A stretch of DNA of 62,071 bases, the filler included, from Candidatus Nezhaarchaeota archaeon WYZ-LMO8 (GTDB taxonomy: Archaea; Thermoproteota; Methanomethylicia; Nezhaarchaeales; WYZ-LMO8), in assembly GCA_004347965.1 (NCBI GenBank). It is 5 parts of 5 records of this genome, joined end to end, with 100 filler letters (N's around TTAATTAATTAA, not from the genome) between each part and the next. Parts side by side here need not be neighbours in the genome. Positions count along the whole stretch, not along the records: positions 13,761 to 27,173 come from QNVF01000034.1; 4 more parts are not named here. One strand, written 5' to 3'. Every line of letters begins with the position of its first letter. Position 1 is the first letter of the stretch. A program made the position numbers and the translations under genes. The notes under the pieces were generated by a model. The model ran no database searches and was not told the origin of the DNA. It saw only the letters and a program-made list of their open reading frames with translations. Below, in pieces: positions 1 through 62,071 of the stretch.

Positions 1-54
1 AGATTTTGTTGAGATTTTGAAAAGCTAAATTAATAGTCTGGTGATAGATGTTAT

Positions 55-786
55 ATGAGCCCCTTGAAGCTTTCTCAAAAGGGTAAATTAGTGTACAGCG
101 AAGAGATACTGGGCAGATTCTACGTATTTAAGGATAGACTACAGGCTGGGGCTCTGCTTGGAGAAGCTTGCCGTCAAATAGTAAAGGAGGTAGACTACGT
201 CTTAGCTGTGCCAATGGGAGGGGTTCCTGTTGGCCTCATGGTTTCAAAGTTTCTAAAGGCTAAGTTTGACATTATAATATGCCGAAAACTCTTGATACCA
301 TGGAATAGAGAAGCTGGTTTTGGAGCTGTGAGCCCTGATGGAAGTTACTTTATAGACCAAGCCTTCGTTAAAAGCCTGGGCTTAAGTGAATACGAAATAA
401 TGGAGACCATAAAGGAGCAGATGGAGGAGATAAGGAAGAGGAACGAGATGTTAAGGCAAGGGAGAGATTACCCATCATTTAATAACCTAAAGATAGTCTT
501 GATTGATGATGGAGTAGCTGCAGGTTACACCATGAAGGCAGCCGTAGACTTCGTTAAATCAAGGGGCGCTAAGGAAACCATCATAGCTGTGCCAACTGGA
601 TGCTTAGAGTCTTTATTAAAACTATCAGATCACGTGGATCTTATAGTTTGTTTGAATATAAGATCAGGTCCTTGGTTTGCAGTTGCAGATGCTTATCAAG
701 AGTGGAAGGATCTAGATTACGAGTACGTCGTGAAGTTAATGAAGGAGTATGAGAGAGAATGTTCGCTTAATGTTAAAAACTTATAA
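55..786 (+). CDS. Type I phosphoribosyltransferase family protein
   Basis: PRPP-binding motif IVLIDDGVAAGYT; N-terminal FKDRLQAG and VPMGGVPVG typical of the COG1926-like PRTases. Confidence 0.85.
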   Translation: MSPLKLSQKGKLVYSEEILGRFYVFKDRLQAGALLGEACRQIVKEVDYVLAVPMGGVPVGLMVSKFLKAKFDIIICRKLLIPWNREAGFGAVSPDGSYFIDQAFVKSLGLSEYEIMETIKEQMEEIRKRNEMLRQGRDYPSFNNLKIVLIDDGVAAGYTMKAAVDFVKSRGAKETIIAVPTGCLESLLKLSDHVDLIVCLNIRSGPWFAVADAYQEWKDLDYEYVVKLMKEYERECSLNVKNL

Positions 787-817
787 GCCTTCGATGTGTG
801 CCTGAGAGAGAGCGAGA

Positions 818-1204
818 TTGTCTGAAAGGAAGATTGAGCCAACAACACTAATAAAAGTCAAGAGCTTAAACGACTTAGCTAGGTTTGCAGCATCTATGTC
901 TACTCTAGGGCAGATGATCTACGTAATACATTTCGAACATGAAGGAAAGCATGTCTACGGGTTATTCGCTGTTTACCATGACTATTATAATCTGTACGGT
1001 CTTCCAATATTTTATTACTACATAAGCAATGAAAAGCTCAACGGTAAATATCTTCTAATTAGGACTGAGGAGAGTAGGGAGTACGTGCTTGTCTCTGAAG
1101 GCTCCAAGCCAGGCTGGGTAGCTATACCAATCATAAGCTTAGATGAGCCTCCACCGTTCACGGCCTTCGCTTATGGACGCAAGCCTTCTAGCTCAAGTAG
1201 CTAG
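818..1204 (+). CDS. Conserved hypothetical (crenarchaeal-type) protein
   Basis: 128-aa ORF in tandem with the PRTase, normal codon usage, no recognisable catalytic motif. Confidence 0.65.
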   Translation: MSERKIEPTTLIKVKSLNDLARFAASMSTLGQMIYVIHFEHEGKHVYGLFAVYHDYYNLYGLPIFYYYISNEKLNGKYLLIRTEESREYVLVSEGSKPGWVAIPIISLDEPPPFTAFAYGRKPSSSSS

Positions 1205-1567
1205 CTTTACGAGAATAGGAGTACCCATTGAGGCCCTCTCTATAGACTCAAGCCCCTTCGTAACCTTACCGATTAAGCTCACGGGTTGAGTTAACTTCGT
1301 ATCTCTTATGAAGAAGGCTATAGCAGATGCCTGAGGCCAGAATGTTATGTCTCCTCTCGAGGCGTGTTCCCTGGGCTTCTCGATATCTAACCTCAAGTCT
1401 ACTTGAAAGTATACTCTATCTGGAAGTCTATAGATCCTGGATCTTATGGGTAGCATTCTGACAATCTTTGATATTGTTAGAGGAGCGTACGTCCTAACAA
1501 GTTCTCCTTCAGCTACATTGATTTCGTTAACGATTATTGCTAACGAATATTTTTCTACTATAGTCAT
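1193..1567 (-). CDS. Cyclophilin-like fold protein (TM1367/DUF369-like)
   Basis: APLT...LPI...VYF...GDITFWPQASAIAFF...PVSLIGKV pattern; 4-nt overlap with cofD stop. Confidence 0.75.
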   Translation of the reverse strand: MTIVEKYSLAIIVNEINVAEGELVRTYAPLTISKIVRMLPIRSRIYRLPDRVYFQVDLRLDIEKPREHASRGDITFWPQASAIAFFIRDTKLTQPVSLIGKVTKGLESIERASMGTPILVKLAT

Positions 1568-2505
1568 GACGAACTACCTAAAGCCAGCTTTAACGTAAAG
1601 GAAGCTAAAGCCTTCTTACTCTCTAAATTCTTCATAATGGTGTTCGTTACTCCAACCCTTATTTTCATGTCCTCTATTAGAGGAGCGTAGACAAAGTCTA
1701 TTTCATCTATAACCATGTACTTTATTAAGCCCCTATATACTTCAGCAACTCCTCTTGGCGAGACCTCGAAGCCTAAAGATGCCATAAGCTTATCAGCTGG
1801 TCCCTTGATGGTCTTGCCGCCAACTATTGGGCTTACAGCTACGACCTTCTCAGCTTTTGCTACAATATCCTTCACACCTTCTATTGAAAGTATGGGCCTG
1901 ATGCTGACTATAGGGTTGCTAGGCGGTATAATTATGACGTCCGCCTCCTCTAACGCCTCGATGACTCCAGGTGCTGGTTTTGCTTTTTCTATTCCCATGA
2001 AGCCTACGCCCTCGACGATTCCTTGACATGCCATCTTGACCATGTAGTCCTGGAAGTGGACCCACTTACCATCGACTTTTATCATAGTTGTTACCTTATC
2101 GTCGGTCATCGGTATTACCTTCGTAGCTACTCCAAAAGCTTTACGCTCAATTTCCGTTACTTCACTTAGTTTGAAGCCCTTCCTCACCAGGTGTGTTCTG
2201 AAAATATGAGTTGCTAAATCCATGTCCCCGAGCTTGAACCAGGTTTCGAGATTCAACTTCTCCATGGCTTTAAGGCAATTAAATGTATCGCCTTTAATCC
2301 CCCATCCTCTTTCCTCGTCAACTATGCCAGCTAAGTGATATATCACTATGTCAATATCTGGCGATATCATTAGACCATTTATCTCAATATCGTCTCCAGT
2401 ATTCACTATAGCTGTAACACTTGAGGGATCAACTACTTGAACTAAACCTTGAAGAAATCTTGCTGCTCCAACTCCACCACAAAGACACGTTACCTTCATT
2501 TCCAT
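1564..2505 (-). CDS. cofD: 2-phospho-L-lactate transferase (F420 biosynthesis)
   Basis: GGVGAARF, VNTGDD, SPDID, WFKLGDMDLATH, PSNPIVSI, KGPADK motifs. Confidence 0.95.
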   Translation of the reverse strand: MEMKVTCLCGGVGAARFLQGLVQVVDPSSVTAIVNTGDDIEINGLMISPDIDIVIYHLAGIVDEERGWGIKGDTFNCLKAMEKLNLETWFKLGDMDLATHIFRTHLVRKGFKLSEVTEIERKAFGVATKVIPMTDDKVTTMIKVDGKWVHFQDYMVKMACQGIVEGVGFMGIEKAKPAPGVIEALEEADVIIIPPSNPIVSIRPILSIEGVKDIVAKAEKVVAVSPIVGGKTIKGPADKLMASLGFEVSPRGVAEVYRGLIKYMVIDEIDFVYAPLIEDMKIRVGVTNTIMKNLESKKALASFTLKLALGSSS

Positions 2506-2725
2506 CGATCCTTCGTGTCACAATAACTTTTAGAGATAATCACCTATCTTAATCTTGTAAATTAAATAATGTGCAAGAGCTCTTGATAAAGCTTCTGTAT
2601 ACTGCATTTTATGGTCCTAGTCTCTTAGAGTTGGTGAGCATCTTGTTGAATGAAACAAGGTCATCCTTAAACGTCTTAAAATCTTAATAACTCTTAAAGG
2701 GCTTACACTCAGTGGTGTATAGCTT

Positions 2726-3931
2726 TTGAACTCTCGTTACCATCTAGAGTCTCATACAATCGAGATGCCCAAGGTAATTATTGGAATGCACGCTATTGAG
2801 AAGTTAAGGAATGTAGTGACGTGCTTTGGTAGAAGAGCCTTGATAGTTACTGGAAGAAGCGCGATGGAATCTGGTAGAGTTAAGATCATAGAGGATAAGC
2901 TTAAAGAAGCTGATGTTGACTACGTGATTTATAGCAACGTTAATCCTGAGCCTACTGTAAGTCAGGCTGAAGAACTGGCTAAATACATCAACAAGATAGT
3001 AGAGGGCCCTAACAAGATAGACCTTGTAATAGGCTTTGGAGGCGGTAGCAGCTTAGACATGGCTAAGGTAGCTTCGTTAGCATCAGCAAACCCCAAGCCC
3101 ATAAGGCAGTACATAGGCGTCGAAAAGGTCTCAAGAAAAGGCATTCCACTAATACTTGTACCAACGACTGCCGGTAGTGGTAGTGAGGTCTCCAAGTCGA
3201 TAGTCTTAGCCATAGAGAAGGAGGAGATAAAGGATGCAATAGTGAGCGAAAATGTGATGGCCGACGTGGCTATGGTTGATCCCTATTTAACCACGACTAT
3301 GAACCCTAAGCTCACAGCCATAACTGGAATAGATGCTTTATCCCATGCAATTGAAGCGTATATGTCGCTTAGTGCCAATGGCTTCACGGACCCTCTTGCC
3401 TTAAAGGCCATAAGCCTGGTATCCACGAACTTGCGGAAAGCCTATAGTAATGGAAGTGACATTGAAGCTAGGAAAGCGATGAGCGAAGCTGCCATGCTAG
3501 CTGGACTAGCCTTCAGTAATGCTGGTAACTGTGCTGGTCATGCAGCAGCTTACGCGTTTGCTGTAAAATACAAGGTTCCGCATGGCATGGCTTGTGGCAT
3601 CTCTCTTCCATACGTAATGAAGTTTAACATGCTCGCGATACCTGAAAGGCTTGCTGATGTAGCTGTAGCAATGGGTATTAGAAGTGAAGGACTAAGTATG
3701 AGAGAGCTTGCTCAATTAGCAGTAGCAGAAGTCATAGACTTACTAATGGATCTAGACCTACCTACAACGCTTGAGGAAGTAGGCGTACCAGAAGAGGATG
3801 TTGTTAAACTTTCAGAAAAAATGCTCAAGATTACTAGGTTAATAGAACTAAATCCTAGAAGAATAGGGCCTGAGGAAGCTAGAAAAATCTTTAAAATCAT
3901 GTGGCATGGGGATGTAGAAACAAAAATATGA
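2726..3931 (+). CDS. Iron-containing alcohol dehydrogenase
   Basis: GFGGGSSLD, PTTAGSGSE, DALSHAIE and GH...HG metal ligands. Confidence 0.92.
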   Translation: MNSRYHLESHTIEMPKVIIGMHAIEKLRNVVTCFGRRALIVTGRSAMESGRVKIIEDKLKEADVDYVIYSNVNPEPTVSQAEELAKYINKIVEGPNKIDLVIGFGGGSSLDMAKVASLASANPKPIRQYIGVEKVSRKGIPLILVPTTAGSGSEVSKSIVLAIEKEEIKDAIVSENVMADVAMVDPYLTTTMNPKLTAITGIDALSHAIEAYMSLSANGFTDPLALKAISLVSTNLRKAYSNGSDIEARKAMSEAAMLAGLAFSNAGNCAGHAAAYAFAVKYKVPHGMACGISLPYVMKFNMLAIPERLADVAVAMGIRSEGLSMRELAQLAVAEVIDLLMDLDLPTTLEEVGVPEEDVVKLSEKMLKITRLIELNPRRIGPEEARKIFKIMWHGDVETKI

Positions 3932-3946
3932 ATGGTGATTGAAGGT

Positions 3947-4660
3947 TTAGTACTCCACTTCTTCCTCCTTCTCTACTCTTGCTTTCTCTTCTCTCAACTC
4001 GCTTTCAATTAACACCTCAATGCCCTTAATAGCTCTTTCAGCCTCAGAAAGCTCAACGTTCCTAGCAGACCTCACCAAATCAGTTATGTTGTTGGAGATA
4101 ACTTCGTCAACACTCCCCCCATTTAAAGGCAACTTGCTCTTGTCAATCACCACTGGCGTAGGCTCTAGCACAGCTCCACGCACTATAGCAATCTCGTTGT
4201 TGACAGTGGTTACAGCTAGTGCTCCAACAACTTTGTCGTCCACCTTGACTCTGAAGAGGTGATCACCAATTGTAGTTACAACAGCCTTCTCTACTTTGTA
4301 AGCTATAACTCTCTCAAGGACTTTCTCTATCTCAGCTACCGTTTCTTTCACTACTCTGCGAACATCTTCGTCCGGGAGCCTCTTAAATACTTCAAGCTGA
4401 AGAGTATCGTACTTCCAAGTGAGCTTTCCATCCTCAATTTCGTATTCTATCCTCGCTCTGACGACATCTCCCTTATCAGACTTAAGTCTCTCAACCAGTA
4501 TGTGATAGAGAGCTCTATTTAGTTCAGCTATAGCCCTAGCAACTTCCTGAGAAGAGACATCTCCTCTCTTCACGTATTCTCGTAACTGAGCAAACAAGGT
4601 CTTCCTAACTTTATCAGCATAAGCGCCAGCTATTATGAAGCCAGTACTTAGAAGTGCCAT
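3947..4660 (-). CDS. DUF2258 / ThermoDBP-related single-stranded nucleic-acid-binding protein
   Basis: N-terminal LSTGFIIAGAYADKVRKTLFAQ and KGDVVRARIEYEIEDG signature, recognised from memory of the family. Confidence 0.8.
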   Translation of the reverse strand: MALLSTGFIIAGAYADKVRKTLFAQLREYVKRGDVSSQEVARAIAELNRALYHILVERLKSDKGDVVRARIEYEIEDGKLTWKYDTLQLEVFKRLPDEDVRRVVKETVAEIEKVLERVIAYKVEKAVVTTIGDHLFRVKVDDKVVGALAVTTVNNEIAIVRGAVLEPTPVVIDKSKLPLNGGSVDEVISNNITDLVRSARNVELSEAERAIKGIEVLIESELREEKARVEKEEEVEY

Positions 4661-4781
4661 AGCCTTCCACCATTAGATATTAATGTGCGTGTAGGAAAAA
4701 AATCTGTCGAACATATTCTAGACAATTAGACTCCACTTACTGAAATAAGGGCTTAATTTAAAATAAAAACTGTGAGGAAAG

Positions 4782-5507
4782 TTGCAGTCGCTGAATGCTA
4801 AGAGATTTGTAAAAAGGCGAGAAAAATCTTTAATGCTCACAGCGCACTACACTACCAAGCTTCAGTTCACGTTGGTGGAAGCATTGTACAAAGTATCTAC
4901 CATGCCCAAGAGGGAGCTCATGGAGCTAGTGATTTCGTGGCTAGTAATAAGTCTATGTTTCTCAGCGCGAGGTATCACGGAGCTCTTCTCTATTCCAGAG
5001 CTCTTCTTCATGATCTTCTTCGCATCACTCATTAGTGTAGGTCTAGGCTTCTTGTTGCATGAGCTGATGCATAGGACGATCGCTAGGAGGTTTGGTTGCT
5101 TTGCTGAATACAGAATGTGGCCTTGGGGGTTGATGTTAGCACTTATTCTAGCTTTTGCTTCAAAGGGAAGCATCATCTTCGCTGCTCCAGGAGCCGTCTA
5201 CATAACTCCTATAGCTCTCACATCGTACATCTCAGTCAAGCATGTACGGAGAGCTTATGGACTGATATCTCTATCGGGACCTGTTGCAAACCTACTTTTA
5301 GCCCTCATATTCTACTTCACGTTAAAGTTGCCGATTAATTGGTTGATAGGATTCGTAGCTGAAATGGGCTTTAGGGTCAATGTATGGCTTGCTGCCTTCA
5401 ACTTAATTCCAGTACCACCACTCGATGGATTTAATGTTGTCAAATGGAACTTAATGATATGGTGTCTAGTAGCAATCCCCACGTGGGCAATCATAATACT
5501 TTCATGA
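4782..5507 (+). CDS. Site-2 protease (peptidase M50), intramembrane Zn metalloprotease
   Basis: HELMH and NLIPVPPLDG motifs with TM helices; true start probably TTG at 4884 after GGTGG. Confidence 0.9.
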   Translation: MQSLNAKRFVKRREKSLMLTAHYTTKLQFTLVEALYKVSTMPKRELMELVISWLVISLCFSARGITELFSIPELFFMIFFASLISVGLGFLLHELMHRTIARRFGCFAEYRMWPWGLMLALILAFASKGSIIFAAPGAVYITPIALTSYISVKHVRRAYGLISLSGPVANLLLALIFYFTLKLPINWLIGFVAEMGFRVNVWLAAFNLIPVPPLDGFNVVKWNLMIWCLVAIPTWAIIILS

Positions 5508-5670
5508 ATTTTAACTTTAATTTCTTAGGAATTACGTAGTTAATCAGCTGAGCGTATAAAAACTCACTAAGATACTTGGAGCATGAGTCTACTTAAGCTT
5601 TTAACTGTATGTAGAATGCTGGCAGTGACCTCATGATCCTATAGTTATTGACAGCATTACGCCTAGACAG

Positions 5671-6489
5671 CTACAAGTCAAAAGAGCCGGTTCTATAGCC
5701 CTCCACATCAATGGTCACGAATTTGAAACCCAACTTCTTCAACTCATTTGCTATGAAGTCTAGCACGGTCTCATCAAAGAAAAGTCTTCTTTCATCACGA
5801 CTAACTTCTATTCTAGCTAATTCTCCATGATCTCTAACGCGGATAACTCTTAACCTCAAGCTTTCTTTTATTATTTTTTCAGCAAGACCTATTCGAGTAA
5901 GCTTTTCGAGAGTCACTTCACTTCCATAAGGTATTCTAGTCATTAAACACGAGTTAGGAGGCTTATCGTAGAATGGAAGGTTTAAGAACCTCACTATTTC
6001 TCGCACGTGATCCTTCGTTAAGCCAACTTCAAGTAGAGGGCTGTAGACCCCCTCTTCAATTAGTGCCCGAAGTCCAGGTCTATACTCTAATGTATCGCTC
6101 TTACTCGTACCATCAACAACAACGTGTATACCTCTTTGAGAGGCTAACTCCTTAAGTCTCTTAAATCGGAACTTCTTGCATAAGTAGCATCGATTTCTAG
6201 GGTTACTGGAAAAGCCGGGTATCTCAAGCTCGTTCAGCTCTATTATTTCGTATCTCATACCAATTAGCTTAGCTATTTTGATAGCTTCTTCGAGCTCACC
6301 AGGTGGTAAGAGTGGGGATTTTATGGTAACTGCTAGAGATCTATCACCGAGAGCTAAGTGAGCTAGATAGGCTACAAGAGAGCTATCAACACCTCCTGAG
6401 AAGGCCACTAGTACGCAATCTTTACTTCTAAGCCTGCTAATAAGCTCTTCAACTATGATTTTCAAATCTCGTAACAAGGTGTTCAACAC
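5671..6489 (-). CDS. larE: ATP-dependent sacrificial sulfur transferase LarE (PP-loop)
   Basis: AFSGGVDSS PP-loop, RCYLCK, RPG, SCLMTRIPYG, RVRDHG, GYRTGS. Confidence 0.9.
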   Translation of the reverse strand: MLNTLLRDLKIIVEELISRLRSKDCVLVAFSGGVDSSLVAYLAHLALGDRSLAVTIKSPLLPPGELEEAIKIAKLIGMRYEIIELNELEIPGFSSNPRNRCYLCKKFRFKRLKELASQRGIHVVVDGTSKSDTLEYRPGLRALIEEGVYSPLLEVGLTKDHVREIVRFLNLPFYDKPPNSCLMTRIPYGSEVTLEKLTRIGLAEKIIKESLRLRVIRVRDHGELARIEVSRDERRLFFDETVLDFIANELKKLGFKFVTIDVEGYRTGSFDL

Positions 6490-6728
6490 CCTCCAACTTT
6501 TATTCTAGTTTTTCACCCCTAATCTTCCATTTTCAAACAAAATATTTAGTACTAAAATGAGCAAGAACTAACCAACTAGAAGCTAGTAGGCATCACCTTT
6601 TGGCAAGCTAAAATACTTGCATTGAGGTACGGTTTATGCTAATAACTGCTATTAACGTTGATTCCGATATACAACTCGAAAGACTTATATTATTTTGAAG
6701 AAGATAAACCTCAATACGAGGGGCGATT

Positions 6729-7004
6729 ATGTCTACTTCTGAGGTTGAAAAGAAGATTGATGAGTGCATTGCTGAGTTAAGCCGATTTAAGGCCATATCA
6801 CCTGAGGCAAGGGCTGCCATAGAGAACTTAGAAAGATTGAAGGAGCAGATAAAGAGCTTAACTAAGCAAACCGCTGATGAGCTTATAAAGCTGTTGGATG
6901 AGCAATACAAGAGAAGCGCAGCTTACGCAAGCTTTATCCCCAAGACTGTAGCAAACTTAAAGTTCATTAAGGAGTGGCTTGAGAAAAAGAGGGCTGAGCT
7001 ATAA
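6729..7004 (+). CDS. Small alpha-helical hypothetical protein
   Basis: 91-aa charged helical ORF with GGGG RBS-like element and upstream TATA-like ttatatta. Confidence 0.65.
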   Translation: MSTSEVEKKIDECIAELSRFKAISPEARAAIENLERLKEQIKSLTKQTADELIKLLDEQYKRSAAYASFIPKTVANLKFIKEWLEKKRAEL

Positions 7005-7132
7005 AGACAATACATCGCTTGAAGCTTCAGATAACTTTCATTTTCTTTATAAGCTTTGTAGAAGCTTAAGTAGCCAAAAATTTAAGGGATTCGCAAAAGT
7101 CTTTGCTTTACAATTTTACGACTGCGAAGGAG

Positions 7133-8428
7133 CTAAATGATCAATAAATCACCGTTCTTTGGTCCCATAGCCTCAATACCTCTGCTCCTCAGTTCTTCTT
7201 CTAATGTCACTATTGCTCGCTCCTCTCCATGAACCAATACAACTTTAGTCCTTCCCCCTGAGAAGTCGACTATCTTGGTTATGAAGTCCAGTAGCTCATT
7301 TTTGCCGGCGTGAGATGAGAAGTCGAACCACCTTACGTCGCACTTTACCTTCTCTGACCCCGGATCTAGCTTACCATACTTGAGTAAGTAGTCACCAGGA
7401 GTATTCGGTATTTGGTAGCTGACTAGAAATATTGCGCCATTCCCCCTCTCAGCGAGGTATCTTGCATATAAGGTTGAGGGCCCGCCCTTCAGCATACCTG
7501 AAGGGCTTATGACTACGCCACCGGTCTTCAAAATCTTCTTCCTATCCTTTGGTCCTCTGACGAACTTTGCTCTCTTAAGAGCTTTCTCGTAAAACTCTCC
7601 ATCCCTCAAAAACTCCTTAAAATTCAGTAATTCAAGAGACACTTGCTTAGCCATCCCATCCACGTATATCTCTAAGCCATTCAAATACTTGTAAAGTACG
7701 TGTAGAATCTCTTGGGCCCTACCATAAGCAAAAGCTGGTATTAGCACAAGACCTCCATCTTCAACGTGGTTCGCTACTGATTCAACAAAATTCTTCTCAG
7801 TAAGTCTCCTATCCTCATGCTGTCTGTCGCCGTATGTGGACTCCATAACAACCAAGTCGATGGGACATTCAGACAGCATTTCATTCATGTCCACTGGATT
7901 TACCAACCTAGTCTCAATAGTGTTGAAGTCCCCTGTATAAAGGATCTTGATCTTCTCTTCCTTGGATTCTAATAGGAACATGCAGCTCCCGGGCACGTGG
8001 CCAGCATTCAATGCTTTAACGGTAATCCCTTCAAGCTCTAACTCTTCTTTGTAGTGTAGTGGCGAACTACCGTTTATGGCTTTGTAAAGCTCTTCGACCT
8101 CATATGGTAGAAAGTTTCCTGAGAGCTTCATCATATCTAGGATTAAGTACTCTAAGATCTCAACATTAAGCTTAGTTGTATAAGCAGGAGGGGAAATCCT
8201 TGACGAAAACAGAAGTGGCAGTAATCCAGAATGATCTAAGTGAGGGTGAGTTAGTAATACTGCATCAATTGAATTGGGGCTTATATGTAATGGAAATAGT
8301 GGTACATCATTTAGTAGCACGCCATAGTCAAGTAAGAAACTCTTATTTTCTATGTTTAGCAAGTAGGCTGATCTACCTACTTCCCTGCAACCTCCTAAGC
8401 AAAGTAGCTTTGCACGTCCCATAATCAA
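7133..8428 (-). CDS. MBL-fold beta-CASP ribonuclease (aCPSF2-like, no KH domain)
   Basis: GGCREVGRS, THPHLDHSG, AGHVPGS, YTGDF, MESTYG, FSSHAG, VHGE. Confidence 0.9.
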   Translation of the reverse strand: MIMGRAKLLCLGGCREVGRSAYLLNIENKSFLLDYGVLLNDVPLFPLHISPNSIDAVLLTHPHLDHSGLLPLLFSSRISPPAYTTKLNVEILEYLILDMMKLSGNFLPYEVEELYKAINGSSPLHYKEELELEGITVKALNAGHVPGSCMFLLESKEEKIKILYTGDFNTIETRLVNPVDMNEMLSECPIDLVVMESTYGDRQHEDRRLTEKNFVESVANHVEDGGLVLIPAFAYGRAQEILHVLYKYLNGLEIYVDGMAKQVSLELLNFKEFLRDGEFYEKALKRAKFVRGPKDRKKILKTGGVVISPSGMLKGGPSTLYARYLAERGNGAIFLVSYQIPNTPGDYLLKYGKLDPGSEKVKCDVRWFDFSSHAGKNELLDFITKIVDFSGGRTKVVLVHGEERAIVTLEEELRSRGIEAMGPKNGDLLII

Positions 8429-8543
8429 ACAGCTGCCTACGCATGATTATTTTACTTACCTTTAAGGATTTCTCCTACCTTGCCCTACATTAACAACAAG
8501 ATTATTAAAGTGCATCTGCTATCAAAGACCTAGGGTAATAAAA

Positions 8544-9083
8544 GTGTCACACCCCTACATTAAGATAGCTCGTGGAGGAAAGGTAAAGGTAGCTTGCATT
8601 AGATGCGGAAGATGTTGTCATGGACCGAACGTCAGCTTAACAGCTTTCGATGTATGCAGAATTGCTAGGTTCATGGGGCTTCATTGGCGGGATTTAAGGG
8701 GTAGATACGTAAAAGCCATAATAGCTGATATGATAGCAATACCAGTTCTTCAAAGTGTGAACGGCATATGCGTTTTTCTAGAGGTTAATGAAAGGCCCAC
8801 GTGTACTGTATATCCTGCTAGACCCATGAAGTGTAGGCTCTACCCATTCCTTCCATGTAGTCCAAGTCAAGTAGACGTCATCTATCTTGACGAATGTTGC
8901 AAAGGCATTGGAACAGGAGAACTTGCAGAGCCTCCATGGAATCTTTTAGAGCAATACTGCTCTGAATTAAGGATCCACTATATTAGGCTTTACCAATTAG
9001 TCTTCGAGAAAGGTTATGAACCTCTTCAAGCCTTAGAGAGACTTATTGACGATGCCTACATGGAGGTATCTACATCTCCGTAA
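8544..9083 (+). CDS. YkgJ/UPF0153 cysteine-cluster protein
   Basis: CIRCGRCC, CVFL, CTVYPARPMKCRLYPF. Confidence 0.88.
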   Translation: MSHPYIKIARGGKVKVACIRCGRCCHGPNVSLTAFDVCRIARFMGLHWRDLRGRYVKAIIADMIAIPVLQSVNGICVFLEVNERPTCTVYPARPMKCRLYPFLPCSPSQVDVIYLDECCKGIGTGELAEPPWNLLEQYCSELRIHYIRLYQLVFEKGYEPLQALERLIDDAYMEVSTSP

Positions 9084-9131
9084 ACCATATGATCGATGTA
9101 CTTCGTGGTTGGGAAGGGTCGAGTTAGAATT

Positions 9132-9617
9132 TTAATCGACCTTTATGTCGTACCATTTCCTACGCTTCTTGTTCTCACCTTCGTCCTCAATTTTCACCTC
9201 GTAAATTCTCGGTTTCTTTGAGTCTAACTCTATAATCTCCGCTCCTCGCGGTCTTCTTGTTTGCTTGAGATCGCTTTGCTCTTCAATAGAGACCTCTCTT
9301 ACATGACTCTCTTCTATCGGTTTTATGTGAGACCTATAACTCTCACCTTCCCAGACGATCTTGGCGTTAGGATACTTCTCTTTAATGTGTCTCTCTATTT
9401 GGCTCCTATCAACACCCCCTTGAGCGGAAACTTTGACTATAGGCCTTCCGTAATTATCGTAAGTTACAGTTATAGAGTACATGGTTGAAGAGCTTTGCTT
9501 GAAACTTTCTAAACCACTTGTATCTTCATGTTCCTCAAACAGTTTCTTAAATCTCTCAAACATCTCATTTATTTCGTCAAAGAAGCTTTTACGACGAGTC
9601 ATAGCTACTTCATTCAC
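9132..9617 (-). CDS. Hypothetical protein resembling the N-terminal region of archaeal Hsp20
   Basis: RRKSFFDEINEMFERF...YSITVTYDNYGRPIV; no alpha-crystallin domain seen. Confidence 0.55.
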   Translation of the reverse strand: MNEVAMTRRKSFFDEINEMFERFKKLFEEHEDTSGLESFKQSSSTMYSITVTYDNYGRPIVKVSAQGGVDRSQIERHIKEKYPNAKIVWEGESYRSHIKPIEESHVREVSIEEQSDLKQTRRPRGAEIIELDSKKPRIYEVKIEDEGENKKRRKWYDIKVD

Positions 9618-9771
9618 TTTAACATCTCTAAGGGTTAAATAAGCATTCTGACATCGTTTAACCGTTAGATTGAAGCATCATACTAGAAAGCGGAAAGTTA
9701 AAATTTTAGTTCAGCTTTGTTGGCTACAGCTAGAAAACTCCTTAACGCAAAGGGGTTAATAGGACCGTTAA

Positions 9772-10110
9772 ATGTATTTAGGTGATGCACTTAATCAATT
9801 GGGGTTTCGAGTCTTGGAATTCTGCGAGAAATGCGGAGGCTTAATGAGGCCAATTAAGAAGGATGGAGAAAGCTACTTAGTCTGTAAGCGATGCAATTTT
9901 TCTAAGCCACTTAGCAGTAAGGTCTCCTCTTACTCCTCAAAGAGGGTTATAGAGGAGACGAAACATGGGAGAATTGGGATTATTGAGGATAAAGCTGAGC
10001 TTAGAAGGAAACTAAGAGAAGAGGAAAAAGAGCTGGAAGAGGAGAGGAGGAGGGAGCTTATGGATCTACTGAATAGAGAGATAGAAGAAACTGAAGGCTC
10101 AGAAGAATAG
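9772..10110 (+). CDS. TFS/RpoM-like protein with N-terminal zinc ribbon only and acidic tail
   Basis: FCEKCGGLM...LVCKRC ribbon; likely start TTG 9814; no QTRSADE C-ribbon. Confidence 0.75.
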   Translation: MYLGDALNQLGFRVLEFCEKCGGLMRPIKKDGESYLVCKRCNFSKPLSSKVSSYSSKRVIEETKHGRIGIIEDKAELRRKLREEEKELEEERRRELMDLLNREIEETEGSEE

Positions 10111-10180
10111 CTCCTAGTATCCTTCATGAAGGAGCTTTAAAGTGACTCCATCTAGTCGACAATTAAAGAGGGTCCACGAA

Positions 10181-11188
10181 TCATCGCAAACCTCTCACCT
10201 TAATTCTTAAAGGGATGAGGTGAGAAGCGTCACACGTAGTGCTTGTCGTAAGATGCGTAAAGCCCTCTCTGCAAGTTGAAAAAGTAACTCCAAAATCATC
10301 CGCTATCTCCTTGACCATCTTCATTAAGTTTAACCTAACATCATCCCTTAAATACCTTGAAGAGCCATGTCTAAAACCTTCTTCGTAGTAGAGCTCATGC
10401 CAGTACTTCGCCTTATCAGGAAAGGCCTTAATCATCCTTGCTAAATTGTCGGGCTTCACCTTGTAAGTAGAAGATGATACATGTCTAACTCCGCACTTAA
10501 CTACTTCTTCGATTAGTCTTCTCAACTTTTTTTCATCATCATTTAAGCCAGGCACTATAGGATCTACCCTGATGATGCATGGAACACCCATTTGGCTTAG
10601 GCACTTAATAGCTTTGAGCCTATCTCTAGGTTTAGGGGCTCCAGTCTCTATAATTGATGCTAGACCATCTTCGAGAGTTGTTATCGTGAAGCTGACGGTG
10701 CAATTACCCCTAGATATTAAGTCAGCATCCCTTACAACGATGTTGGACTTGGTTATTATCATGACCTTCAAACCACGAGACAGCAGCAGCTCCAAACACC
10801 TTCTTGTGAGACCTAGGCTTGCTTCTATGGGGGGATAGGGATCTGAGCTATTGGACATCGATATTGGCAGTTCTCTGTTGATCTTGATCAGATCCCTCAT
10901 CAACCTTCGTTCAAGGTTGGCTTTAGGTCTGGACTCAGGCACCTTTATGTATGAGGTAGCGTAACAGTACAAGCACTTGTGACTACATCCTGAGTATGGA
11001 GAGAAGCTGTACTTTGGAGGACACGTACAGAACTTGCCTTTCCAAGGGTCGAAGGGGGTTACAACATTCATCTCTAAATTGAGATGAGAGGAGAGTGTAA
11101 TATTTAAACTCTGAGAGACATCGCATTGTTTTTGAAGCCTTTTAGAACCCAACATCCCTGATTTACATGAGGACGCAATCCTTCGCAA
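10181..11188 (-). CDS. Radical SAM protein (spore photoproduct lyase-like/COG1533 family)
   Basis: SPYSGCSHKCLYCYA, SDPYPPIE, ITKS; likely start ATG 11071. Confidence 0.88.
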   Translation of the reverse strand: MRRIASSCKSGMLGSKRLQKQCDVSQSLNITLSSHLNLEMNVVTPFDPWKGKFCTCPPKYSFSPYSGCSHKCLYCYATSYIKVPESRPKANLERRLMRDLIKINRELPISMSNSSDPYPPIEASLGLTRRCLELLLSRGLKVMIITKSNIVVRDADLISRGNCTVSFTITTLEDGLASIIETGAPKPRDRLKAIKCLSQMGVPCIIRVDPIVPGLNDDEKKLRRLIEEVVKCGVRHVSSSTYKVKPDNLARMIKAFPDKAKYWHELYYEEGFRHGSSRYLRDDVRLNLMKMVKEIADDFGVTFSTCREGFTHLTTSTTCDASHLIPLRIKVRGLR

Positions 11189-11228
11189 CCAATTTAAACC
11201 TCAGGGCTTGAAATACTATTAGCAAGCC

Positions 11229-12350
11229 GTGGTGTTGTTAATGCATCACTCCTTCCACTTAGAGATGTATGAGAAGCTGAGGAATAAACTCGATAAAGCT
11301 CCAATTGGGATGCCCAAAAGCCCTAGTGGCGTTGAGAAAGAGATATTGAAGCTGCTTTTTACTGAAGAGGAGGCAAGCCTTGCGCTCTACATGCCTCTCG
11401 TACCCTTCACCATTGAGCAACTAGCTGAAAGAACTGGAAAAGATGTTGAGTACTTAAAGAAGATGCTTGATGAGATGGCCAAGAAAGGGACCGTGTGGAG
11501 GGGATCTCGGGATGGCAATGTCGCGTACAGACTTTTTCCAGTCATGGTTGGACTATTTGAGATGCACTTCCTTCCTGGACCTGGTAATGATCCTCTACAA
11601 CCAAAACTAGCTCCCCTCTTAGCTAAGTATTTTAAGGAAGCTTTCTACAAAGAGCTTGGGGATAGGAGACATCCTGTAATGAGAGCTCTGCCCGAAAGAG
11701 ATACGATATCGCCTAAAGCACAGATACTACCCTACGAAGATGCTGTGAAGCTTGTAAAGGAGCGAGACTACCATGCAATAGGTTATTGTGGTTGTAGAAT
11801 AATATCGAGGCTCATGGGTGAGGGTTGTAGGCGCTCTCTTGAGAACTGTCTTCACTTCGGCTCACTTGCAAGGTACATGGTTGAGCATGGCTTCGCGAGG
11901 AGGATAACAGCAGACGAAGCATTAAGCGTCTTGAAGAAGGCAAACAAAGAGGGGCTAGTGCACACTACTGAAAGAAGTCAGGGACCTATAAGCACGATAT
12001 GCAATTGTTGTAGCGACTGCTGTGTATTCTTTAGGTCGATTCACGAGGCTAAGTATCCGAACGCAATAGCGTATTCAAGTTATGTTGCGAGTGTTGATGC
12101 AGAGAGATGCTTGGCTTGTGGGATTTGCATGCTTCGATGCCCAATGAAGGCCGTTGTGGTCAAGAAGGATAGAGAGCCAGCAAAAATTAACGTTGAGAAG
12201 TGCCTTGGATGTGGAGTCTGCGTTCCTACATGCCCGGTTGGAGCGCTAGAGTTGATACCGAGAGAAGAATTACCTGAAGTGCCTGATCGTAGGACCTACG
12301 TAGTGCAGCTCCTTGCGGACAGGGGGAAAGACTTCTCAGCTTTACTATAA
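11229..12350 (+). CDS. Multi-cysteine 4Fe-4S binding protein with N-terminal HTH-like region
   Basis: CGCR, ICNCCSDCC and two CxxCxxCxxxCP ferredoxin motifs. Confidence 0.85.
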   Translation: MVLLMHHSFHLEMYEKLRNKLDKAPIGMPKSPSGVEKEILKLLFTEEEASLALYMPLVPFTIEQLAERTGKDVEYLKKMLDEMAKKGTVWRGSRDGNVAYRLFPVMVGLFEMHFLPGPGNDPLQPKLAPLLAKYFKEAFYKELGDRRHPVMRALPERDTISPKAQILPYEDAVKLVKERDYHAIGYCGCRIISRLMGEGCRRSLENCLHFGSLARYMVEHGFARRITADEALSVLKKANKEGLVHTTERSQGPISTICNCCSDCCVFFRSIHEAKYPNAIAYSSYVASVDAERCLACGICMLRCPMKAVVVKKDREPAKINVEKCLGCGVCVPTCPVGALELIPREELPEVPDRRTYVVQLLADRGKDFSALL

Positions 12351-12432
12351 AGGCTCCAAGAGAGAAAGGAAGGGTGAGGAACTTTACGTTATGTTGAAGC
12401 ATTCTATAAACTTTAAACCTTCAATGCTTTTG

Positions 12433-12999
12433 CTACTCTTTCATTAAGTAACCGCCGAACATCATTGCCCATAGCAACGTCGGATAAGAAATCATGCGCT
12501 CTATTCCGCCTATCCCCAAGCCAAAGTCTATTCTTAATACGAATGAGACGAAGGCTATTAACGAAACAATGCCCAGTACTACTGAGAAGTAAGATGCAGG
12601 TGCCCCTTGAAACTTATAAGATGCTATGGCTGCCAAAGCCCCGAATACGAAAGCTAGTATAGCAGCTATGGCATGTGGCAATTGAAAGTCCATCGGGAAT
12701 ATTCCAACACCAGCACAACCAATTCCGCATAAAGCTAGAAAGCCTAGGAAAACCTTGTTGGTAATGGTCTTCCTCCTCCATAGAAAGTAAACTGCGGCTA
12801 TGGCAGTTAAACCCAGCACTATTATTGATGCATTAAACATGAAAGCTGTGGGTGCCTGTAATGCTCCAAGCTCACTTATATAGTTCTTAGAGACGCTGTA
12901 ATTGGGATATATACATTCGGCAATCAACATGAACAAAGCGAATTGTGCTGCTCCTACAAACATTAAGGCTCCAGCTACTCTATTACCGGCTTCTCCCAT
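12433..12999 (-). CDS. DUF998 family membrane protein
   Basis: YPNYSVSKNYISELG, GVGIFP, H, GGIERM motifs; about 5 TM helices. Confidence 0.8.
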   Translation of the reverse strand: MGEAGNRVAGALMFVGAAQFALFMLIAECIYPNYSVSKNYISELGALQAPTAFMFNASIIVLGLTAIAAVYFLWRRKTITNKVFLGFLALCGIGCAGVGIFPMDFQLPHAIAAILAFVFGALAAIASYKFQGAPASYFSVVLGIVSLIAFVSFVLRIDFGLGIGGIERMISYPTLLWAMMFGGYLMKE

Positions 13000-13275
13000 G
13001 TGTTATTCTATAAATACTTTGTAAAAGATATAAAGCTTTTTTACTCTACAGCTTGGTTGCATGGCGCAGTGAGTTGCTGACACTTTGAGACAACTCTACA
13101 TTACAGCACATCATTTTATTAGAACATCAACTCTAAAGCTTTCTTAAAGTAGGAAAGATTTATGGTTGCGATGAGGTCGACCTGTCAACTTAAGATAAGG
13201 TGGCACTTAACGTTATATGACCTATATTTTTAAATAGTTGATTCATTAATCGATATATCGCAATATCAGCTACTG

Positions 13276-13660
13276 GTGAAAAAAATGTTAACAGTTTTTG
13301 TTCGCAGGGAGTACAAGGATTTATGTGAGGAAATACGTCGAGTGATCGAAAAGAGTGCTAATAGGTGTGTGGAGGTTGATGTTGTAAATAACCTCGAAGA
13401 ACTCAAGTCTCGCTTAGAGAAGCTTCAAGCTGAAGAGGTGTTTCTCCTCTTTTTTGTAGGACCTAACGTTCTAAGCGAGTTGAAGAAGCTGTGCAGAGAC
13501 GTCAAGTCTCTTGATGAGCTTGTGATGCACGTGACCGGGACCTTTACCAACGAACGCATAGTAATCTTGACCACATCAAGCGATGATGAGAGAGTCCTAT
13601 TGGAGTTCAAAGCTATGTACGAGGTAACGCCGAGACAACTTGACATTTTGAAGGTCACAA
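13276..13660 (+). CDS. Hypothetical protein, 3'-truncated by contig end
   Basis: Open frame runs into the N spacer; upstream AT-rich promoter-like region. Confidence 0.55.
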
Positions 13661-13760
13661 NNNNNNNNNNNNNNNNNNNNNNNNNNNNNNNNNNNNNNNN
13701 NNNNTTAATTAATTAANNNNNNNNNNNNNNNNNNNNNNNNNNNNNNNNNNNNNNNNNNNN
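13661..13760. other. Artificial contig spacer N44-TTAATTAATTAA-N44
   Basis: 100-nt linker with stops in all six frames, repeated identically four times. Confidence 0.98.
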
Positions 13761-13854
13761 ACGTAAAATAATTAGGCAGTAGACGAAAGGTATATATCTG
13801 GAACAATGAGCTAGTTTTTCTTAAACTATCATTTCCTCAACATGAGGGAAAATC

Positions 13855-14901
13855 ATGAGACCTGATGATGATGTTGGTATCATAGGTTATGGTGTTTACA
13901 TTCCAATATACAGGATTAAGACCTCTGAGATAGCTAAAGTTTGGGGTAAGCTTAACGATGATCTTCCAGTTGAAGAGAAAGCTGTTGCAGGACCTGATGA
14001 AGATGCTGTGACAATAGCCATTGAGGCTGCGAAGTATGCCATTAGAAGAGCTGGCATTAGACCCGAAGAGATAGGAGCTGTGTATGTGGGGACGGAGTCT
14101 AAGCCCTATGCAGTTAAGCCTTGTAGCACAATAGTCGCTGAAGCTATAGGTGCAACCCCTAACGTCTTAGCTGCAGACTATGAGTTTGCTTGTAAAGCTG
14201 GTACTGAGGCATTCCAAGCTTCAATAGGTTTAGTGGCTTCAGGGATGGTCGAGTACGCTATGGCTATAGGCGTAGACACCGCTCAAAGTAGACCAGCTGA
14301 TGCACTTGAATACACAAGTGGATCTGGGGGTGGAGCATTCATATTTGCTAAGAAGAACGACGAGACTATAGCGTACGTCGAAGGTAGCTACTCCTTTGTA
14401 ACCGATACTCCAGACTTTTGGAGAAGGGATGGAGAACGATATCCCTATCACATGGGTCGATTTACTGGTGAGCCGGCCTACTTCAGACACACGATCATGG
14501 CGGCTAAAGGCTTAATGTCCGAGTTAGGGTTAAGGCCAAGCGACTTTAGCTATGCTGTCTTCCATCAACCTAACTACAGGTTTCCATTGAAGGCAGCACG
14601 ATACCTTGGCATACCTGATGATAAGGTTAAGCCAAGCCTTGTTTGTTTGAACGTTGGAAACACTTACTCTGGATCATCGATGATAGGTTTAGCTGCTGTT
14701 CTAGACGTGGCTAAGCCTGGAGATAGGATCTTATTGGTATCCTATGGTTCTGGTGCAGGTAGCGATGCATTTAGCTTCGTAGTTCAGGATATCATAGAAG
14801 AGAAGAGGGATAGAGCACCAAAAGTCTCAACGTTCTTGTCGAGAAGAAGGGAAATAAATTATTCACTATATGCGAAGTTCAGAAACAAGATATTAATGTG
14901 A
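13855..14901 (+). CDS. Archaeal hydroxymethylglutaryl-CoA synthase
   Basis: [11 protein letters not shown] (Glu), FACKAGT (Cys), FHQPN (His), [15 protein letters not shown]. Confidence 0.95.
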
Positions 14902-14912
14902 TGTGCTAAGCC

Positions 14913-16076
14913 ATGAGGGAAGTAGCAGTGGTATCGGTAGGCTATACTAGAGTATCAGAGCATTGGGAGAAATCCATTAAGGGTCTATTTGTAGAAGCAG
15001 CGCTCAAAGCTCTTGAAAACGCGGATCTAAGTGTAAGGTCCCTTGACGGAATGTATGTGGCAAACGTCTTTGCTGGGTACCTTCAAGGGCAGACCAATCT
15101 TGCTAATGTTTTAGCTGACAGCCTAGGTGTCTATGACAAGTTCGCTATCTCCATAGATGCTGGAGGGGCATCAGGTGCTCTTGCAATTCATGAAGCATAT
15201 AAGGATGTAGCCCACGGTGTAAGAGATGTAGTAATGGTTTGCGGAGTTGAAAAGATGAGTGAGACGTCACCTCAAGAGGTTGTATCTGCACTGACCTCAG
15301 TTGCAGATCAAGAATACTTAAGGTACACTGGTATAACGGTTCATAGCCTAGCAGCACTAATATACAAGACGTACTTGAGGCGCTTCAATAAAAAGCAGGA
15401 GGACGTTGCATTGATGTCAGTCGTAGATCATGAACATGCTATCACTTGTAGTCATGCTCAGTACCCATTCAAGTTGTCCGTTGAAGCCATAATGAGCTCC
15501 GCTATTTTAGCTGATCCTATAAGGGCTTTGGAGGTCATATCGCCATCAGACGGCTCTGCTGCCATAATCATGTGCCCGCATGAGAAGGCTAAGGAGCTTG
15601 GCTTGTCTCACGTGAAGCTGGTTACTTCTCAGATAGCCCGAGATAAATTCAATCTTATGGAGAGGGATGACTTGCTCTCCATGAAGGCCCTAATTGAAGC
15701 AGCACAGAGAGCTTACAATAGCACCGGTATAACACCATCAGACTTAAGCTTCGTGGAGCTATACGATGACTACTCTGTTATGGGCGTTATTGCTCTCGAA
15801 AAGCTGGGATTATGTGGTCCAGGTGAAGGAGTAGAGCTGCTGAAAAATGGTGAAGTTAAGTTGAGTGGCTCCATACCAGTCAATACCTTCGGTGGTCTTA
15901 AAGCTCGTGGAGCACCTCTAGGCGCGGTCGGCGTGTATCAAGCTGTAGAAGCTTATCTACAATTAACGGGTAATGCAGGTCCAAACCAGGTTAAAAATGC
16001 GAGAATTGGATTAACGCAGACGAGTTGTGGCTTCAACTCCATAGTTGTCATAAACTTGTTCGAGGCGTGTTGCTAA
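14913..16076 (+). CDS. Thiolase-fold protein (acetoacetyl-CoA thiolase homologue) with degenerate active site
   Basis: GVEKMSE, SDGSAA, VNTFGGLKARG thiolase motifs; catalytic positions read AGGASG, ELYDD and GAPLG. Confidence 0.9.
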   Translation: MREVAVVSVGYTRVSEHWEKSIKGLFVEAALKALENADLSVRSLDGMYVANVFAGYLQGQTNLANVLADSLGVYDKFAISIDAGGASGALAIHEAYKDVAHGVRDVVMVCGVEKMSETSPQEVVSALTSVADQEYLRYTGITVHSLAALIYKTYLRRFNKKQEDVALMSVVDHEHAITCSHAQYPFKLSVEAIMSSAILADPIRALEVISPSDGSAAIIMCPHEKAKELGLSHVKLVTSQIARDKFNLMERDDLLSMKALIEAAQRAYNSTGITPSDLSFVELYDDYSVMGVIALEKLGLCGPGEGVELLKNGEVKLSGSIPVNTFGGLKARGAPLGAVGVYQAVEAYLQLTGNAGPNQVKNARIGLTQTSCGFNSIVVINLFEACC

Positions 16077-16471
16077 TGGCAACCTCTGCATACTGGAGGA
16101 CTAGGCTTCAAAGGTATAGACTCATGGGTAATAAGTGCTCTACTTGCAATAAGATATTCTTCCCACCACGGCTCGTATGTCCATACTGCGGGTCAGTGAA
16201 ATTAAGTGAGAGCAAACTTCCTGAGAGAGGCAGATTGGTGGATTACACAGTGGTATACTCTGCACCTGAGTGTTATGAGACAGTAATACCTTATGTTGTA
16301 GGCTTAGTAGAGCTTGAAAACGGGGTTAAGATCGTGGCCCCAATAACCGATGTTGATGTGAATGAGGTCGAAGAGGGCATGGAGGTTGAGTTGACCATAA
16401 GAAGGCTACCAGAGCAGCTTGAAGGAGGTATGATCTGCTATACCTATAAGTTTAGACCAGTAATAAAGTAA
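16076..16471 (+). CDS. DUF35 Zn-ribbon/OB-fold scaffold protein
   Basis: CSTC...FPPRLVCPYCG ribbon, PYVVGLVEL, YTYKFRP; ATG 16076 overlaps the thiolase TAA. Confidence 0.92.
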   Translation: MATSAYWRTRLQRYRLMGNKCSTCNKIFFPPRLVCPYCGSVKLSESKLPERGRLVDYTVVYSAPECYETVIPYVVGLVELENGVKIVAPITDVDVNEVEEGMEVELTIRRLPEQLEGGMICYTYKFRPVIK

Positions 16472-16528
16472 GGTCTTCATAGCTCCTTTTAAGCTGAGGT
16501 TAGTAGATGAGTATATTGGTGCCTTTGA

Positions 16529-17509
16529 GTGCTCAATGCGTCAGTGACTAAGAGCAAGGCAATTTTGATAGGTGAGCACGTAACATGTGATGCACACGAG
16601 GATAATAGAGAAATTAGGATAGTAACACATGCTCACTACGATCACATACTTGGTTTAAGAGAGAGTTTAAGAGAGTGCAGGGTTGTTTACGCTACCACAA
16701 TAACTAAAGACATGCTTAGTGTGCTTTATGGGAAGGGTGCTGAGAAGATTTCAGCATTGAATTATGAGGAGCCGGTAATGGTCGGCGATGAAGTAATGAT
16801 GCTATACCCTGCAAGCCACATACCAGGTTCAGCACAAGTATTAGTTGAAGATGCGAATGGAAGCAGAGTCCTATACACAAGTGACTTTAGACTTCCAGGA
16901 GCACCAGTAATAGAGACCGATATTTTAGTGATAGAAGCAACATATGGGCATCCTAGGTGCATTAGACCTCCAATAGATGAGGTGTATGATGCGTTAACGA
17001 AGTTGGTGAGTAACGATGTTGAGAAGCACCCAATTCACATATACGGTTTCTACGGGAAAGTACAGGAGGTCATGGAGGTATTACGGAGGAGAGGTGTTCA
17101 TGCGCCTTTCTTAGCTGAAGGGAAGATGTATGAGCTAACTATGGTGTGTGTCAAGCATAATCTTAAGGTCGGAGATGTGGTGAATGCTGCTTCAAGAGAG
17201 GGTCTTGAGGTTCTCAAGGGTAACGGAGGTTATGTGTTCTTTAAGCATACATCAAAAATAGGCGAGAACATTAAAGGATTGAAGATACACTTGACTGGAT
17301 GGGAGTTTAACGTTACTCACAGAAAGATCTCCAACAACATGTATAGAGTCTCGCTTAGCAGTCATAGCGACTTCAATCACCTAATCGCTTACGTGGAGGA
17401 TAGTGGACCCAAGAAGGTGATAGTGGACAATAGCAGAGACGGCTTTGGCGTCGAGTTCGCTCATGAAATCAGAAAGAGGTTAAACGTAGAAGCTATCGCA
17501 ATGCCCTAA
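16529..17509 (+). CDS. MBL-fold metallo-hydrolase (beta-CASP exonuclease-like)
   Basis: THAHYDH, HIPGS, YTSDF, EATYG, LSSHSDF. Confidence 0.85.
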   Translation: MLNASVTKSKAILIGEHVTCDAHEDNREIRIVTHAHYDHILGLRESLRECRVVYATTITKDMLSVLYGKGAEKISALNYEEPVMVGDEVMMLYPASHIPGSAQVLVEDANGSRVLYTSDFRLPGAPVIETDILVIEATYGHPRCIRPPIDEVYDALTKLVSNDVEKHPIHIYGFYGKVQEVMEVLRRRGVHAPFLAEGKMYELTMVCVKHNLKVGDVVNAASREGLEVLKGNGGYVFFKHTSKIGENIKGLKIHLTGWEFNVTHRKISNNMYRVSLSSHSDFNHLIAYVEDSGPKKVIVDNSRDGFGVEFAHEIRKRLNVEAIAMP

Positions 17510-17580
17510 AACTGAGAGGTTTTTATATTTAACAACGACTAGGATGCTATACGTCTTGAATAATATGAAGCGAGGGCTGT

Positions 17581-19317
17581 GTGATGAGCGTAGCCGATAA
17601 GGTAATGGAGCTAGCCAAGAGGAGAGGGTTCTTCTGGATCTCAGCTGAACTCTATGGTGGTGTAAGCGGTTTCCTAGACTTTGGACCACTAGGCAAGCTA
17701 CTTAAAAGAAAGATAGAGGAGAAATGGCGCTACTGGTTTGTCCTGAAGAACCAGGAGTTTGTTGTTGAAATCGAGACGCCAGTCATAACTCCTTACAAGG
17801 TTTTCGAGGCTTCAGGTCACGTAGGGCATTTCACAGATTACATGGTTGAATGCTTAAAGTGTGGAAGGAAGTTTAGAGCAGATCACGTAATAGAAGAACA
17901 GACCGGGCTTAGTGGACTTGAAGGATTAAGTGAGGAACAGCTGACATCAATAATTACTGAAAGAAATGTTAAGTGTCCTGAGTGTGGAGGTCAGCTGGGT
18001 ACGGTCAAGAAGTTCAACCTATTGTTTCAAACTACGATAGGTCCATACAGCGAGAACGTGGGATTCGCTAGACCTGAAGCTGCTCAAGGGATGTTCACGA
18101 CATTTAATAGAGTCTACAACGTCATGAGGAATAAGCTGCCATTGGGTATAGCCCAGATAGGCAAGGTAATGAGGAACGAAATCTCTCCTAGACAAGGTCC
18201 CATAAGGCTTAGGGAGTTCACTATAATGGAGCTTGAGTTGTTCTATGACCCTCAAGAGCCATCTTGCCACGTGCTAGATAAGAACGAAGTTCTTAGACTG
18301 GTCCCTGAAGATAGCGTCGCTAAGAAGGATTTGACCCCTCTAGAGGTTACCGTTGAGGAGGCATTGAGAAAAAGATTGGTAGCATGTGAGTGGCTTGCGT
18401 ATTTCATGGTATTAGCTCAAAAGTTTGTTCAGGAGCTTGGAATCCCATGGGATAAGCAGATGTTCGTTGCTAAGCTACCTCAAGAGAGAGCTCACTACGC
18501 AACGCAAGTCTACGATCAGGTTGTAAAGCTTGAGAAGTGGGGTTGGATTGAAGTTTCAGGGCACGCGTTCAGAACTGATTACGACTTGAGGGGGCACATG
18601 GCGTCAAGCGGAGAAGATCTGAGAGTCTATAAGCAGTTCCAGTCTGAGGTTGAAGTTGAAGAGGTTGAAGTGAGACCTTTGGTAGACGCGATAAAAGAAG
18701 ACTACGAGACTGATGCCTCCGCAATAATCAATGCATTGAAAATGATGCCGGGAGAGAGGGTGCTTGAAGAGATTAAGAGTAAAGGCTTCTTTGAAATGGG
18801 AGGATATAGAATTTACCCCAAGCACGTTAGCTTTGAGAAGGTTAAGAAAAATGTCAAAGGGAGGAAGTTCATACCGTTCGTTGCTGAGCCATCGTTTGGG
18901 GCTGAGAGACTCGTTTACGCATCTATGGAGTATGCGTATAGAGAAAAAGATGGTAGAGTGATATTATCGTTTCCACCGGACATAGCTCCAATAGAAGCTG
19001 TGGTTCTACCACTAGTGAATCGAGATGGTCTTCCAGAAAAGGCTAGAGAGATCTACGGTATGCTAAGCTTTAGAGGGCTGGTGGTAGAATACGATGATTC
19101 AGGGTCTATAGGAAGGAGGTATGCGAGGGCTGACGAAGTTGGTGTTCCGCTTGCAATAACTGTTGACTACCAAACACTGAGGGATGACACCGTAACTGTA
19201 CGAGATAGGGATACTTGGAAGCAAGTAAGGGTTAGGATAGAAAAGTTGCCTGAGATCGTTGAAGTATATATTAAGAGACGAGAGTTAAAAGAACCTTTAA
19301 AGAAACTTTTTGAGTAA
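17581..19317 (+). CDS. glyS: Glycine--tRNA ligase (alpha2 type)
   Basis: RRGFF...YGG, RPEAAQG, RNEISPRQGPIRLREF, EPSFG, SIGRRYARADEVG anticodon domain. Confidence 0.97.
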   Translation: MMSVADKVMELAKRRGFFWISAELYGGVSGFLDFGPLGKLLKRKIEEKWRYWFVLKNQEFVVEIETPVITPYKVFEASGHVGHFTDYMVECLKCGRKFRADHVIEEQTGLSGLEGLSEEQLTSIITERNVKCPECGGQLGTVKKFNLLFQTTIGPYSENVGFARPEAAQGMFTTFNRVYNVMRNKLPLGIAQIGKVMRNEISPRQGPIRLREFTIMELELFYDPQEPSCHVLDKNEVLRLVPEDSVAKKDLTPLEVTVEEALRKRLVACEWLAYFMVLAQKFVQELGIPWDKQMFVAKLPQERAHYATQVYDQVVKLEKWGWIEVSGHAFRTDYDLRGHMASSGEDLRVYKQFQSEVEVEEVEVRPLVDAIKEDYETDASAIINALKMMPGERVLEEIKSKGFFEMGGYRIYPKHVSFEKVKKNVKGRKFIPFVAEPSFGAERLVYASMEYAYREKDGRVILSFPPDIAPIEAVVLPLVNRDGLPEKAREIYGMLSFRGLVVEYDDSGSIGRRYARADEVGVPLAITVDYQTLRDDTVTVRDRDTWKQVRVRIEKLPEIVEVYIKRRELKEPLKKLFE

Positions 19318-19351
19318 ACTGTCAAATATTAAGAACGGAGCTGATGACCTT

Positions 19352-19633
19352 ATGAGCAGGATTGTAGAGAAGAGGTTAAAGTTGAGGAAGAAGGATGAAG
19401 TCCAAGAAGGAACTGCGCGAATTAATCCAAAGACAGCTGATTTCTTGGGCATATCAGGCAAACTGGAAATAGTTTTAGCTGGAAAAAAGAGGTACAACTT
19501 CGATGTTATTATCAGTGGGGGAGTGCCAGTTAATGAGGTGTGGCTTAACTCAGAGCAAATGAGGAGGTTGGGGATATCGGACAACACAACAGCAACAGTC
19601 AGGAAGCCATTAACTTCGACAGCTAGGCCTTAA
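19352..19633 (+). CDS. Small protein resembling a CDC48-N double-psi beta-barrel
   Basis: Two pseudo-repeats ARINPKTADFLGI and VWLNSEQMRRLGI; ATG 19352 is in frame within ORF 19310-19633. Confidence 0.65.
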   Translation: MSRIVEKRLKLRKKDEVQEGTARINPKTADFLGISGKLEIVLAGKKRYNFDVIISGGVPVNEVWLNSEQMRRLGISDNTTATVRKPLTSTARP

Positions 19634-20681
19634 TACGTTTCAGGACTTGATTGTAGTATCTTTCTCTCCTAGTCAATACTATTTGTTGAAAAGTGGAACT
19701 CTTAGTCTGAACTTCCTCAAGCCAACCAGCTACTAAACCATGTTCATCCTTAGTAAGCTGCATCCTAAACTCCTCGACATACGAGACTATCCTAATTGGC
19801 TCGATTCTAAACAGCTGAGACCCTCTGACCTCAACAACCTCTATTTCGTACTTCGACGGCATGAACGGTGCATAACGATCGTCAACCACTCTTACAATAG
19901 CTTCTACGAAGCCTAGGCACTCTACGTTGACCAGCTTGTCGTACTCGTTTACCACTTCATCCCACCTCAAGATAGGCTCAAACTCAAACTTTACTACTCG
20001 ATTTAACTTCTTGGAGTTTAAGAGACCATAAATTAGCTTTCTTCGTTGGTGTTCTAAGTACTCCTTCACACTATACCTCTTAAAGCGCCAGTTTAAGAAG
20101 CGAGACTCGTCTACCACATCAAACTCATTAATCAACAGACCATCGTTGTAGAGCTCAGCTAAGACACTTCTAAGTTCATCAAGCTCCCTGGTTCCATAGA
20201 TCGTGAAGTCCAAATCACTGAGATCTATCCTATAGAAGTTGTGGAGTAGTGAACCGAAAACGCCAAAGTCATCAATCCTAAGTTTTGATGTCTCCTCAAT
20301 TAGCTCAAGAACTTCAAGGGATGCATGTGACATTTGATCGTCCTTGCTTAGCAACCTCTTTAAGCCATCTTGAGGTCTACGTAGCTCCAATAGTTGATCT
20401 TCACTCACAGCTACAACCTTCCTCTTAAGGTACGGGATGTAGAATGAGTATTGAGGATAACCTGATAGGACGAACTTCAATCCTTCATCCTCGTAGAATT
20501 TGTAGTACCTCTGACCTCCGCCATCTCTAAGGGCCTTAGGAACGTTGCTCTTGTAGATCTTCTCAGGGGCATACTCGACATCACATATGTATCTTCCTTG
20601 AGGGTGATCGTAGCCGTAGACCCTCATTATTATCCCCTCACTAGTTACTGGGGCATCTCTGTCCCTCAACATACTCAACAC
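19623..20681 (-). CDS. Predicted nucleotidyltransferase (COG1665-like)
   Basis: GVFGSLLH...SDLDFTIYG pol-beta NTase motif; LRDRD...GYDHP N-terminus. Confidence 0.75.
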   Translation of the reverse strand: MLSMLRDRDAPVTSEGIIMRVYGYDHPQGRYICDVEYAPEKIYKSNVPKALRDGGGQRYYKFYEDEGLKFVLSGYPQYSFYIPYLKRKVVAVSEDQLLELRRPQDGLKRLLSKDDQMSHASLEVLELIEETSKLRIDDFGVFGSLLHNFYRIDLSDLDFTIYGTRELDELRSVLAELYNDGLLINEFDVVDESRFLNWRFKRYSVKEYLEHQRRKLIYGLLNSKKLNRVVKFEFEPILRWDEVVNEYDKLVNVECLGFVEAIVRVVDDRYAPFMPSKYEIEVVEVRGSQLFRIEPIRIVSYVEEFRMQLTKDEHGLVAGWLEEVQTKSSTFQQIVLTRRERYYNQVLKRIKA

Positions 20682-20704
20682 AACTTTTGCAGCAGGTAGG
20701 GGTG

Positions 20705-22666
20705 TTAAGGACTATTGTTACTCATAAAGTTCTTTACATCTCGAATTATTGCCTCCAAGCTCACATGCTGCCTCATCTTATTAACCCAGTCACGTGGAAG
20801 ATAGCGTTTAAAGGATCTTGCAGATCTCGAATCCATTAAGATGACGAGCCCTCGGTCTTGAGGTCCTCTTATGAGCCTACCAGCTGATTGAGCGATGGCT
20901 ATTGAGCAGGGCATTATTGTTGCGTACTTGAAGGCTTGATCTCCAAACCTCACCTTAAAGTATTCTGTTAATGCTTGATGAAGTTCTGTATTTCTTGGGA
21001 AAGGTAGGCCTGCGAGAATTACAGCATTCAGCATAGACCTGCCTTCAAAGACTATTTCAACTCCTTCGCACATCTTACCCCTTGCAACTCCTAATAATAC
21101 GCACCTCTCGTTCTTTACTACGAACTCCTTAACTTCAGATATCTTCGTACTCCTTGTTTCAACCATCATCGGCATGTCGATCTTACCCTCTAATCTCCTA
21201 ACGATAGCAATCATGACCTCGTAAGATGGAAAGAATACTGCTACTCTCCCATTTATTGCCTTTATGATTTCTACAAGTCTTGAAGACATTTTATCCCACT
21301 CAACATCCGACCTCCTTTCAAACTTAGTGGTTACAGCCATGTCTACTATAACCATCATGTTGTCTTCTGGGAATGGTGACGGGAGTTCTAGGATCTTAGC
21401 TCGTTTCGGGTTAAGCCCTAGTACATCGATGTAGTAGTCTGGCTCCCACAATGTCCCAGACATTAGTATGCAAGATCTGAAGTCATTGAGCACTCTACAA
21501 GCTATTGAGGGGTCTAAGCACTTAATCCCCAACTTGAACTTTCTGTCGTGATCATAGCTCTCAACAACAGCGTACTTTGCGAACCTCTTCTCCTCAGTTT
21601 CGATCCAAAGTCTTAAGAAAGAAGCTATCCTACCCACATACGAGACGGGATTCTTCCCTCCCTGGGATCTTAGAAGCCTTATGCGTTCACCTTCTTCCTC
21701 TAAATCTGCTATCAAAGATTTTAACGTAGAGAGCGATCTAAGCTTTGTACACTCGACCAGTGCTAAGAGTAGGCGGCCATGATCTACCAGTTTCTCCTCG
21801 TTAAGTGTACCATTTTTAATCAACTTAGCCTCAAAGTCCCTCATGAATTCTTCAAGCGATCTTATAAGGCCGGAGTCATCGACCTTAAACTCTTCAGCTT
21901 CTGCTATAGCTCTTTGGACTGTGGTTAATGAAAGTTCGTCTGATAAAAGTTCGGTTGCATAAAGTGGGAGTGCATGTGCTTCATCGAAGATGCAGTTCAA
22001 GTCTTCGATATCCAACCCAATCTTACCGAGCACGCTTTCTCGGACAGGATCCATTAATGCATAGTTGTAACTTCCAATAATTACGTGAGCTTTGTGAGAA
22101 AGCAACTTTGTGACCTCGTATGGGCAAAGCTCCTCGCTGCTTGCTATTTCGTACACGAAATCAGAGCTTGAGACACCAAGCTCAGCGAGCTTATCAACAA
22201 CCTTCCTCGCCCTCCTCGTCGGGTACCAGTTGATGATTGTGTTAAAGTAATATTCACAGATCTCTCCTCCTAGCCCTCTACGTAGAGATCTACAGAGTGC
22301 TAAGAAGTCACGATACGATGCTTTTAACTTCTTCATCTTGACTAGAGAGCACATGTCCTGCCTGTTAACGAAGATCGATGCTATCATTCTAACGCCACGT
22401 TTATCCCTCATCATTTGAAGCTCTCTGCAGTATACATCACTTTGGTTCTTGGTCCTCGTCAATACCAGTAAGCGGCCTATTGAAGGTCCCCCTGCCGCTA
22501 AGTAACCGGTCAATATTGAAATTGACTTGCCAGTGCCGCACGGCGATGAGAGGAGACCTATTAATCCATCTTTAAAGACATAACGAGAAAACAGTATTGC
22601 CTTGTCCTGGTAAGGCCTAAGACTAGGGTATGGAAAGTACTCTAGAAAGTCCTGTTTCTCAGACAT
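20705..22666 (-). CDS. XPD/Rad3/DinG-family Fe-S DNA helicase
   Basis: FPY..RPYQ Q-motif, PCGTGKS, four Fe-S Cys (incl. LCPYE), DEAH, SGTL, QSAGRLIR. Confidence 0.92.
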   Translation of the reverse strand: MSEKQDFLEYFPYPSLRPYQDKAILFSRYVFKDGLIGLLSSPCGTGKSISILTGYLAAGGPSIGRLLVLTRTKNQSDVYCRELQMMRDKRGVRMIASIFVNRQDMCSLVKMKKLKASYRDFLALCRSLRRGLGGEICEYYFNTIINWYPTRRARKVVDKLAELGVSSSDFVYEIASSEELCPYEVTKLLSHKAHVIIGSYNYALMDPVRESVLGKIGLDIEDLNCIFDEAHALPLYATELLSDELSLTTVQRAIAEAEEFKVDDSGLIRSLEEFMRDFEAKLIKNGTLNEEKLVDHGRLLLALVECTKLRSLSTLKSLIADLEEEGERIRLLRSQGGKNPVSYVGRIASFLRLWIETEEKRFAKYAVVESYDHDRKFKLGIKCLDPSIACRVLNDFRSCILMSGTLWEPDYYIDVLGLNPKRAKILELPSPFPEDNMMVIVDMAVTTKFERRSDVEWDKMSSRLVEIIKAINGRVAVFFPSYEVMIAIVRRLEGKIDMPMMVETRSTKISEVKEFVVKNERCVLLGVARGKMCEGVEIVFEGRSMLNAVILAGLPFPRNTELHQALTEYFKVRFGDQAFKYATIMPCSIAIAQSAGRLIRGPQDRGLVILMDSRSARSFKRYLPRDWVNKMRQHVSLEAIIRDVKNFMSNNSP

Positions 22667-22736
22667 AAAGTTACTGACCTATCAAGGCTTAAGTAGGCAT
22701 AGGCCTTTATATCTTACGTTGTCGAGGGACTCCTAA

Positions 22737-24086
22737 TTGACGCTCATAGCATCTCAATCGGGGATTCGAGGAATATATGGGGAGAGCTTGACAACAGACC
22801 TTGTAATCAAGCTAACCAAAGCATTTGTGAAGTTGTGGAAGGTCAAAAGCATAATAGTTGGAAGGGACACGAGACCTAGCGGGGATCCCCTTAAGCATGC
22901 AGTGCTCACAGCATTAATGGATCTTAGTTGTAGGATCTACGACGTTGGGGTACAGCCAACACCCGTGATCCTATGGGCTTGTAGGAAGCTAAGCGTTGAT
23001 GGAGCGATAATCATCAGTGCTTCTCACAACCCTCCAGAGTGGAATGCTTTGAAGTTTGCTTTTAGAGGTATGCTCCTTGATGCAGATGAGGTCTCGAAGC
23101 TTATGGACGCCAGCAGAGAGGGAGTAGCGATAGGAAGGTACAGATCAACTCATGTACATAAATATGATCCCCTCAAGGAGTATATAGATGCAGCATTAAA
23201 GCATCTCAACGTAGAGATCATAAGAAGAAGAGGGTTGAAAGTTGTAGTTGACCTAGGAGGAGGAGCTGGATTTAAATCGACACCTCTGCTTCTAAGGATG
23301 CTAGGCTGTAAAGTCGTAACAATAAACTCTGCTCCAGGAGTGTTTAGTAGGGATATAGAGCCTACTCCAAGCTCGTTGGAGATGTTAAGTGAGGCTGTTA
23401 AGGCTTACAATGCTGACGTAGGCTTTGCTCATGATGCCGACGCTGATAGGCTAGTCTGTGTTTCGGAGAGTGGAAAAGTGCTATACGAAGATTATGGCTT
23501 AGCAATGGCGTCACTCCACGTGCTTGAGAGACGTAGAGGACCTCTTGTTATCAGTGTAGCTTCGTCCATGATGTTTAAGTGGATAGCTGAACAATTTGGT
23601 GTTGAACTCTTCTGGAGTCCAATAGGTGAGGTAAACGTTGTTAAGGAGATAATTAAGCGTAATGCACCAATAGGCGGAGAGGGTAGTAGTGGAGGTATAA
23701 TTCCCGCATTCTTCAATCTAGCTAGGGATGGAGTTTTCGGAGCCGCATTAATAGTTGAGATGCTAGCTTCAAGAGATTGTAGAGTCTCAGATATCGTTAA
23801 TAGCCTGCCGAGGTATTATCAAGCAAGAAGCTCGATCTATTGCAACATAGAGAGAGCTAGGGCAGTTACGAAGAAGTTGATAAATGAATTAAGAGAGATG
23901 CCATTAGATTTAACTGATGGAATTAAAGTGTGGTTTGATGATGGTTGGGTCTTAATAAGACCTTCAAGGACAGAACCCAAGATGAGGATTTTGTGTGAGT
24001 CTACAAGCCAAGTTAGAGTCAAAGAATTATTGGAAGAATACGTAGCTAAGGTGCAAGATGCAATCTCGAAAAGTGGCGTTAGCTAG
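22737..24086 (+). CDS. Phosphoglucosamine mutase / phosphomannomutase
   Basis: SASHNP phosphoserine loop, DADADR metal loop, GGEGS, RPSRTEP. Confidence 0.92.
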   Translation: MTLIASQSGIRGIYGESLTTDLVIKLTKAFVKLWKVKSIIVGRDTRPSGDPLKHAVLTALMDLSCRIYDVGVQPTPVILWACRKLSVDGAIIISASHNPPEWNALKFAFRGMLLDADEVSKLMDASREGVAIGRYRSTHVHKYDPLKEYIDAALKHLNVEIIRRRGLKVVVDLGGGAGFKSTPLLLRMLGCKVVTINSAPGVFSRDIEPTPSSLEMLSEAVKAYNADVGFAHDADADRLVCVSESGKVLYEDYGLAMASLHVLERRRGPLVISVASSMMFKWIAEQFGVELFWSPIGEVNVVKEIIKRNAPIGGEGSSGGIIPAFFNLARDGVFGAALIVEMLASRDCRVSDIVNSLPRYYQARSSIYCNIERARAVTKKLINELREMPLDLTDGIKVWFDDGWVLIRPSRTEPKMRILCESTSQVRVKELLEEYVAKVQDAISKSGVS

Positions 24087-24271
24087 CATGAATCTCGAAA
24101 GTTCTTAACTTTACATTAGAATACTATCATGTTTTAAGCGTTAGTCCTATATGAATTCTATAGTAGTTATACAATTAAATTTCAACCACACTTATCGCTA
24201 TACTCATTATGATGCTCTCTCTACATAAGGTTTAGAAGACCGGCAATGCCATGGATAAAATCTAGGTATCT

Positions 24272-25741
24272 ATGACTATTAAGAATAGACTCGGTAAGCT
24301 TCCCTTAGGAATAGTTGATTCTATACCAACTCCTGAAAGTGTTTTTGGAATCTCTAAGTTAAATCTGAGGAACCTGGTGTCTAAGGTCCTAGGTCCTAGC
24401 GTAATTGCTGTTGGTGTTGCTATAGGTGGTGGCGAGTGGCTCTTGGGTCCTGCAACTGCCGTGAAGTACGGCTTAGGAATGGCTTGGATAGTTGTAGTGT
24501 CAGCACTGCTCCAAACGATATACAACATAAGCCTAACTAGGATAATAATGTATACTGGAGAAGCCCCAATAGTGTACCTTAGAAGAGCTCCACCTGGTCC
24601 TAGGTTTTGGACCATAGCCATCCCCCTACTACTGATTGCTTGGGGTTCCTGGGGGTTGGCTGGCATCGCTAGCTCGGGGGCTACAGCACTAGGTTCCGTA
24701 ATCCTAGGTAGATTACCGACAGCTGAAGACGCGTGGCTGGTGAGAGGCTTAACCATGATCATTATCGCTTTGTGTGTTATTATAGTATTGTTCGGGTACA
24801 AGATTGAGAGGACGTTGGAAGTTGTTAATTGGTTCTTTGCTGCTGCAATACTTCTCACGTTGCTTACGCTGGTAGCACCACTAACCATAAAGCTCGAAGT
24901 CGTTCTTGAAGCTTTAAGGGGAAGCATTAACTTTGGCTACATACCTCCAAGAGCCGATATGAGTCTCATATCCGCTTGGTGGGCCTATACGGGGCTAGCT
25001 GTAGGTCTCAACTTCATATTCATGAACTGGTACAGGGACAAAGGGTATGGAATGGGTGCGGTTGTCGGCTACATACCTGCACTAATAGGTGGCAAGAGGG
25101 TAACTCTATCACCTAGTGGTAAGGCGTTCGTGGTGAGTAACGACAACGTGAAGACGTTTAAGAGGTGGATGAGGATATTGAGTTGCGATCAGTGGCTTGT
25201 GTTCTTTCCAGGAGCTCTCTTAGGCATGTACTTACCATCAATGATAGCTACCTCGCTGCTTCCTAGAGGTCAGGAGCTACCTGCATGGGGGGTTGCGGCA
25301 CACGTAGCTAATGAGTACGCGGCCGTAGTCGGTATGTGGGGGTACTACTTGATAGGATTCATAGGGTTCATAGTGCTTTTCAGCTCAGCTCTAGGTGCTT
25401 ATGTGGACTGCGTACCTAGGAACTTAACTGACCTTCTCTGGACGTCTAAGAGGGTTAGGAAGTTAGCGAGAGATGACGTTAGGATAATTTATTACTCTAT
25501 ATTGGCTGCTTACGTTGCGTTCAGCGTATGGGCTGTACATCAAGCTCAGCCTCTAGTCCTCGTCATAATAGCTGCTAATACAGCTAACTTCGTGGGGCTA
25601 CTAGTGATACCGGCGGTGATGTATCTCTCAAGACAATTGCCACCTGAAATAAGGCCTAGAACGTGGGAGTACGTACTCTTAATAGTTTTCCTAGCGCTTT
25701 CGGCCTTCTTCTTCGCATCTACAATTCGAACATACCTTTAG
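24272..25741 (+). CDS. Nramp-like (APC-fold) membrane transporter
   Basis: LGPSVIAVGVAIGGGEW, WYRDKGYGMG, about 11 TM helices. Confidence 0.75.
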   Translation: MTIKNRLGKLPLGIVDSIPTPESVFGISKLNLRNLVSKVLGPSVIAVGVAIGGGEWLLGPATAVKYGLGMAWIVVVSALLQTIYNISLTRIIMYTGEAPIVYLRRAPPGPRFWTIAIPLLLIAWGSWGLAGIASSGATALGSVILGRLPTAEDAWLVRGLTMIIIALCVIIVLFGYKIERTLEVVNWFFAAAILLTLLTLVAPLTIKLEVVLEALRGSINFGYIPPRADMSLISAWWAYTGLAVGLNFIFMNWYRDKGYGMGAVVGYIPALIGGKRVTLSPSGKAFVVSNDNVKTFKRWMRILSCDQWLVFFPGALLGMYLPSMIATSLLPRGQELPAWGVAAHVANEYAAVVGMWGYYLIGFIGFIVLFSSALGAYVDCVPRNLTDLLWTSKRVRKLARDDVRIIYYSILAAYVAFSVWAVHQAQPLVLVIIAANTANFVGLLVIPAVMYLSRQLPPEIRPRTWEYVLLIVFLALSAFFFASTIRTYL

Positions 25742-25794
25742 TGCAAAATTTATTATCAAAGATGGAGCCCAATACGCCTCTTGAGTTGTTAAAG

Positions 25795-26982
25795 TCAAGT
25801 ATTAGACGGTATTCTAGCTCTACATAATGCTATGAAGAAAGCTGAGCAGTGATGTATGTGAGGCATGGTTCTCTTGGCTTTTCCACTGCACCTAAAGCCT
25901 TGATAGCAGTCCGTAACCGATGGGATCTCAAGTTTCTCGATCTCAACATCACATTCATCCACAACCATCTCACCCTCATCAGGAAGCAGGCTACAAGAAG
26001 CGTAAATAACCTCCTCAGCTATCTTAGATACCGAGTTTAAGAGTCTCACTTGGGTCTTATGGTACATCTTCACTTTGTTAGGCTTTGATAATCTTACTTT
26101 GATACTTGGATCGTCGCCTACAGTCCCCGTTCCACTACATGGCACGTCAAGCAAAGCCTTGATAAAACTTCGAGATATAGGTGGTTTACGTGAATCAGCA
26201 AGTATCAGCATTATCTTCTCTTTCGTATTGAACTTTGAGATAAGCTTAGCTGCCTCTCTAATCCTGCTCTTTGACTTGTCTATAGCGATAACTAGGGGTG
26301 AGCCCCTCAAGATCAACAATGAAGACTTTACTCCAGGTGCTGCACATGCATCGAGAACTTCGTGCCCTTGAGCTCTAAGAGCTTCAACAACCAATGCTGA
26401 GCCCTTATCAACTGGGATAGCCAAACCCTTCCTGACGGGGCCTAACCTTGAAGGAGGTTTATCACTACTTACAACTTCGACCATGTAATCCAAATCCACG
26501 TCGATATTGGCTTCAACACCTTCATTAGCTAGCGTCCTAAGAACTTCTCCCGCTTTCGTTAGGCATAGAAGCCAGACTTTGCGTCTATTAAGAGCCTTGA
26601 GGAGTTGGTATAACGTCTCTAAATCAAGGTACTTCGATAACCTCTGAACCAGCCAGTAAGGATAGGAGGTTTCAACAGATAAGCGTCTCAAGATGCTTGA
26701 TGGCAAAGACACCTTTAAGTGCTCACCTGATTCATAGAACTCCACCAGCTCTCTAGGTCTAGCAGGTCTTCCCTTCTTCTTCATGAAGGCATATTGGATG
26801 GTATAGTAGTTCATTAAGATGTTGTAGATGTATTCATAGGAGGCTCGATTAGGTTTAAGATTCAGCTCTTGAAGAGCCTTAAAGTACGCTTTCTGTAAGC
26901 TGATGTCGTAGTGCTCAATTATCTTCAAAGCTTCTACTGCTACTTCCCTTACACGTTGAAAGTCAAGGGACAATGTTAACAT
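25795..26982 (-). CDS. RsmB/NOP2-family RNA m5C methyltransferase
   Basis: DACAAPGVKS, DVPCSGTG, YASCSL. Confidence 0.9.
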   Translation of the reverse strand: MLTLSLDFQRVREVAVEALKIIEHYDISLQKAYFKALQELNLKPNRASYEYIYNILMNYYTIQYAFMKKKGRPARPRELVEFYESGEHLKVSLPSSILRRLSVETSYPYWLVQRLSKYLDLETLYQLLKALNRRKVWLLCLTKAGEVLRTLANEGVEANIDVDLDYMVEVVSSDKPPSRLGPVRKGLAIPVDKGSALVVEALRAQGHEVLDACAAPGVKSSLLILRGSPLVIAIDKSKSRIREAAKLISKFNTKEKIMLILADSRKPPISRSFIKALLDVPCSGTGTVGDDPSIKVRLSKPNKVKMYHKTQVRLLNSVSKIAEEVIYASCSLLPDEGEMVVDECDVEIEKLEIPSVTDCYQGFRCSGKAKRTMPHIHHCSAFFIALCRARIPSNT

Positions 26983-27173
26983 TCCCTCAATGCCTATTAC
27001 TTAACGTAATTTAAACTTCTCGTCACAATAAAGTGTTAGAGACTCAGAACGGCTATAAGACTAAGTATTGGGTTGATGCTTACAGTAATGCGCTATGAAG
27101 GCGTATTCGCCCACCAAACTACAGTTTGGGTATTAAAATTTAGGGAGGATTTCGATGAAAAAGTTACAGCTTA

Positions 27174-27273
27174 NNNNNNNNNNNNNNNNNNNNNNNNNNN
27201 NNNNNNNNNNNNNNNNNTTAATTAATTAANNNNNNNNNNNNNNNNNNNNNNNNNNNNNNNNNNNNNNNNNNNN
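27174..27273. other. Artificial contig spacer
   Basis: N44-TTAATTAATTAA-N44. Confidence 0.98.
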
Positions 27274-27999
27274 CCTCAGAAAGGAGAACATGATTTATGT
27301 GGTGCACTAAAAATTCCTCAAAGCGAAGTAAGAAGTGCCCTCTCCTCCCTCATGGCTAAAGGACTTGTGAGAGTATTGGACCACGATAAGTACGAGGTCA
27401 TACCTCCATCAGAGGCTGTGGAGATACTACTCGAGATCAGGGCTAGGTCCATGGAAGCTGAGATAGCTGAGTTGAGAAGACGTTTGTACTCAATAAAGGA
27501 GACCTTAGAGGACACCTATTGGGAGAGGAGGTATGGTATTAGAGACGAGTTACTGATAGAGCCCTTAGACGACTTAAGATCCATGGAGGTCAAAACTGCT
27601 GAAATAATATCGAAAGCTCAGAGAAGTATCTCAATATTCACAGAGTCGTTTGGATGGTATCATAAAGTGAGAGAGCTTCTTCTAGCTGCTCTCAGCCGTG
27701 GTGTTGTGGTAAGAGTATTGATGAAAGTAGTAGATGAGCAATCAGGCAAAACTGCTAAAGATCTTATGGAGAATGGAGCTGAAGTTAGGTGTGCAATTGA
27801 AGAATGGTACCCAGTTAGAGGTACATTAGTTGACGGAAGCAAGCTTGTCTTCTTGATTTGGACGACTGAAAAGAAGGTTTCCTACTATAAGCCTCACTAC
27901 ACTGAGAACGCGGGCTTAATAAAAGTGTTTAATGATGCTTTTAATCGAAGATGGGAGAGAGCACAACCCCTAAATAGATACGGATTGATTAAGTCATGA
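27274..27999 (+). CDS. TrmB-family transcriptional regulator, 5'-truncated
   Basis: Frame is open back to the contig edge (…DLCGALKIPQSEVRSALSSLMAKGLV HTH), followed by coiled linker and PLD-like effector domain. Confidence 0.8.
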   Translation, partial: PQKGEHDLCGALKIPQSEVRSALSSLMAKGLVRVLDHDKYEVIPPSEAVEILLEIRARSMEAEIAELRRRLYSIKETLEDTYWERRYGIRDELLIEPLDDLRSMEVKTAEIISKAQRSISIFTESFGWYHKVRELLLAALSRGVVVRVLMKVVDEQSGKTAKDLMENGAEVRCAIEEWYPVRGTLVDGSKLVFLIWTTEKKVSYYKPHYTENAGLIKVFNDAFNRRWERAQPLNRYGLIKS

Positions 28000-28436
28000 G
28001 CCAGCAAGTTAGACTAACTTCAGTTGATTACGTCGTCTTCATCCACGCCACCGAGGACCTTAATAAAGTAATTAAGGCTGTCGAGAACCTCATACCTCCT
28101 AAACTTAGAGAGCGAAAGACAGTTGAAGTCGAGGAAGTTCATGGACACTACGACAATCCAATACGCATAGCTAAGATATCTCTCAGAAATCCAGAATATG
28201 CCTTTCAGTCCCTTGCATGGATATGGAAGGGCCTCTCGGACATCGATAGAGCGTACATAATGAGGAACTTAGATCTACATCTAGATGAGAAGTTGAGACT
28301 CTACATGAGGTTGGATAAACAATATGCCTACCTAGGCTCAACTAAGCTTACATTCAGCGACGACGTGATTAAAGTAGTTTTTAGCTTCAAAGGCTCTAAG
28401 GAAGCAATAAAAGACTTTCTACTTAAAATACAATGA
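27996..28436 (+). CDS. RNA-binding protein COG1325 (exosome-superoperon associated)
   Basis: IHATED..KV, GHYDNPI, YMRLDKQ. Confidence 0.85.
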   Translation: MSQQVRLTSVDYVVFIHATEDLNKVIKAVENLIPPKLRERKTVEVEEVHGHYDNPIRIAKISLRNPEYAFQSLAWIWKGLSDIDRAYIMRNLDLHLDEKLRLYMRLDKQYAYLGSTKLTFSDDVIKVVFSFKGSKEAIKDFLLKIQ

Positions 28437-28450
28437 TAAGGGCGTAGCTA

Positions 28451-29179
28451 ATGCCTAAAAGACGGTACGCAGACCTTCACGTCAAGGTCACCGATGGAGG
28501 TAGCCATCCTGAGCTACTCATTAAGATGGCGAAGCATTTAGGCTTCTCACTTATAGCCATATCGACAGAGGATCCTTACAAACTAAAAGACCTTACAGCA
28601 GCTAAAGACATTGGAAGGAGCCTTGGCATCGATGTGGCGTTAAGGTTAGACTTAAAATCATCAAATCCCAACGAGTTAAAGAACTACTTAAGAAAGCTTA
28701 GACGAAGCGTTGAGATAGTAGGAGTTTACTGTAGCAACGTAGCTGTTGCAAGAATGGCTGCACGTGATCGTAGAGTTGACATTACCTTCTATAATCCAGA
28801 GAACGTGCTCTCAATACTTGATGAGGGACAAGTAAGCTTACTAGCAGAGAGTGGTCATTGCGTTGAGGTCAACTTCACAGACCTGCTACACGTAGGTTTA
28901 GACAAGCAAGCTAAAGTGTTGTGGAACTACAGCTTGATGTTTAAGAGGGTTGCAAGGAAGGGCATGCCGCTCATAATCTCGTCGGGAGCATCAAACATCA
29001 TAGACATGAGGACACCTCGAGAACTTTCAGCTTTAGCTTTCCTCCTCTTGGATGAAGATAAGGAGAAATTAGCGAGAGATATGGTGTCAACAATACCCAT
29101 GAAGCTTGTACAGGTGAACAGAGAGAAACTTAGTCCATACTTCGTGCAGCCGGGGGTTAAGGTGGTAAATGAATGGTGA
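28451..29179 (+). CDS. rnp3: Ribonuclease P protein component 3 (Rpp30)
   Basis: YADLH, ARDRRVD, IISSGA...DMRTPREL. Confidence 0.88.
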   Translation: MPKRRYADLHVKVTDGGSHPELLIKMAKHLGFSLIAISTEDPYKLKDLTAAKDIGRSLGIDVALRLDLKSSNPNELKNYLRKLRRSVEIVGVYCSNVAVARMAARDRRVDITFYNPENVLSILDEGQVSLLAESGHCVEVNFTDLLHVGLDKQAKVLWNYSLMFKRVARKGMPLIISSGASNIIDMRTPRELSALAFLLLDEDKEKLARDMVSTIPMKLVQVNREKLSPYFVQPGVKVVNEW

Positions 29180-29568
29180 AGGAGGTTAGATGGCGCTACA
29201 TAATCTTTCACCTTCACTCTCCATTAAGCCTGAAAGTCGAAGAGCTGAATAACGTTCTAAAAAAACATCTAAGATCCTTCCTAGGATCCTATGGTCTCTC
29301 GAAGAACCCCTTTAAGCTAATCATGTACGACGAGAAGAGCAAGCTAGGCATATTAAGGTGCCCCCATAAATCTCTAGAAGTAATTAGTTTGGGGTTAGCT
29401 CTTCTCAGCTCAATAGGAGGGGTGTCTTCAGCTATACATGTAGCTAGGGTTACTGGAACTCTTAAGAAGGCAAGGTCAATAACTCTTGAGCTTGCTGAAA
29501 AACTTAAATCCTACTGGGAAGAATTGGAAGTGGGGATGAAGAAGCCGTCCCAGGCTACTGAAACGTGA
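29173..29568 (+). CDS. rnp2: Ribonuclease P protein component 2 (Pop5)
   Basis: RWRYIIF, GILRC, VTGTLKKA; follows rnp3. Confidence 0.85.
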   Translation: MVKEVRWRYIIFHLHSPLSLKVEELNNVLKKHLRSFLGSYGLSKNPFKLIMYDEKSKLGILRCPHKSLEVISLGLALLSSIGGVSSAIHVARVTGTLKKARSITLELAEKLKSYWEELEVGMKKPSQATET

Positions 29569-29590
29569 AGAGCTCGCGACGAGCTGACCC
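29532..29590 (+). ncRNA. Candidate box C/D guide sRNA
   Basis: GGG-[C ATGAAGA 29536]-15 nt-[D' CTGA 29558]-3 nt-[C' GTGAAGA 29565]-12 nt-[D CTGA 29584]-CCC. Confidence 0.6.
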
Positions 29591-29676
29591 TGAAAGTAAA
29601 GTCTCTCTTCACGTATTCCACTAAGGCTTAAATAGAGACGTAAAGTCCAATAACTGCATCATCCAACAAATTTAAG

Positions 29677-30969
29677 GTGAGCTCCTTCATGAACCTAAAG
29701 GAGGTACTTGATAGCGAGGACTTAACTTTCTCTGAGAAGATCATATCGATAAAGCAGGAAGAACCGAGAAGCATTAAGAGAGCAGGGGAGATAGCTGTAG
29801 TAAAGGTGGACTTAGCTGCTGGACAAGATGGCACAGCTCCTCTAGCAATAAAGATCTTTGAAGAGATAGGGGGAGAAAGAGTTTGGAATCCAAGCAATAT
29901 ACTACTCGTGTTAGATCACACTTATCCATCTTCCTCAGCTGAAATATCGAACTTACATAAGATAGTACGGGACTTTTCTCGTAAGCATAATGTAAGGTTG
30001 GTGGAGGGAAGCATAATACATCAAGTAATACTTGAGGACTATGCAGTCCCAGGTATGCTCATAGTCGGTGCAGATTCTCATACTACAACTCATGGATCAG
30101 TGGGAGCCTTCGCTACAGGCATAGGGAGTACAGAGCTGGCTGCTGTCATGCTTGGGGGGAAGATATGGTTTAAAGTGCCTTCAACTATTCGAGTTTACCT
30201 CGATGGCTACCTTCCTAAAGGCGTTTACTCGAAGGATGTGGCACTCCACTTTATAGGTCAAATAGGGGCTGATGGTGCAAACTACAAGTCAATTGAGTGG
30301 AGGGGGGAGGTAACGTCAAAGCTTTCAATATCTTCACGAGCAGTCCTCTGCAACATGAGCGTGGAGACTGGAGCTAAAAACGCTGTAGTAGAGTATGATG
30401 TTGTAACTGAGAGCTACTTGAAGGAAGTTGGAAGGAGCCCCATGGTCGTAGTGAAGTCTGGTCGAAAAGCTGAGGTAGAAGACGAGCTGCACATAGACTG
30501 CTCAAGACTTGATCCTCAAGTAGCTGTTCCCCATAGAGTCGATAACGTTAAGTCTGTGAGGGAGGTTGAAGGGACACCGATAGATCAAGCTTTCATAGGT
30601 AGTTGCACCAATGGGCGCTTAGAAGACCTCATCGAGGCGGCGAAGGTACTTCGAGGAAGGAGAGTCAAGGATGGAGTTAGGCTAATAGTAACTCCCGCTT
30701 CAAGGAGAGTCTACAGCGAAGCACTTAAACTTGGAATACTAGAGGTCCTCTTCGAGGCTGGAGCGATAATAACGAACCCAACTTGTGGAGCTTGCGTAGG
30801 CACTCACCTAGGAGTTTTAGGTGAAGGTGAAGTGGCTATTTCTTCAAGTAATAGGAACTTCGTTGGCCGAATGGGACATCCAAAATCTAAAGTTTATTTA
30901 GCCTCGCCCGCAACAGTTGCTGCGTCAGCCATAGAAGGCGTCATAACGGATCCGAGGAAGTTCTTATGA
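29677..30969 (+). CDS. leuC: 3-isopropylmalate dehydratase / homoaconitase large subunit
   Basis: [31 protein letters not shown]. Confidence 0.9.
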
Positions 30970-31469
30970 ACGTGATTCGTGGAAGAGTTTGGAGGTTTGG
31001 AGATAACGTGGACACCGATGTGATAATACCGTTCAAGTACAAGGCTAGAACCCTAGATCCCAAGGAGCTTGCTCAACACGTGATGGAGGGCATAGACCCA
31101 GAATTCCCTAAGAAGGTGAAGCCCGGAGACATAATGGTTGCTGGAAGGAACTTCGGTTGTGGATCTAGTAGGGAGCAAGCACCACTGGCCATAAAGGCTG
31201 CTGGCATAGCAGCCGTAGTAGCTGAGAGTTTTGCTAGGATCTTCTTTAGAAATGCGATAAACATAGGTCTACCAGTCCTCGAGGTAAAGGGGGTATCCGA
31301 GAAGACCTTCGAGGGCGACGTGCTTGAAATAGACCTAGCTCAAGGCGTAGTTAAGAACTTAACTAGGGGGTTGACCTTCAAGGCAACACCCATACCAGAT
31401 ATGCTAATGGAGATATTAAGAAAAGGAGGTCTTGTCAACTACTTGAAGGAGCGTAGGCTCTCTCAATAG
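30966..31469 (+). CDS. leuD: 3-isopropylmalate dehydratase / homoaconitase small subunit
   Basis: [36 protein letters not shown]. Confidence 0.9.
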
Positions 31470-32497
31470 AGTCTGTTTAGGACCCCCAAGCTCTCATCGG
31501 TCTTCTTTACTGAAACCCTCCAATCTTTCTCTAGCTCGGTTAACGCTCTAATAGCGTCGATGTTATCTGGTATGACGTTAGATTCATTAGGAGTAGCCCA
31601 CATCAAGTAGACCTCGTTACCATTAACAGCAACGCTGTCTTCCCATACGGGTATCTCGTAGATGTCTCCTCGAGGTCTCCCTAAATCTCTTGCAAGCTCA
31701 ACTAGTGAGTTTAACGCCTCCACTCCATCACTCCCCCTCACCAAGACTACTCGATTCTCCTCTTCGAGAGCTTTTATGACCCCTTCAACGGTCGGCTTGA
31801 CCTTCGTCTCAACTATGCAGAAGTGCATGTGATAGAGGTTGTGAGAGCCCTTAGCAGCCATGGTGACTATGTCTATGTCGTGAAGGACTGTCTTAACGTC
31901 TGGACCGTGATGCGAGGGCACATGAAGCTCCGGTACTATGGTGTTTATTACCCCAGCTTTATGCGACTCCCACACATCACAGGCCCTCCTAACTATTACT
32001 GCCCTAGCCTTTGCGATGCCGTATGCTTTATTGAGGGCATTAAGGACTCTACATAGAGCAGTGGTATTGCAGCTAACAACTCTAGTGAACTGCTTGCCTA
32101 GGCTCTCATCATAATTACAAGTTGCAACGAATGATACTCCAGCTGTTTCGTGAGCTTCACCACCCTCAAACACAGCTTTAACACCATACTTCGCGTACAT
32201 CTCCTTATTCTTAGCGCCAACCTTAGCTGGTGTACAATCAACCACGACGTCGACGTCTTTGAGGGCATCGGTAATTAACCCCTCAACGTACACCCCTCCC
32301 TTCTTCATGTGGTCGACTCTATCAGGAGATGAGCAGTAGATATTGTAACCCTTCTTCACTGCCATCTTGACTCTCCAATCAGCTACTACATCTGATACTC
32401 CAACGAGCACCATGTCGTTCTGCTTAGTTACGGCATCAGCGACCCTCTTGCCTATAACTCCATAACCATTAACGAGAACCCTCACCTTAGCCTTCAT
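31463..32497 (-). CDS. gap: Archaeal type II glyceraldehyde-3-phosphate dehydrogenase
   Basis: [27 protein letters not shown]. Confidence 0.96.
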
Positions 32498-32509
32498 AGC
32501 TCTTCACTA

Positions 32510-33751
32510 TTATCTTCTTTCCTTAATGAGCTTTAACTTTTCTGCATTTCTCTTTCCAATTTCGAGTGCATCTATTATGGGTAACCTCTTACCGGCAAGA
32601 AAATGCAGTAATGCTCCTCCAGCAGTACTCGTGTAGGTAACTTTATCCTCGGCCTCCAGCTTACGAAGAGCTGTTGTTAGGTGTCCTCCACTAACTATGG
32701 AAATGGCGTTGCTCCTCGATATCGCCTTTAAAACCTCCATGGTTGCTCTAGAGAACTGCTCTTCCTCAAACACCCCGAGAGGGCCATTAGCTATAATGCT
32801 TCCAGCCTTCGACACCTCGTTCAATATCATGTCGACGGTGTTAAGCCCTACGTCTTTAATCCTATACTCGCCAAGAATCTTACCTACTGGACAGTCGACT
32901 CTTTCACCATTCCTGTCGACAGCCACATCGACTGGTATCAGAAATACCTCTTCTCTCCATCGTAACAACCTCCTAGCCCTTTCAACACTACTCTCGAACT
33001 CCTTATCTTTCTTCACGTTATTGCTTGTAATTCTCTCTCCTTTTGCTTCAAGAAATACAGGTGCTAGTAGCCCTCCAACAATTATCTTATCAACGAGCCC
33101 AGTCTTAGTCAGGGTCTCGATGACCTCTAACCTATCTCCTATCTTAGCTCCTCCAAGTATGTACACTATGGGTCTCTTAAGTCGTGGGGTCATCTCTCTT
33201 AAGGCTTTAAGCTCCTTCTCTACTAATCTTCCAGCTACTGATGGGAGAGTGTAGGCGAAACCTACAAGTGAAGGTTGAGACCTATGCGCAGCTGGGAAGG
33301 CATCATTTACAAATAAATCAAATAGAGGACTTAGCTTTCGAACTAGGAGTGTTTTAGCGCAATCCTCTATTGAAGCCTCTATTATCTCCTCAGAATATAA
33401 TCTAGTATTCTCAAACAATAATATGTCGCCATTCTCAAGCTTCAGAACCTCACTTCTAGCTGCAGGGCCCATTAAGTCATCTATGAACCTTACGGGCCTT
33501 CCAACATACTTCTCTAATATGGTGGCGTGCTTCTCTAACGACACGAAATCACTCTTACCAGGTCTCCCTTGATGCGACATCACAACAACCTTGCTATCCT
33601 TAAGCTCTCTTAAAGTGATGCTGGCCTCCCTTATCCTGTTCTCGTCGAGTATCCTCCCATCAGGACCTATAGGAGAATTTATATCCACTCTAACAAGGAC
33701 CCTTTTGTCTTCGAGATAAACATCATCCAACGTCAGAAACTCGAAGTTCAT
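32510..33751 (-). CDS. pgk: Phosphoglycerate kinase
   Basis: RVDINSP, SHQGRPG, NDAFPAAHR, GGAK, GPLGVFE, STAGGA. Confidence 0.96.
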   Translation of the reverse strand: MNFEFLTLDDVYLEDKRVLVRVDINSPIGPDGRILDENRIREASITLRELKDSKVVVMSHQGRPGKSDFVSLEKHATILEKYVGRPVRFIDDLMGPAARSEVLKLENGDILLFENTRLYSEEIIEASIEDCAKTLLVRKLSPLFDLFVNDAFPAAHRSQPSLVGFAYTLPSVAGRLVEKELKALREMTPRLKRPIVYILGGAKIGDRLEVIETLTKTGLVDKIIVGGLLAPVFLEAKGERITSNNVKKDKEFESSVERARRLLRWREEVFLIPVDVAVDRNGERVDCPVGKILGEYRIKDVGLNTVDMILNEVSKAGSIIANGPLGVFEEEQFSRATMEVLKAISRSNAISIVSGGHLTTALRKLEAEDKVTYTSTAGGALLHFLAGKRLPIIDALEIGKRNAEKLKLIKERR

Positions 33752-33852
33752 CTACCACGACCTCGCATGTATGGCTATAGCTGTCGATGTCATGCGGTAG
33801 AATTAGTATTATTTAAGAACACTCTTTATATGTTTTAAATGCAAGGTACACA

Positions 33853-34326
33853 TTGATGCATGAGTCACAGAAGATAAAGCTCTACGTTCTGATGCTTGAG
33901 GAATGCGATCCAGATAAGTGTACAGCTAACAAGCTTGTAAGATTCGGCTTAGTTAAACCTCTTCGTAGGCTTAAAGAGGTTCCTCGCGGCTGCATAGTCT
34001 TAAACCCGTTGGCGGAGGACTACTTATCCATTAAAGACAGAGAGATAGCCTTTCAACGAGGATTGCTAGCAGTAGATTGTTCTTGGAAGAGCGTACAGAA
34101 CTTCTTCAACAATGTCAGTATAAAGGGCCATCATAGAAGATTACCGAGGCTAATAGCTGTAAATCCCATTAACTTCGGCAATCCCCACATCTTGTCAACG
34201 GTGGAGGCCCTAGCTGCGTCACTATACATACTTGGCTTTAAAGATCAGGCAGAAGAGCTCCTGTCAATATTTAAGTGGGGCTCTCACTTCCTAAAAGTTA
34301 ATGAGAAGCTGCTAGAAAGATCTTAG
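33853..34326 (+). CDS. tsr3: 16S rRNA aminocarboxypropyltransferase (DUF367)
   Basis: CDPDKCT, DCSW, RRLP.L.AVNPINFG, LSTVEALAA, FKWG. Confidence 0.92.
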   Translation: MMHESQKIKLYVLMLEECDPDKCTANKLVRFGLVKPLRRLKEVPRGCIVLNPLAEDYLSIKDREIAFQRGLLAVDCSWKSVQNFFNNVSIKGHHRRLPRLIAVNPINFGNPHILSTVEALAASLYILGFKDQAEELLSIFKWGSHFLKVNEKLLERS

Positions 34327-35231
34327 CACTTGCACTTTCTTATGATTGTGTCGACTATTGCTTCAGCAGGCCTTACTCCAGTGGCTTCTGCAAGTCCTTG
34401 CCAATCCGGAGCAGCATTAACTTCAAATATAACATAGCCCCCCTCCTCGGTTTCAGCTATGTCGACTCCCGCGTACCATAAGCCAAGCCCCTCGCAAGCC
34501 TTTATAGCCATCTCCTTGACCTCATCAGGGGGATTGTAGGCCTTAGCCTTACCGCCCTGAGCTATGTTAGTGCGCCACTCACCAGGCTTCGTTATGAACC
34601 TTTGTATCGAAGCAAGTACTTCTCCATCCACAACGAATACTCTCACATCGTAAGCCTTCTTGTCTATGTACTCTTGGGCGTAAATCACTTGATTGAAGCT
34701 TAAAATCGTCTTAAAGACTCTAAAGGCTATCTCTGGGTTATCGATTAGAACGGAGCCATAGCCCCTAGATCCTATGAGGGGCTTAACCACCACTCTACCA
34801 AGCGCGGCGGCAAAGTTGTAAGCAAGCCCCAAATCCTCAGTAACGATTGTTCTGGGAACTCGAAGTCCAGCCTTTGAAAGAACGCTAAGAGCTCTATACT
34901 TATCTCGTGCCTTAGCCATCCCCTCAACTGGGTTCATGACTGTTACCCCCATCTGCTCCATCTCTTTTAAGAGTGTTAGTCTACGAACATACTGCTCGAC
35001 ACTAATAGTTGCTCCCAAGGACCTGATTATAGCTCCATCAACTTTAGAGATGCTTTTCTTGCCATAGAATATGGCTGTTTCATCACCAACTGAACTGGAT
35101 AAATCTGATATCCTCAAGAAAAGGGGGGTAAACCCTCTACTCTTTATTGTCTCCAAAATCTCTCTCGATGGTAAATCCGGCTTTTTCATATCATGGACAA
35201 CGGCTAATCTCAAGCTTCTTGAACCCCCCAT
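34323..35231 (-). CDS. RimK-family ATP-grasp alpha-L-glutamate ligase (MptN/CofF/LysX-like)
   Basis: DKY, VVKPLIGSRG, DVRVFV, WRTNIAQGG, GVD, EVN. Confidence 0.88.
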   Translation of the reverse strand: MGGSRSLRLAVVHDMKKPDLPSREILETIKSRGFTPLFLRISDLSSSVGDETAIFYGKKSISKVDGAIIRSLGATISVEQYVRRLTLLKEMEQMGVTVMNPVEGMAKARDKYRALSVLSKAGLRVPRTIVTEDLGLAYNFAAALGRVVVKPLIGSRGYGSVLIDNPEIAFRVFKTILSFNQVIYAQEYIDKKAYDVRVFVVDGEVLASIQRFITKPGEWRTNIAQGGKAKAYNPPDEVKEMAIKACEGLGLWYAGVDIAETEEGGYVIFEVNAAPDWQGLAEATGVRPAEAIVDTIIRKCKC

Positions 35232-35312
35232 AGAAGCAGTTCTCTCTTCAATAATAAACTCTGCGAAAAACTAAATAGAGAGCCCCTCCCTTGAGGATCG
35301 AGGTTCAATAAG

Positions 35313-35720
35313 TTGAGCTACGAGTTCGATGACGAGATCGAGAAAATAAGGGAGAGAAAGCTGAAGGAGATGATGAGTACGTCCTCAAGTGGAGGAGGTA
35401 ATGTACTACATTTAAATTCGAGATCCTTCAAGGAGATCTTGAAGAGCGAGTCGAGACCAGTACTAGTCGACTTCTGGGCTGAGTGGTGTGCCCCCTGTAG
35501 ACTCCTTTCTCCAATATTTGAGAGATTAGCTGAGAAGTACTCGGATAAGGTAGTTTTCGCAAAGGTTAACGTGGATGACTGCCCTGACATAGCTGAAGAG
35601 TATGGAATAATGGCCATTCCAACGCTCATCCTATTTACGAGCGGCGTAGAGGTAGAGAGAATAGTAGGTTTAGTACCTGAAAAGCGTATAGAATCCTTAA
35701 TAAAGAAGTACTTGACATGA
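35313..35720 (+). CDS. trxA: Thioredoxin
   Basis: VDFWAEWCAPC, IMAIPTL cis-Pro. Confidence 0.95.
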   Translation: MSYEFDDEIEKIRERKLKEMMSTSSSGGGNVLHLNSRSFKEILKSESRPVLVDFWAEWCAPCRLLSPIFERLAEKYSDKVVFAKVNVDDCPDIAEEYGIMAIPTLILFTSGVEVERIVGLVPEKRIESLIKKYLT

Positions 35721-35736
35721 AAACGTGAAGGCTACG

Positions 35737-38022
35737 TTAGAGAACAACTACGCCGATTCTATGCCTATCCTTCAACTCCCTCTTCTTCGCTTCGTTCCAT
35801 CCAGATACTTCTTGGTAGTACCCCGTCACTCTGCTCCAATACCTAACGTTAAGCGAATTGCATAGCGGACAGGAGTATAGGATACCGCCACTAACACTAG
35901 CACAATCCTCGCATATCGTTAGATCCTTGGTGTAAGCGAAGTACCCGACTTGGGTTTCCTTCGCTATCTTCCATGAAAGCTTAAGCAGGGCTTCAGGATC
36001 TGAGTATGCTTCTCCCAGCCACACGTGAAATATGTTGCCTCCACTCAAGAGCGGGAAGAACTTGTGCTCTATGCTTAGCTTCTCTGCTAAAGTTATTGGT
36101 GCACCCACGTAGACGTGAGTACCATTAGAATAGTATACTGGAACGTCCCTTACCCCCTCCTTCAACATTCTCAAGGCCCCATCAACATCCCCCTTCACAA
36201 CCTTCAAGGCCTTCTCTCTAAACTGTGGTGACAGCAAGTCGCTAACTGCTAACCTTTGAGCACAACTCTCAGCTGGTGTCCTAGCGAGAGCTAGCTTAAC
36301 GTCGTGCTTCCTCTCAAGCTCCTCCTTATACTTCCTCATCTCTATGAGGACCTTAACTAGTACTCTAACAGCACTCTCATGCTCGTGGAGCTGATAGCCG
36401 GTATGCCACTGAACCATCTCATTCCCCCCTACAACCCCTATGGTGTAGACGAGCTCGTCGAAGTCTACTGCTGGCGGCCCCCTCTTACCGGTCTTAGGAT
36501 CTATAGGTCTTTGCGTTGCGAAGGGGAGCCTGTTGTACTGTATCATGTTGTCCATCCATCTCTTCTTAGCTTTAAAGACCTCAATGCATAAGTCCATTAC
36601 CTCAAAAGCCTTTTCCAACAGCTTGTCGTCGTCACCGTTAGCCTGATATGCAAGCCTGGGCAGGTTTATGGTGACGACCTGCCATGCACCCATACTGAAA
36701 TGCTTCCCATCAACAAAGTTCATTTTATCGTAGAATTCAGGGTCACTTTCAGGAGTTTCAGTAAAGGTGTAAGCACAGCACTGATAGCATGAAACCCCCT
36801 TACCATAACCTCGATAAGGTGGAATCGCGTTATCGAAGTATGGAGTCCCATACTTAGCAACGACGTTGTGAACCAGCAGCCAATCCTCATAGAACTCATT
36901 CGTCAAACCTTCTGGAGTGAGATAGCCCTCTAGCTTCGGAAAGTTGAAGGGCTTCCCCCAGTAATCTCCCTTAAACGCAACCTCGTATATCGCTCTAAAG
37001 AATAACCTAGCTTCTTCCTCGTAGTCTCCATAGGTCTCAGGTCCAACCTTACCCCTCATCACGACTGGTTTGTCCCTCCAGATTTCAGGTATTGTTGGAG
37101 TCAACTGTATGTTTGAGAAGACCAATTGCCCTCCTCTAGCCACATAGGCTTGAGTAAGCTCGTAGAACATCATCTGAGCAAGCTGCATCATCTGCTTGTA
37201 GCTCAGCCCCTTGAGGTAGGGTGCTATGAAGACGTTGTAGTTATAGAAGCCTTGCCCACCAGCAAAGTTCGTTTGAGCTGCAGCCAGCACCTTTACGCTG
37301 TGGAGTATAGCAACCTCGGGGTGCATGGCTGGACCAGCAACGCTTGTCTTAAGCCCAGTGCCATCAGGCATAAGCCCGTAGTAGAAGAAGTACCTCAAGT
37401 CCCAGTCCTGGCAGAAAGGCCTCACACCAAAGTATTCAAGATCGTGTATGTGTATGTCCCCCTTAAGATGAGCATCGCCAACCTTTGGATGCAGTAAAAG
37501 CAGATACTCCTCCTTCGATAGCTTATCAGCCTTCTTCTTATGTGCTGTCTCAGCATTAGGCTGTAGGTTAGCGTTCTCCTTAGCTTCAAAGCCGAGACCC
37601 AAGTCTATGAGGTAGGCATCGTAAACCGGGGCACCGACCCTAGTTAGAATGTTCCTGTAGATAACGTACTCTGGGTGAGTCTCAGATCTTTCAAGCAAGA
37701 CGTTGTTGACGAGCTCTCTTATCAACGCTCCGCTAACGAACTTAGCCTTCATCTCAAAGATCCTCCTCTCAACCTCACGAGCTATCTCCTCAGCATCTCT
37801 AACGCTCATGGGCGGAATATCGAAGAACTCCTCAGCCAACTTAGTCTCTCTCACCAATTGTCTAACAATAGCGCTTCTATCCCAAGGAACCATGTACCCA
37901 TCCGTCGTCCTAACGAGGGGCTTGCCAGCAACGTAGTGTGAAGCCGCTTTAAGCCATGCTTCTAGAGAGGCCTGCCTATTCTTCAAGGCTGATCCTCTAT
38001 TGTTTCTACGAGAAGCCATCAT
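35737..38022 (-). CDS. nrdD: Anaerobic (class III) ribonucleoside-triphosphate reductase
   Basis: ATP-cone-like N-terminus, HIHDL, YQCC finger loop, TPAES, C-terminal CxxC...CxxC and RVTGY glycyl-radical motif. Confidence 0.95.
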   Translation of the reverse strand: MMASRRNNRGSALKNRQASLEAWLKAASHYVAGKPLVRTTDGYMVPWDRSAIVRQLVRETKLAEEFFDIPPMSVRDAEEIAREVERRIFEMKAKFVSGALIRELVNNVLLERSETHPEYVIYRNILTRVGAPVYDAYLIDLGLGFEAKENANLQPNAETAHKKKADKLSKEEYLLLLHPKVGDAHLKGDIHIHDLEYFGVRPFCQDWDLRYFFYYGLMPDGTGLKTSVAGPAMHPEVAILHSVKVLAAAQTNFAGGQGFYNYNVFIAPYLKGLSYKQMMQLAQMMFYELTQAYVARGGQLVFSNIQLTPTIPEIWRDKPVVMRGKVGPETYGDYEEEARLFFRAIYEVAFKGDYWGKPFNFPKLEGYLTPEGLTNEFYEDWLLVHNVVAKYGTPYFDNAIPPYRGYGKGVSCYQCCAYTFTETPESDPEFYDKMNFVDGKHFSMGAWQVVTINLPRLAYQANGDDDKLLEKAFEVMDLCIEVFKAKKRWMDNMIQYNRLPFATQRPIDPKTGKRGPPAVDFDELVYTIGVVGGNEMVQWHTGYQLHEHESAVRVLVKVLIEMRKYKEELERKHDVKLALARTPAESCAQRLAVSDLLSPQFREKALKVVKGDVDGALRMLKEGVRDVPVYYSNGTHVYVGAPITLAEKLSIEHKFFPLLSGGNIFHVWLGEAYSDPEALLKLSWKIAKETQVGYFAYTKDLTICEDCASVSGGILYSCPLCNSLNVRYWSRVTGYYQEVSGWNEAKKRELKDRHRIGVVVL

Positions 38023-38279
38023 AACCCCTCGATTATCTTACGTAGATTGTCTAGAAGGAGCTTATCACCGCTAAAGAGGTCACTTGCATAGAAGAACTTA
38101 CCATCAATCTCAAGCCCAGGAGTCTCCATCAAGAACACGTCCCTCATTATCAAGTCGGCCATGACGTCACTGTGAGATACGTCAACTACTTCATACTCCA
38201 CTCCCATTTCGTTTAACACCTTCTTAAGCACCTCACAGCGAGGACACTGAGGAGAGACGTAGAGCTTGACCTTAACCAT
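38019..38279 (-). CDS. Glutaredoxin-like NrdH redoxin
   Basis: CPRC motif, TP cis-Pro; 4-nt overlap with nrdD start. Confidence 0.85.
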   Translation of the reverse strand: MVKVKLYVSPQCPRCEVLKKVLNEMGVEYEVVDVSHSDVMADLIMRDVFLMETPGLEIDGKFFYASDLFSGDKLLLDNLRKIIEGL

Positions 38280-38638
38280 AACTAGATGGACCTCTCACAA
38301 GCTAAATACTGTTTTTGGTTTAAGAGAGATTTAAAGAATTGGCGGGTCTCTAAGCAGTACTGAAAAGATGTTATAGTTACAGCCCACTATTATCATTAGG
38401 AGTACTGTGTCCACTCTAAGCTGATACATTCTCGAGTGCGAAACTAAGCTAAGCGGATGAGCGAGGAACAATGCTCGTAACCACGCAGGCAATGTAAATC
38501 TTCGTTCACATAACACATGCTTCCTCCCTAATTAATCCACTCTCTCTAGAGGAGATGATACTTGCACGTAAACTTCATATTTATGTATTCCTTTTTTACT
38601 ATCTCGCTGTCTGTTACTAACTATTCACTACCTGTTCG

Positions 38639-39093
38639 GTGGGATTTTTGTCTAAAGCCATAGATGTACTGAGAGACGAAAAAGTTCAAAGACTACTTAG
38701 GATTATAAGGGATAAGAGGATTGAGCTCATAGAGCCTAAAGTAGAGTTTAACTTTGCAGTCAAGTACCCTGTACTCGATGATGCTAATATCCCTCCTGAA
38801 GAGGTCATAAAATCTCTCTCAGCACTAACTGAGGCTGGAATATTGATTTCAGATGTTGTGGATAACGTTGTCGTGTGTCCACACTGCTTCTCTCATAGAC
38901 TTATGATTAATGTTCGCTGCCCCTCATGCCATTCATCAAGGCTAGTCATGGGGAGAATGATAGAACACATGACCTGCGGGCACATCGACTTCGAGGAGAG
39001 GTTTAAGAGCGAAGAAGGCTTATTCTGTCCAAACTGTAAGAAGCCGCTTAACCAACTTGGCGTAGACTACAAGGTCTTCAGCTCCCTCTACAG
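38639..39093 (+). CDS. TackOD1 (thaumarchaeal output domain)-like Zn-finger protein, 3'-truncated
   Basis: CPHC, CPSC, IEHMTCGH, CPNCKKPL..LGVDY. Confidence 0.75.
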
Positions 39094-39193
39094 NNNNNNN
39101 NNNNNNNNNNNNNNNNNNNNNNNNNNNNNNNNNNNNNTTAATTAATTAANNNNNNNNNNNNNNNNNNNNNNNNNNNNNNNNNNNNNNNNNNNN
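39094..39193. other. Artificial contig spacer
   Basis: N44-TTAATTAATTAA-N44. Confidence 0.98.
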
Positions 39194-39349
39194 GGTGTCA
39201 TGGGTACACCAACAATAGTTTTTTACTGTAGCGGTAGGTATCTAGGTTCTTTAGTTGGCTTTATCCCTAAGGATTTTCTAAAGCATGCCATCGAGGACTT
39301 CATGTTCCGCTATAAAGAGTGTGTTAGGCAGAGCACAAAACTTGAGTAA
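39194..39349 (+). CDS. Thioredoxin-family protein, C-terminal fragment (contig edge)
   Basis: Manual translation GVMGTPTIVFYCSGRYLGSLVGFIPKDFLKHAIEDF...* is a Trx C-terminal half with cis-Pro. Confidence 0.75.
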   Translation, partial: GVMGTPTIVFYCSGRYLGSLVGFIPKDFLKHAIEDFMFRYKECVRQSTKLE

Positions 39350-39369
39350 AACATTTGGTGCGCTCAAAG

Positions 39370-39582
39370 ATTGACCTCTTCCTTGAGAGACATTTAAAGT
39401 CTAATGAGACTGCTTTACAGCCCTCTTCAGCAGCAATTTTATCTGCTCTCGGGTACATTTGTCACCACAAGGAAGCTCATCTTCTTTCTAGCAGCATACA
39501 CTGTTGATGTTATTTCAGCTGAACCAGAATCAATAATTATCGAATCATAAACTTTGTTAAATCCAGATAATTCAAATCCCAC
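39370..39582 (-). pseudogene. Thioredoxin reductase (TrxB/AhpF-like) remnant with large internal deletion
   Basis: VYDSIIIDSGSAEITSTVYAARKKMSFLVVT (eroded FAD motif) joined directly to NVPE..IAAEEGCKAVSLDFKCLSRK (C-terminal helix, frameshifted). Confidence 0.7.
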
Positions 39583-39820
39583 ATAGTATATCTCCTTGAA
39601 GTTTTATTAAAGCCGATCCTTAAACATGTCTAGGCTTCAGCTCTCGCATGATCAGCATAACCGGGCTCAAGAACATTAAAAGTTTACTATGAAGTTCTAT
39701 TTCGATGAAATTATGATACTTTAATCATGTAAATCGGTGCTAAATAAATTCTAAAAATTTGTTGTAACATTTCAAGAAAAATTTAATTTTTAATTTTCTT
39801 AAAATATTGGTAGGGTCTCT

Positions 39821-40118
39821 ATGGAGGAAGAAGTTAGAGTTCCTGTTCTCCCATCTGTCTATATTTACCATGATGAAGAGAAGTACTTGATCGAAGTTGA
39901 ACTGCCAGGAGTTGATAAGGAGAAGATACATTTTGGAGATGACTGAGAGGGGGTTCTGCCTTAAGGCGCCACGTAATGAAATTGAATACTTTGGTTGCTG
40001 GACCCTAACCCACGATATTAAGCCAAGCGAGGCGAAGGCAACCTTCAAGAACGGCCTTTTAACGATCACGGTTCCACTGGCGAAACCAATGAAAGGACAA
40101 AAAATATCCATAGAGTAA
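39821..40118 (+). pseudogene. Small heat-shock protein (Hsp20), frameshifted
   Basis: MEEEVRVP...YLIEVELPGVDKEKIH continues after a +1 T (T4 at 39931-39934) as LEMTERGF...AKATFKNGLLTITVP. Confidence 0.8.
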
Positions 40119-40150
40119 ATAGATCAATCACAAGCGAAGTACCCATGCTA

Positions 40151-40184
40151 TTTTCTCTTTTTATTATTTTTCTCTTTTTATTAT
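40151..40184 (+). repeat. Tandem 17-nt T-rich duplication, possible terminator
   Basis: TTTTCTCTTTTTATTAT x2, about 30 nt after the Hsp20 stop. Confidence 0.6.
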
Positions 40185-40723
40185 TTCCTTATTTCTTAAG
40201 AGAACATTTCAGGAATTTTTGATATTAATTAGTAGATGATTTGAACTAGAAGAAATGTAGACTAATGATTTTATTTTAAACATTTAATAGAAGAAAACTA
40301 ATTTTTGCTTAATTTCCTAGTAACCCGCTTAACACTTGATGTTGTCGAGCTAGATCCACATACCTTCTGGTTGGCAGCAACCATACTGCTGATAAAATTA
40401 GCCATTAGCCAGCATAGAGGGACGAAATCTCTCCTACAAAGAAGGTACGTTAATAGGGAGGAAGTCAATTCTCGACGCAAATCGATGACCTCTAATTCAA
40501 GGCGTCAGTATCATGACACAATGGTGGTTATCGGAGCTAGACCAGCTTAAAAGGAGAACTACAAAGATTTCTTTTCAATCGCCCATAGATATGCTCTGCT
40601 GGCTACGATTATTTTAATGGTTCAACTCTCTTTACACAATTCAAGCGGGGTTTCAAAATACTAACTCATTTAAGCGACAAATCTATTAGATGGGCCAGCA
40701 TTTTAGGGTCGAGGACCGTTAAG

Positions 40724-42799
40724 TTGCCTAGAGACCCCGTTTGCGGCATGATTGTGGATTCGGATAGCGCCATTAAGCGCAGGATTGGCGATCGAACATA
40801 CTATTTTTGCAGTGAAGCATGTGCTAGAGTGTATGAGCAGCCGGAGTTAGAGTTAAAGGCGATGAAGCGTCGGGTTGCCTTAGCCCTTACGGGAGTCATT
40901 AGTGTCGCTGTCCTCAGAGTTTTAGCCATGTTTGGGCTTATGGCCGCTATGATGGCTTTTAGAATTGCTAGCTTATCCGTGTGGGATCTCGCGCTTTTCA
41001 TCATATCAACACCCATAGTTTGGGTCGCAGGGTGGAGCATACTTTACGGCGCTTACAGAGCTATTAGAGACCGATGTATAAATATGGATGTCCTCATAGC
41101 GTCAAGTGTGCTAGCTGGATGGGGGTACGGTGCAATAAGCACATTTCTCCCATGGCTCGGCTCAGAGGGGTTCGGGTACATGGAGACGGCTATAGGCATA
41201 CTGGCCTTCATACTTCTGGGAAAATTTATTGAAGAGAATGTACGGAGGAAATCTGCGGCGAGCGTCAGGAGGTTGCTTGAGCTCCAACCAACCTTTGCGA
41301 GAGTTCTGAGAGATGGGCAAGAAGTAGAGGTTCCAGTAAATGAGGTTCAGGTGAGTGACGTAATTGTTGTTAAGCCAGGCGAAAGGATACCGGTAGACGG
41401 AGTTGTTATCGTAGGGTCTTCTCTTGTTGATGAGAAGATAATCACCGGAGAGAGCATACCCGTTGAGAAAGGTGTGGGCAGCGAGGTCATAGGCGGAACA
41501 ATAAATAAAATTGGCTTACTGAAGATTAGGGCTACAAGAGTTGGTGATGAAACGGCTCTCGCTCAGATAATACGCCTAGTCGAGGAGGCGCAGGCATCCA
41601 ATGCTCCTATTCAAAGGTTTGCTGATAAAGTAGTTGGGTATTTTGTTCCAATAGTTTTCACGGTTGCAGCCATAGCATTCTCTTACTGGCTCTTCACAGC
41701 CGACTTTACGCATGCTTTCCTAGTCTTATTGGCAGTTCTCCTAATAGCCTGCCCATGCGCATTAGGCATAGCGACGCCGACAGCTATCTTAGCCGGTGTT
41801 GGTAAGGGCGCCGAGTATGGGATATTCCTGAGGGGTGGAGAATACGTTGAGAAGGCGCGGAACCTAACAACGGTTATATTCGATAAAACTGGGACCCTAA
41901 CGAGAGGAGAGCCGAAAGTAACAGACATAATGCCAATCGGAGATTACAGTAAAGAGGAGGTTTTAAGGCTGGCTGCCATTGCTGAGAAGGGGTCAGAGCA
42001 CCCTCTTGCAGAAGCCGTTATTAAGGCGGCGGACAGCATGGGGCTAGAGATCCCGAACGCAGAATCTTTCGAAGCGATACTTGGGGAAGGTATCAAAGTC
42101 CTCTATAAGGGTCATAAAATAATTCTCGGAAACCTAAGATTGATGGAAAATAATGGAATAGGCACCATAAGTATTGAGGATAAGTTGGTTGAGCTTGAGG
42201 AGCAGGGTAAAACAGTGATGATTCTTGCTGTTGATGAAAAGATTGTTGGGTTAATCGCCGTAATGGATACGCCTAAGGAAGAAGCGGCCGAAGTAGTAAA
42301 GCAGCTTAAGGATATTGGACTTGAAGTCATCATGTTGACTGGAGATAATGAGCGGGCAGCGAAGGCTGTAGCTAGGCAGTTAGGCATTGACAGCGTCATC
42401 GCGAATGTTCTACCGTGGGAGAAGGTTAACATCATCAAGAAACTGCAGAGTGAAGGTAAGGTGGTCGCCATGGTTGGTGATGGAGTTAATGATGCGCCGG
42501 CCCTCGCTCAAGCTGATATTGGCATAGCAATAGGAAGTGGGGCAGACATTGCTAAGGAGGCTGGCGGAATAATCCTTGTAAAAGATGACTTAAGGGATGT
42601 TGTAAAGGCGATAAAGCTTAGTAAGATAACTATGAGGAAGATCAAGCAGAATCTTTTCTGGGCATTCATTTATAATGCTCTCTCAATCCCAGTAGCTGCA
42701 GCCGGGTTACTAACCCCACTGATCGCTGCTGGAGCAATGGCACTTAGCTCGCTTTTCGTCACCATTAATTCAGCAACAATAAAACTACAAAAGTTATAG
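40724..42799 (+). CDS. copA: Cu(+)-translocating P1B-type ATPase with N-terminal YHS/TRASH domain
   Basis: DPVCGM...YFCSEAC, TGES, CPC, DKTGT, SEHPL, GDGVNDAP, YN and MALSS. Confidence 0.93.
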   Translation: MPRDPVCGMIVDSDSAIKRRIGDRTYYFCSEACARVYEQPELELKAMKRRVALALTGVISVAVLRVLAMFGLMAAMMAFRIASLSVWDLALFIISTPIVWVAGWSILYGAYRAIRDRCINMDVLIASSVLAGWGYGAISTFLPWLGSEGFGYMETAIGILAFILLGKFIEENVRRKSAASVRRLLELQPTFARVLRDGQEVEVPVNEVQVSDVIVVKPGERIPVDGVVIVGSSLVDEKIITGESIPVEKGVGSEVIGGTINKIGLLKIRATRVGDETALAQIIRLVEEAQASNAPIQRFADKVVGYFVPIVFTVAAIAFSYWLFTADFTHAFLVLLAVLLIACPCALGIATPTAILAGVGKGAEYGIFLRGGEYVEKARNLTTVIFDKTGTLTRGEPKVTDIMPIGDYSKEEVLRLAAIAEKGSEHPLAEAVIKAADSMGLEIPNAESFEAILGEGIKVLYKGHKIILGNLRLMENNGIGTISIEDKLVELEEQGKTVMILAVDEKIVGLIAVMDTPKEEAAEVVKQLKDIGLEVIMLTGDNERAAKAVARQLGIDSVIANVLPWEKVNIIKKLQSEGKVVAMVGDGVNDAPALAQADIGIAIGSGADIAKEAGGIILVKDDLRDVVKAIKLSKITMRKIKQNLFWAFIYNALSIPVAAAGLLTPLIAAGAMALSSLFVTINSATIKLQKL

Positions 42800-42830
42800 C
42801 GAAATAATAAATTTTCTACTAGGTGAAATG

Positions 42831-42977
42831 ATGGTTAAGGACCCGGTTTGCGGTATGAATGTTGATGAGAAAACTACCAAGCTCAAATCAGAGTATATGG
42901 GCAGAACATACTATTTTTGCAGCAAACCATGTAAGGAGACCTTCGATAAAAACCCGGCTAAGTATGTGAGCAAATAG
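42831..42977 (+). CDS. YHS/TRASH-domain metallochaperone (48 aa)
   Basis: Manual translation MVKDPVCGMNVDEKTTKLKSEYMGRTYYFCSKPCKETFDKNPAKYVSK; AGGTGA RBS; directly after copA. Confidence 0.9.
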   Translation: MVKDPVCGMNVDEKTTKLKSEYMGRTYYFCSKPCKETFDKNPAKYVSK

Positions 42978-43169
42978 ATCATTCGTTAAATCATTACAGA
43001 TTTCGTCTTAGGTTGAGGAAGAACTCATCTTTAGCTTCTTCGTAAGGTTCTCAAACGTTATTTCATTGATCGCTGATTAGCTGAATCCCTATATTTCGCC
43101 AAGTTCTAGTAGCTCTAGGGTATAGCGTTGTTTGAGCGTGCAGCTCATTAACGAGCCTCGACTTTCATT

Positions 43170-43289
43170 TTAAAGCTGAAGCGCTCCAGTTAGACAAACC
43201 TTAACGCATTTACCACATCTAGTACACGTCTCTTCATCAATCGTCACAATGAGCCCTAAATTCTGGGGGCATTGCAAATCATCATTCAT
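43170..43289 (-). pseudogene. Truncated 4Fe-4S ferredoxin-domain gene
   Basis: MNDDLQ...VTIDEETCTRCGKCVKVCLTGALQL* carries a single CxxCxxCxxxC and then stops; starts 4 nt after the iscU stop. Confidence 0.65.
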
Positions 43290-43293
43290 GCTG

Positions 43294-43797
43294 CTAATTA
43301 GCTGAGGATTTCTGCGCTCTCCTAGATAAAATTTCCATAAGTTTCTCTTCTTCCAGCGCTTGCTTCTCTTCTCGTGTAAGCTCCTGTGGAAGCCAATCCG
43401 GTTTAGGCTTATCTGCGTAGTAATCTCTTATGGCTCTTCTAAGCGCTCCAACGGCAAGCACGCCACAATGATATTTAACTGATGGCAAACCGCCAAGCTC
43501 GTCAGATACTTCTTTCCAAGAGACCTTCCATGCATCCTGCAAACTTTTTCCCTTAATCATTTCAGTTAATATGCTTGCAGCAGCTATATTTGCTGCACAT
43601 CCGTAGCTCTCAAACTTAGCATCAACAATCTTTCCGTTCGTCTCATCAATCTTTAGGTATATTGCTATCATGTCTCCGCATGCTAAGCTGCCAGCTAACG
43701 CCTCTGCATCTGCATTATCTATCTTACCAAGGTTCTTTGGGCTTCTAAATAATTCGATGACCTTCTTCCCATAGGTTAAGGGTACTCTACTTGACAA
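43294..43797 (-). CDS. iscU: Fe-S cluster scaffold IscU/NifU
   Basis: PKNLG, ACGD, SYGCAANIA, KYHC (three conserved Cys). Confidence 0.92.
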   Translation of the reverse strand: MSSRVPLTYGKKVIELFRSPKNLGKIDNADAEALAGSLACGDMIAIYLKIDETNGKIVDAKFESYGCAANIAAASILTEMIKGKSLQDAWKVSWKEVSDELGGLPSVKYHCGVLAVGALRRAIRDYYADKPKPDWLPQELTREEKQALEEEKLMEILSRRAQKSSAN

Positions 43798-43798
43798 C

Positions 43799-45040
43799 CT
43801 ATCTCACCTGCTTCAAGGGTTTAACCGGGCTTATTGACCTAAGTCTTTTCACGGCATCTGGCAAGACGTCTAAAACATATTCTATATCCTCTAATACGTG
43901 AAATGGCGTTACCTTCATTAGCAGGCTTCCATGAGCCTCCTCATGCCTTCTACCAATTGCTAAAAGCACGTGGCTGGGCTCTAATACGCGGCTGGTGCAT
44001 GCACTTCCACTGGAGACATAAATACCATTCAAGCTTAGCTCAACCGTTAGAGCCTCTCCTTCGCAATAGAGGAAGCTTATGTTTACATTGTCTGGAGCTC
44101 GCTTCTCGCCGAATGGGCCATTCAGCATTGCGTGGTCAACTCTCTCTAAGATACCGTTTATTAGGCGGTCTCTGAGCTTGATCATTCTTAATACATTCTC
44201 CTTAAAATTGTTATGCATGTATTCAACTGCCTTAGAGAACCCTATTATGCCGGGAACATTCTCGACTCCGGGCCAGAGTTTCTGTGTGCTAAGCTGTCCA
44301 TGGATGATTGGCTCAAGCCTAACCCCCTCTTTAACGTACAGTGCTCCGACACCCTTAGGCCCATATATTTTGTGGCTGCTGAAGGATGCTAGGTCAACAT
44401 CGAGCTTCTTCATGTCTAGGGGTATTTTCCCAAGGGCGTCGCAAGCATCTGTATGAATTAAGACATCCTTGTTTTTATCCCTAACGGTGTCCCGTACGGC
44501 TTCAACATCTTGTATTGTACCTATTTCATGGTTCACTACCGCTACACTTACAATGAGAGTCTCTCTATCTACATGTTTAGATATAAAGTCTAGGTTTACG
44601 AAGCCATCTTTATTGACAGGTATCTTTATCACCTTAAATCCTTGTTTTTCAAGTCTTTCAGCTGGAAATACCACGCTTAAATGCTCTATGCTTGAGACAA
44701 GTATCTTCCTCTTGTTAGGCGAGGATAACGCTGAACCCGTTATGGCCAGATTGTTTGCCTCTGTCCCGCTATGGGTGTAAATGATCTCCTCCGGACTACA
44801 GTTAATCGCCGAAGTAATTCTCAAAGTAGCCTCATAGAGAGCCTGGTAGCTGATCCAGCCCATTAAATGGGTTATGGATGGATGCCCCCTACCACTCCAT
44901 CTATAGGCGTCCTCCATGGCTTTTAGAGCTTCTGGAATTATTTGACCTGAGTTCTCATTATCCAAGTAGACTTCTCTCTTAGGTATGCCATGTGACTCAA
45001 TAAGCTCGCTTATTGACCTTGATATGTCACTATAAGCCAT
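43799..45040 (-). CDS. iscS: Cysteine desulfurase (class I, IscS/NifS)
   Basis: SGTEANN, EH, NHEIGT, SSHKIYGPKG (PLP Lys), SSGSACTS (catalytic Cys). Confidence 0.93.
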   Translation of the reverse strand: MAYSDISRSISELIESHGIPKREVYLDNENSGQIIPEALKAMEDAYRWSGRGHPSITHLMGWISYQALYEATLRITSAINCSPEEIIYTHSGTEANNLAITGSALSSPNKRKILVSSIEHLSVVFPAERLEKQGFKVIKIPVNKDGFVNLDFISKHVDRETLIVSVAVVNHEIGTIQDVEAVRDTVRDKNKDVLIHTDACDALGKIPLDMKKLDVDLASFSSHKIYGPKGVGALYVKEGVRLEPIIHGQLSTQKLWPGVENVPGIIGFSKAVEYMHNNFKENVLRMIKLRDRLINGILERVDHAMLNGPFGEKRAPDNVNISFLYCEGEALTVELSLNGIYVSSGSACTSRVLEPSHVLLAIGRRHEEAHGSLLMKVTPFHVLEDIEYVLDVLPDAVKRLRSISPVKPLKQVR

Positions 45041-45042
45041 CT

Positions 45043-45276
45043 CTAAACCTCCACGTATATCTGATATACTTCGTTGATTTTTTCAACTTTTAGAACCCTG
45101 TGGTTCACGCTTGAAGCCCACTCTTTAATATCTTGAGGGGCAGCCGGGTCAGTTGCCAGGAGCATGATTACTTGACCCGGACTAGACTTTGCAACCGCCT
45201 CAGCTAATGCGAGAAGTGGGCCCGGACAAGACTTATATCGAGCATCAACAACCAAGTCGACCTTCAAAAATGCCAC
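45043..45276 (-). CDS. tusA: TusA/SirA-family sulfur carrier
   Basis: DARYKSCPGP, LATDPAAPQDI..W. Confidence 0.9.
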   Translation of the reverse strand: MAFLKVDLVVDARYKSCPGPLLALAEAVAKSSPGQVIMLLATDPAAPQDIKEWASSVNHRVLKVEKINEVYQIYVEV

Positions 45277-45280
45277 CTAG

Positions 45281-45700
45281 TTAAGATATGAAGAGACTGA
45301 TATCTGAGTCTTTTGCACTGTCTAGGAACGTTGCAGCGCCAACAACATTATCTACATACTCCACTAGATCTTCAGACTTTATTCCGAGAAGGCTCATCGT
45401 TGTAGAGCATGCATAAATCTTCAATCTTCCAGTCTTCTTCCCCTGCTCTAATACCTCACGCCAACTCGGCATGACTCCGGAGCTAACCGCCCTCTTAAGC
45501 TCATCTTCATAGCCCTTATAATCTGAGCTCACTTCTCTTGGCACATAACCTTTCTTTAAGGCTAAGAGACCCCAAAAAGTGAAAAATACCTCAGACTCCC
45601 AACCCATGATTGCTGCTGTTGTGGCTAAAGTCATCGCTGGGAGGAGCTTATCCAACTTTTCCGAGGATACTATTATGGATATTTTTGGCATTTTAATCAC
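45281..45700 (-). CDS. DsrE/DsrF-like (DsrE2) sulfurtransferase
   Basis: FFTFWGL, IYACSTTM, VGAATFL, SLFI. Confidence 0.88.
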   Translation of the reverse strand: MIKMPKISIIVSSEKLDKLLPAMTLATTAAIMGWESEVFFTFWGLLALKKGYVPREVSSDYKGYEDELKRAVSSGVMPSWREVLEQGKKTGRLKIYACSTTMSLLGIKSEDLVEYVDNVVGAATFLDSAKDSDISLFIS

Positions 45701-45966
45701 CAGACGAATTATATAATGGCGTTATATTAAAAATTCTTTCCAAATAACATTTAATCAAAGAATTTTTTTGTTCACGCTTGTCTAGCACCGGGTTTGGAAC
45801 TATTTCTTCAAGTGTTATTCAGGGCAAAAGACGAAGGGCTCACTTGATACGGTATGTCTTCCTACTATCGACTTTTCCAAATTAATCCGTAATAAACCTA
45901 ATACCGAGATATTCTCAGGAAGAGAAGAGTAGAAGAAATAATTTTCATAGAGTATAAATGTCACCA

Positions 45967-45988
45967 GTTATAATCTTGTTATTATAAC
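45967..45988. promoter_or_regulatory. Perfect 8-bp inverted repeat, candidate operator
   Basis: GTTATAAT-CTTGTT-ATTATAAC in a long intergenic region. Confidence 0.35.
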
Positions 45989-46580
45989 ATCGTTATGGAG
46001 GACTAAGATCTCAAGAAAAGCGATTGCATAAAACGCTTAAACATAAAGAATGTAGAAGATATCCGCTAACGAAGATCCATGCATGCAAAGGATTCTTTGT
46101 TCTCTTAGAAGACACTTACTTATTTACATAGATTCAATAAACATAATAGCTCCTTAAAAGGGTGCGGATAATTCTGAAGTAATGTTGGAGTCAACTGGAA
46201 CTTCATGATAATGGTACCTGACGCCAAAGTTTCTTCTTAAGGCTCTTTAAGTAATGCATTAAGTCTCATAAATGTCTCTTAATCCTACTTTACTAAGAGA
46301 GTCCCTATTATGATCACCCAGACTTATTCCATACAGCTAACATCTTTTCTTCTACTTGAATTATTACTTTTTATTGTCAAATTGGAACTGAAGTTTATAA
46401 CTAGTCCTTAAGGTAAGTAAGGGTAGTACCTTCCATGAGTCTTACATACCCCTTGGCCTGATATCTCTAACATACTACTACCACTATTAGTTAAATCGCT
46501 ACCAATGAACTTAAGGCGTACTTTTCCGTAACGAAGTAGCTTAGGGATTATATGACACTTAGTTGAAGTTATTTTAGAGA

Positions 46581-47315
46581 ATGATGTTTCGTGAGGTCGA
46601 GCAAGTAGATATTGCTCCATCAATAGCATCAATACTCGGTATATCGATTGCATGTGAGGGTAAGCCTGTGAATGAGATTGTGCGCTATGCTCACTATTGT
46701 AAAAACGTGCTTTTAGCCATAGTCGACAGCTTAGGCTTTAAAGAATACGTGGAGAATAGACATAGCTTTCCGTTCCTAGCGTCGATGGAAAGATGTGGCT
46801 ACATGTTTAAGTGTCTAAGCTACACTCATCTCACCACCCCATCCATCGCCTCCATTCTATGCGGTTCAAGACCCGAGAAGCATAACATAGTGAAGACTAT
46901 AGACGCCTACACAGAGAAGGTCAAGTGCCTTCCAGAGATTGCATACGAAATGGGCTTTAGAGTTGCCATAGTTATGGAGGAGTATGGAGCACTCTCCTTT
47001 CAGGGCCTTGTCAGCCTAGTTAAACCAATAGCAGACGTGCCTAACGTTCTAGAGTTCGATGAAGAGTCTTGTCGCAAAGCTATCGAAGCATTAAAGGAAC
47101 TAAACCCAGACTTATTAGTTGTGCACTTAAGATCCTTAGACGTGCTTGGCTTTACCCGATTGGCTATGCTTCATGTAGACAATTTCCTAAAATCCGTGGC
47201 TGAGCAAGTAGTTAGCGAAACAGTCTTCTTTGTAATTGGTGATCATCCTCCACATAACAGAACATTTGAGAATCATGTGGCACTCATAGTTTTCAAAGTT
47301 AAGCCAAGAATTTAA
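46581..47315 (+). CDS. Alkaline phosphatase superfamily (NPP/PglZ-like) protein
   Basis: VDIAPSI, IVDSLG, TTPSIASILCG (Thr nucleophile), IGDH. Confidence 0.72.
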   Translation: MMFREVEQVDIAPSIASILGISIACEGKPVNEIVRYAHYCKNVLLAIVDSLGFKEYVENRHSFPFLASMERCGYMFKCLSYTHLTTPSIASILCGSRPEKHNIVKTIDAYTEKVKCLPEIAYEMGFRVAIVMEEYGALSFQGLVSLVKPIADVPNVLEFDEESCRKAIEALKELNPDLLVVHLRSLDVLGFTRLAMLHVDNFLKSVAEQVVSETVFFVIGDHPPHNRTFENHVALIVFKVKPRI

Positions 47316-47355
47316 GGCACTCTCATGGTCTTTTTCTCGCCTTTTGTTAAGCTCA

Positions 47356-48483
47356 TCAGGTGGTCGCAACGACCTCTTTTCGTGGCTCTATATCTTCACC
47401 CAGAAACTTCTTAAGCCATTGTAATGCTATTTGTGGGCTTGGTGCGTGCTTTGGTGGATGCTTAAAGTAGTAGGCACATGCTTCTGGCACTGGTCCACTT
47501 AAACCCCTATCCATGGCTATCTTGGCGAGCCTGATAGCATCTATCATGGCTCCAGCGAACATGGACTTATCGTCAACCTTAAGCTTGACATCTAATTCAA
47601 CTGGAAAATCAGCAAAGCTAAGCCCCCTAATGTATACGTAGCACACCTTCGTGTTCCCAAGGAATGGAACATAGTCGCTTGGTCCAACTCTAATCCTACC
47701 CTCCTCCTCTAGATCGTAGCCCTCCGGTATTATGCTCGTTATAGCCCTAGTCTTGCTCATCCTCTTACTTTTAAGTCTCTCTTCAACAGTCATGTTCAGG
47801 AAGTCCGTGTTGCCGCCAATGTTTAGCTGATAGGTTTCAAGTATCTTGACCCCCCTATCCCTTAATAGGGACGCTAGAGCTGTGTGAAGTATTGTAGCTC
47901 CAAGCTGTCCTTTAATGTCGTCGCCTAGGAGTGGAACCCCACCTTCTCTATACCTCTTAGGCCAGTAGCCTTCAGGATCACTTGCTATGAACACCGGTAT
48001 ACCGTTCACAAATGAGGATTCAGCTCTAACGGAAGCTTCAGCATAAAACCTTGTTGCCAACTCGCTTCCTACAGGAAGTAGATTAACCACAACATCAACC
48101 TTTGAGTCTCTAAGTTCATTTACTACATAATCTAAATTTACATCTAAGTTGTGCGGCTTAAACACATCGATCATGTGGGGTGCAACGCCATCAAGCACCG
48201 GTCCTGGCTTAACCTCTACGCCAAGTTTAGGCACATCAGCGAACTTCTTGGTGATGTTAGGGTAAGCAAATATTGCCTTACTAAGGTCTTTACCAATCTT
48301 TTCTCTAGATACATCAAAGGCTGCAACGAACTCTATATCGCCTACGTGGTACCTACCCAGCCTTACGTGTAAAAGTCCAGGGACTTTAGCGGTATCGTCG
48401 ACGTACTTGTAGTAGTAGACTCCTTGAACTATTGCTGAAGCGCAGTTGCCCACACCAATAATGGCTACTCTCACCTTATTCAT
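47356..48483 (-). CDS. ino1: myo-inositol-1-phosphate synthase
   Basis: GVGNCASA, LPVGS, GDDIKGQLGAT, QLNIGGNTDFLNM, SKRMSKT, YYFKHPP. Confidence 0.95.
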   Translation of the reverse strand: MNKVRVAIIGVGNCASAIVQGVYYYKYVDDTAKVPGLLHVRLGRYHVGDIEFVAAFDVSREKIGKDLSKAIFAYPNITKKFADVPKLGVEVKPGPVLDGVAPHMIDVFKPHNLDVNLDYVVNELRDSKVDVVVNLLPVGSELATRFYAEASVRAESSFVNGIPVFIASDPEGYWPKRYREGGVPLLGDDIKGQLGATILHTALASLLRDRGVKILETYQLNIGGNTDFLNMTVEERLKSKRMSKTRAITSIIPEGYDLEEEGRIRVGPSDYVPFLGNTKVCYVYIRGLSFADFPVELDVKLKVDDKSMFAGAMIDAIRLAKIAMDRGLSGPVPEACAYYFKHPPKHAPSPQIALQWLKKFLGEDIEPRKEVVATT

Positions 48484-48532
48484 CGCTCTTCAACTCTATA
48501 TTTGTACTCGTGAATATGTAGATTTATATTTA

Positions 48533-48554
48533 AGCAGATAAATATGTTTCTGCT
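48533..48554. promoter_or_regulatory. Imperfect palindrome between divergent ino1 and padR, candidate operator
   Basis: AGCAGATAAATATGTTTCTGCT (18/22 self-complementary) next to a TATA-like TTTATATTTAA. Confidence 0.45.
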
Positions 48555-48562
48555 GAAAGGTC

Positions 48563-48877
48563 TTGGATGACTCCAAGGCGCTCAAGAGACTTAAGGACAA
48601 GCTTACTAAGGAGAATCTCTGGATCTACATAGTGAAGGAGCTTGCACGAGAACCCACTTACGCCTACAAGGTCAAGGTATTGCTGAGAGAGAAGTACAAC
48701 ATAAATGTCGCTACCGTGACGGTCTACACAGTTCTATACCGAATGGAGAGAGAGGGGTTAATAACGAGGATTAAAGGCGACGATAAAGTGTACAAAGTAA
48801 CTGAGAAAGGCTTAGAGCAACTCAATAAGGCTCTGACATTCTTGAAGAACATCACGAGAATGTTGGAACTTGAATGA
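48563..48877 (+). CDS. PadR-family transcriptional regulator
   Basis: LWIYI...PTYAY...TVYTVLYRMEREGLI...YKVTEKG wHTH. Confidence 0.88.
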   Translation: MDDSKALKRLKDKLTKENLWIYIVKELAREPTYAYKVKVLLREKYNINVATVTVYTVLYRMEREGLITRIKGDDKVYKVTEKGLEQLNKALTFLKNITRMLELE

Positions 48878-48936
48878 AGACTTCTTATGGACCTTCTTAA
48901 GTAAGCCATGTCTTCATGCTTTCGGGATGGTGGAAG

Positions 48937-50253
48937 CTAAGTGAGCAGCAAAATGAATATCGTGTACACTGCTATGTTCACTAAGGTCACTATCATGCCG
49001 ATCTTAGAGAACTCTTTAAATGATACGGTCTCACCATACCTAGACTCTAGTACTTCGATGATTATTATGTTTGAGGCTGCACCAAGTAAAGTAAGGTTTC
49101 CAGCTATAGTTGACGCCATAGCGAGTGTTATCCAGGAATTCACGTCTGAAGGCGTGTAGCCTAGTGTCTTCATGTAATCCAGGAAGAGCTTAGTGAACGG
49201 GACATTGCTCAATAATTGACTCAGTACAAGAGAGCATGCAGTAATACCAAAGTAATCGAATGGCCATGTATTCTTACTGGGCATAAATAAGCTTAATAGG
49301 GAGTTTAAGACCCCGCTTCTCCATACACCGCTCATCGTTATGAACATTGTCATGAAGAACACTATGGTGCCCCAATCGACTCTTCGTAGGACATCTCGCG
49401 GATTTGATACTAGGAGATAACCACCAGCTGCAACCATGAAGGGTATGAAGCCTCTATTCTCTATGTGGGGTAACCCTAATAGGGCCATAACATCATTAAC
49501 TACTAGGAACACTATAACAGCGATTAATAGTACTGAAGCTACAAGGGCGTCTCTAATGTTGTTTATATGGCTCCGCACTTCGTTCAAGCTTCCTAAGAAC
49601 GCGCCATTTAGCTTGTAGACCTTAGCTACAATTAATGCTGTGACAACCAGGTTGATTATTGTTGGTATAGAGAGGTACTTCATAAAATCTATGAATGGAC
49701 ACTTCATTCCAGAATTTATCGCTATAAGCATGTTCTGTGGATTGCCTATCGGCGTAGTTGTTGATCCTATCGTTATTGAGAAGGCCAAGAGTAGGAAGAG
49801 GGGTTTGGGGTTTATACCCATAGACTTTGCTATGGAGTACACTATCGGAGGTCCCATGAGTGCGACTGTATCGTTCACAGCTATCGATGAGAGCAAGCCC
49901 ATGGTTAACGATAGAAATATCAACATCGTATACGTACCCTTAAAGCGTGAGAGCACGAGATGCGCTATCGAGTCTAGTAGACCTGAGCTCTCTGCTACAG
50001 CCACTATGCTGAACATTCCAATTAAAAACAATATAACATCGAAATCCATTACATGGGCTATGGATTCTATGGGTGTAAGGCCCGAAATTACGATTACGAA
50101 TGCAGAGAATGCCATTATGCTCCAAATTGGTGTCTTTGGCCTTCGAGATCGAAGAACCATCCCAAATATCAAGAACGATAAGACGCCAAGACCAATAACA
50201 AAATTAAATAAGTCCTCAGGCATCATAGAGGTTCCATCTAGCTTAACATGCAA
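48937..50253 (-). CDS. ArsB/NhaD/SLC13-family anion transporter
   Basis: NDT, TPIGNPQN, LSNVP, AGNLTLLGAASN; many TM helices. Confidence 0.88.
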   Translation of the reverse strand: MHVKLDGTSMMPEDLFNFVIGLGVLSFLIFGMVLRSRRPKTPIWSIMAFSAFVIVISGLTPIESIAHVMDFDVILFLIGMFSIVAVAESSGLLDSIAHLVLSRFKGTYTMLIFLSLTMGLLSSIAVNDTVALMGPPIVYSIAKSMGINPKPLFLLLAFSITIGSTTTPIGNPQNMLIAINSGMKCPFIDFMKYLSIPTIINLVVTALIVAKVYKLNGAFLGSLNEVRSHINNIRDALVASVLLIAVIVFLVVNDVMALLGLPHIENRGFIPFMVAAGGYLLVSNPRDVLRRVDWGTIVFFMTMFITMSGVWRSGVLNSLLSLFMPSKNTWPFDYFGITACSLVLSQLLSNVPFTKLFLDYMKTLGYTPSDVNSWITLAMASTIAGNLTLLGAASNIIIIEVLESRYGETVSFKEFSKIGMIVTLVNIAVYTIFILLLT

Positions 50254-50312
50254 TTAGCGACATTTTAATTAACGAGTTTCTGAGGGATTGACGAGATTGC
50301 TTCTAGCCCTGT

Positions 50313-50588
50313 TTAGGCTATTAACTTCGTAAGTCCTGGATAGTACTCCCTCATGACTCTCTCCATGTTTGCTCTGGCTACGAAGGTCCTTAAGGCATTA
50401 GAGCCTACTTTGTAATAGCTCTCAGGGTCGTTTCTGAACTTTTCATAGATTTTTAGAAACTGGTCTCGGAACTCTGCGTACTCTTTTTCATTGATTTTCT
50501 GAGCTTCAGGAGAGTAGTAGTCTATCAGGGTTCTCAAGTCTTCTCCAAATAACCAACCGTTTATGCCATCTACTATGAACTCTAGGAC
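50313..50588 (-). CDS. Alpha-glucan (glycogen) phosphorylase, C-terminal fragment
   Basis: Frame is open to the contig edge: VLEFIVDGINGWLFGED...NMERVMREYY, typical GT35 C-terminus. Confidence 0.65.
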   Translation of the reverse strand, partial: VLEFIVDGINGWLFGEDLRTLIDYYSPEAQKINEKEYAEFRDQFLKIYEKFRNDPESYYKVGSNALRTFVARANMERVMREYYPGLTKLIA

Positions 50589-50688
50589 NNNNNNNNNNNN
50601 NNNNNNNNNNNNNNNNNNNNNNNNNNNNNNNNTTAATTAATTAANNNNNNNNNNNNNNNNNNNNNNNNNNNNNNNNNNNNNNNNNNNN
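50589..50688. other. Artificial contig spacer
   Basis: N44-TTAATTAATTAA-N44. Confidence 0.98.
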
Positions 50689-52059
50689 CTAACTCAAAGA
50701 AGTAAGTTAAGAGTAGTAATGGTTGATAGGGGACCTGACATAGAGGAGCGGAGATGCTTCACTAGAATTGGCCGTGAATGTGCTAACTGTAATCCCTGTT
50801 CCATGTTGTGTGGATGGGGTGGGGCAGGGGCCTTCAGTGATGGGAAGCTGACTTTATCTGTTAACGTAGGTGGATGGCTTGAAAACTATGTTGGTAGGGA
50901 GGAGCTAGCAAAACTGATAGAGTACGTGGATAAGATATACCTCACATTTGGTGCACCAGATGTAGTCTTTGGAACTGATGTAGATGCTATAGAAGAGCTT
51001 CAAAGACGTGCTCAACTAGCTGGGTTAAAACTGGTACCCGTCAAGATTAGACATTTAGGTACTGAGAAGTGTGTTGAAGTAATTAAGGCCATGAGAGATT
51101 ACTTGGCTCAGCAAGTTAAGATACTCACGAGGAGGATGGCCACTCGAGTTCTTGTTGATGGATCTTCAGCCGTAGGAGTAGAGCTTGCTGATGGAACTAA
51201 GATACGAGCTAAGTATGTTGTATTAGCTCCTGGAAGGAGTGGTGCTGAGTGGTTAAAGGAGATGTCAAAGGAGTTGAACTTCAAGATGTACAACAACCCC
51301 GTTGACATAGGTGTTAGAGTTGAGGTCCCCGCACCGGTCATGGAGCCGCTAACAAAGTACCTCTATGAACCTAAGCTAATATACTATTCAAAGCGCTTTG
51401 ACGATCAGGTTAGAACCTTCTGTTTTAATCCTTATGGTGAAGTAATAACAGAGTCCTACGATGGAGTCATAACAGTTAACGGTCACAGCTTCCTTAACAA
51501 GAGGACCAATAACACGAACTTTGCGATCTTAGTTAGTACATCGTTTACAGAACCCTTTAAAGAGCCTATAGCCTATGGAAAATACATAGCGCACTTAGCG
51601 AACCTGCTAAGCGGGAGCATAATTGTTCAGAGACTAGGAGACCTTGAGGAAGGTAGAAGATCAACCCCCGAGAGAATAAAGAGGAATATCGTAGAACCCA
51701 CATTAAAATCAGCTACGCCAGGAGATCTAAGCTTCGTACTGCCTTATAGATACCTCGCCAATATATTAGAAATGCTTCAAGCAATGGACAAGATAACCCC
51801 CGGAGTATACTCAAGGTACACATTACTTTATGGTGTTGAAGTTAAGTTCTACTCCTCGAGACTTGAGTTAACTAGGGAGCTGGAGACCAAAGTTAAAAAC
51901 CTGTACGCTATTGGTGATGGTGCTGGAATAACGAGGGGTCTCGTTCAAGCATCCGCGTCTGGCATTATAGTTGCAAGAAGTATACTTAAGAAAGAAGGTT
52001 ATCCGATCTCAGACATCACCGAGGAAAATCTACCGATGAAGGTACCATCCAGACAATAA
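50689..52059 (+). CDS. FAD-dependent oxidoreductase (COG2509), 5'-truncated
   Basis: GWGGAGAFSDGKL, HLGT, APGRSG, VDIGVRVE, GDGAGITRG; frame open to contig edge, GxGxxG missing. Confidence 0.85.
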   Translation, partial: LTQRSKLRVVMVDRGPDIEERRCFTRIGRECANCNPCSMLCGWGGAGAFSDGKLTLSVNVGGWLENYVGREELAKLIEYVDKIYLTFGAPDVVFGTDVDAIEELQRRAQLAGLKLVPVKIRHLGTEKCVEVIKAMRDYLAQQVKILTRRMATRVLVDGSSAVGVELADGTKIRAKYVVLAPGRSGAEWLKEMSKELNFKMYNNPVDIGVRVEVPAPVMEPLTKYLYEPKLIYYSKRFDDQVRTFCFNPYGEVITESYDGVITVNGHSFLNKRTNNTNFAILVSTSFTEPFKEPIAYGKYIAHLANLLSGSIIVQRLGDLEEGRRSTPERIKRNIVEPTLKSATPGDLSFVLPYRYLANILEMLQAMDKITPGVYSRYTLLYGVEVKFYSSRLELTRELETKVKNLYAIGDGAGITRGLVQASASGIIVARSILKKEGYPISDITEENLPMKVPSRQ

Positions 52060-52781
52060 ACGTATCCTCTAAGCGGATTAATGAGCCCTCTAAAGAGAGG
52101 GCTTAGTTTTCGAAAGGTTTTCATACTTAACGAGCCACTACCCAAGTAGTTATTATAAGCTGGGTGAACTATTAGTCTCTTGATGTTAACGTCGACCTTA
52201 AACTTCTTACTAATTTTCTCCCTCATTTTCTTACCAATATAGTAGACAATCCAAACCCTACCTTCCTTGTAAGGTATCGTTAGGGACGGGTGGGCATGTC
52301 CCATTACGAGCACATTGCTCATAAAAAGTTCTGGCTTTGGCCACGCATTTCCATGGATGAATGAGACATCACCTATTGAGACGCCAGAAGCATCATGGAT
52401 TTCCACACCATCGATTCTTAGACGCTTTAGTGAGCCATCGTGGTTGCCCATGATAATGACTACTCTATCAGTCAATTCCAACATTTTCCTAACAAAACCT
52501 TCCACCTCAACCTCAATTCTCTTCCTAAGTCTCTTAATTTCATGTTTCACGTCGCCCAACAGAATTAGTATGTCAGGTTTTATCGAAGTTAATAAGTCAG
52601 ATAAGCTCTTCGTAATCTCGCTTGTCTGCGATGGAACCTTAAACCCAAGTTTCTGAAGCTCATACTCTAGACCTATGTGAAGGTCGGATGCGGTTACTAT
52701 CTTATCTCCCTTATCGGTAACTATTATTGATATGGGAGAATTCGTCACAAACTTGATCTTAGCCATAGAGTTGCTCCACAT
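51999..52781 (-). CDS. Calcineurin-like metallophosphoesterase (COG1407)
   Basis: SDLHIG, LGDVKH, GNHD, HG, GHAHP. Confidence 0.88.
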   Translation of the reverse strand: MWSNSMAKIKFVTNSPISIIVTDKGDKIVTASDLHIGLEYELQKLGFKVPSQTSEITKSLSDLLTSIKPDILILLGDVKHEIKRLRKRIEVEVEGFVRKMLELTDRVVIIMGNHDGSLKRLRIDGVEIHDASGVSIGDVSFIHGNAWPKPELFMSNVLVMGHAHPSLTIPYKEGRVWIVYYIGKKMREKISKKFKVDVNIKRLIVHPAYNNYLGSGSLSMKTFRKLSPLFRGLINPLRGYVYCLDGTFIGRFSSVMSEIG

Positions 52782-52833
52782 ACTATTATGGCAACTAACA
52801 TTTATTTAATAGCTACAAGTCTCAACAGTTTAG

Positions 52834-53196
52834 ATGTCTCAGCATGTAATACAAACATTACAAGAGCTCGGAGTAACGATTGAAGAGGTGACGTTGAAGC
52901 GCTTAAAGAAGGCACTTGAGACAGTAAGTAGGGGGAGGGTTAAGAAGTACATTTTCAAACCTAGTGGACGCGTAGTATGGGTAGTCGTAGGCAAGGAGAG
53001 AGATTATTGGGTAATACCGAGATTATACTGTTCGTGTGATGACTTCTACATAAACGTGATTTCGAGGAGGAAGAGCCCTCTATGCTATCACCTCTTAGCT
53101 CAAGCATTAGCAGAGAAGGCTGGTAACTATGAAGTCTTCAATGTTAGCGATGAAGAAGGGGAGAAGTTAGAGGAGGAGTGGCGTAAAATTCAGTAA
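52834..53196 (+). CDS. SWIM zinc-finger protein
   Basis: YCSCDDF...CYHLLA. Confidence 0.85.
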   Translation: MSQHVIQTLQELGVTIEEVTLKRLKKALETVSRGRVKKYIFKPSGRVVWVVVGKERDYWVIPRLYCSCDDFYINVISRRKSPLCYHLLAQALAEKAGNYEVFNVSDEEGEKLEEEWRKIQ

Positions 53197-53211
53197 GCGA
53201 CTTGGGGGTAC

Positions 53212-54135
53212 TTAAGTTAACATCATCTTTAAGAGGGCCATTCTGACTAAAAGCCCGTAAAACACTTGTTTGAAGTACTTGGCATAGGGGGTTTTATCTA
53301 TTTCCCAATCCAGCTCGTTAACTCTCGGCAGGGGATGCAAAATTATTAAATCGTTTTTTACATGTTGAAGGTGCTCCATAGATAACCTGTAAGACCCCTT
53401 TACTCTTTCGTATTCCATAGGATCTGTGAATCGTTCTCGCTGTATCCTCGTTACATACACAACGTCAGCTTCTCTTGCGAGATCGCTGGTTAACGAGCTT
53501 TTCTCTATAAACGGTATGCTCATTGATTTGAGGAACTCTCTTTCTTCTTCCCTCAATTTTAAGAGCTCTGGCGATACAAAAATGAAGCTCACATTGAAGT
53601 TGAGTAATCCACGAACCAAGGAGCGTACGGCTCGACTATATTTTAAGTCCCCGAAGAATAATATTGTTAAGCCATCTATCCTGCCTTTCTCCCTCCATAT
53701 GGTGTATAAGTCTACGAGAGCTTGAGTTGGATGAGACAAAGCTCCTGAACCAGCATTTATTACCGGTATTTGAACTGCATCAGCTATTGCTTTAGCTGCA
53801 CCTTCAAATGGATGTCTCACGACAATTATATCCGCGTAATTCTCAATCACTTTAGCCGTATCTATTAAGCTCTCACCTTTAGCTATGGAAGTCATGGACG
53901 GCTCTTCAAAGCCTATAACGTCGCCACCTAAACGCTTCATGGCCGCCTCAAAACTCAACCTAGTCCTAGTACTGGGCTCAAAAAACAGCAGGGCCATGAC
54001 TTTTCCCTTCAGAACATCGCTCTTCGACCTAGCGTAAGGCTCTAAAGAAGTTGCTTCCCTAAAAATTGCCAGCATTTCCTCTTTCGTAACATCATTAATC
54101 GATATCAAGTCTCGTCCACTTAAAGATATCGACAA
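53212..54135 (-). CDS. pyrB: Aspartate carbamoyltransferase catalytic subunit
   Basis: FFEPSTRT, KGES, HPTQ, RIQRER, HPLPR. Confidence 0.97.
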   Translation of the reverse strand: MSISLSGRDLISINDVTKEEMLAIFREATSLEPYARSKSDVLKGKVMALLFFEPSTRTRLSFEAAMKRLGGDVIGFEEPSMTSIAKGESLIDTAKVIENYADIIVVRHPFEGAAKAIADAVQIPVINAGSGALSHPTQALVDLYTIWREKGRIDGLTILFFGDLKYSRAVRSLVRGLLNFNVSFIFVSPELLKLREEEREFLKSMSIPFIEKSSLTSDLAREADVVYVTRIQRERFTDPMEYERVKGSYRLSMEHLQHVKNDLIILHPLPRVNELDWEIDKTPYAKYFKQVFYGLLVRMALLKMMLT

Positions 54136-54185
54136 GCGAAAACCCCTCAGAAATTATTTAGACTCCGATAGCTTAAGTATTTAAG

Positions 54186-54668
54186 GTGCAATTTAGGATG
54201 GCGATCGACAGAGAACTACGCGTTCAAAAGATAAAGGAAGGCATCGTGATAGATCATCTAAGAGCTGGAACAGCACTTAAGATCCTCGAGATGTTAGGGA
54301 TAACAGGAAAGGAAGGCTACATAATAACCGTAGCGATGAACGTACCAAGCCAAAAATTAGGCACCAAAGACATAATTAAGATCGAGGGGAGATACTTAAG
54401 CCCATCAGAGGTCAGTAAGATAGCTCTTATAGCACCTAAAGTGACACTAAACGTCATAAAAGACTATCAAGTTGTGAGAAAGGAAAGACTAATACTACCG
54501 GAAGAAATCGTTGGAATAATAAAGTGTAGCAACCCAACCTGTATTACAAATCATGAACCGCAAGTTCAAAGCAAGTTCCTCGTTCTAAGTAGAGAACCTT
54601 TAAAAATAAAGTGTAAATACTGTGAAACGATAATGAACCAGGAAGAGGTATTTAGAAGATTAAGTTAA
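54186..54668 (+). CDS. pyrI: Aspartate carbamoyltransferase regulatory subunit
   Basis: LRVQKIKEGIVIDH, KDIIKIE, CSNPTCITN, CKYCE. Confidence 0.96.
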   Translation: MQFRMAIDRELRVQKIKEGIVIDHLRAGTALKILEMLGITGKEGYIITVAMNVPSQKLGTKDIIKIEGRYLSPSEVSKIALIAPKVTLNVIKDYQVVRKERLILPEEIVGIIKCSNPTCITNHEPQVQSKFLVLSREPLKIKCKYCETIMNQEEVFRRLS

Positions 54669-54689
54669 AAAGATGCGTGGTGTTGAGGG

Positions 54690-55004
54690 ATGAAAATCAT
54701 AGCTGTAGGCTCTCAAGACTTTGTTGCAGGTTTAAGGTTAGCAGGGGTTAATGAGGGGCTCGTAGCCTCAAACTATCAGGATGCCGATGAAAAGTTACTA
54801 GTATTGATAAAGAGAGGGGACGTCGCTTTAATATTGGTGGAGGAGAGCTACGCTCTTGAAATACCGAAGTTTTACGATAAGTATTTAAAGTTAAAGCAAC
54901 CAGTCATAGCGGTCATACCTAGTGGGAAAGCCAAAGAGGGTGCACGTGACTACATGAGTGAACTCATTAAAAGAACCATTGGAGTCGAGGTTGTAATAAA
55001 ATAG
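54690..55004 (+). CDS. atpF: A/V-type ATP synthase subunit F
   Basis: KIIAVGSQDFVAGLRLAGV, IKRTIGV; precedes atpA. Confidence 0.9.
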   Translation: MKIIAVGSQDFVAGLRLAGVNEGLVASNYQDADEKLLVLIKRGDVALILVEESYALEIPKFYDKYLKLKQPVIAVIPSGKAKEGARDYMSELIKRTIGVEVVIK

Positions 55005-55016
55005 AGTGGTGAGAGT

Positions 55017-56801
55017 ATGCCGAGCACTGGAAGAATAGTTAGGATAGCCGGACCAGTAGTAGTCGCTAAGGGGATGAAGGGCAGCCAGATGTTCGAGCTC
55101 GTAAACGTCGGAGAGCTAAATTTGATAGGTGAGATTATCAGGCTTCAAGAGGACTTAGCGACAATACAAGTCTACGAGGAGACTAGCGGGCTAAGACCTG
55201 GAGAGAAGGTTGTGGGTACGGGGCAATTGCTATCGGTTGAATTAGGTCCTGGAATACTATCGCAAATATACGATGGTATCCAAAGACCTCTCGAAATAAT
55301 TAAGGAGAACACGGGAGACTTCATAGCGAGAGGAGTCTCTGCTCCGGCTCTCCCAAGAGACAAGAAGTGGTCTTTCACGCCTAAGCTTAAGGCTGGAAGC
55401 AAAGTTACAGGGGGAGACATATTAGGAGTGGTTCCAGAGACCCCCTTAGTGGTCCATAAGGTAATGGTTCCACCAGATGTTCAAGGAGTACTAGAGGAGA
55501 TAGCTCCTGAAGGGGACTACACAGTAGAGGATGTGATAGCCAAGGTTAGAGCCCCTAATGGCGCGTTACACGAGCTAGCAATGATGCAGAGATGGCCAGT
55601 TCGTAAGCCAAGACCATATAAAACGAAACTAGATCCCATACAACCTCTACTAACAGGTCAAAGAATAATAGACTCCCTTTTCCCAATAGCTAAGGGAGGA
55701 ACAGCAGCCATACCAGGAGGCTTTGGTACTGGAAAGACCGTGACACAGCATCAATTAGCACAGTGGGCAGATGCAAAGGTTATAGTCTACATAGGTTGTG
55801 GTGAAAGAGGTAATGAAATGACCGAGATGCTTGAGCGTTTCCCTGAGCTCAGAGATCCAAGAACTGGTAGACCGCTTATGGAGAGGACTGTGATGATAGC
55901 CAACACTAGCAACATGCCAGTAGCAGCAAGGGAAGCTAGCATATATACGGGCGTTACAATAGCAGAGTACTTTAGAGATATGGGCTACGACGTAGCTCTA
56001 ATGGCTGACTCCACTTCGAGGTGGGCTGAAGCTCTTCGAGAAATCTCAGGAAGGCTGGAGGAAATGCCTGGTGAAGAAGGCTACCCACCATACTTAGGTG
56101 CTAGATTGGCTGAGTTCTATGAGAGGGCTGGGAGAGTTGTCACGCTAGGTTCTGAAGATAGAGTGGGCTCAGTCTCTATAATAGGTGCAGTCTCACCGCC
56201 GGGAGGTGACTTCTCTGAACCAGTCGTTCAAGCAACTCTCAGAATAGTCAAGGTCTTCTGGGCTCTCGATACAGCTCTTGCCTACAGGAGGCACTTCCCA
56301 GCTATAAATTGGTTGACGAGCTACTCCCTCTATCTAGAGACGCTAGAAGAATGGTTTAGAAATAATGTTGCACCCGACTGGCCAGAACTGCGTAAAGAGG
56401 TTATGGCCATTCTTCAGAAGGAAGCCGAGCTACTTGAAATAGTAAGGTTAGTTGGCCCTGATGCTCTACCAGAAGCTGATAGAGCAACACTTGAAGTTGC
56501 GAGGATGATAAGAGAAGACTTTTTAATGCAACATGCGTATCATCCGGTGGACACTTATTGTTCAATAGAGAAGAGCTACTTAATGCTCAAGGTCATACTC
56601 TACTTCAATAAAAAGGTGAGAGAAGCTATAGCAAACGGAGCACCATTAACCAGGATCTTAAGGTTACCGGTTAGAGAGGACATAGCTAGGATGAAGATAG
56701 TACCATACGATAAGATTAAGGATACGGTGGAAGATGTGATGAGGAAGATAGATGAGCAAATCACCTCATTAGTAAAGAGTCAGAAAGTTGTTGTAGTGTA
56801 G
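55017..56801 (+). CDS. atpA: A/V-type ATP synthase subunit A
   Basis: [36 protein letters not shown]. Confidence 0.97.
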
Positions 56802-56814
56802 GGGTGTGTGAAGG

Positions 56815-58227
56815 TTGTCGATTCCGCTATCAGCATTTAAGGCGAGGAAGTACAGGACAGTAAGCGAAATTTCAGGACCCTTACTAATAGTTAAAAACGT
56901 TAATGATGCAGCTTACAATGAGCTGGTTAAGGTTGAAACCGGAAGCGGAGAAATGAGGTCAGGAGTCGTCTTAGAGAGTGCTGACGGATATGCAGTCGTC
57001 CAAGTGTTCGAAGGCACGAGTGGTCTCGATATTGAGAGGACAGCGGTTACTTTCCTAGGTGAGACATTAAAGGTTCCAGTTTCCATGGAAATGCTTGGAA
57101 GGATATTTGATGGTAAGGGTCAACCAATAGACGGGGGTCCACCAATAATACCTGAAGAGGAGCTTGATGTCTATGGTTCACCAATAAATCCATCAGCACG
57201 TGAATATCCTAAAGAGTTTATTCAGACTGGGATAAGTGTGATAGATGGTATGAATACTTTAAGCAGAGGTCAGAAACTACCAATTTTTACTGAAGCAGGG
57301 CTCCCTCACAACATCCTCGCTGCGCAAATAGCTCGCCAAGCTACCATTCCGGGTAAGGAGGAGGAGTTCGCTATAGTCTTCGCAGCGATAGGGATAACAG
57401 CTGAAGAAGCCATGTTCTTTAGGAACGAGTTCGTAAGGACAGGGGCTATAGAGAGGCTTGTAACTTTCTTAAACTTAGCTGAAAACCCAGCCATAGAGCG
57501 TGTAATTACCCCCCACGTAGCTCTAACAGTAGCTGAGTACCTTGCTTTTGAGCACGACATGCATTTATTAGTAATAATGACGGACATGTTGAATTACGGC
57601 GAAGCTCTTCGAGAGATAAGTGCTGCAAGAGCTGAAGTACCTGGTAGAAGAGGTTACCCTGGTTACCTTTACACGTCTCTAGCTCAAATTTATGAGAGGT
57701 GTGGAAGAATCCGTGGAAGAAAGGGCTCAATAACCCTCATACCTGTAGTTACAATGCCTGGAGGCGACATCACTCACCCGGTCGTCGATTTAACGGGTTA
57801 CATAACTGAAGGTCAGCTGATAATGAGCAGAGAGCTGCATCGTAAGGGCATATATCCACCATTAAACCCTCTACCATCATTAAGTAGGTTAATGAAGGAA
57901 GCAACCAGGTATACTAGGAAGGATCATATGCAGTTAAGCGACATGCTCTACTACTGCTATAGCGAGGCTCAAGACCTAAGAAGTCTCGTGGCTGTTGTGG
58001 GGGAGGAGGCATTAACTGAGAGGGATAAGGCTTACCTAGCTTTTGGTGATGCTTTTGAGAGACGTTTTATAAATCAAGGTGTCTACGAAAATAGAAGCCT
58101 TGATACAACGCTTGAAATAGCGTGGAACCTACTAATCGAGTACATACCAGAGTCTGAGTGGAAGCGCTTAGATCCTGAAGTAATAAAAGCTTATTGCCCG
58201 AAGTATCGGAAAGAGAAGTCTAGCTAG
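56815..58227 (+). CDS. atpB: A/V-type ATP synthase subunit B
   Basis: [39 protein letters not shown]. Confidence 0.97.
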
Positions 58228-58996
58228 ATCTTCTCATCCTTTTCTTACCACCTGCATGAACTCCATCGACTATTTCCCTGAGCTTCTTTTCTATATCATT
58301 GCCCTCCAGTATAGTCCCAGTTACGATAATGTCAGCTCCTGCTTCAGCCAAGGCTTCAGCTTGCTCTCTTCGCTTTATCCCTCCACCCACAACTAGTCTT
58401 ACGCTAACTTGGCTTCTCACGTACCTCACAGTATCTGGTGGAACAGGCTCTGAAACACCAGATCCTCCCTCAATGTAGACGTACCTCATGCCTAAGTACT
58501 GTGCAGCTAGTGCATAGAGAGTTATGACCTCAGCTTTATGTGGTGGTATAGGTCTCGCTTGACCAACTATACCTACAGTCCCACCATCACCTACAACGAT
58601 GTAACCCATGGGCAACGTTTCTAGACCATACTTCTTAACTATAGCTGCTCCTTGAACTTGAGCTCCTATTATGAAGTAGGGGTTCAGAGAGTTTAAGAGC
58701 GACATAAACCATATAGCGTCAGCGTAACGACTTATGGTGTTGACATTGCTTGGAAAGTTTATGACCGGTAAATCGCAGTTCTCCTTGATTATCTTTATCA
58801 GATCGTCCATCAAGCTCTCGTTTACGTTTAAGCTTCCACCAACCATTATAGCTGTACTCCCAGAGTCCTCTATTATCCTCACTAACTTAGCAGTCTCTGT
58901 AGGCGTTAGCTTCTCAGGATCGAGAAGCGATATGTGTATTGATCCTTTAGCTTCTATCTCGTCGTTAAGATACTTTTCCACTTTCACCGCTTTCAC
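58220..58996 (-). CDS. Geranylgeranylglyceryl phosphate synthase
   Basis: [34 protein letters not shown]. Confidence 0.93.
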
Positions 58997-59246
58997 CTTT
59001 AGCGATTTTACTTAGTTCGCCTAGATAATACTTATCGATGAAAACGTTATAGTAATGAACCATCTCATAGTTCTTCATTCTCTCCATTCTCCACATCAGA
59101 CCACAATTAGCACATAAGACTACAGCTTCCTCATCTTCAATGTTCACTGTCACGCTAATCATGTCACAGTTAGGGCATCTGAATACCTTGGGTGGCTTGC
59201 GCACAACCCTCTTAATTATCTTTCTTCTTCTCCTACGACCACCCAT
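58965..59246 (-). CDS. elf1: Transcription elongation factor Elf1
   Basis: MGGRRRRRK basic N-terminus, FRCPNC...CANCG Zn ribbon. Confidence 0.88.
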   Translation of the reverse strand: MGGRRRRRKIIKRVVRKPPKVFRCPNCDMISVTVNIEDEEAVVLCANCGLMWRMERMKNYEMVHYYNVFIDKYYLGELSKIAKGESGESGKVS

Positions 59247-59292
59247 TTGATCACGCTCACCTACATAATATTACTTCGTAGTAGGAAATAAG

Positions 59293-60408
59293 CTATCGCT
59301 TTAACCTTTCGTAGACTATGAAGAAGGCTGTAAGCGCTACCGTGATCGTCACAACAATAGTTGTCCAAGTAGCAAAGATCAATGGCGTCCTTGTAGGATC
59401 TAAGAGAAGTAGTGACGCTTCCACTAAAGGCTGTCTCAATAAGGCACAGAATATCGCTGACACTATTTCATGCCATAACTTCTGTTCGCTTAATAAGTGC
59501 TTATGCATACCTTTAGCAGCCAGTAATATTATGGATGCTATTACTATAAGGTCTATAGTTGTAACATCAAACGTTATGGGGTTATAGCTCTTTGGATTTA
59601 AGAGGTATATCCCTATAAGCTCTCCTATAGTTAAAGACGGATATTTGTTGATGGCTGAAAATACTGCTGATGCTCCTAGGTATAGAGCCACGATAATTGT
59701 TATTGTAGCTATAAAGGAGCCAAAGAAGAGGACTGGAGCTGTTGACCAGCTTTGAGAGAGTCTCTTATCTAAACTGAAACCTTTAACCAACATCGTCAGC
59801 CCTATGATCAATAATAATGCTATTCCTGCGTAGTGTGCATAACCTAAGCAGATGAGCGCTGCTAATGCCACTAAAAAAATTCCCGGTAATCCTAGCACGT
59901 AGAGAGAGTATCTAGGGTTCTCAACAATACTCCTCCAATACTTAACGAAGAGAGAGTAAGCATCTTCTATTTCACGCACTTGCTTCACGAGTACTCTGTT
60001 TATAGAGACTATAGGGACTCTAGCCTGCAATATAGGTATGACTCGCTCATCTGATGCTCCATCACTCACAAAAATAATTCCATCAGCATCATAATCCTTA
60101 AGGATTGCATCGACTTCGCTTGCAATTTTCATGTCTGCCTTAATTCCCCCCTCTCTTGAGCCTGCAACAGTTGCAATTTCGCAATTGAACCCCTCTTTAA
60201 CTAACTCATTGTAAAGCTTAATGGCTGCAAAGAGAGCATTGGCATCAGCTTCATCGGGCACTTTAAGAATGAACTCTGTAGCTACCTTGAGGTTTGCATC
60301 CTTACCAATAATTGGTGTTTTAACTCCAGTAACGTTACTTATGTCTCCATCCCTGTCAACGTATAAAACCAAGAGTTTCTTCCCGAAGAGGGAGCTCATA
60401 GCAAACAC
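59293..60408 (-). CDS. DUF373 family membrane protein
   Basis: LVLYVDRDGD, DANALF, SDGASDE plus C-terminal TM helices. Confidence 0.88.
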   Translation of the reverse strand: MFAMSSLFGKKLLVLYVDRDGDISNVTGVKTPIIGKDANLKVATEFILKVPDEADANALFAAIKLYNELVKEGFNCEIATVAGSREGGIKADMKIASEVDAILKDYDADGIIFVSDGASDERVIPILQARVPIVSINRVLVKQVREIEDAYSLFVKYWRSIVENPRYSLYVLGLPGIFLVALAALICLGYAHYAGIALLLIIGLTMLVKGFSLDKRLSQSWSTAPVLFFGSFIATITIIVALYLGASAVFSAINKYPSLTIGELIGIYLLNPKSYNPITFDVTTIDLIVIASIILLAAKGMHKHLLSEQKLWHEIVSAIFCALLRQPLVEASLLLLDPTRTPLIFATWTTIVVTITVALTAFFIVYERLKR

Positions 60409-61269
60409 TTAAAGCCTTACCTTTCTTCCCATCTTAAGCTCTTCAAGCATTTTCTCATAAACCTTTTCAAGCTCCTCCTCCTTAGCCACAAGCTTTGTAG
60501 CTTCTTCCTCGATTTTTTTGATTAAAATCTCTTCCTCTTTTTTCCTAATTTCTCTCAAGAGGTTCTTTAATTCCTCTTTTAGCTCCTCCCTCCTCTTCTT
60601 TAGTAATGAGATCTTCTCTTTAATGGTCTTAATGCTCTCCTCAGCTTCCCCTCTCCTCTGAATTATAACTTCAAGCTTCTGTCTAGTCTCTGAAAGCTTT
60701 TCTTTAAACCTTTCAACCTCACTTTTCAGTTGTTTTAGCTCTTCCGCCACCTGGCTGCGCATCAACTCATTCCTACGAATTTCGTCCTCTTTTCTATAAA
60801 GCTTTTCAGCTATGAAGACTAACAATCTAGTTTTCTCTATTGTCCTCACGAAGTTCTTTTCCTCTTCGAGGCTTAGTGAAGATGTTTGATACTTCCACTC
60901 TAAGAGGTCCAATTCCTTCTTTAATTCATCGATATTCCTTCTTCCAAGCTTTAATCTTAAAGCCTTGACTTCTTCTCGTAATCTCCTATCTTCCACCTTT
61001 AGAGCCTTAAGCTCTTCTTTCTTCCTTAAAATTTGTTGTATTTTGTCTAAGATCTCATTCTTTAACCTTTTGATCTCTTGCCTTAAACATGCTATCTCAT
61101 TCTTCAGCTCTCCTCTTAACTTCTTCTTCTCCTCAAGGTCTTTGTATAAACTATTAATTTCTTCTCTCATCTTGTTTAATTCACACTTTAGTCTAAGCTC
61201 CTCTTCAGCTTCTTTGTCTCTACAATCTTTCACATATGATCTCAAGGGTAACACCAATTTTAGTACCAA
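60409..61269 (-). CDS. Archaeal long coiled-coil protein (COG1340-like)
   Basis: E/K-rich heptads, LEWKYQTSSLSLEEEK motif; adjacent to DUF373. Confidence 0.75.
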   Translation of the reverse strand: MVLKLVLPLRSYVKDCRDKEAEEELRLKCELNKMREEINSLYKDLEEKKKLRGELKNEIACLRQEIKRLKNEILDKIQQILRKKEELKALKVEDRRLREEVKALRLKLGRRNIDELKKELDLLEWKYQTSSLSLEEEKNFVRTIEKTRLLVFIAEKLYRKEDEIRRNELMRSQVAEELKQLKSEVERFKEKLSETRQKLEVIIQRRGEAEESIKTIKEKISLLKKRREELKEELKNLLREIRKKEEEILIKKIEEEATKLVAKEEELEKVYEKMLEELKMGRKVRL

Positions 61270-62057
61270 ATGTCATCAATTCTGAAGGGACCAACATCAA
61301 CAAACTCTTCCTCTCCACCAGCAAATATTCTTTGTAGCTCTGCAAATAATTCATCTAACCCCTCACCAGTTATTGAGGAAACTGGGATTATATTCGTTAA
61401 GCTCTCAAGTTCAGTCAATGTTAGCATGATGCTTCGACTAAAATCACCTAAAAGGGGGTTCTCCTCCTTACCTATTATGCTGGATATGTATTCTATATGT
61501 TCAAACCATCTTGATGCTATTTCACGATCCTTCTTAGTCAAGAGGTCTGACTTTGATAAGATACATACTTGAGGCTTCAATAAGCTAAAGCGAACCGAGG
61601 CTGAGAGCAACAATGATGATGCAAGGCTACTAGGCTTCCTCATTAAGCTTGCATCAATGAGGTACACTACTGCTGTTCTCTCGGAGCACAATGTCGATAT
61701 TATAGCTCTACCTGCTTCTCTAAAAGCAAAAAGCTCCATCTGACCTGGTGTATCTACTAGCACATATGTTGGGTTATCCTTCTCAGTCTCCTCCTTCAGT
61801 CTCTCAGCAAAGCTAGCTATCATGTCTGCGCACGCTATGAATGCTCCATTAGGCCCCAAAGTAAGCTCGGTCATAACCTTCTCAAAGCTTATGTAATCTC
61901 TAACATCGACATCGGGCCCATAAGGCAACCATTTAGCTCCTGGATCTAGGTTTACTACTGTGACGTCTTGATCTCGATCTCTAAGCCATCTCGAAAACAC
62001 ATCAACTAACGTGGACTTTCCAGAGCCAGCCGTACCTACGAAATACACGTAAAACAT
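61260..62057 (-). CDS. GPN-loop GTPase
   Basis: GTAGSGKS, NLDPG, LGPNGA, DTPGQMELF. Confidence 0.93.
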   Translation of the reverse strand: MFYVYFVGTAGSGKSTLVDVFSRWLRDRDQDVTVVNLDPGAKWLPYGPDVDVRDYISFEKVMTELTLGPNGAFIACADMIASFAERLKEETEKDNPTYVLVDTPGQMELFAFREAGRAIISTLCSERTAVVYLIDASLMRKPSSLASSLLLSASVRFSLLKPQVCILSKSDLLTKKDREIASRWFEHIEYISSIIGKEENPLLGDFSRSIMLTLTELESLTNIIPVSSITGEGLDELFAELQRIFAGGEEEFVDVGPFRIDDIWY

Positions 62058-62071
62058 GAGTTACCTACTCC

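Follow-up and report, generated by a model that had tools for sequence, protein, structure and literature searches.

The accepted start of archaeal isoprenoid lipid synthesis is a complex of thiolase, HMG-CoA synthase (HMGCS) and DUF35 protein, which overcomes the unfavourable thiolase equilibrium by handing acetoacetyl-CoA directly to the synthase. The 62,071-nucleotide stretch of DNA analysed here (hereafter, the window), from the hot-spring archaeon Ca. Nezhaarchaeota archaeon WYZ-LMO8, carries this three-gene set, with a thiolase-fold protein (P0001) whose catalytic residues are replaced. What such a subunit does beside HMGCS, and where the acetoacetyl-CoA comes from, are the questions raised by this locus.

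The P0001 gene is an uninterrupted reading frame with zero internal stops (Table 1), and the first-pass annotation was right to describe it as full-length and coupled to DUF35; its stop and the DUF35 start overlap in TAATG. The protein matches the Pfam families Thiolase_C_1 (129 bits) and Thiolase_N (58 bits) and scores under the NCBIfam cut-offs of NF004720 (378.5 versus 420) and NF053570 (307.9 versus 600). When aligned by phmmer with archaeal thiolases of known structure (7yvy_A, E 3.7e-83; 6esq_A, E 3.4e-65, 32% identity), IDAGGASG of P0001 pairs with IEAACASG, ELYDD with EVHD[AC] and GAPLGAVG with GHP[VL]GATG, placing Gly85 at the nucleophilic Cys and Tyr284 and Ala334 at the two His, the same three substitutions that had been read from the DNA at first pass. 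The codon readings also held: it takes two base changes to turn the Gly85 codon GGG into TGY, and three to turn the Ala334 codon GCA into CAY. An AF2 model of P0001 (pLDDT 87.8, pTM 0.91) matched 6et9_C and 6esq_A in Foldseek with TM 0.95–0.96 and rmsd 1.6 Å. The protein therefore has an intact thiolase fold and none of the three catalytic residues; beside NF053570-type thiolases, it has the fold, homology and gene neighbourhood, while lacking the Cys (CxS) and both His (HDxF and GHx) and falling under the family cut-off. Changes to single His residues have been reported to be severe in homologues, with HMG-CoA formation abolished by H284A in the Methanothermococcus thermolithotrophicus complex and thiolysis nearly abolished by H294Y in a Pseudomonas homologue (PMC12960953).

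Table 1 Features of the thiolase-like locus, in window coordinates.
Feature	Position	Strand	Basis
HMG-CoA synthase (HMGCS), 348 aa, catalytic tetrad intact	13855..14901	+	TIGR00748, 6esq_I alignment
Thiolase-fold protein without thiolase catalytic residues, 387 aa (P0001)	14913..16076	+	Pfam, NCBIfam, AF2, Foldseek
Gly85 codon GGG at nucleophilic Cys position, Gly84 just before	15165..15167	+	Alignments, codon reading
Y284-D285-D286-Y287 instead of H-D-x-F motif	15762..15773	+	Alignments; Tyr284 is TAC at 15762-15764
Ala334 codon GCA at His of G-H-P motif	15912..15914	+	Alignments, codon reading
Cys372, clade-specific, invariant	16026..16028	+	Alignment comparison, AF2 model
C-terminal Cys386-Cys387, clade-specific, invariant	16068..16073	+	Alignments
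TAATG overlap, thiolase-like stop and DUF35 start	16074..16078	+	TAA 16074-16076, ATG 16076-16078
DUF35 scaffold protein, 131 aa, zinc ribbon and OB fold	16076..16471	+	Pfam zf-ChsH2, OB_ChsH2_C

The combination of Gly85, Tyr284 and Ala334 in the operon thiolase-like protein (hereafter, G/Y/A) is neither an assembly error nor the mark of a decaying gene, because it is shared by 18/18 close database proteins (P0001–P0018, 70–100% identity) and by six related genomes, with dN/dS of 0.07–0.09. The first-pass annotation had asked whether orthologues carry the Cys-to-Gly and His-to-Ala changes under purifying selection; all of these do, and dN/dS for the thiolase-like gene was 0.071 between the window and its closest relative, G187 (dS 0.63), and 0.092 between genomes G255 and G225. 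For the same pairs, DUF35 gave 0.097 and 0.115 and HMGCS 0.033 and 0.070. The thiolase-like gene is thus under strong purifying selection. Contigs of DNA run X11, which was filed separately, agree with the gene across 13780–16037, with 0 and 1 differences. An artefact or a decaying pseudogene, to which we give negligible probability, was refuted by the full-length reading frame, the low dN/dS, the shared G/Y/A state and the matching DNA runs from other studies, and the confident AF2 model also speaks against it.

Contigs from metatranscriptome X13, from a strain 95–99% similar, tile positions 14770–16573; contigs cannot establish transcription, and such a library may contain DNA, which leaves a weak hint that the thiolase-like gene is expressed. 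This strain has a synonymous change at 16073 that retains Cys387.

Among 117 thiolase genes linked to HMGCS in the same phylum, 57 have no nucleophilic Cys, including proteins named by NCBI from Pyrobaculum, Thermoproteus and Caldarchaeum. The window gene is one extreme member of this widespread Cys-less state and no peculiarity of its genome. On the tree, the G/Y/A clade is nested inside the archaeal operon thiolase-like lineage. Residue 85 in Cys-less lineages is D, E, G, S, T, Q or L, with at least 15 changes of identity on the tree, and this variability speaks against a single new catalytic function at the position. Residue 284 is His in 86% of the 51 other Cys-less sequences and F, Q, M, S or R in the others. 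Thiolase-to-HMGCS distance ratios had medians of 1.72 for 15 pairs within the G/Y/A clade, 1.68 for 163 pairs from other Cys-less lineages and 0.96 for 308 pairs from lineages with intact thiolases, the pairs within these sets not being mutually independent. Constraint on the thiolase-like protein is partly relaxed, as expected once catalysis is lost. We found no description in the literature of a Cys-less HMGCS-linked archaeal thiolase.

The partners of P0001 retain their expected features. The synthase passes TIGR00748 (551.4 bits, cut-off 353) and aligns with 6esq_I (E 9.9e-131). Its Glu/Cys/His triad, reported as intact at first pass, is E81/C113/H237, and together with N269 these residues pair with E82/C114/H238/N270 in the enzyme from M. 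thermolithotrophicus (numbering as given in PMC12960953); the E/C/H/N tetrad is invariant in 22/22 HMGCS sequences (alignment A2). The DUF35 protein scores 45.9 bits for zf-ChsH2 and 58.5 bits for OB_ChsH2_C, and its zinc-ribbon cysteines C21, C24, C35 and C38 are invariant in 19/19 sequences (alignment A3). Gene order (HMGCS, thiolase, DUF35) is the same in the window and in 6/6 clade genomes. A predicted complex of the three proteins had a median score of 0.74, compared to 0.64 when an unrelated protein replaced HMGCS, and these values weigh neither for nor against binding. HMG-CoA reductase was found in 5/5 clade genomes, and HMG-CoA is therefore needed.

Each of the six related clade genomes encodes thiolase/DUF35 pairs apart from the operon, with Cys, HDCF and GHP intact. 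Across 21/21 genomes checked that have a Cys-less operon gene, at least one other thiolase carries Cys, HDCF and GHP, mostly adjoining its own DUF35, and in 8/10 genomes with an intact operon thiolase the operon gene is the sole Thiolase_C_1 match. A naive Fisher test of this association gives p 5.7e-6, a value that overstates it because there are only 2 phylogenetically independent contrasts, with which significance is unreachable. The closest relative (G187) also has a bacterial-type trio consisting of a live thiolase, an HMGS-like protein without E/C/H/N and a DUF35 protein. Within the 62-kb window, tblastn with 40-odd paralogues found no second thiolase, returning the gene itself and weak cross-matches to HMGCS. 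The earlier proposal that acetoacetyl-CoA comes from elsewhere fits the intact separate pairs in 6/6 relatives, with the support drawn from relatives only; for the window's own genome, we infer an extra thiolase.

Taken together, these data favour, with a probability of about 60%, a reading in which P0001 is a pseudo-enzyme kept as a structural and CoA-binding partner of HMGCS, acetoacetyl-CoA being supplied by stand-alone thiolases. The operon's acetoacetyl-CoA thiolase would have given rise to a catalytically dead descendant that makes no acetoacetyl-CoA, while HMGCS and DUF35 would still require it as the third architectural subunit. The dead subunit would probably form half of the complex's shared CoA-binding site. 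Thiolase/DUF35 pairs encoded elsewhere may provide acetoacetyl-CoA as a free intermediate, which HMGCS would then condense with acetyl-CoA. Retention of the subunit is also seen in 35 positions at least 90% conserved in each of the three groups (intact, Cys-less and G/Y/A), among them Q60, K114, Y154, H173, D213, R251, E282, D285, E296, N324, K330 and Q350. Here we infer the assembly of the three proteins, and for the thiolase-like subunit both CoA binding and inactivity. Bacterial PhlABC/MucABC offer a precedent for keeping a dead subunit in such an architecture, as they are reported to retain an inactive HMGS-like subunit and their catalytic subunit alone to be insufficient (PMC12960953).

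Several observations weigh against a dead partner. The G/Y/A clade fixed specific new residues (G84-G85, Y284, D286, Y287 and C372, besides further invariant Cys and His described below) and not random ones; Gly85, Ala334 and the whole Y-D-D-Y motif at 284–287 are invariant in 23/23 clade sequences. Gly together with Y-D-x-Y also resembles the pattern of CtSal, an active aldolase with Gly at the nucleophile position and a Y-D-C-Y motif in which Tyr302 and Cys304 are catalytic (PMC12329534). An enzyme could also show a dN/dS at the low level seen for DUF35. These points could be explained by the main rival reading, a rewired active site with aldolase or lyase chemistry. Tyr284 would serve as the base and either Asp286 or Tyr287 as the acid, in the manner of the DUF35-dependent steroid aldolases Ltp2 and Sal, and the substrate would be a 3-hydroxyacyl-CoA, possibly HMG-CoA or a related C-C bond, beside HMGCS. 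The DUF35 partner (as in Ltp2 and Sal), the match to Ltp2 in sequence (6ok1_A, E 7.2e-24) and fold (TM 0.85) and the strong selection on the gene are all consistent with this proposal, which we nonetheless regard as unlikely. The clade sits among operon thiolase-like proteins with mostly His284, or else F, Q, M, S or R, which makes Tyr284 just one among many substitutes; as second catalytic residue the protein has neither the Cys of Y-D-C-Y nor a Tyr where Ala334 stands, Ala334 being equated to Ltp2 Tyr344 by spacing alone and not by alignment. At the latter site CtSal has Gln352, also not His, while TcLtp2, to which Tyr344 belongs, has the motif Y-D-H-F (PMC12329534). The neighbour is HMGCS, with no hydratase context, and the protein evolves ~1.7 times faster when measured against HMGCS, as in other Cys-less lineages. 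The narrower claim that G/Y/A proteins are new thiolase-fold C-C lyases or aldolases acting on a 3-hydroxyacyl-CoA inside the HMGCS complex, with Gly85, Tyr284, Asp286 and Tyr287 in the active site, Cys372 nearby and an HMG-CoA-lyase-type reaction as one possibility, seems to us quite improbable.

A different way to keep the subunit active would be for Cys372, or another new Cys, to replace Cys85 so that acetoacetyl-CoA is still made. The first-pass annotation had pointed to the C-terminal TSCG motif as a place where an active-site Cys might lie, and Cys372 does stand there; it is specific to the clade, invariant there, and occupies a position where intact operon thiolases have Gly at 95% conservation. 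The AF2 model places it at the end of strand 365–372, in the loop joining the last two strands, where classical thiolases have their second catalytic Cys. By motif register, however, Cys372 presumably lies one residue beyond the classical position. Both catalytic His are lost, and comparison of the alignments found no compensating His gained at catalytic positions in the G/Y/A clade; moreover, other Cys-less operon lineages keep the gene without a Cys in that loop, and intact extra thiolases are present in 6/6 clade genomes. A relocated nucleophile thus appears highly improbable. In all, the clade gained invariant Cys at five positions and invariant His at three, which raise the idea of a putative metal site. 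Pseudo-enzymes frequently turn into regulators, and the dead pocket might bind acetyl-CoA, acetoacetyl-CoA or CoA and tune HMGCS activity. Conservation of many polar positions across all groups would fit such a subunit. This sensor role, hard to tell by sequence from a structural partner, strikes us as very doubtful. The choice left by the first-pass annotation between a non-catalytic partner and different chemistry therefore stands in part: the residues are lost and the gene is under purifying selection, but sequence does not separate the alternatives.

If the thiolase subunit is dead, direct transfer of acetoacetyl-CoA cannot operate, and the complex would exist for another reason (CoA binding, stability or regulation) while drawing acetoacetyl-CoA from a free pool filled by other thiolases. 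This would concern roughly half of the phylum's HMGCS-linked genes that we examined, including NCBI-named proteins from cultured Pyrobaculum, and would affect annotation, since the Cys-less genes carry the label acetyl-CoA acetyltransferase. The metabolic modelling of uncultured archaea is touched as well, as is the question of how multi-enzyme assemblies come to retain pseudo-enzymes. Were the lyase or aldolase reading true, these archaea would have an entry into the mevalonate pathway, or a point at which it is controlled, that has not been described.

Among known systems, the thiolase/HMGCS/DUF35 complex of M. thermolithotrophicus (6ESQ, 6ET9) has the same fold, the same three-gene set, an intact HMGCS and a zinc-ribbon DUF35, but its Cys85, His284 and His334 are Gly, Tyr and Ala in P0001; with the catalytic residues replaced, self-made acetoacetyl-CoA would therefore not be channelled as it is in that complex. 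The PhlABC/MucABC Friedel-Crafts acyltransferases and the Pseudomonas fluorescens ACAT/HMGS-DUF35 system are described as homologous trios that retain one dead thiolase-superfamily subunit (PMC12960953), and the homology to PhlABC suggested at first pass was recovered here (5m3k_A to HMGCS, E 7.7e-60; 5m3k_C to the thiolase-like protein, E 2.5e-27). PhlABC/MucABC are a mirror image of our locus: by the account in PMC12960953 their HMGS-like subunit is dead and their ACAT-like subunit keeps its Cys, whereas the window pairs an intact HMGCS with a presumably dead ACAT-like subunit, so that P0001 does not show the PhlC/MucB-type combination, in which Cys and GHx are retained beside an inactive HMGS-like protein. 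Ltp2 (6OK1), Sal and the SCP2-thiolase-like protein TbSLP (5AB4-7) share with P0001 the thiolase fold, the absence of a nucleophilic Cys (CtSal has Gly at that site) and a Tyr for the His of H-D-x-F (Y-D-H-F, Y-D-C-Y and Y-D-C-F, respectively), and Ltp2 and Sal likewise have a DUF35 partner. These proteins are distant in sequence (6ok1_A as above; 5ab4_A, E 1e-14), and the steroid hydratase context of Ltp2 and Sal differs from the HMGCS and free-standing DUF35 that neighbour P0001. Measured against the Ltp2/Sal retro-aldolases, P0001 has the missing Cys and the Y-D-x-F/Y motif but not the second catalytic residue, clade membership or hydratase-DUF35 context. ST0096 of Sulfolobus tokodaii (4YZO) is an archaeal thiolase fold with Ser at the Cys position (TM 0.86 to the P0001 model); it keeps both His, and resembles a stand-alone thiolase/DUF35-pair type (for example L134 of G256), not the HMGCS-linked gene.

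The thiolase-like protein encoded between HMG-CoA synthase (HMGCS) and DUF35 genes in the window retains a thiolase fold with all three catalytic positions substituted. Alignment by phmmer to solved archaeal thiolases (7yvy_A, E 3.7e-83; 6esq_A, E 3.4e-65) places Gly85 (codon GGG) opposite the nucleophilic Cys, Tyr284 (TAC) opposite the His of H-D-x-F, and Ala334 (GCA) opposite the His of G-H-P. The first-pass annotation had described these substitutions, the codons GGG and GCA, a thiolase coupled to DUF35 and an intact HMGCS active site, and all were borne out. The thiolase stop and DUF35 start overlap in TAATG, and HMGCS keeps E81, C113, H237 and N269, corresponding to the tetrad named E82/C114/H238/N270 in a passage of PMC12960953. 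The thiolase-like protein scored under both relevant NCBIfam cut-offs (378.5 vs 420; 307.9 vs 600). Its predicted structure is confident (pLDDT 87.8, pTM 0.91) and superposes on the thiolase of the known complex (TM 0.95–0.96, rmsd 1.6 Å).

Features of the window and of a second trio in the closest relative
Feature	Position	Strand	Remark
HMG-CoA synthase	13855-14901	+	TIGR00748 551 bits, cut-off 353
Thiolase-fold gene	14913-16076	+	387 aa
DUF35	16076-16471	+	start overlaps thiolase stop
ORF just upstream of HMGCS	13276-13716		first N-run pair in its 3' end
Downstream gene	16529-17509		shared with loci L001, L002
Downstream gene	17581-19317		shared with loci L001, L002
CofD (F420 biosynthesis)	1564-2505	-
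TackOD1 output-domain protein	38639-39145	+
PcrB-family (GGGP synthase-like)	58223-58996	-	lipid gene
44-N runs, pair 1	13661-13704, 13717-13760
44-N runs, pair 2	27174-27217, 27230-27273
44-N runs, pair 3	39094-39137, 39150-39193
44-N runs, pair 4	50589-50632, 50645-50688
Trio of G187 (locus L111)	G187:C1:896312-899752		ORFs 778-1953, 1958-2992, 3003-3431

One of the two downstream genes is metallo-beta-lactamase/beta-CASP-like and only weakly matches the ligase-associated exonuclease family (84.5 bits vs 325), and the other is class-II tRNA synthetase-like, HGTP_anticodon being the only domain matched. The eight N runs, with 12 bases between pair members and pairs ~11.5–13.5 kb apart, look like masked stretches rather than biology.

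The substitutions are shared by orthologues under constraint. Gly, Tyr and Ala at positions 85/284/334 (G/Y/A) occur in 18/18 proteins, comprising the query and its 17 closest database clusters (70–100% identity; some named Nezhaarchaeota or Nezhaarchaeales by NCBI), beyond which the next relatives are merely 48% identical. Both these residues and the HMGCS-thiolase-DUF35 order are the same in six genomes of the phylum (G001, G002, G180, G187, G225 and G255). Hot-spring DNA runs of other studies contain contigs matching the gene, and those of run X11 differ at 0 and 1 sites over 13780-16037. Together, these 18 proteins, six genomes and matching contigs of separate runs rule out sequence error. 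Nei-Gojobori dN/dS for the thiolase-like gene was 0.071 between the window and G187 (dS 0.63) and 0.092 between G255 and G225, ruling out a decaying gene; values for the same pairs were 0.097 and 0.115 for DUF35 and 0.033 and 0.070 for HMGCS, deeper pairs being saturated at synonymous sites. The gene is also covered by overlapping contigs from one metatranscriptome library, a faint hint of expression at best.

We surveyed 300 genomes of the phylum of G001, 240 of which had an archaeal HMGCS match, and took HMGCS neighbourhoods from 136 by a non-random choice (the 30 best HMGCS scorers, the 30 most similar to a Cys-less query, and 80 drawn from a list of the 150 HMGCS places with the best scores). 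A thiolase-like gene adjoined HMGCS in 117/136 genomes; in this non-random sample the Cys was kept in 60 (57 C/H/H, 3 C/H/N) and missing in 57 (D/H/N in 16 genomes, E/H/H in 12, G/Y/A and D/H/H in 6 each, G/H/H in 5, rarer types in 12). The Cys-less operon thiolase is therefore a widespread state: the initial interpretation is supported in part and has to be broadened beyond one genome. C/H/H was found in only 83/260 homologues from two protein searches. Relatives of one D/H/N operon protein, 74–85% identical and named Pyrobaculum aerophilum, P. ferrireducens and P. neutrophilum by NCBI, and more distant ones named Thermoproteus and Caldivirga, had Asp and Asn at the two positions in every case checked. 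Relatives of a G/H/H protein were named Caldarchaeum, Calditenuaceae or Nitrososphaerota, and a Bathyarchaeia-like S/(H or Q)/N type directly followed HMGCS in 12/12 metagenome loci reaching upstream. In 19/136 genomes (including loci L158, L167, L168, L170-L172, L175, L176, L185, L188 and L190) no thiolase-like gene lay within ~1.8 kb of HMGCS, with DUF35 directly beside HMGCS in 12 of them; here the partner may be encoded elsewhere or dispensed with.

In an IQ-TREE phylogeny (56 rows, LG+C20, two long rows omitted), the G/Y/A clade (support 100/100, long stem 0.75) lies within an exclusively Cys-less group of 28 rows, whose support of 92/93 is not decisive; the remainder are Caldarchaeales-like operon genes, Bathyarchaeia-like proteins, and G275 with P0124. 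A quick tree agreed with this placement (support 86). On a FastTree phylogeny of 159 rows, as few as 3 Cys/no-Cys changes suffice among 118 operon rows, compared with at least 15 changes of the residue itself. This nesting and these counts suggest a likely order in which an old loss of the nucleophile was followed by free drift of the residue and then, on the stem leading to the window's clade, by loss of both His. At twelve positions, conservation is at least 90% among 57 intact operon thiolases, yet all of 23 clade sequences share another residue (E82D, A84G, C85G, T116S, D117E, A130V, N179C, P210S, H284Y, F287Y, H334A, G372C); most of these positions lie in or adjoin catalytic motifs by sequence position, and 35 positions are conserved across all groups. 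The clade has also acquired invariant residues found in <5% of other operon thiolases, namely five Cys (C110, C179, C372, C386 and C387, the last two being a C-terminal Cys-Cys) and three His (H144, H223 and H233), which may form a metal site or disulfides or may have no significance. Relative to HMGCS, and using pairs that are not independent, the subunit evolved ~1.7-fold faster in lineages without the Cys (median 1.68, 163 pairs; G/Y/A clade 1.72, 15 pairs), compared with 0.96 in intact lineages (308 pairs).

A second active thiolase, which the first-pass annotation had proposed to look for, was not found within the 62-kb window. A Pfam Thiolase_C_1 search of 21 genomes whose operon gene is Cys-less found, in all 21, one or more additional thiolases carrying Cys, H-D-C-F and G-H-P, usually adjoining their own DUF35 (before or after). 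Within the window's clade, one stand-alone type occurs in 5/6 genomes and a second in 4/6. In the trees the stand-alone thiolases fall with operon thiolases of the H-D-C-F type from another lineage (support 99–100). By contrast, the operon thiolase was the sole match in 8/10 genomes with an intact operon gene, a comparison with only two phylogenetically independent pairs behind it. According to a preprint (10.1101/2024.07.05.601840), an archaeal genome has several ketothiolase/DUF35 pairs, and in S. acidocaldarius DUF35 mediates a fatty-acid synthase complex. We infer that the first product of such pairs would be acetoacetyl-CoA. Since HMG-CoA reductase is present in 5/5 clade genomes and the window carries a PcrB-family gene, the pathway is in use.

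The best-supported reading of these sequence data, to which we assign a probability of roughly 0.6, is that the protein would be a pseudo-enzyme kept as a third, structural subunit of an HMGCS complex, probably contributing part of a shared CoA site, and that the complex would take up free acetoacetyl-CoA. The main rival, by analogy, is a thiolase-fold aldolase-like enzyme: Gly85 and the Y-D-D-Y of the window protein resemble CtSal, described in a passage of PMC12329534 as having Gly in place of the nucleophile and a Y-D-C-Y motif whose Tyr and Cys are catalytic, and TcLtp2, given there Y-D-H-F plus a second Tyr. However, the window protein lacks the second catalytic residue, the proteins among which its clade is nested carry diverse residues at position 284, and its gene context is HMGCS. 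A further, weaker alternative would relocate the nucleophile to Cys372, one of the residues gained by the clade.

Cys-less thiolases in archaeal HMGCS operons were not described in a full-text literature search whose coverage mostly excludes subscription journals; within the literature searchable they are apparently undescribed, and they are open to direct test. In six genomes (L241/L243 in G012, L258/L264 in G028, L259/L263 in G060, L257/L261 in G100, L260/L262 in G147, L240/L242 in G275) two distinct Cys-less thiolase-like genes stand in a conserved tandem, one with the motif V[FY]VGGG[TS]G and the other with V---[SA][NG]D..., and DUF35 lies alongside in three (G012, G100, G275) within the short loci examined; this arrangement looks like another uncharacterised thiolase-fold heteromer.

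PhlABC/MucABC are the mirror image of the window trio, the dead subunit there being HMGS-like according to part of PMC12960953. G187, the closest relative, has such a mirror trio at L111, directly after a 3-hydroxyacyl-CoA dehydrogenase-like ORF (fragment): a thiolase that keeps Cys, HDCF and GHP, a DUF35 protein, and an HMGS-like protein without any of E/C/H/N and 29% identical to the window HMGCS. This trio is similar to the bacterial PhlABC and PfACAT type; were synteny conserved, one would lie ~8–10 kb past the window's 3' end. The window trio itself is a variant of the known HMGCS complex, its closest known system being that of M. thermolithotrophicus, with whose thiolase the window protein shares fold, homology and gene context but not the three defining catalytic features.
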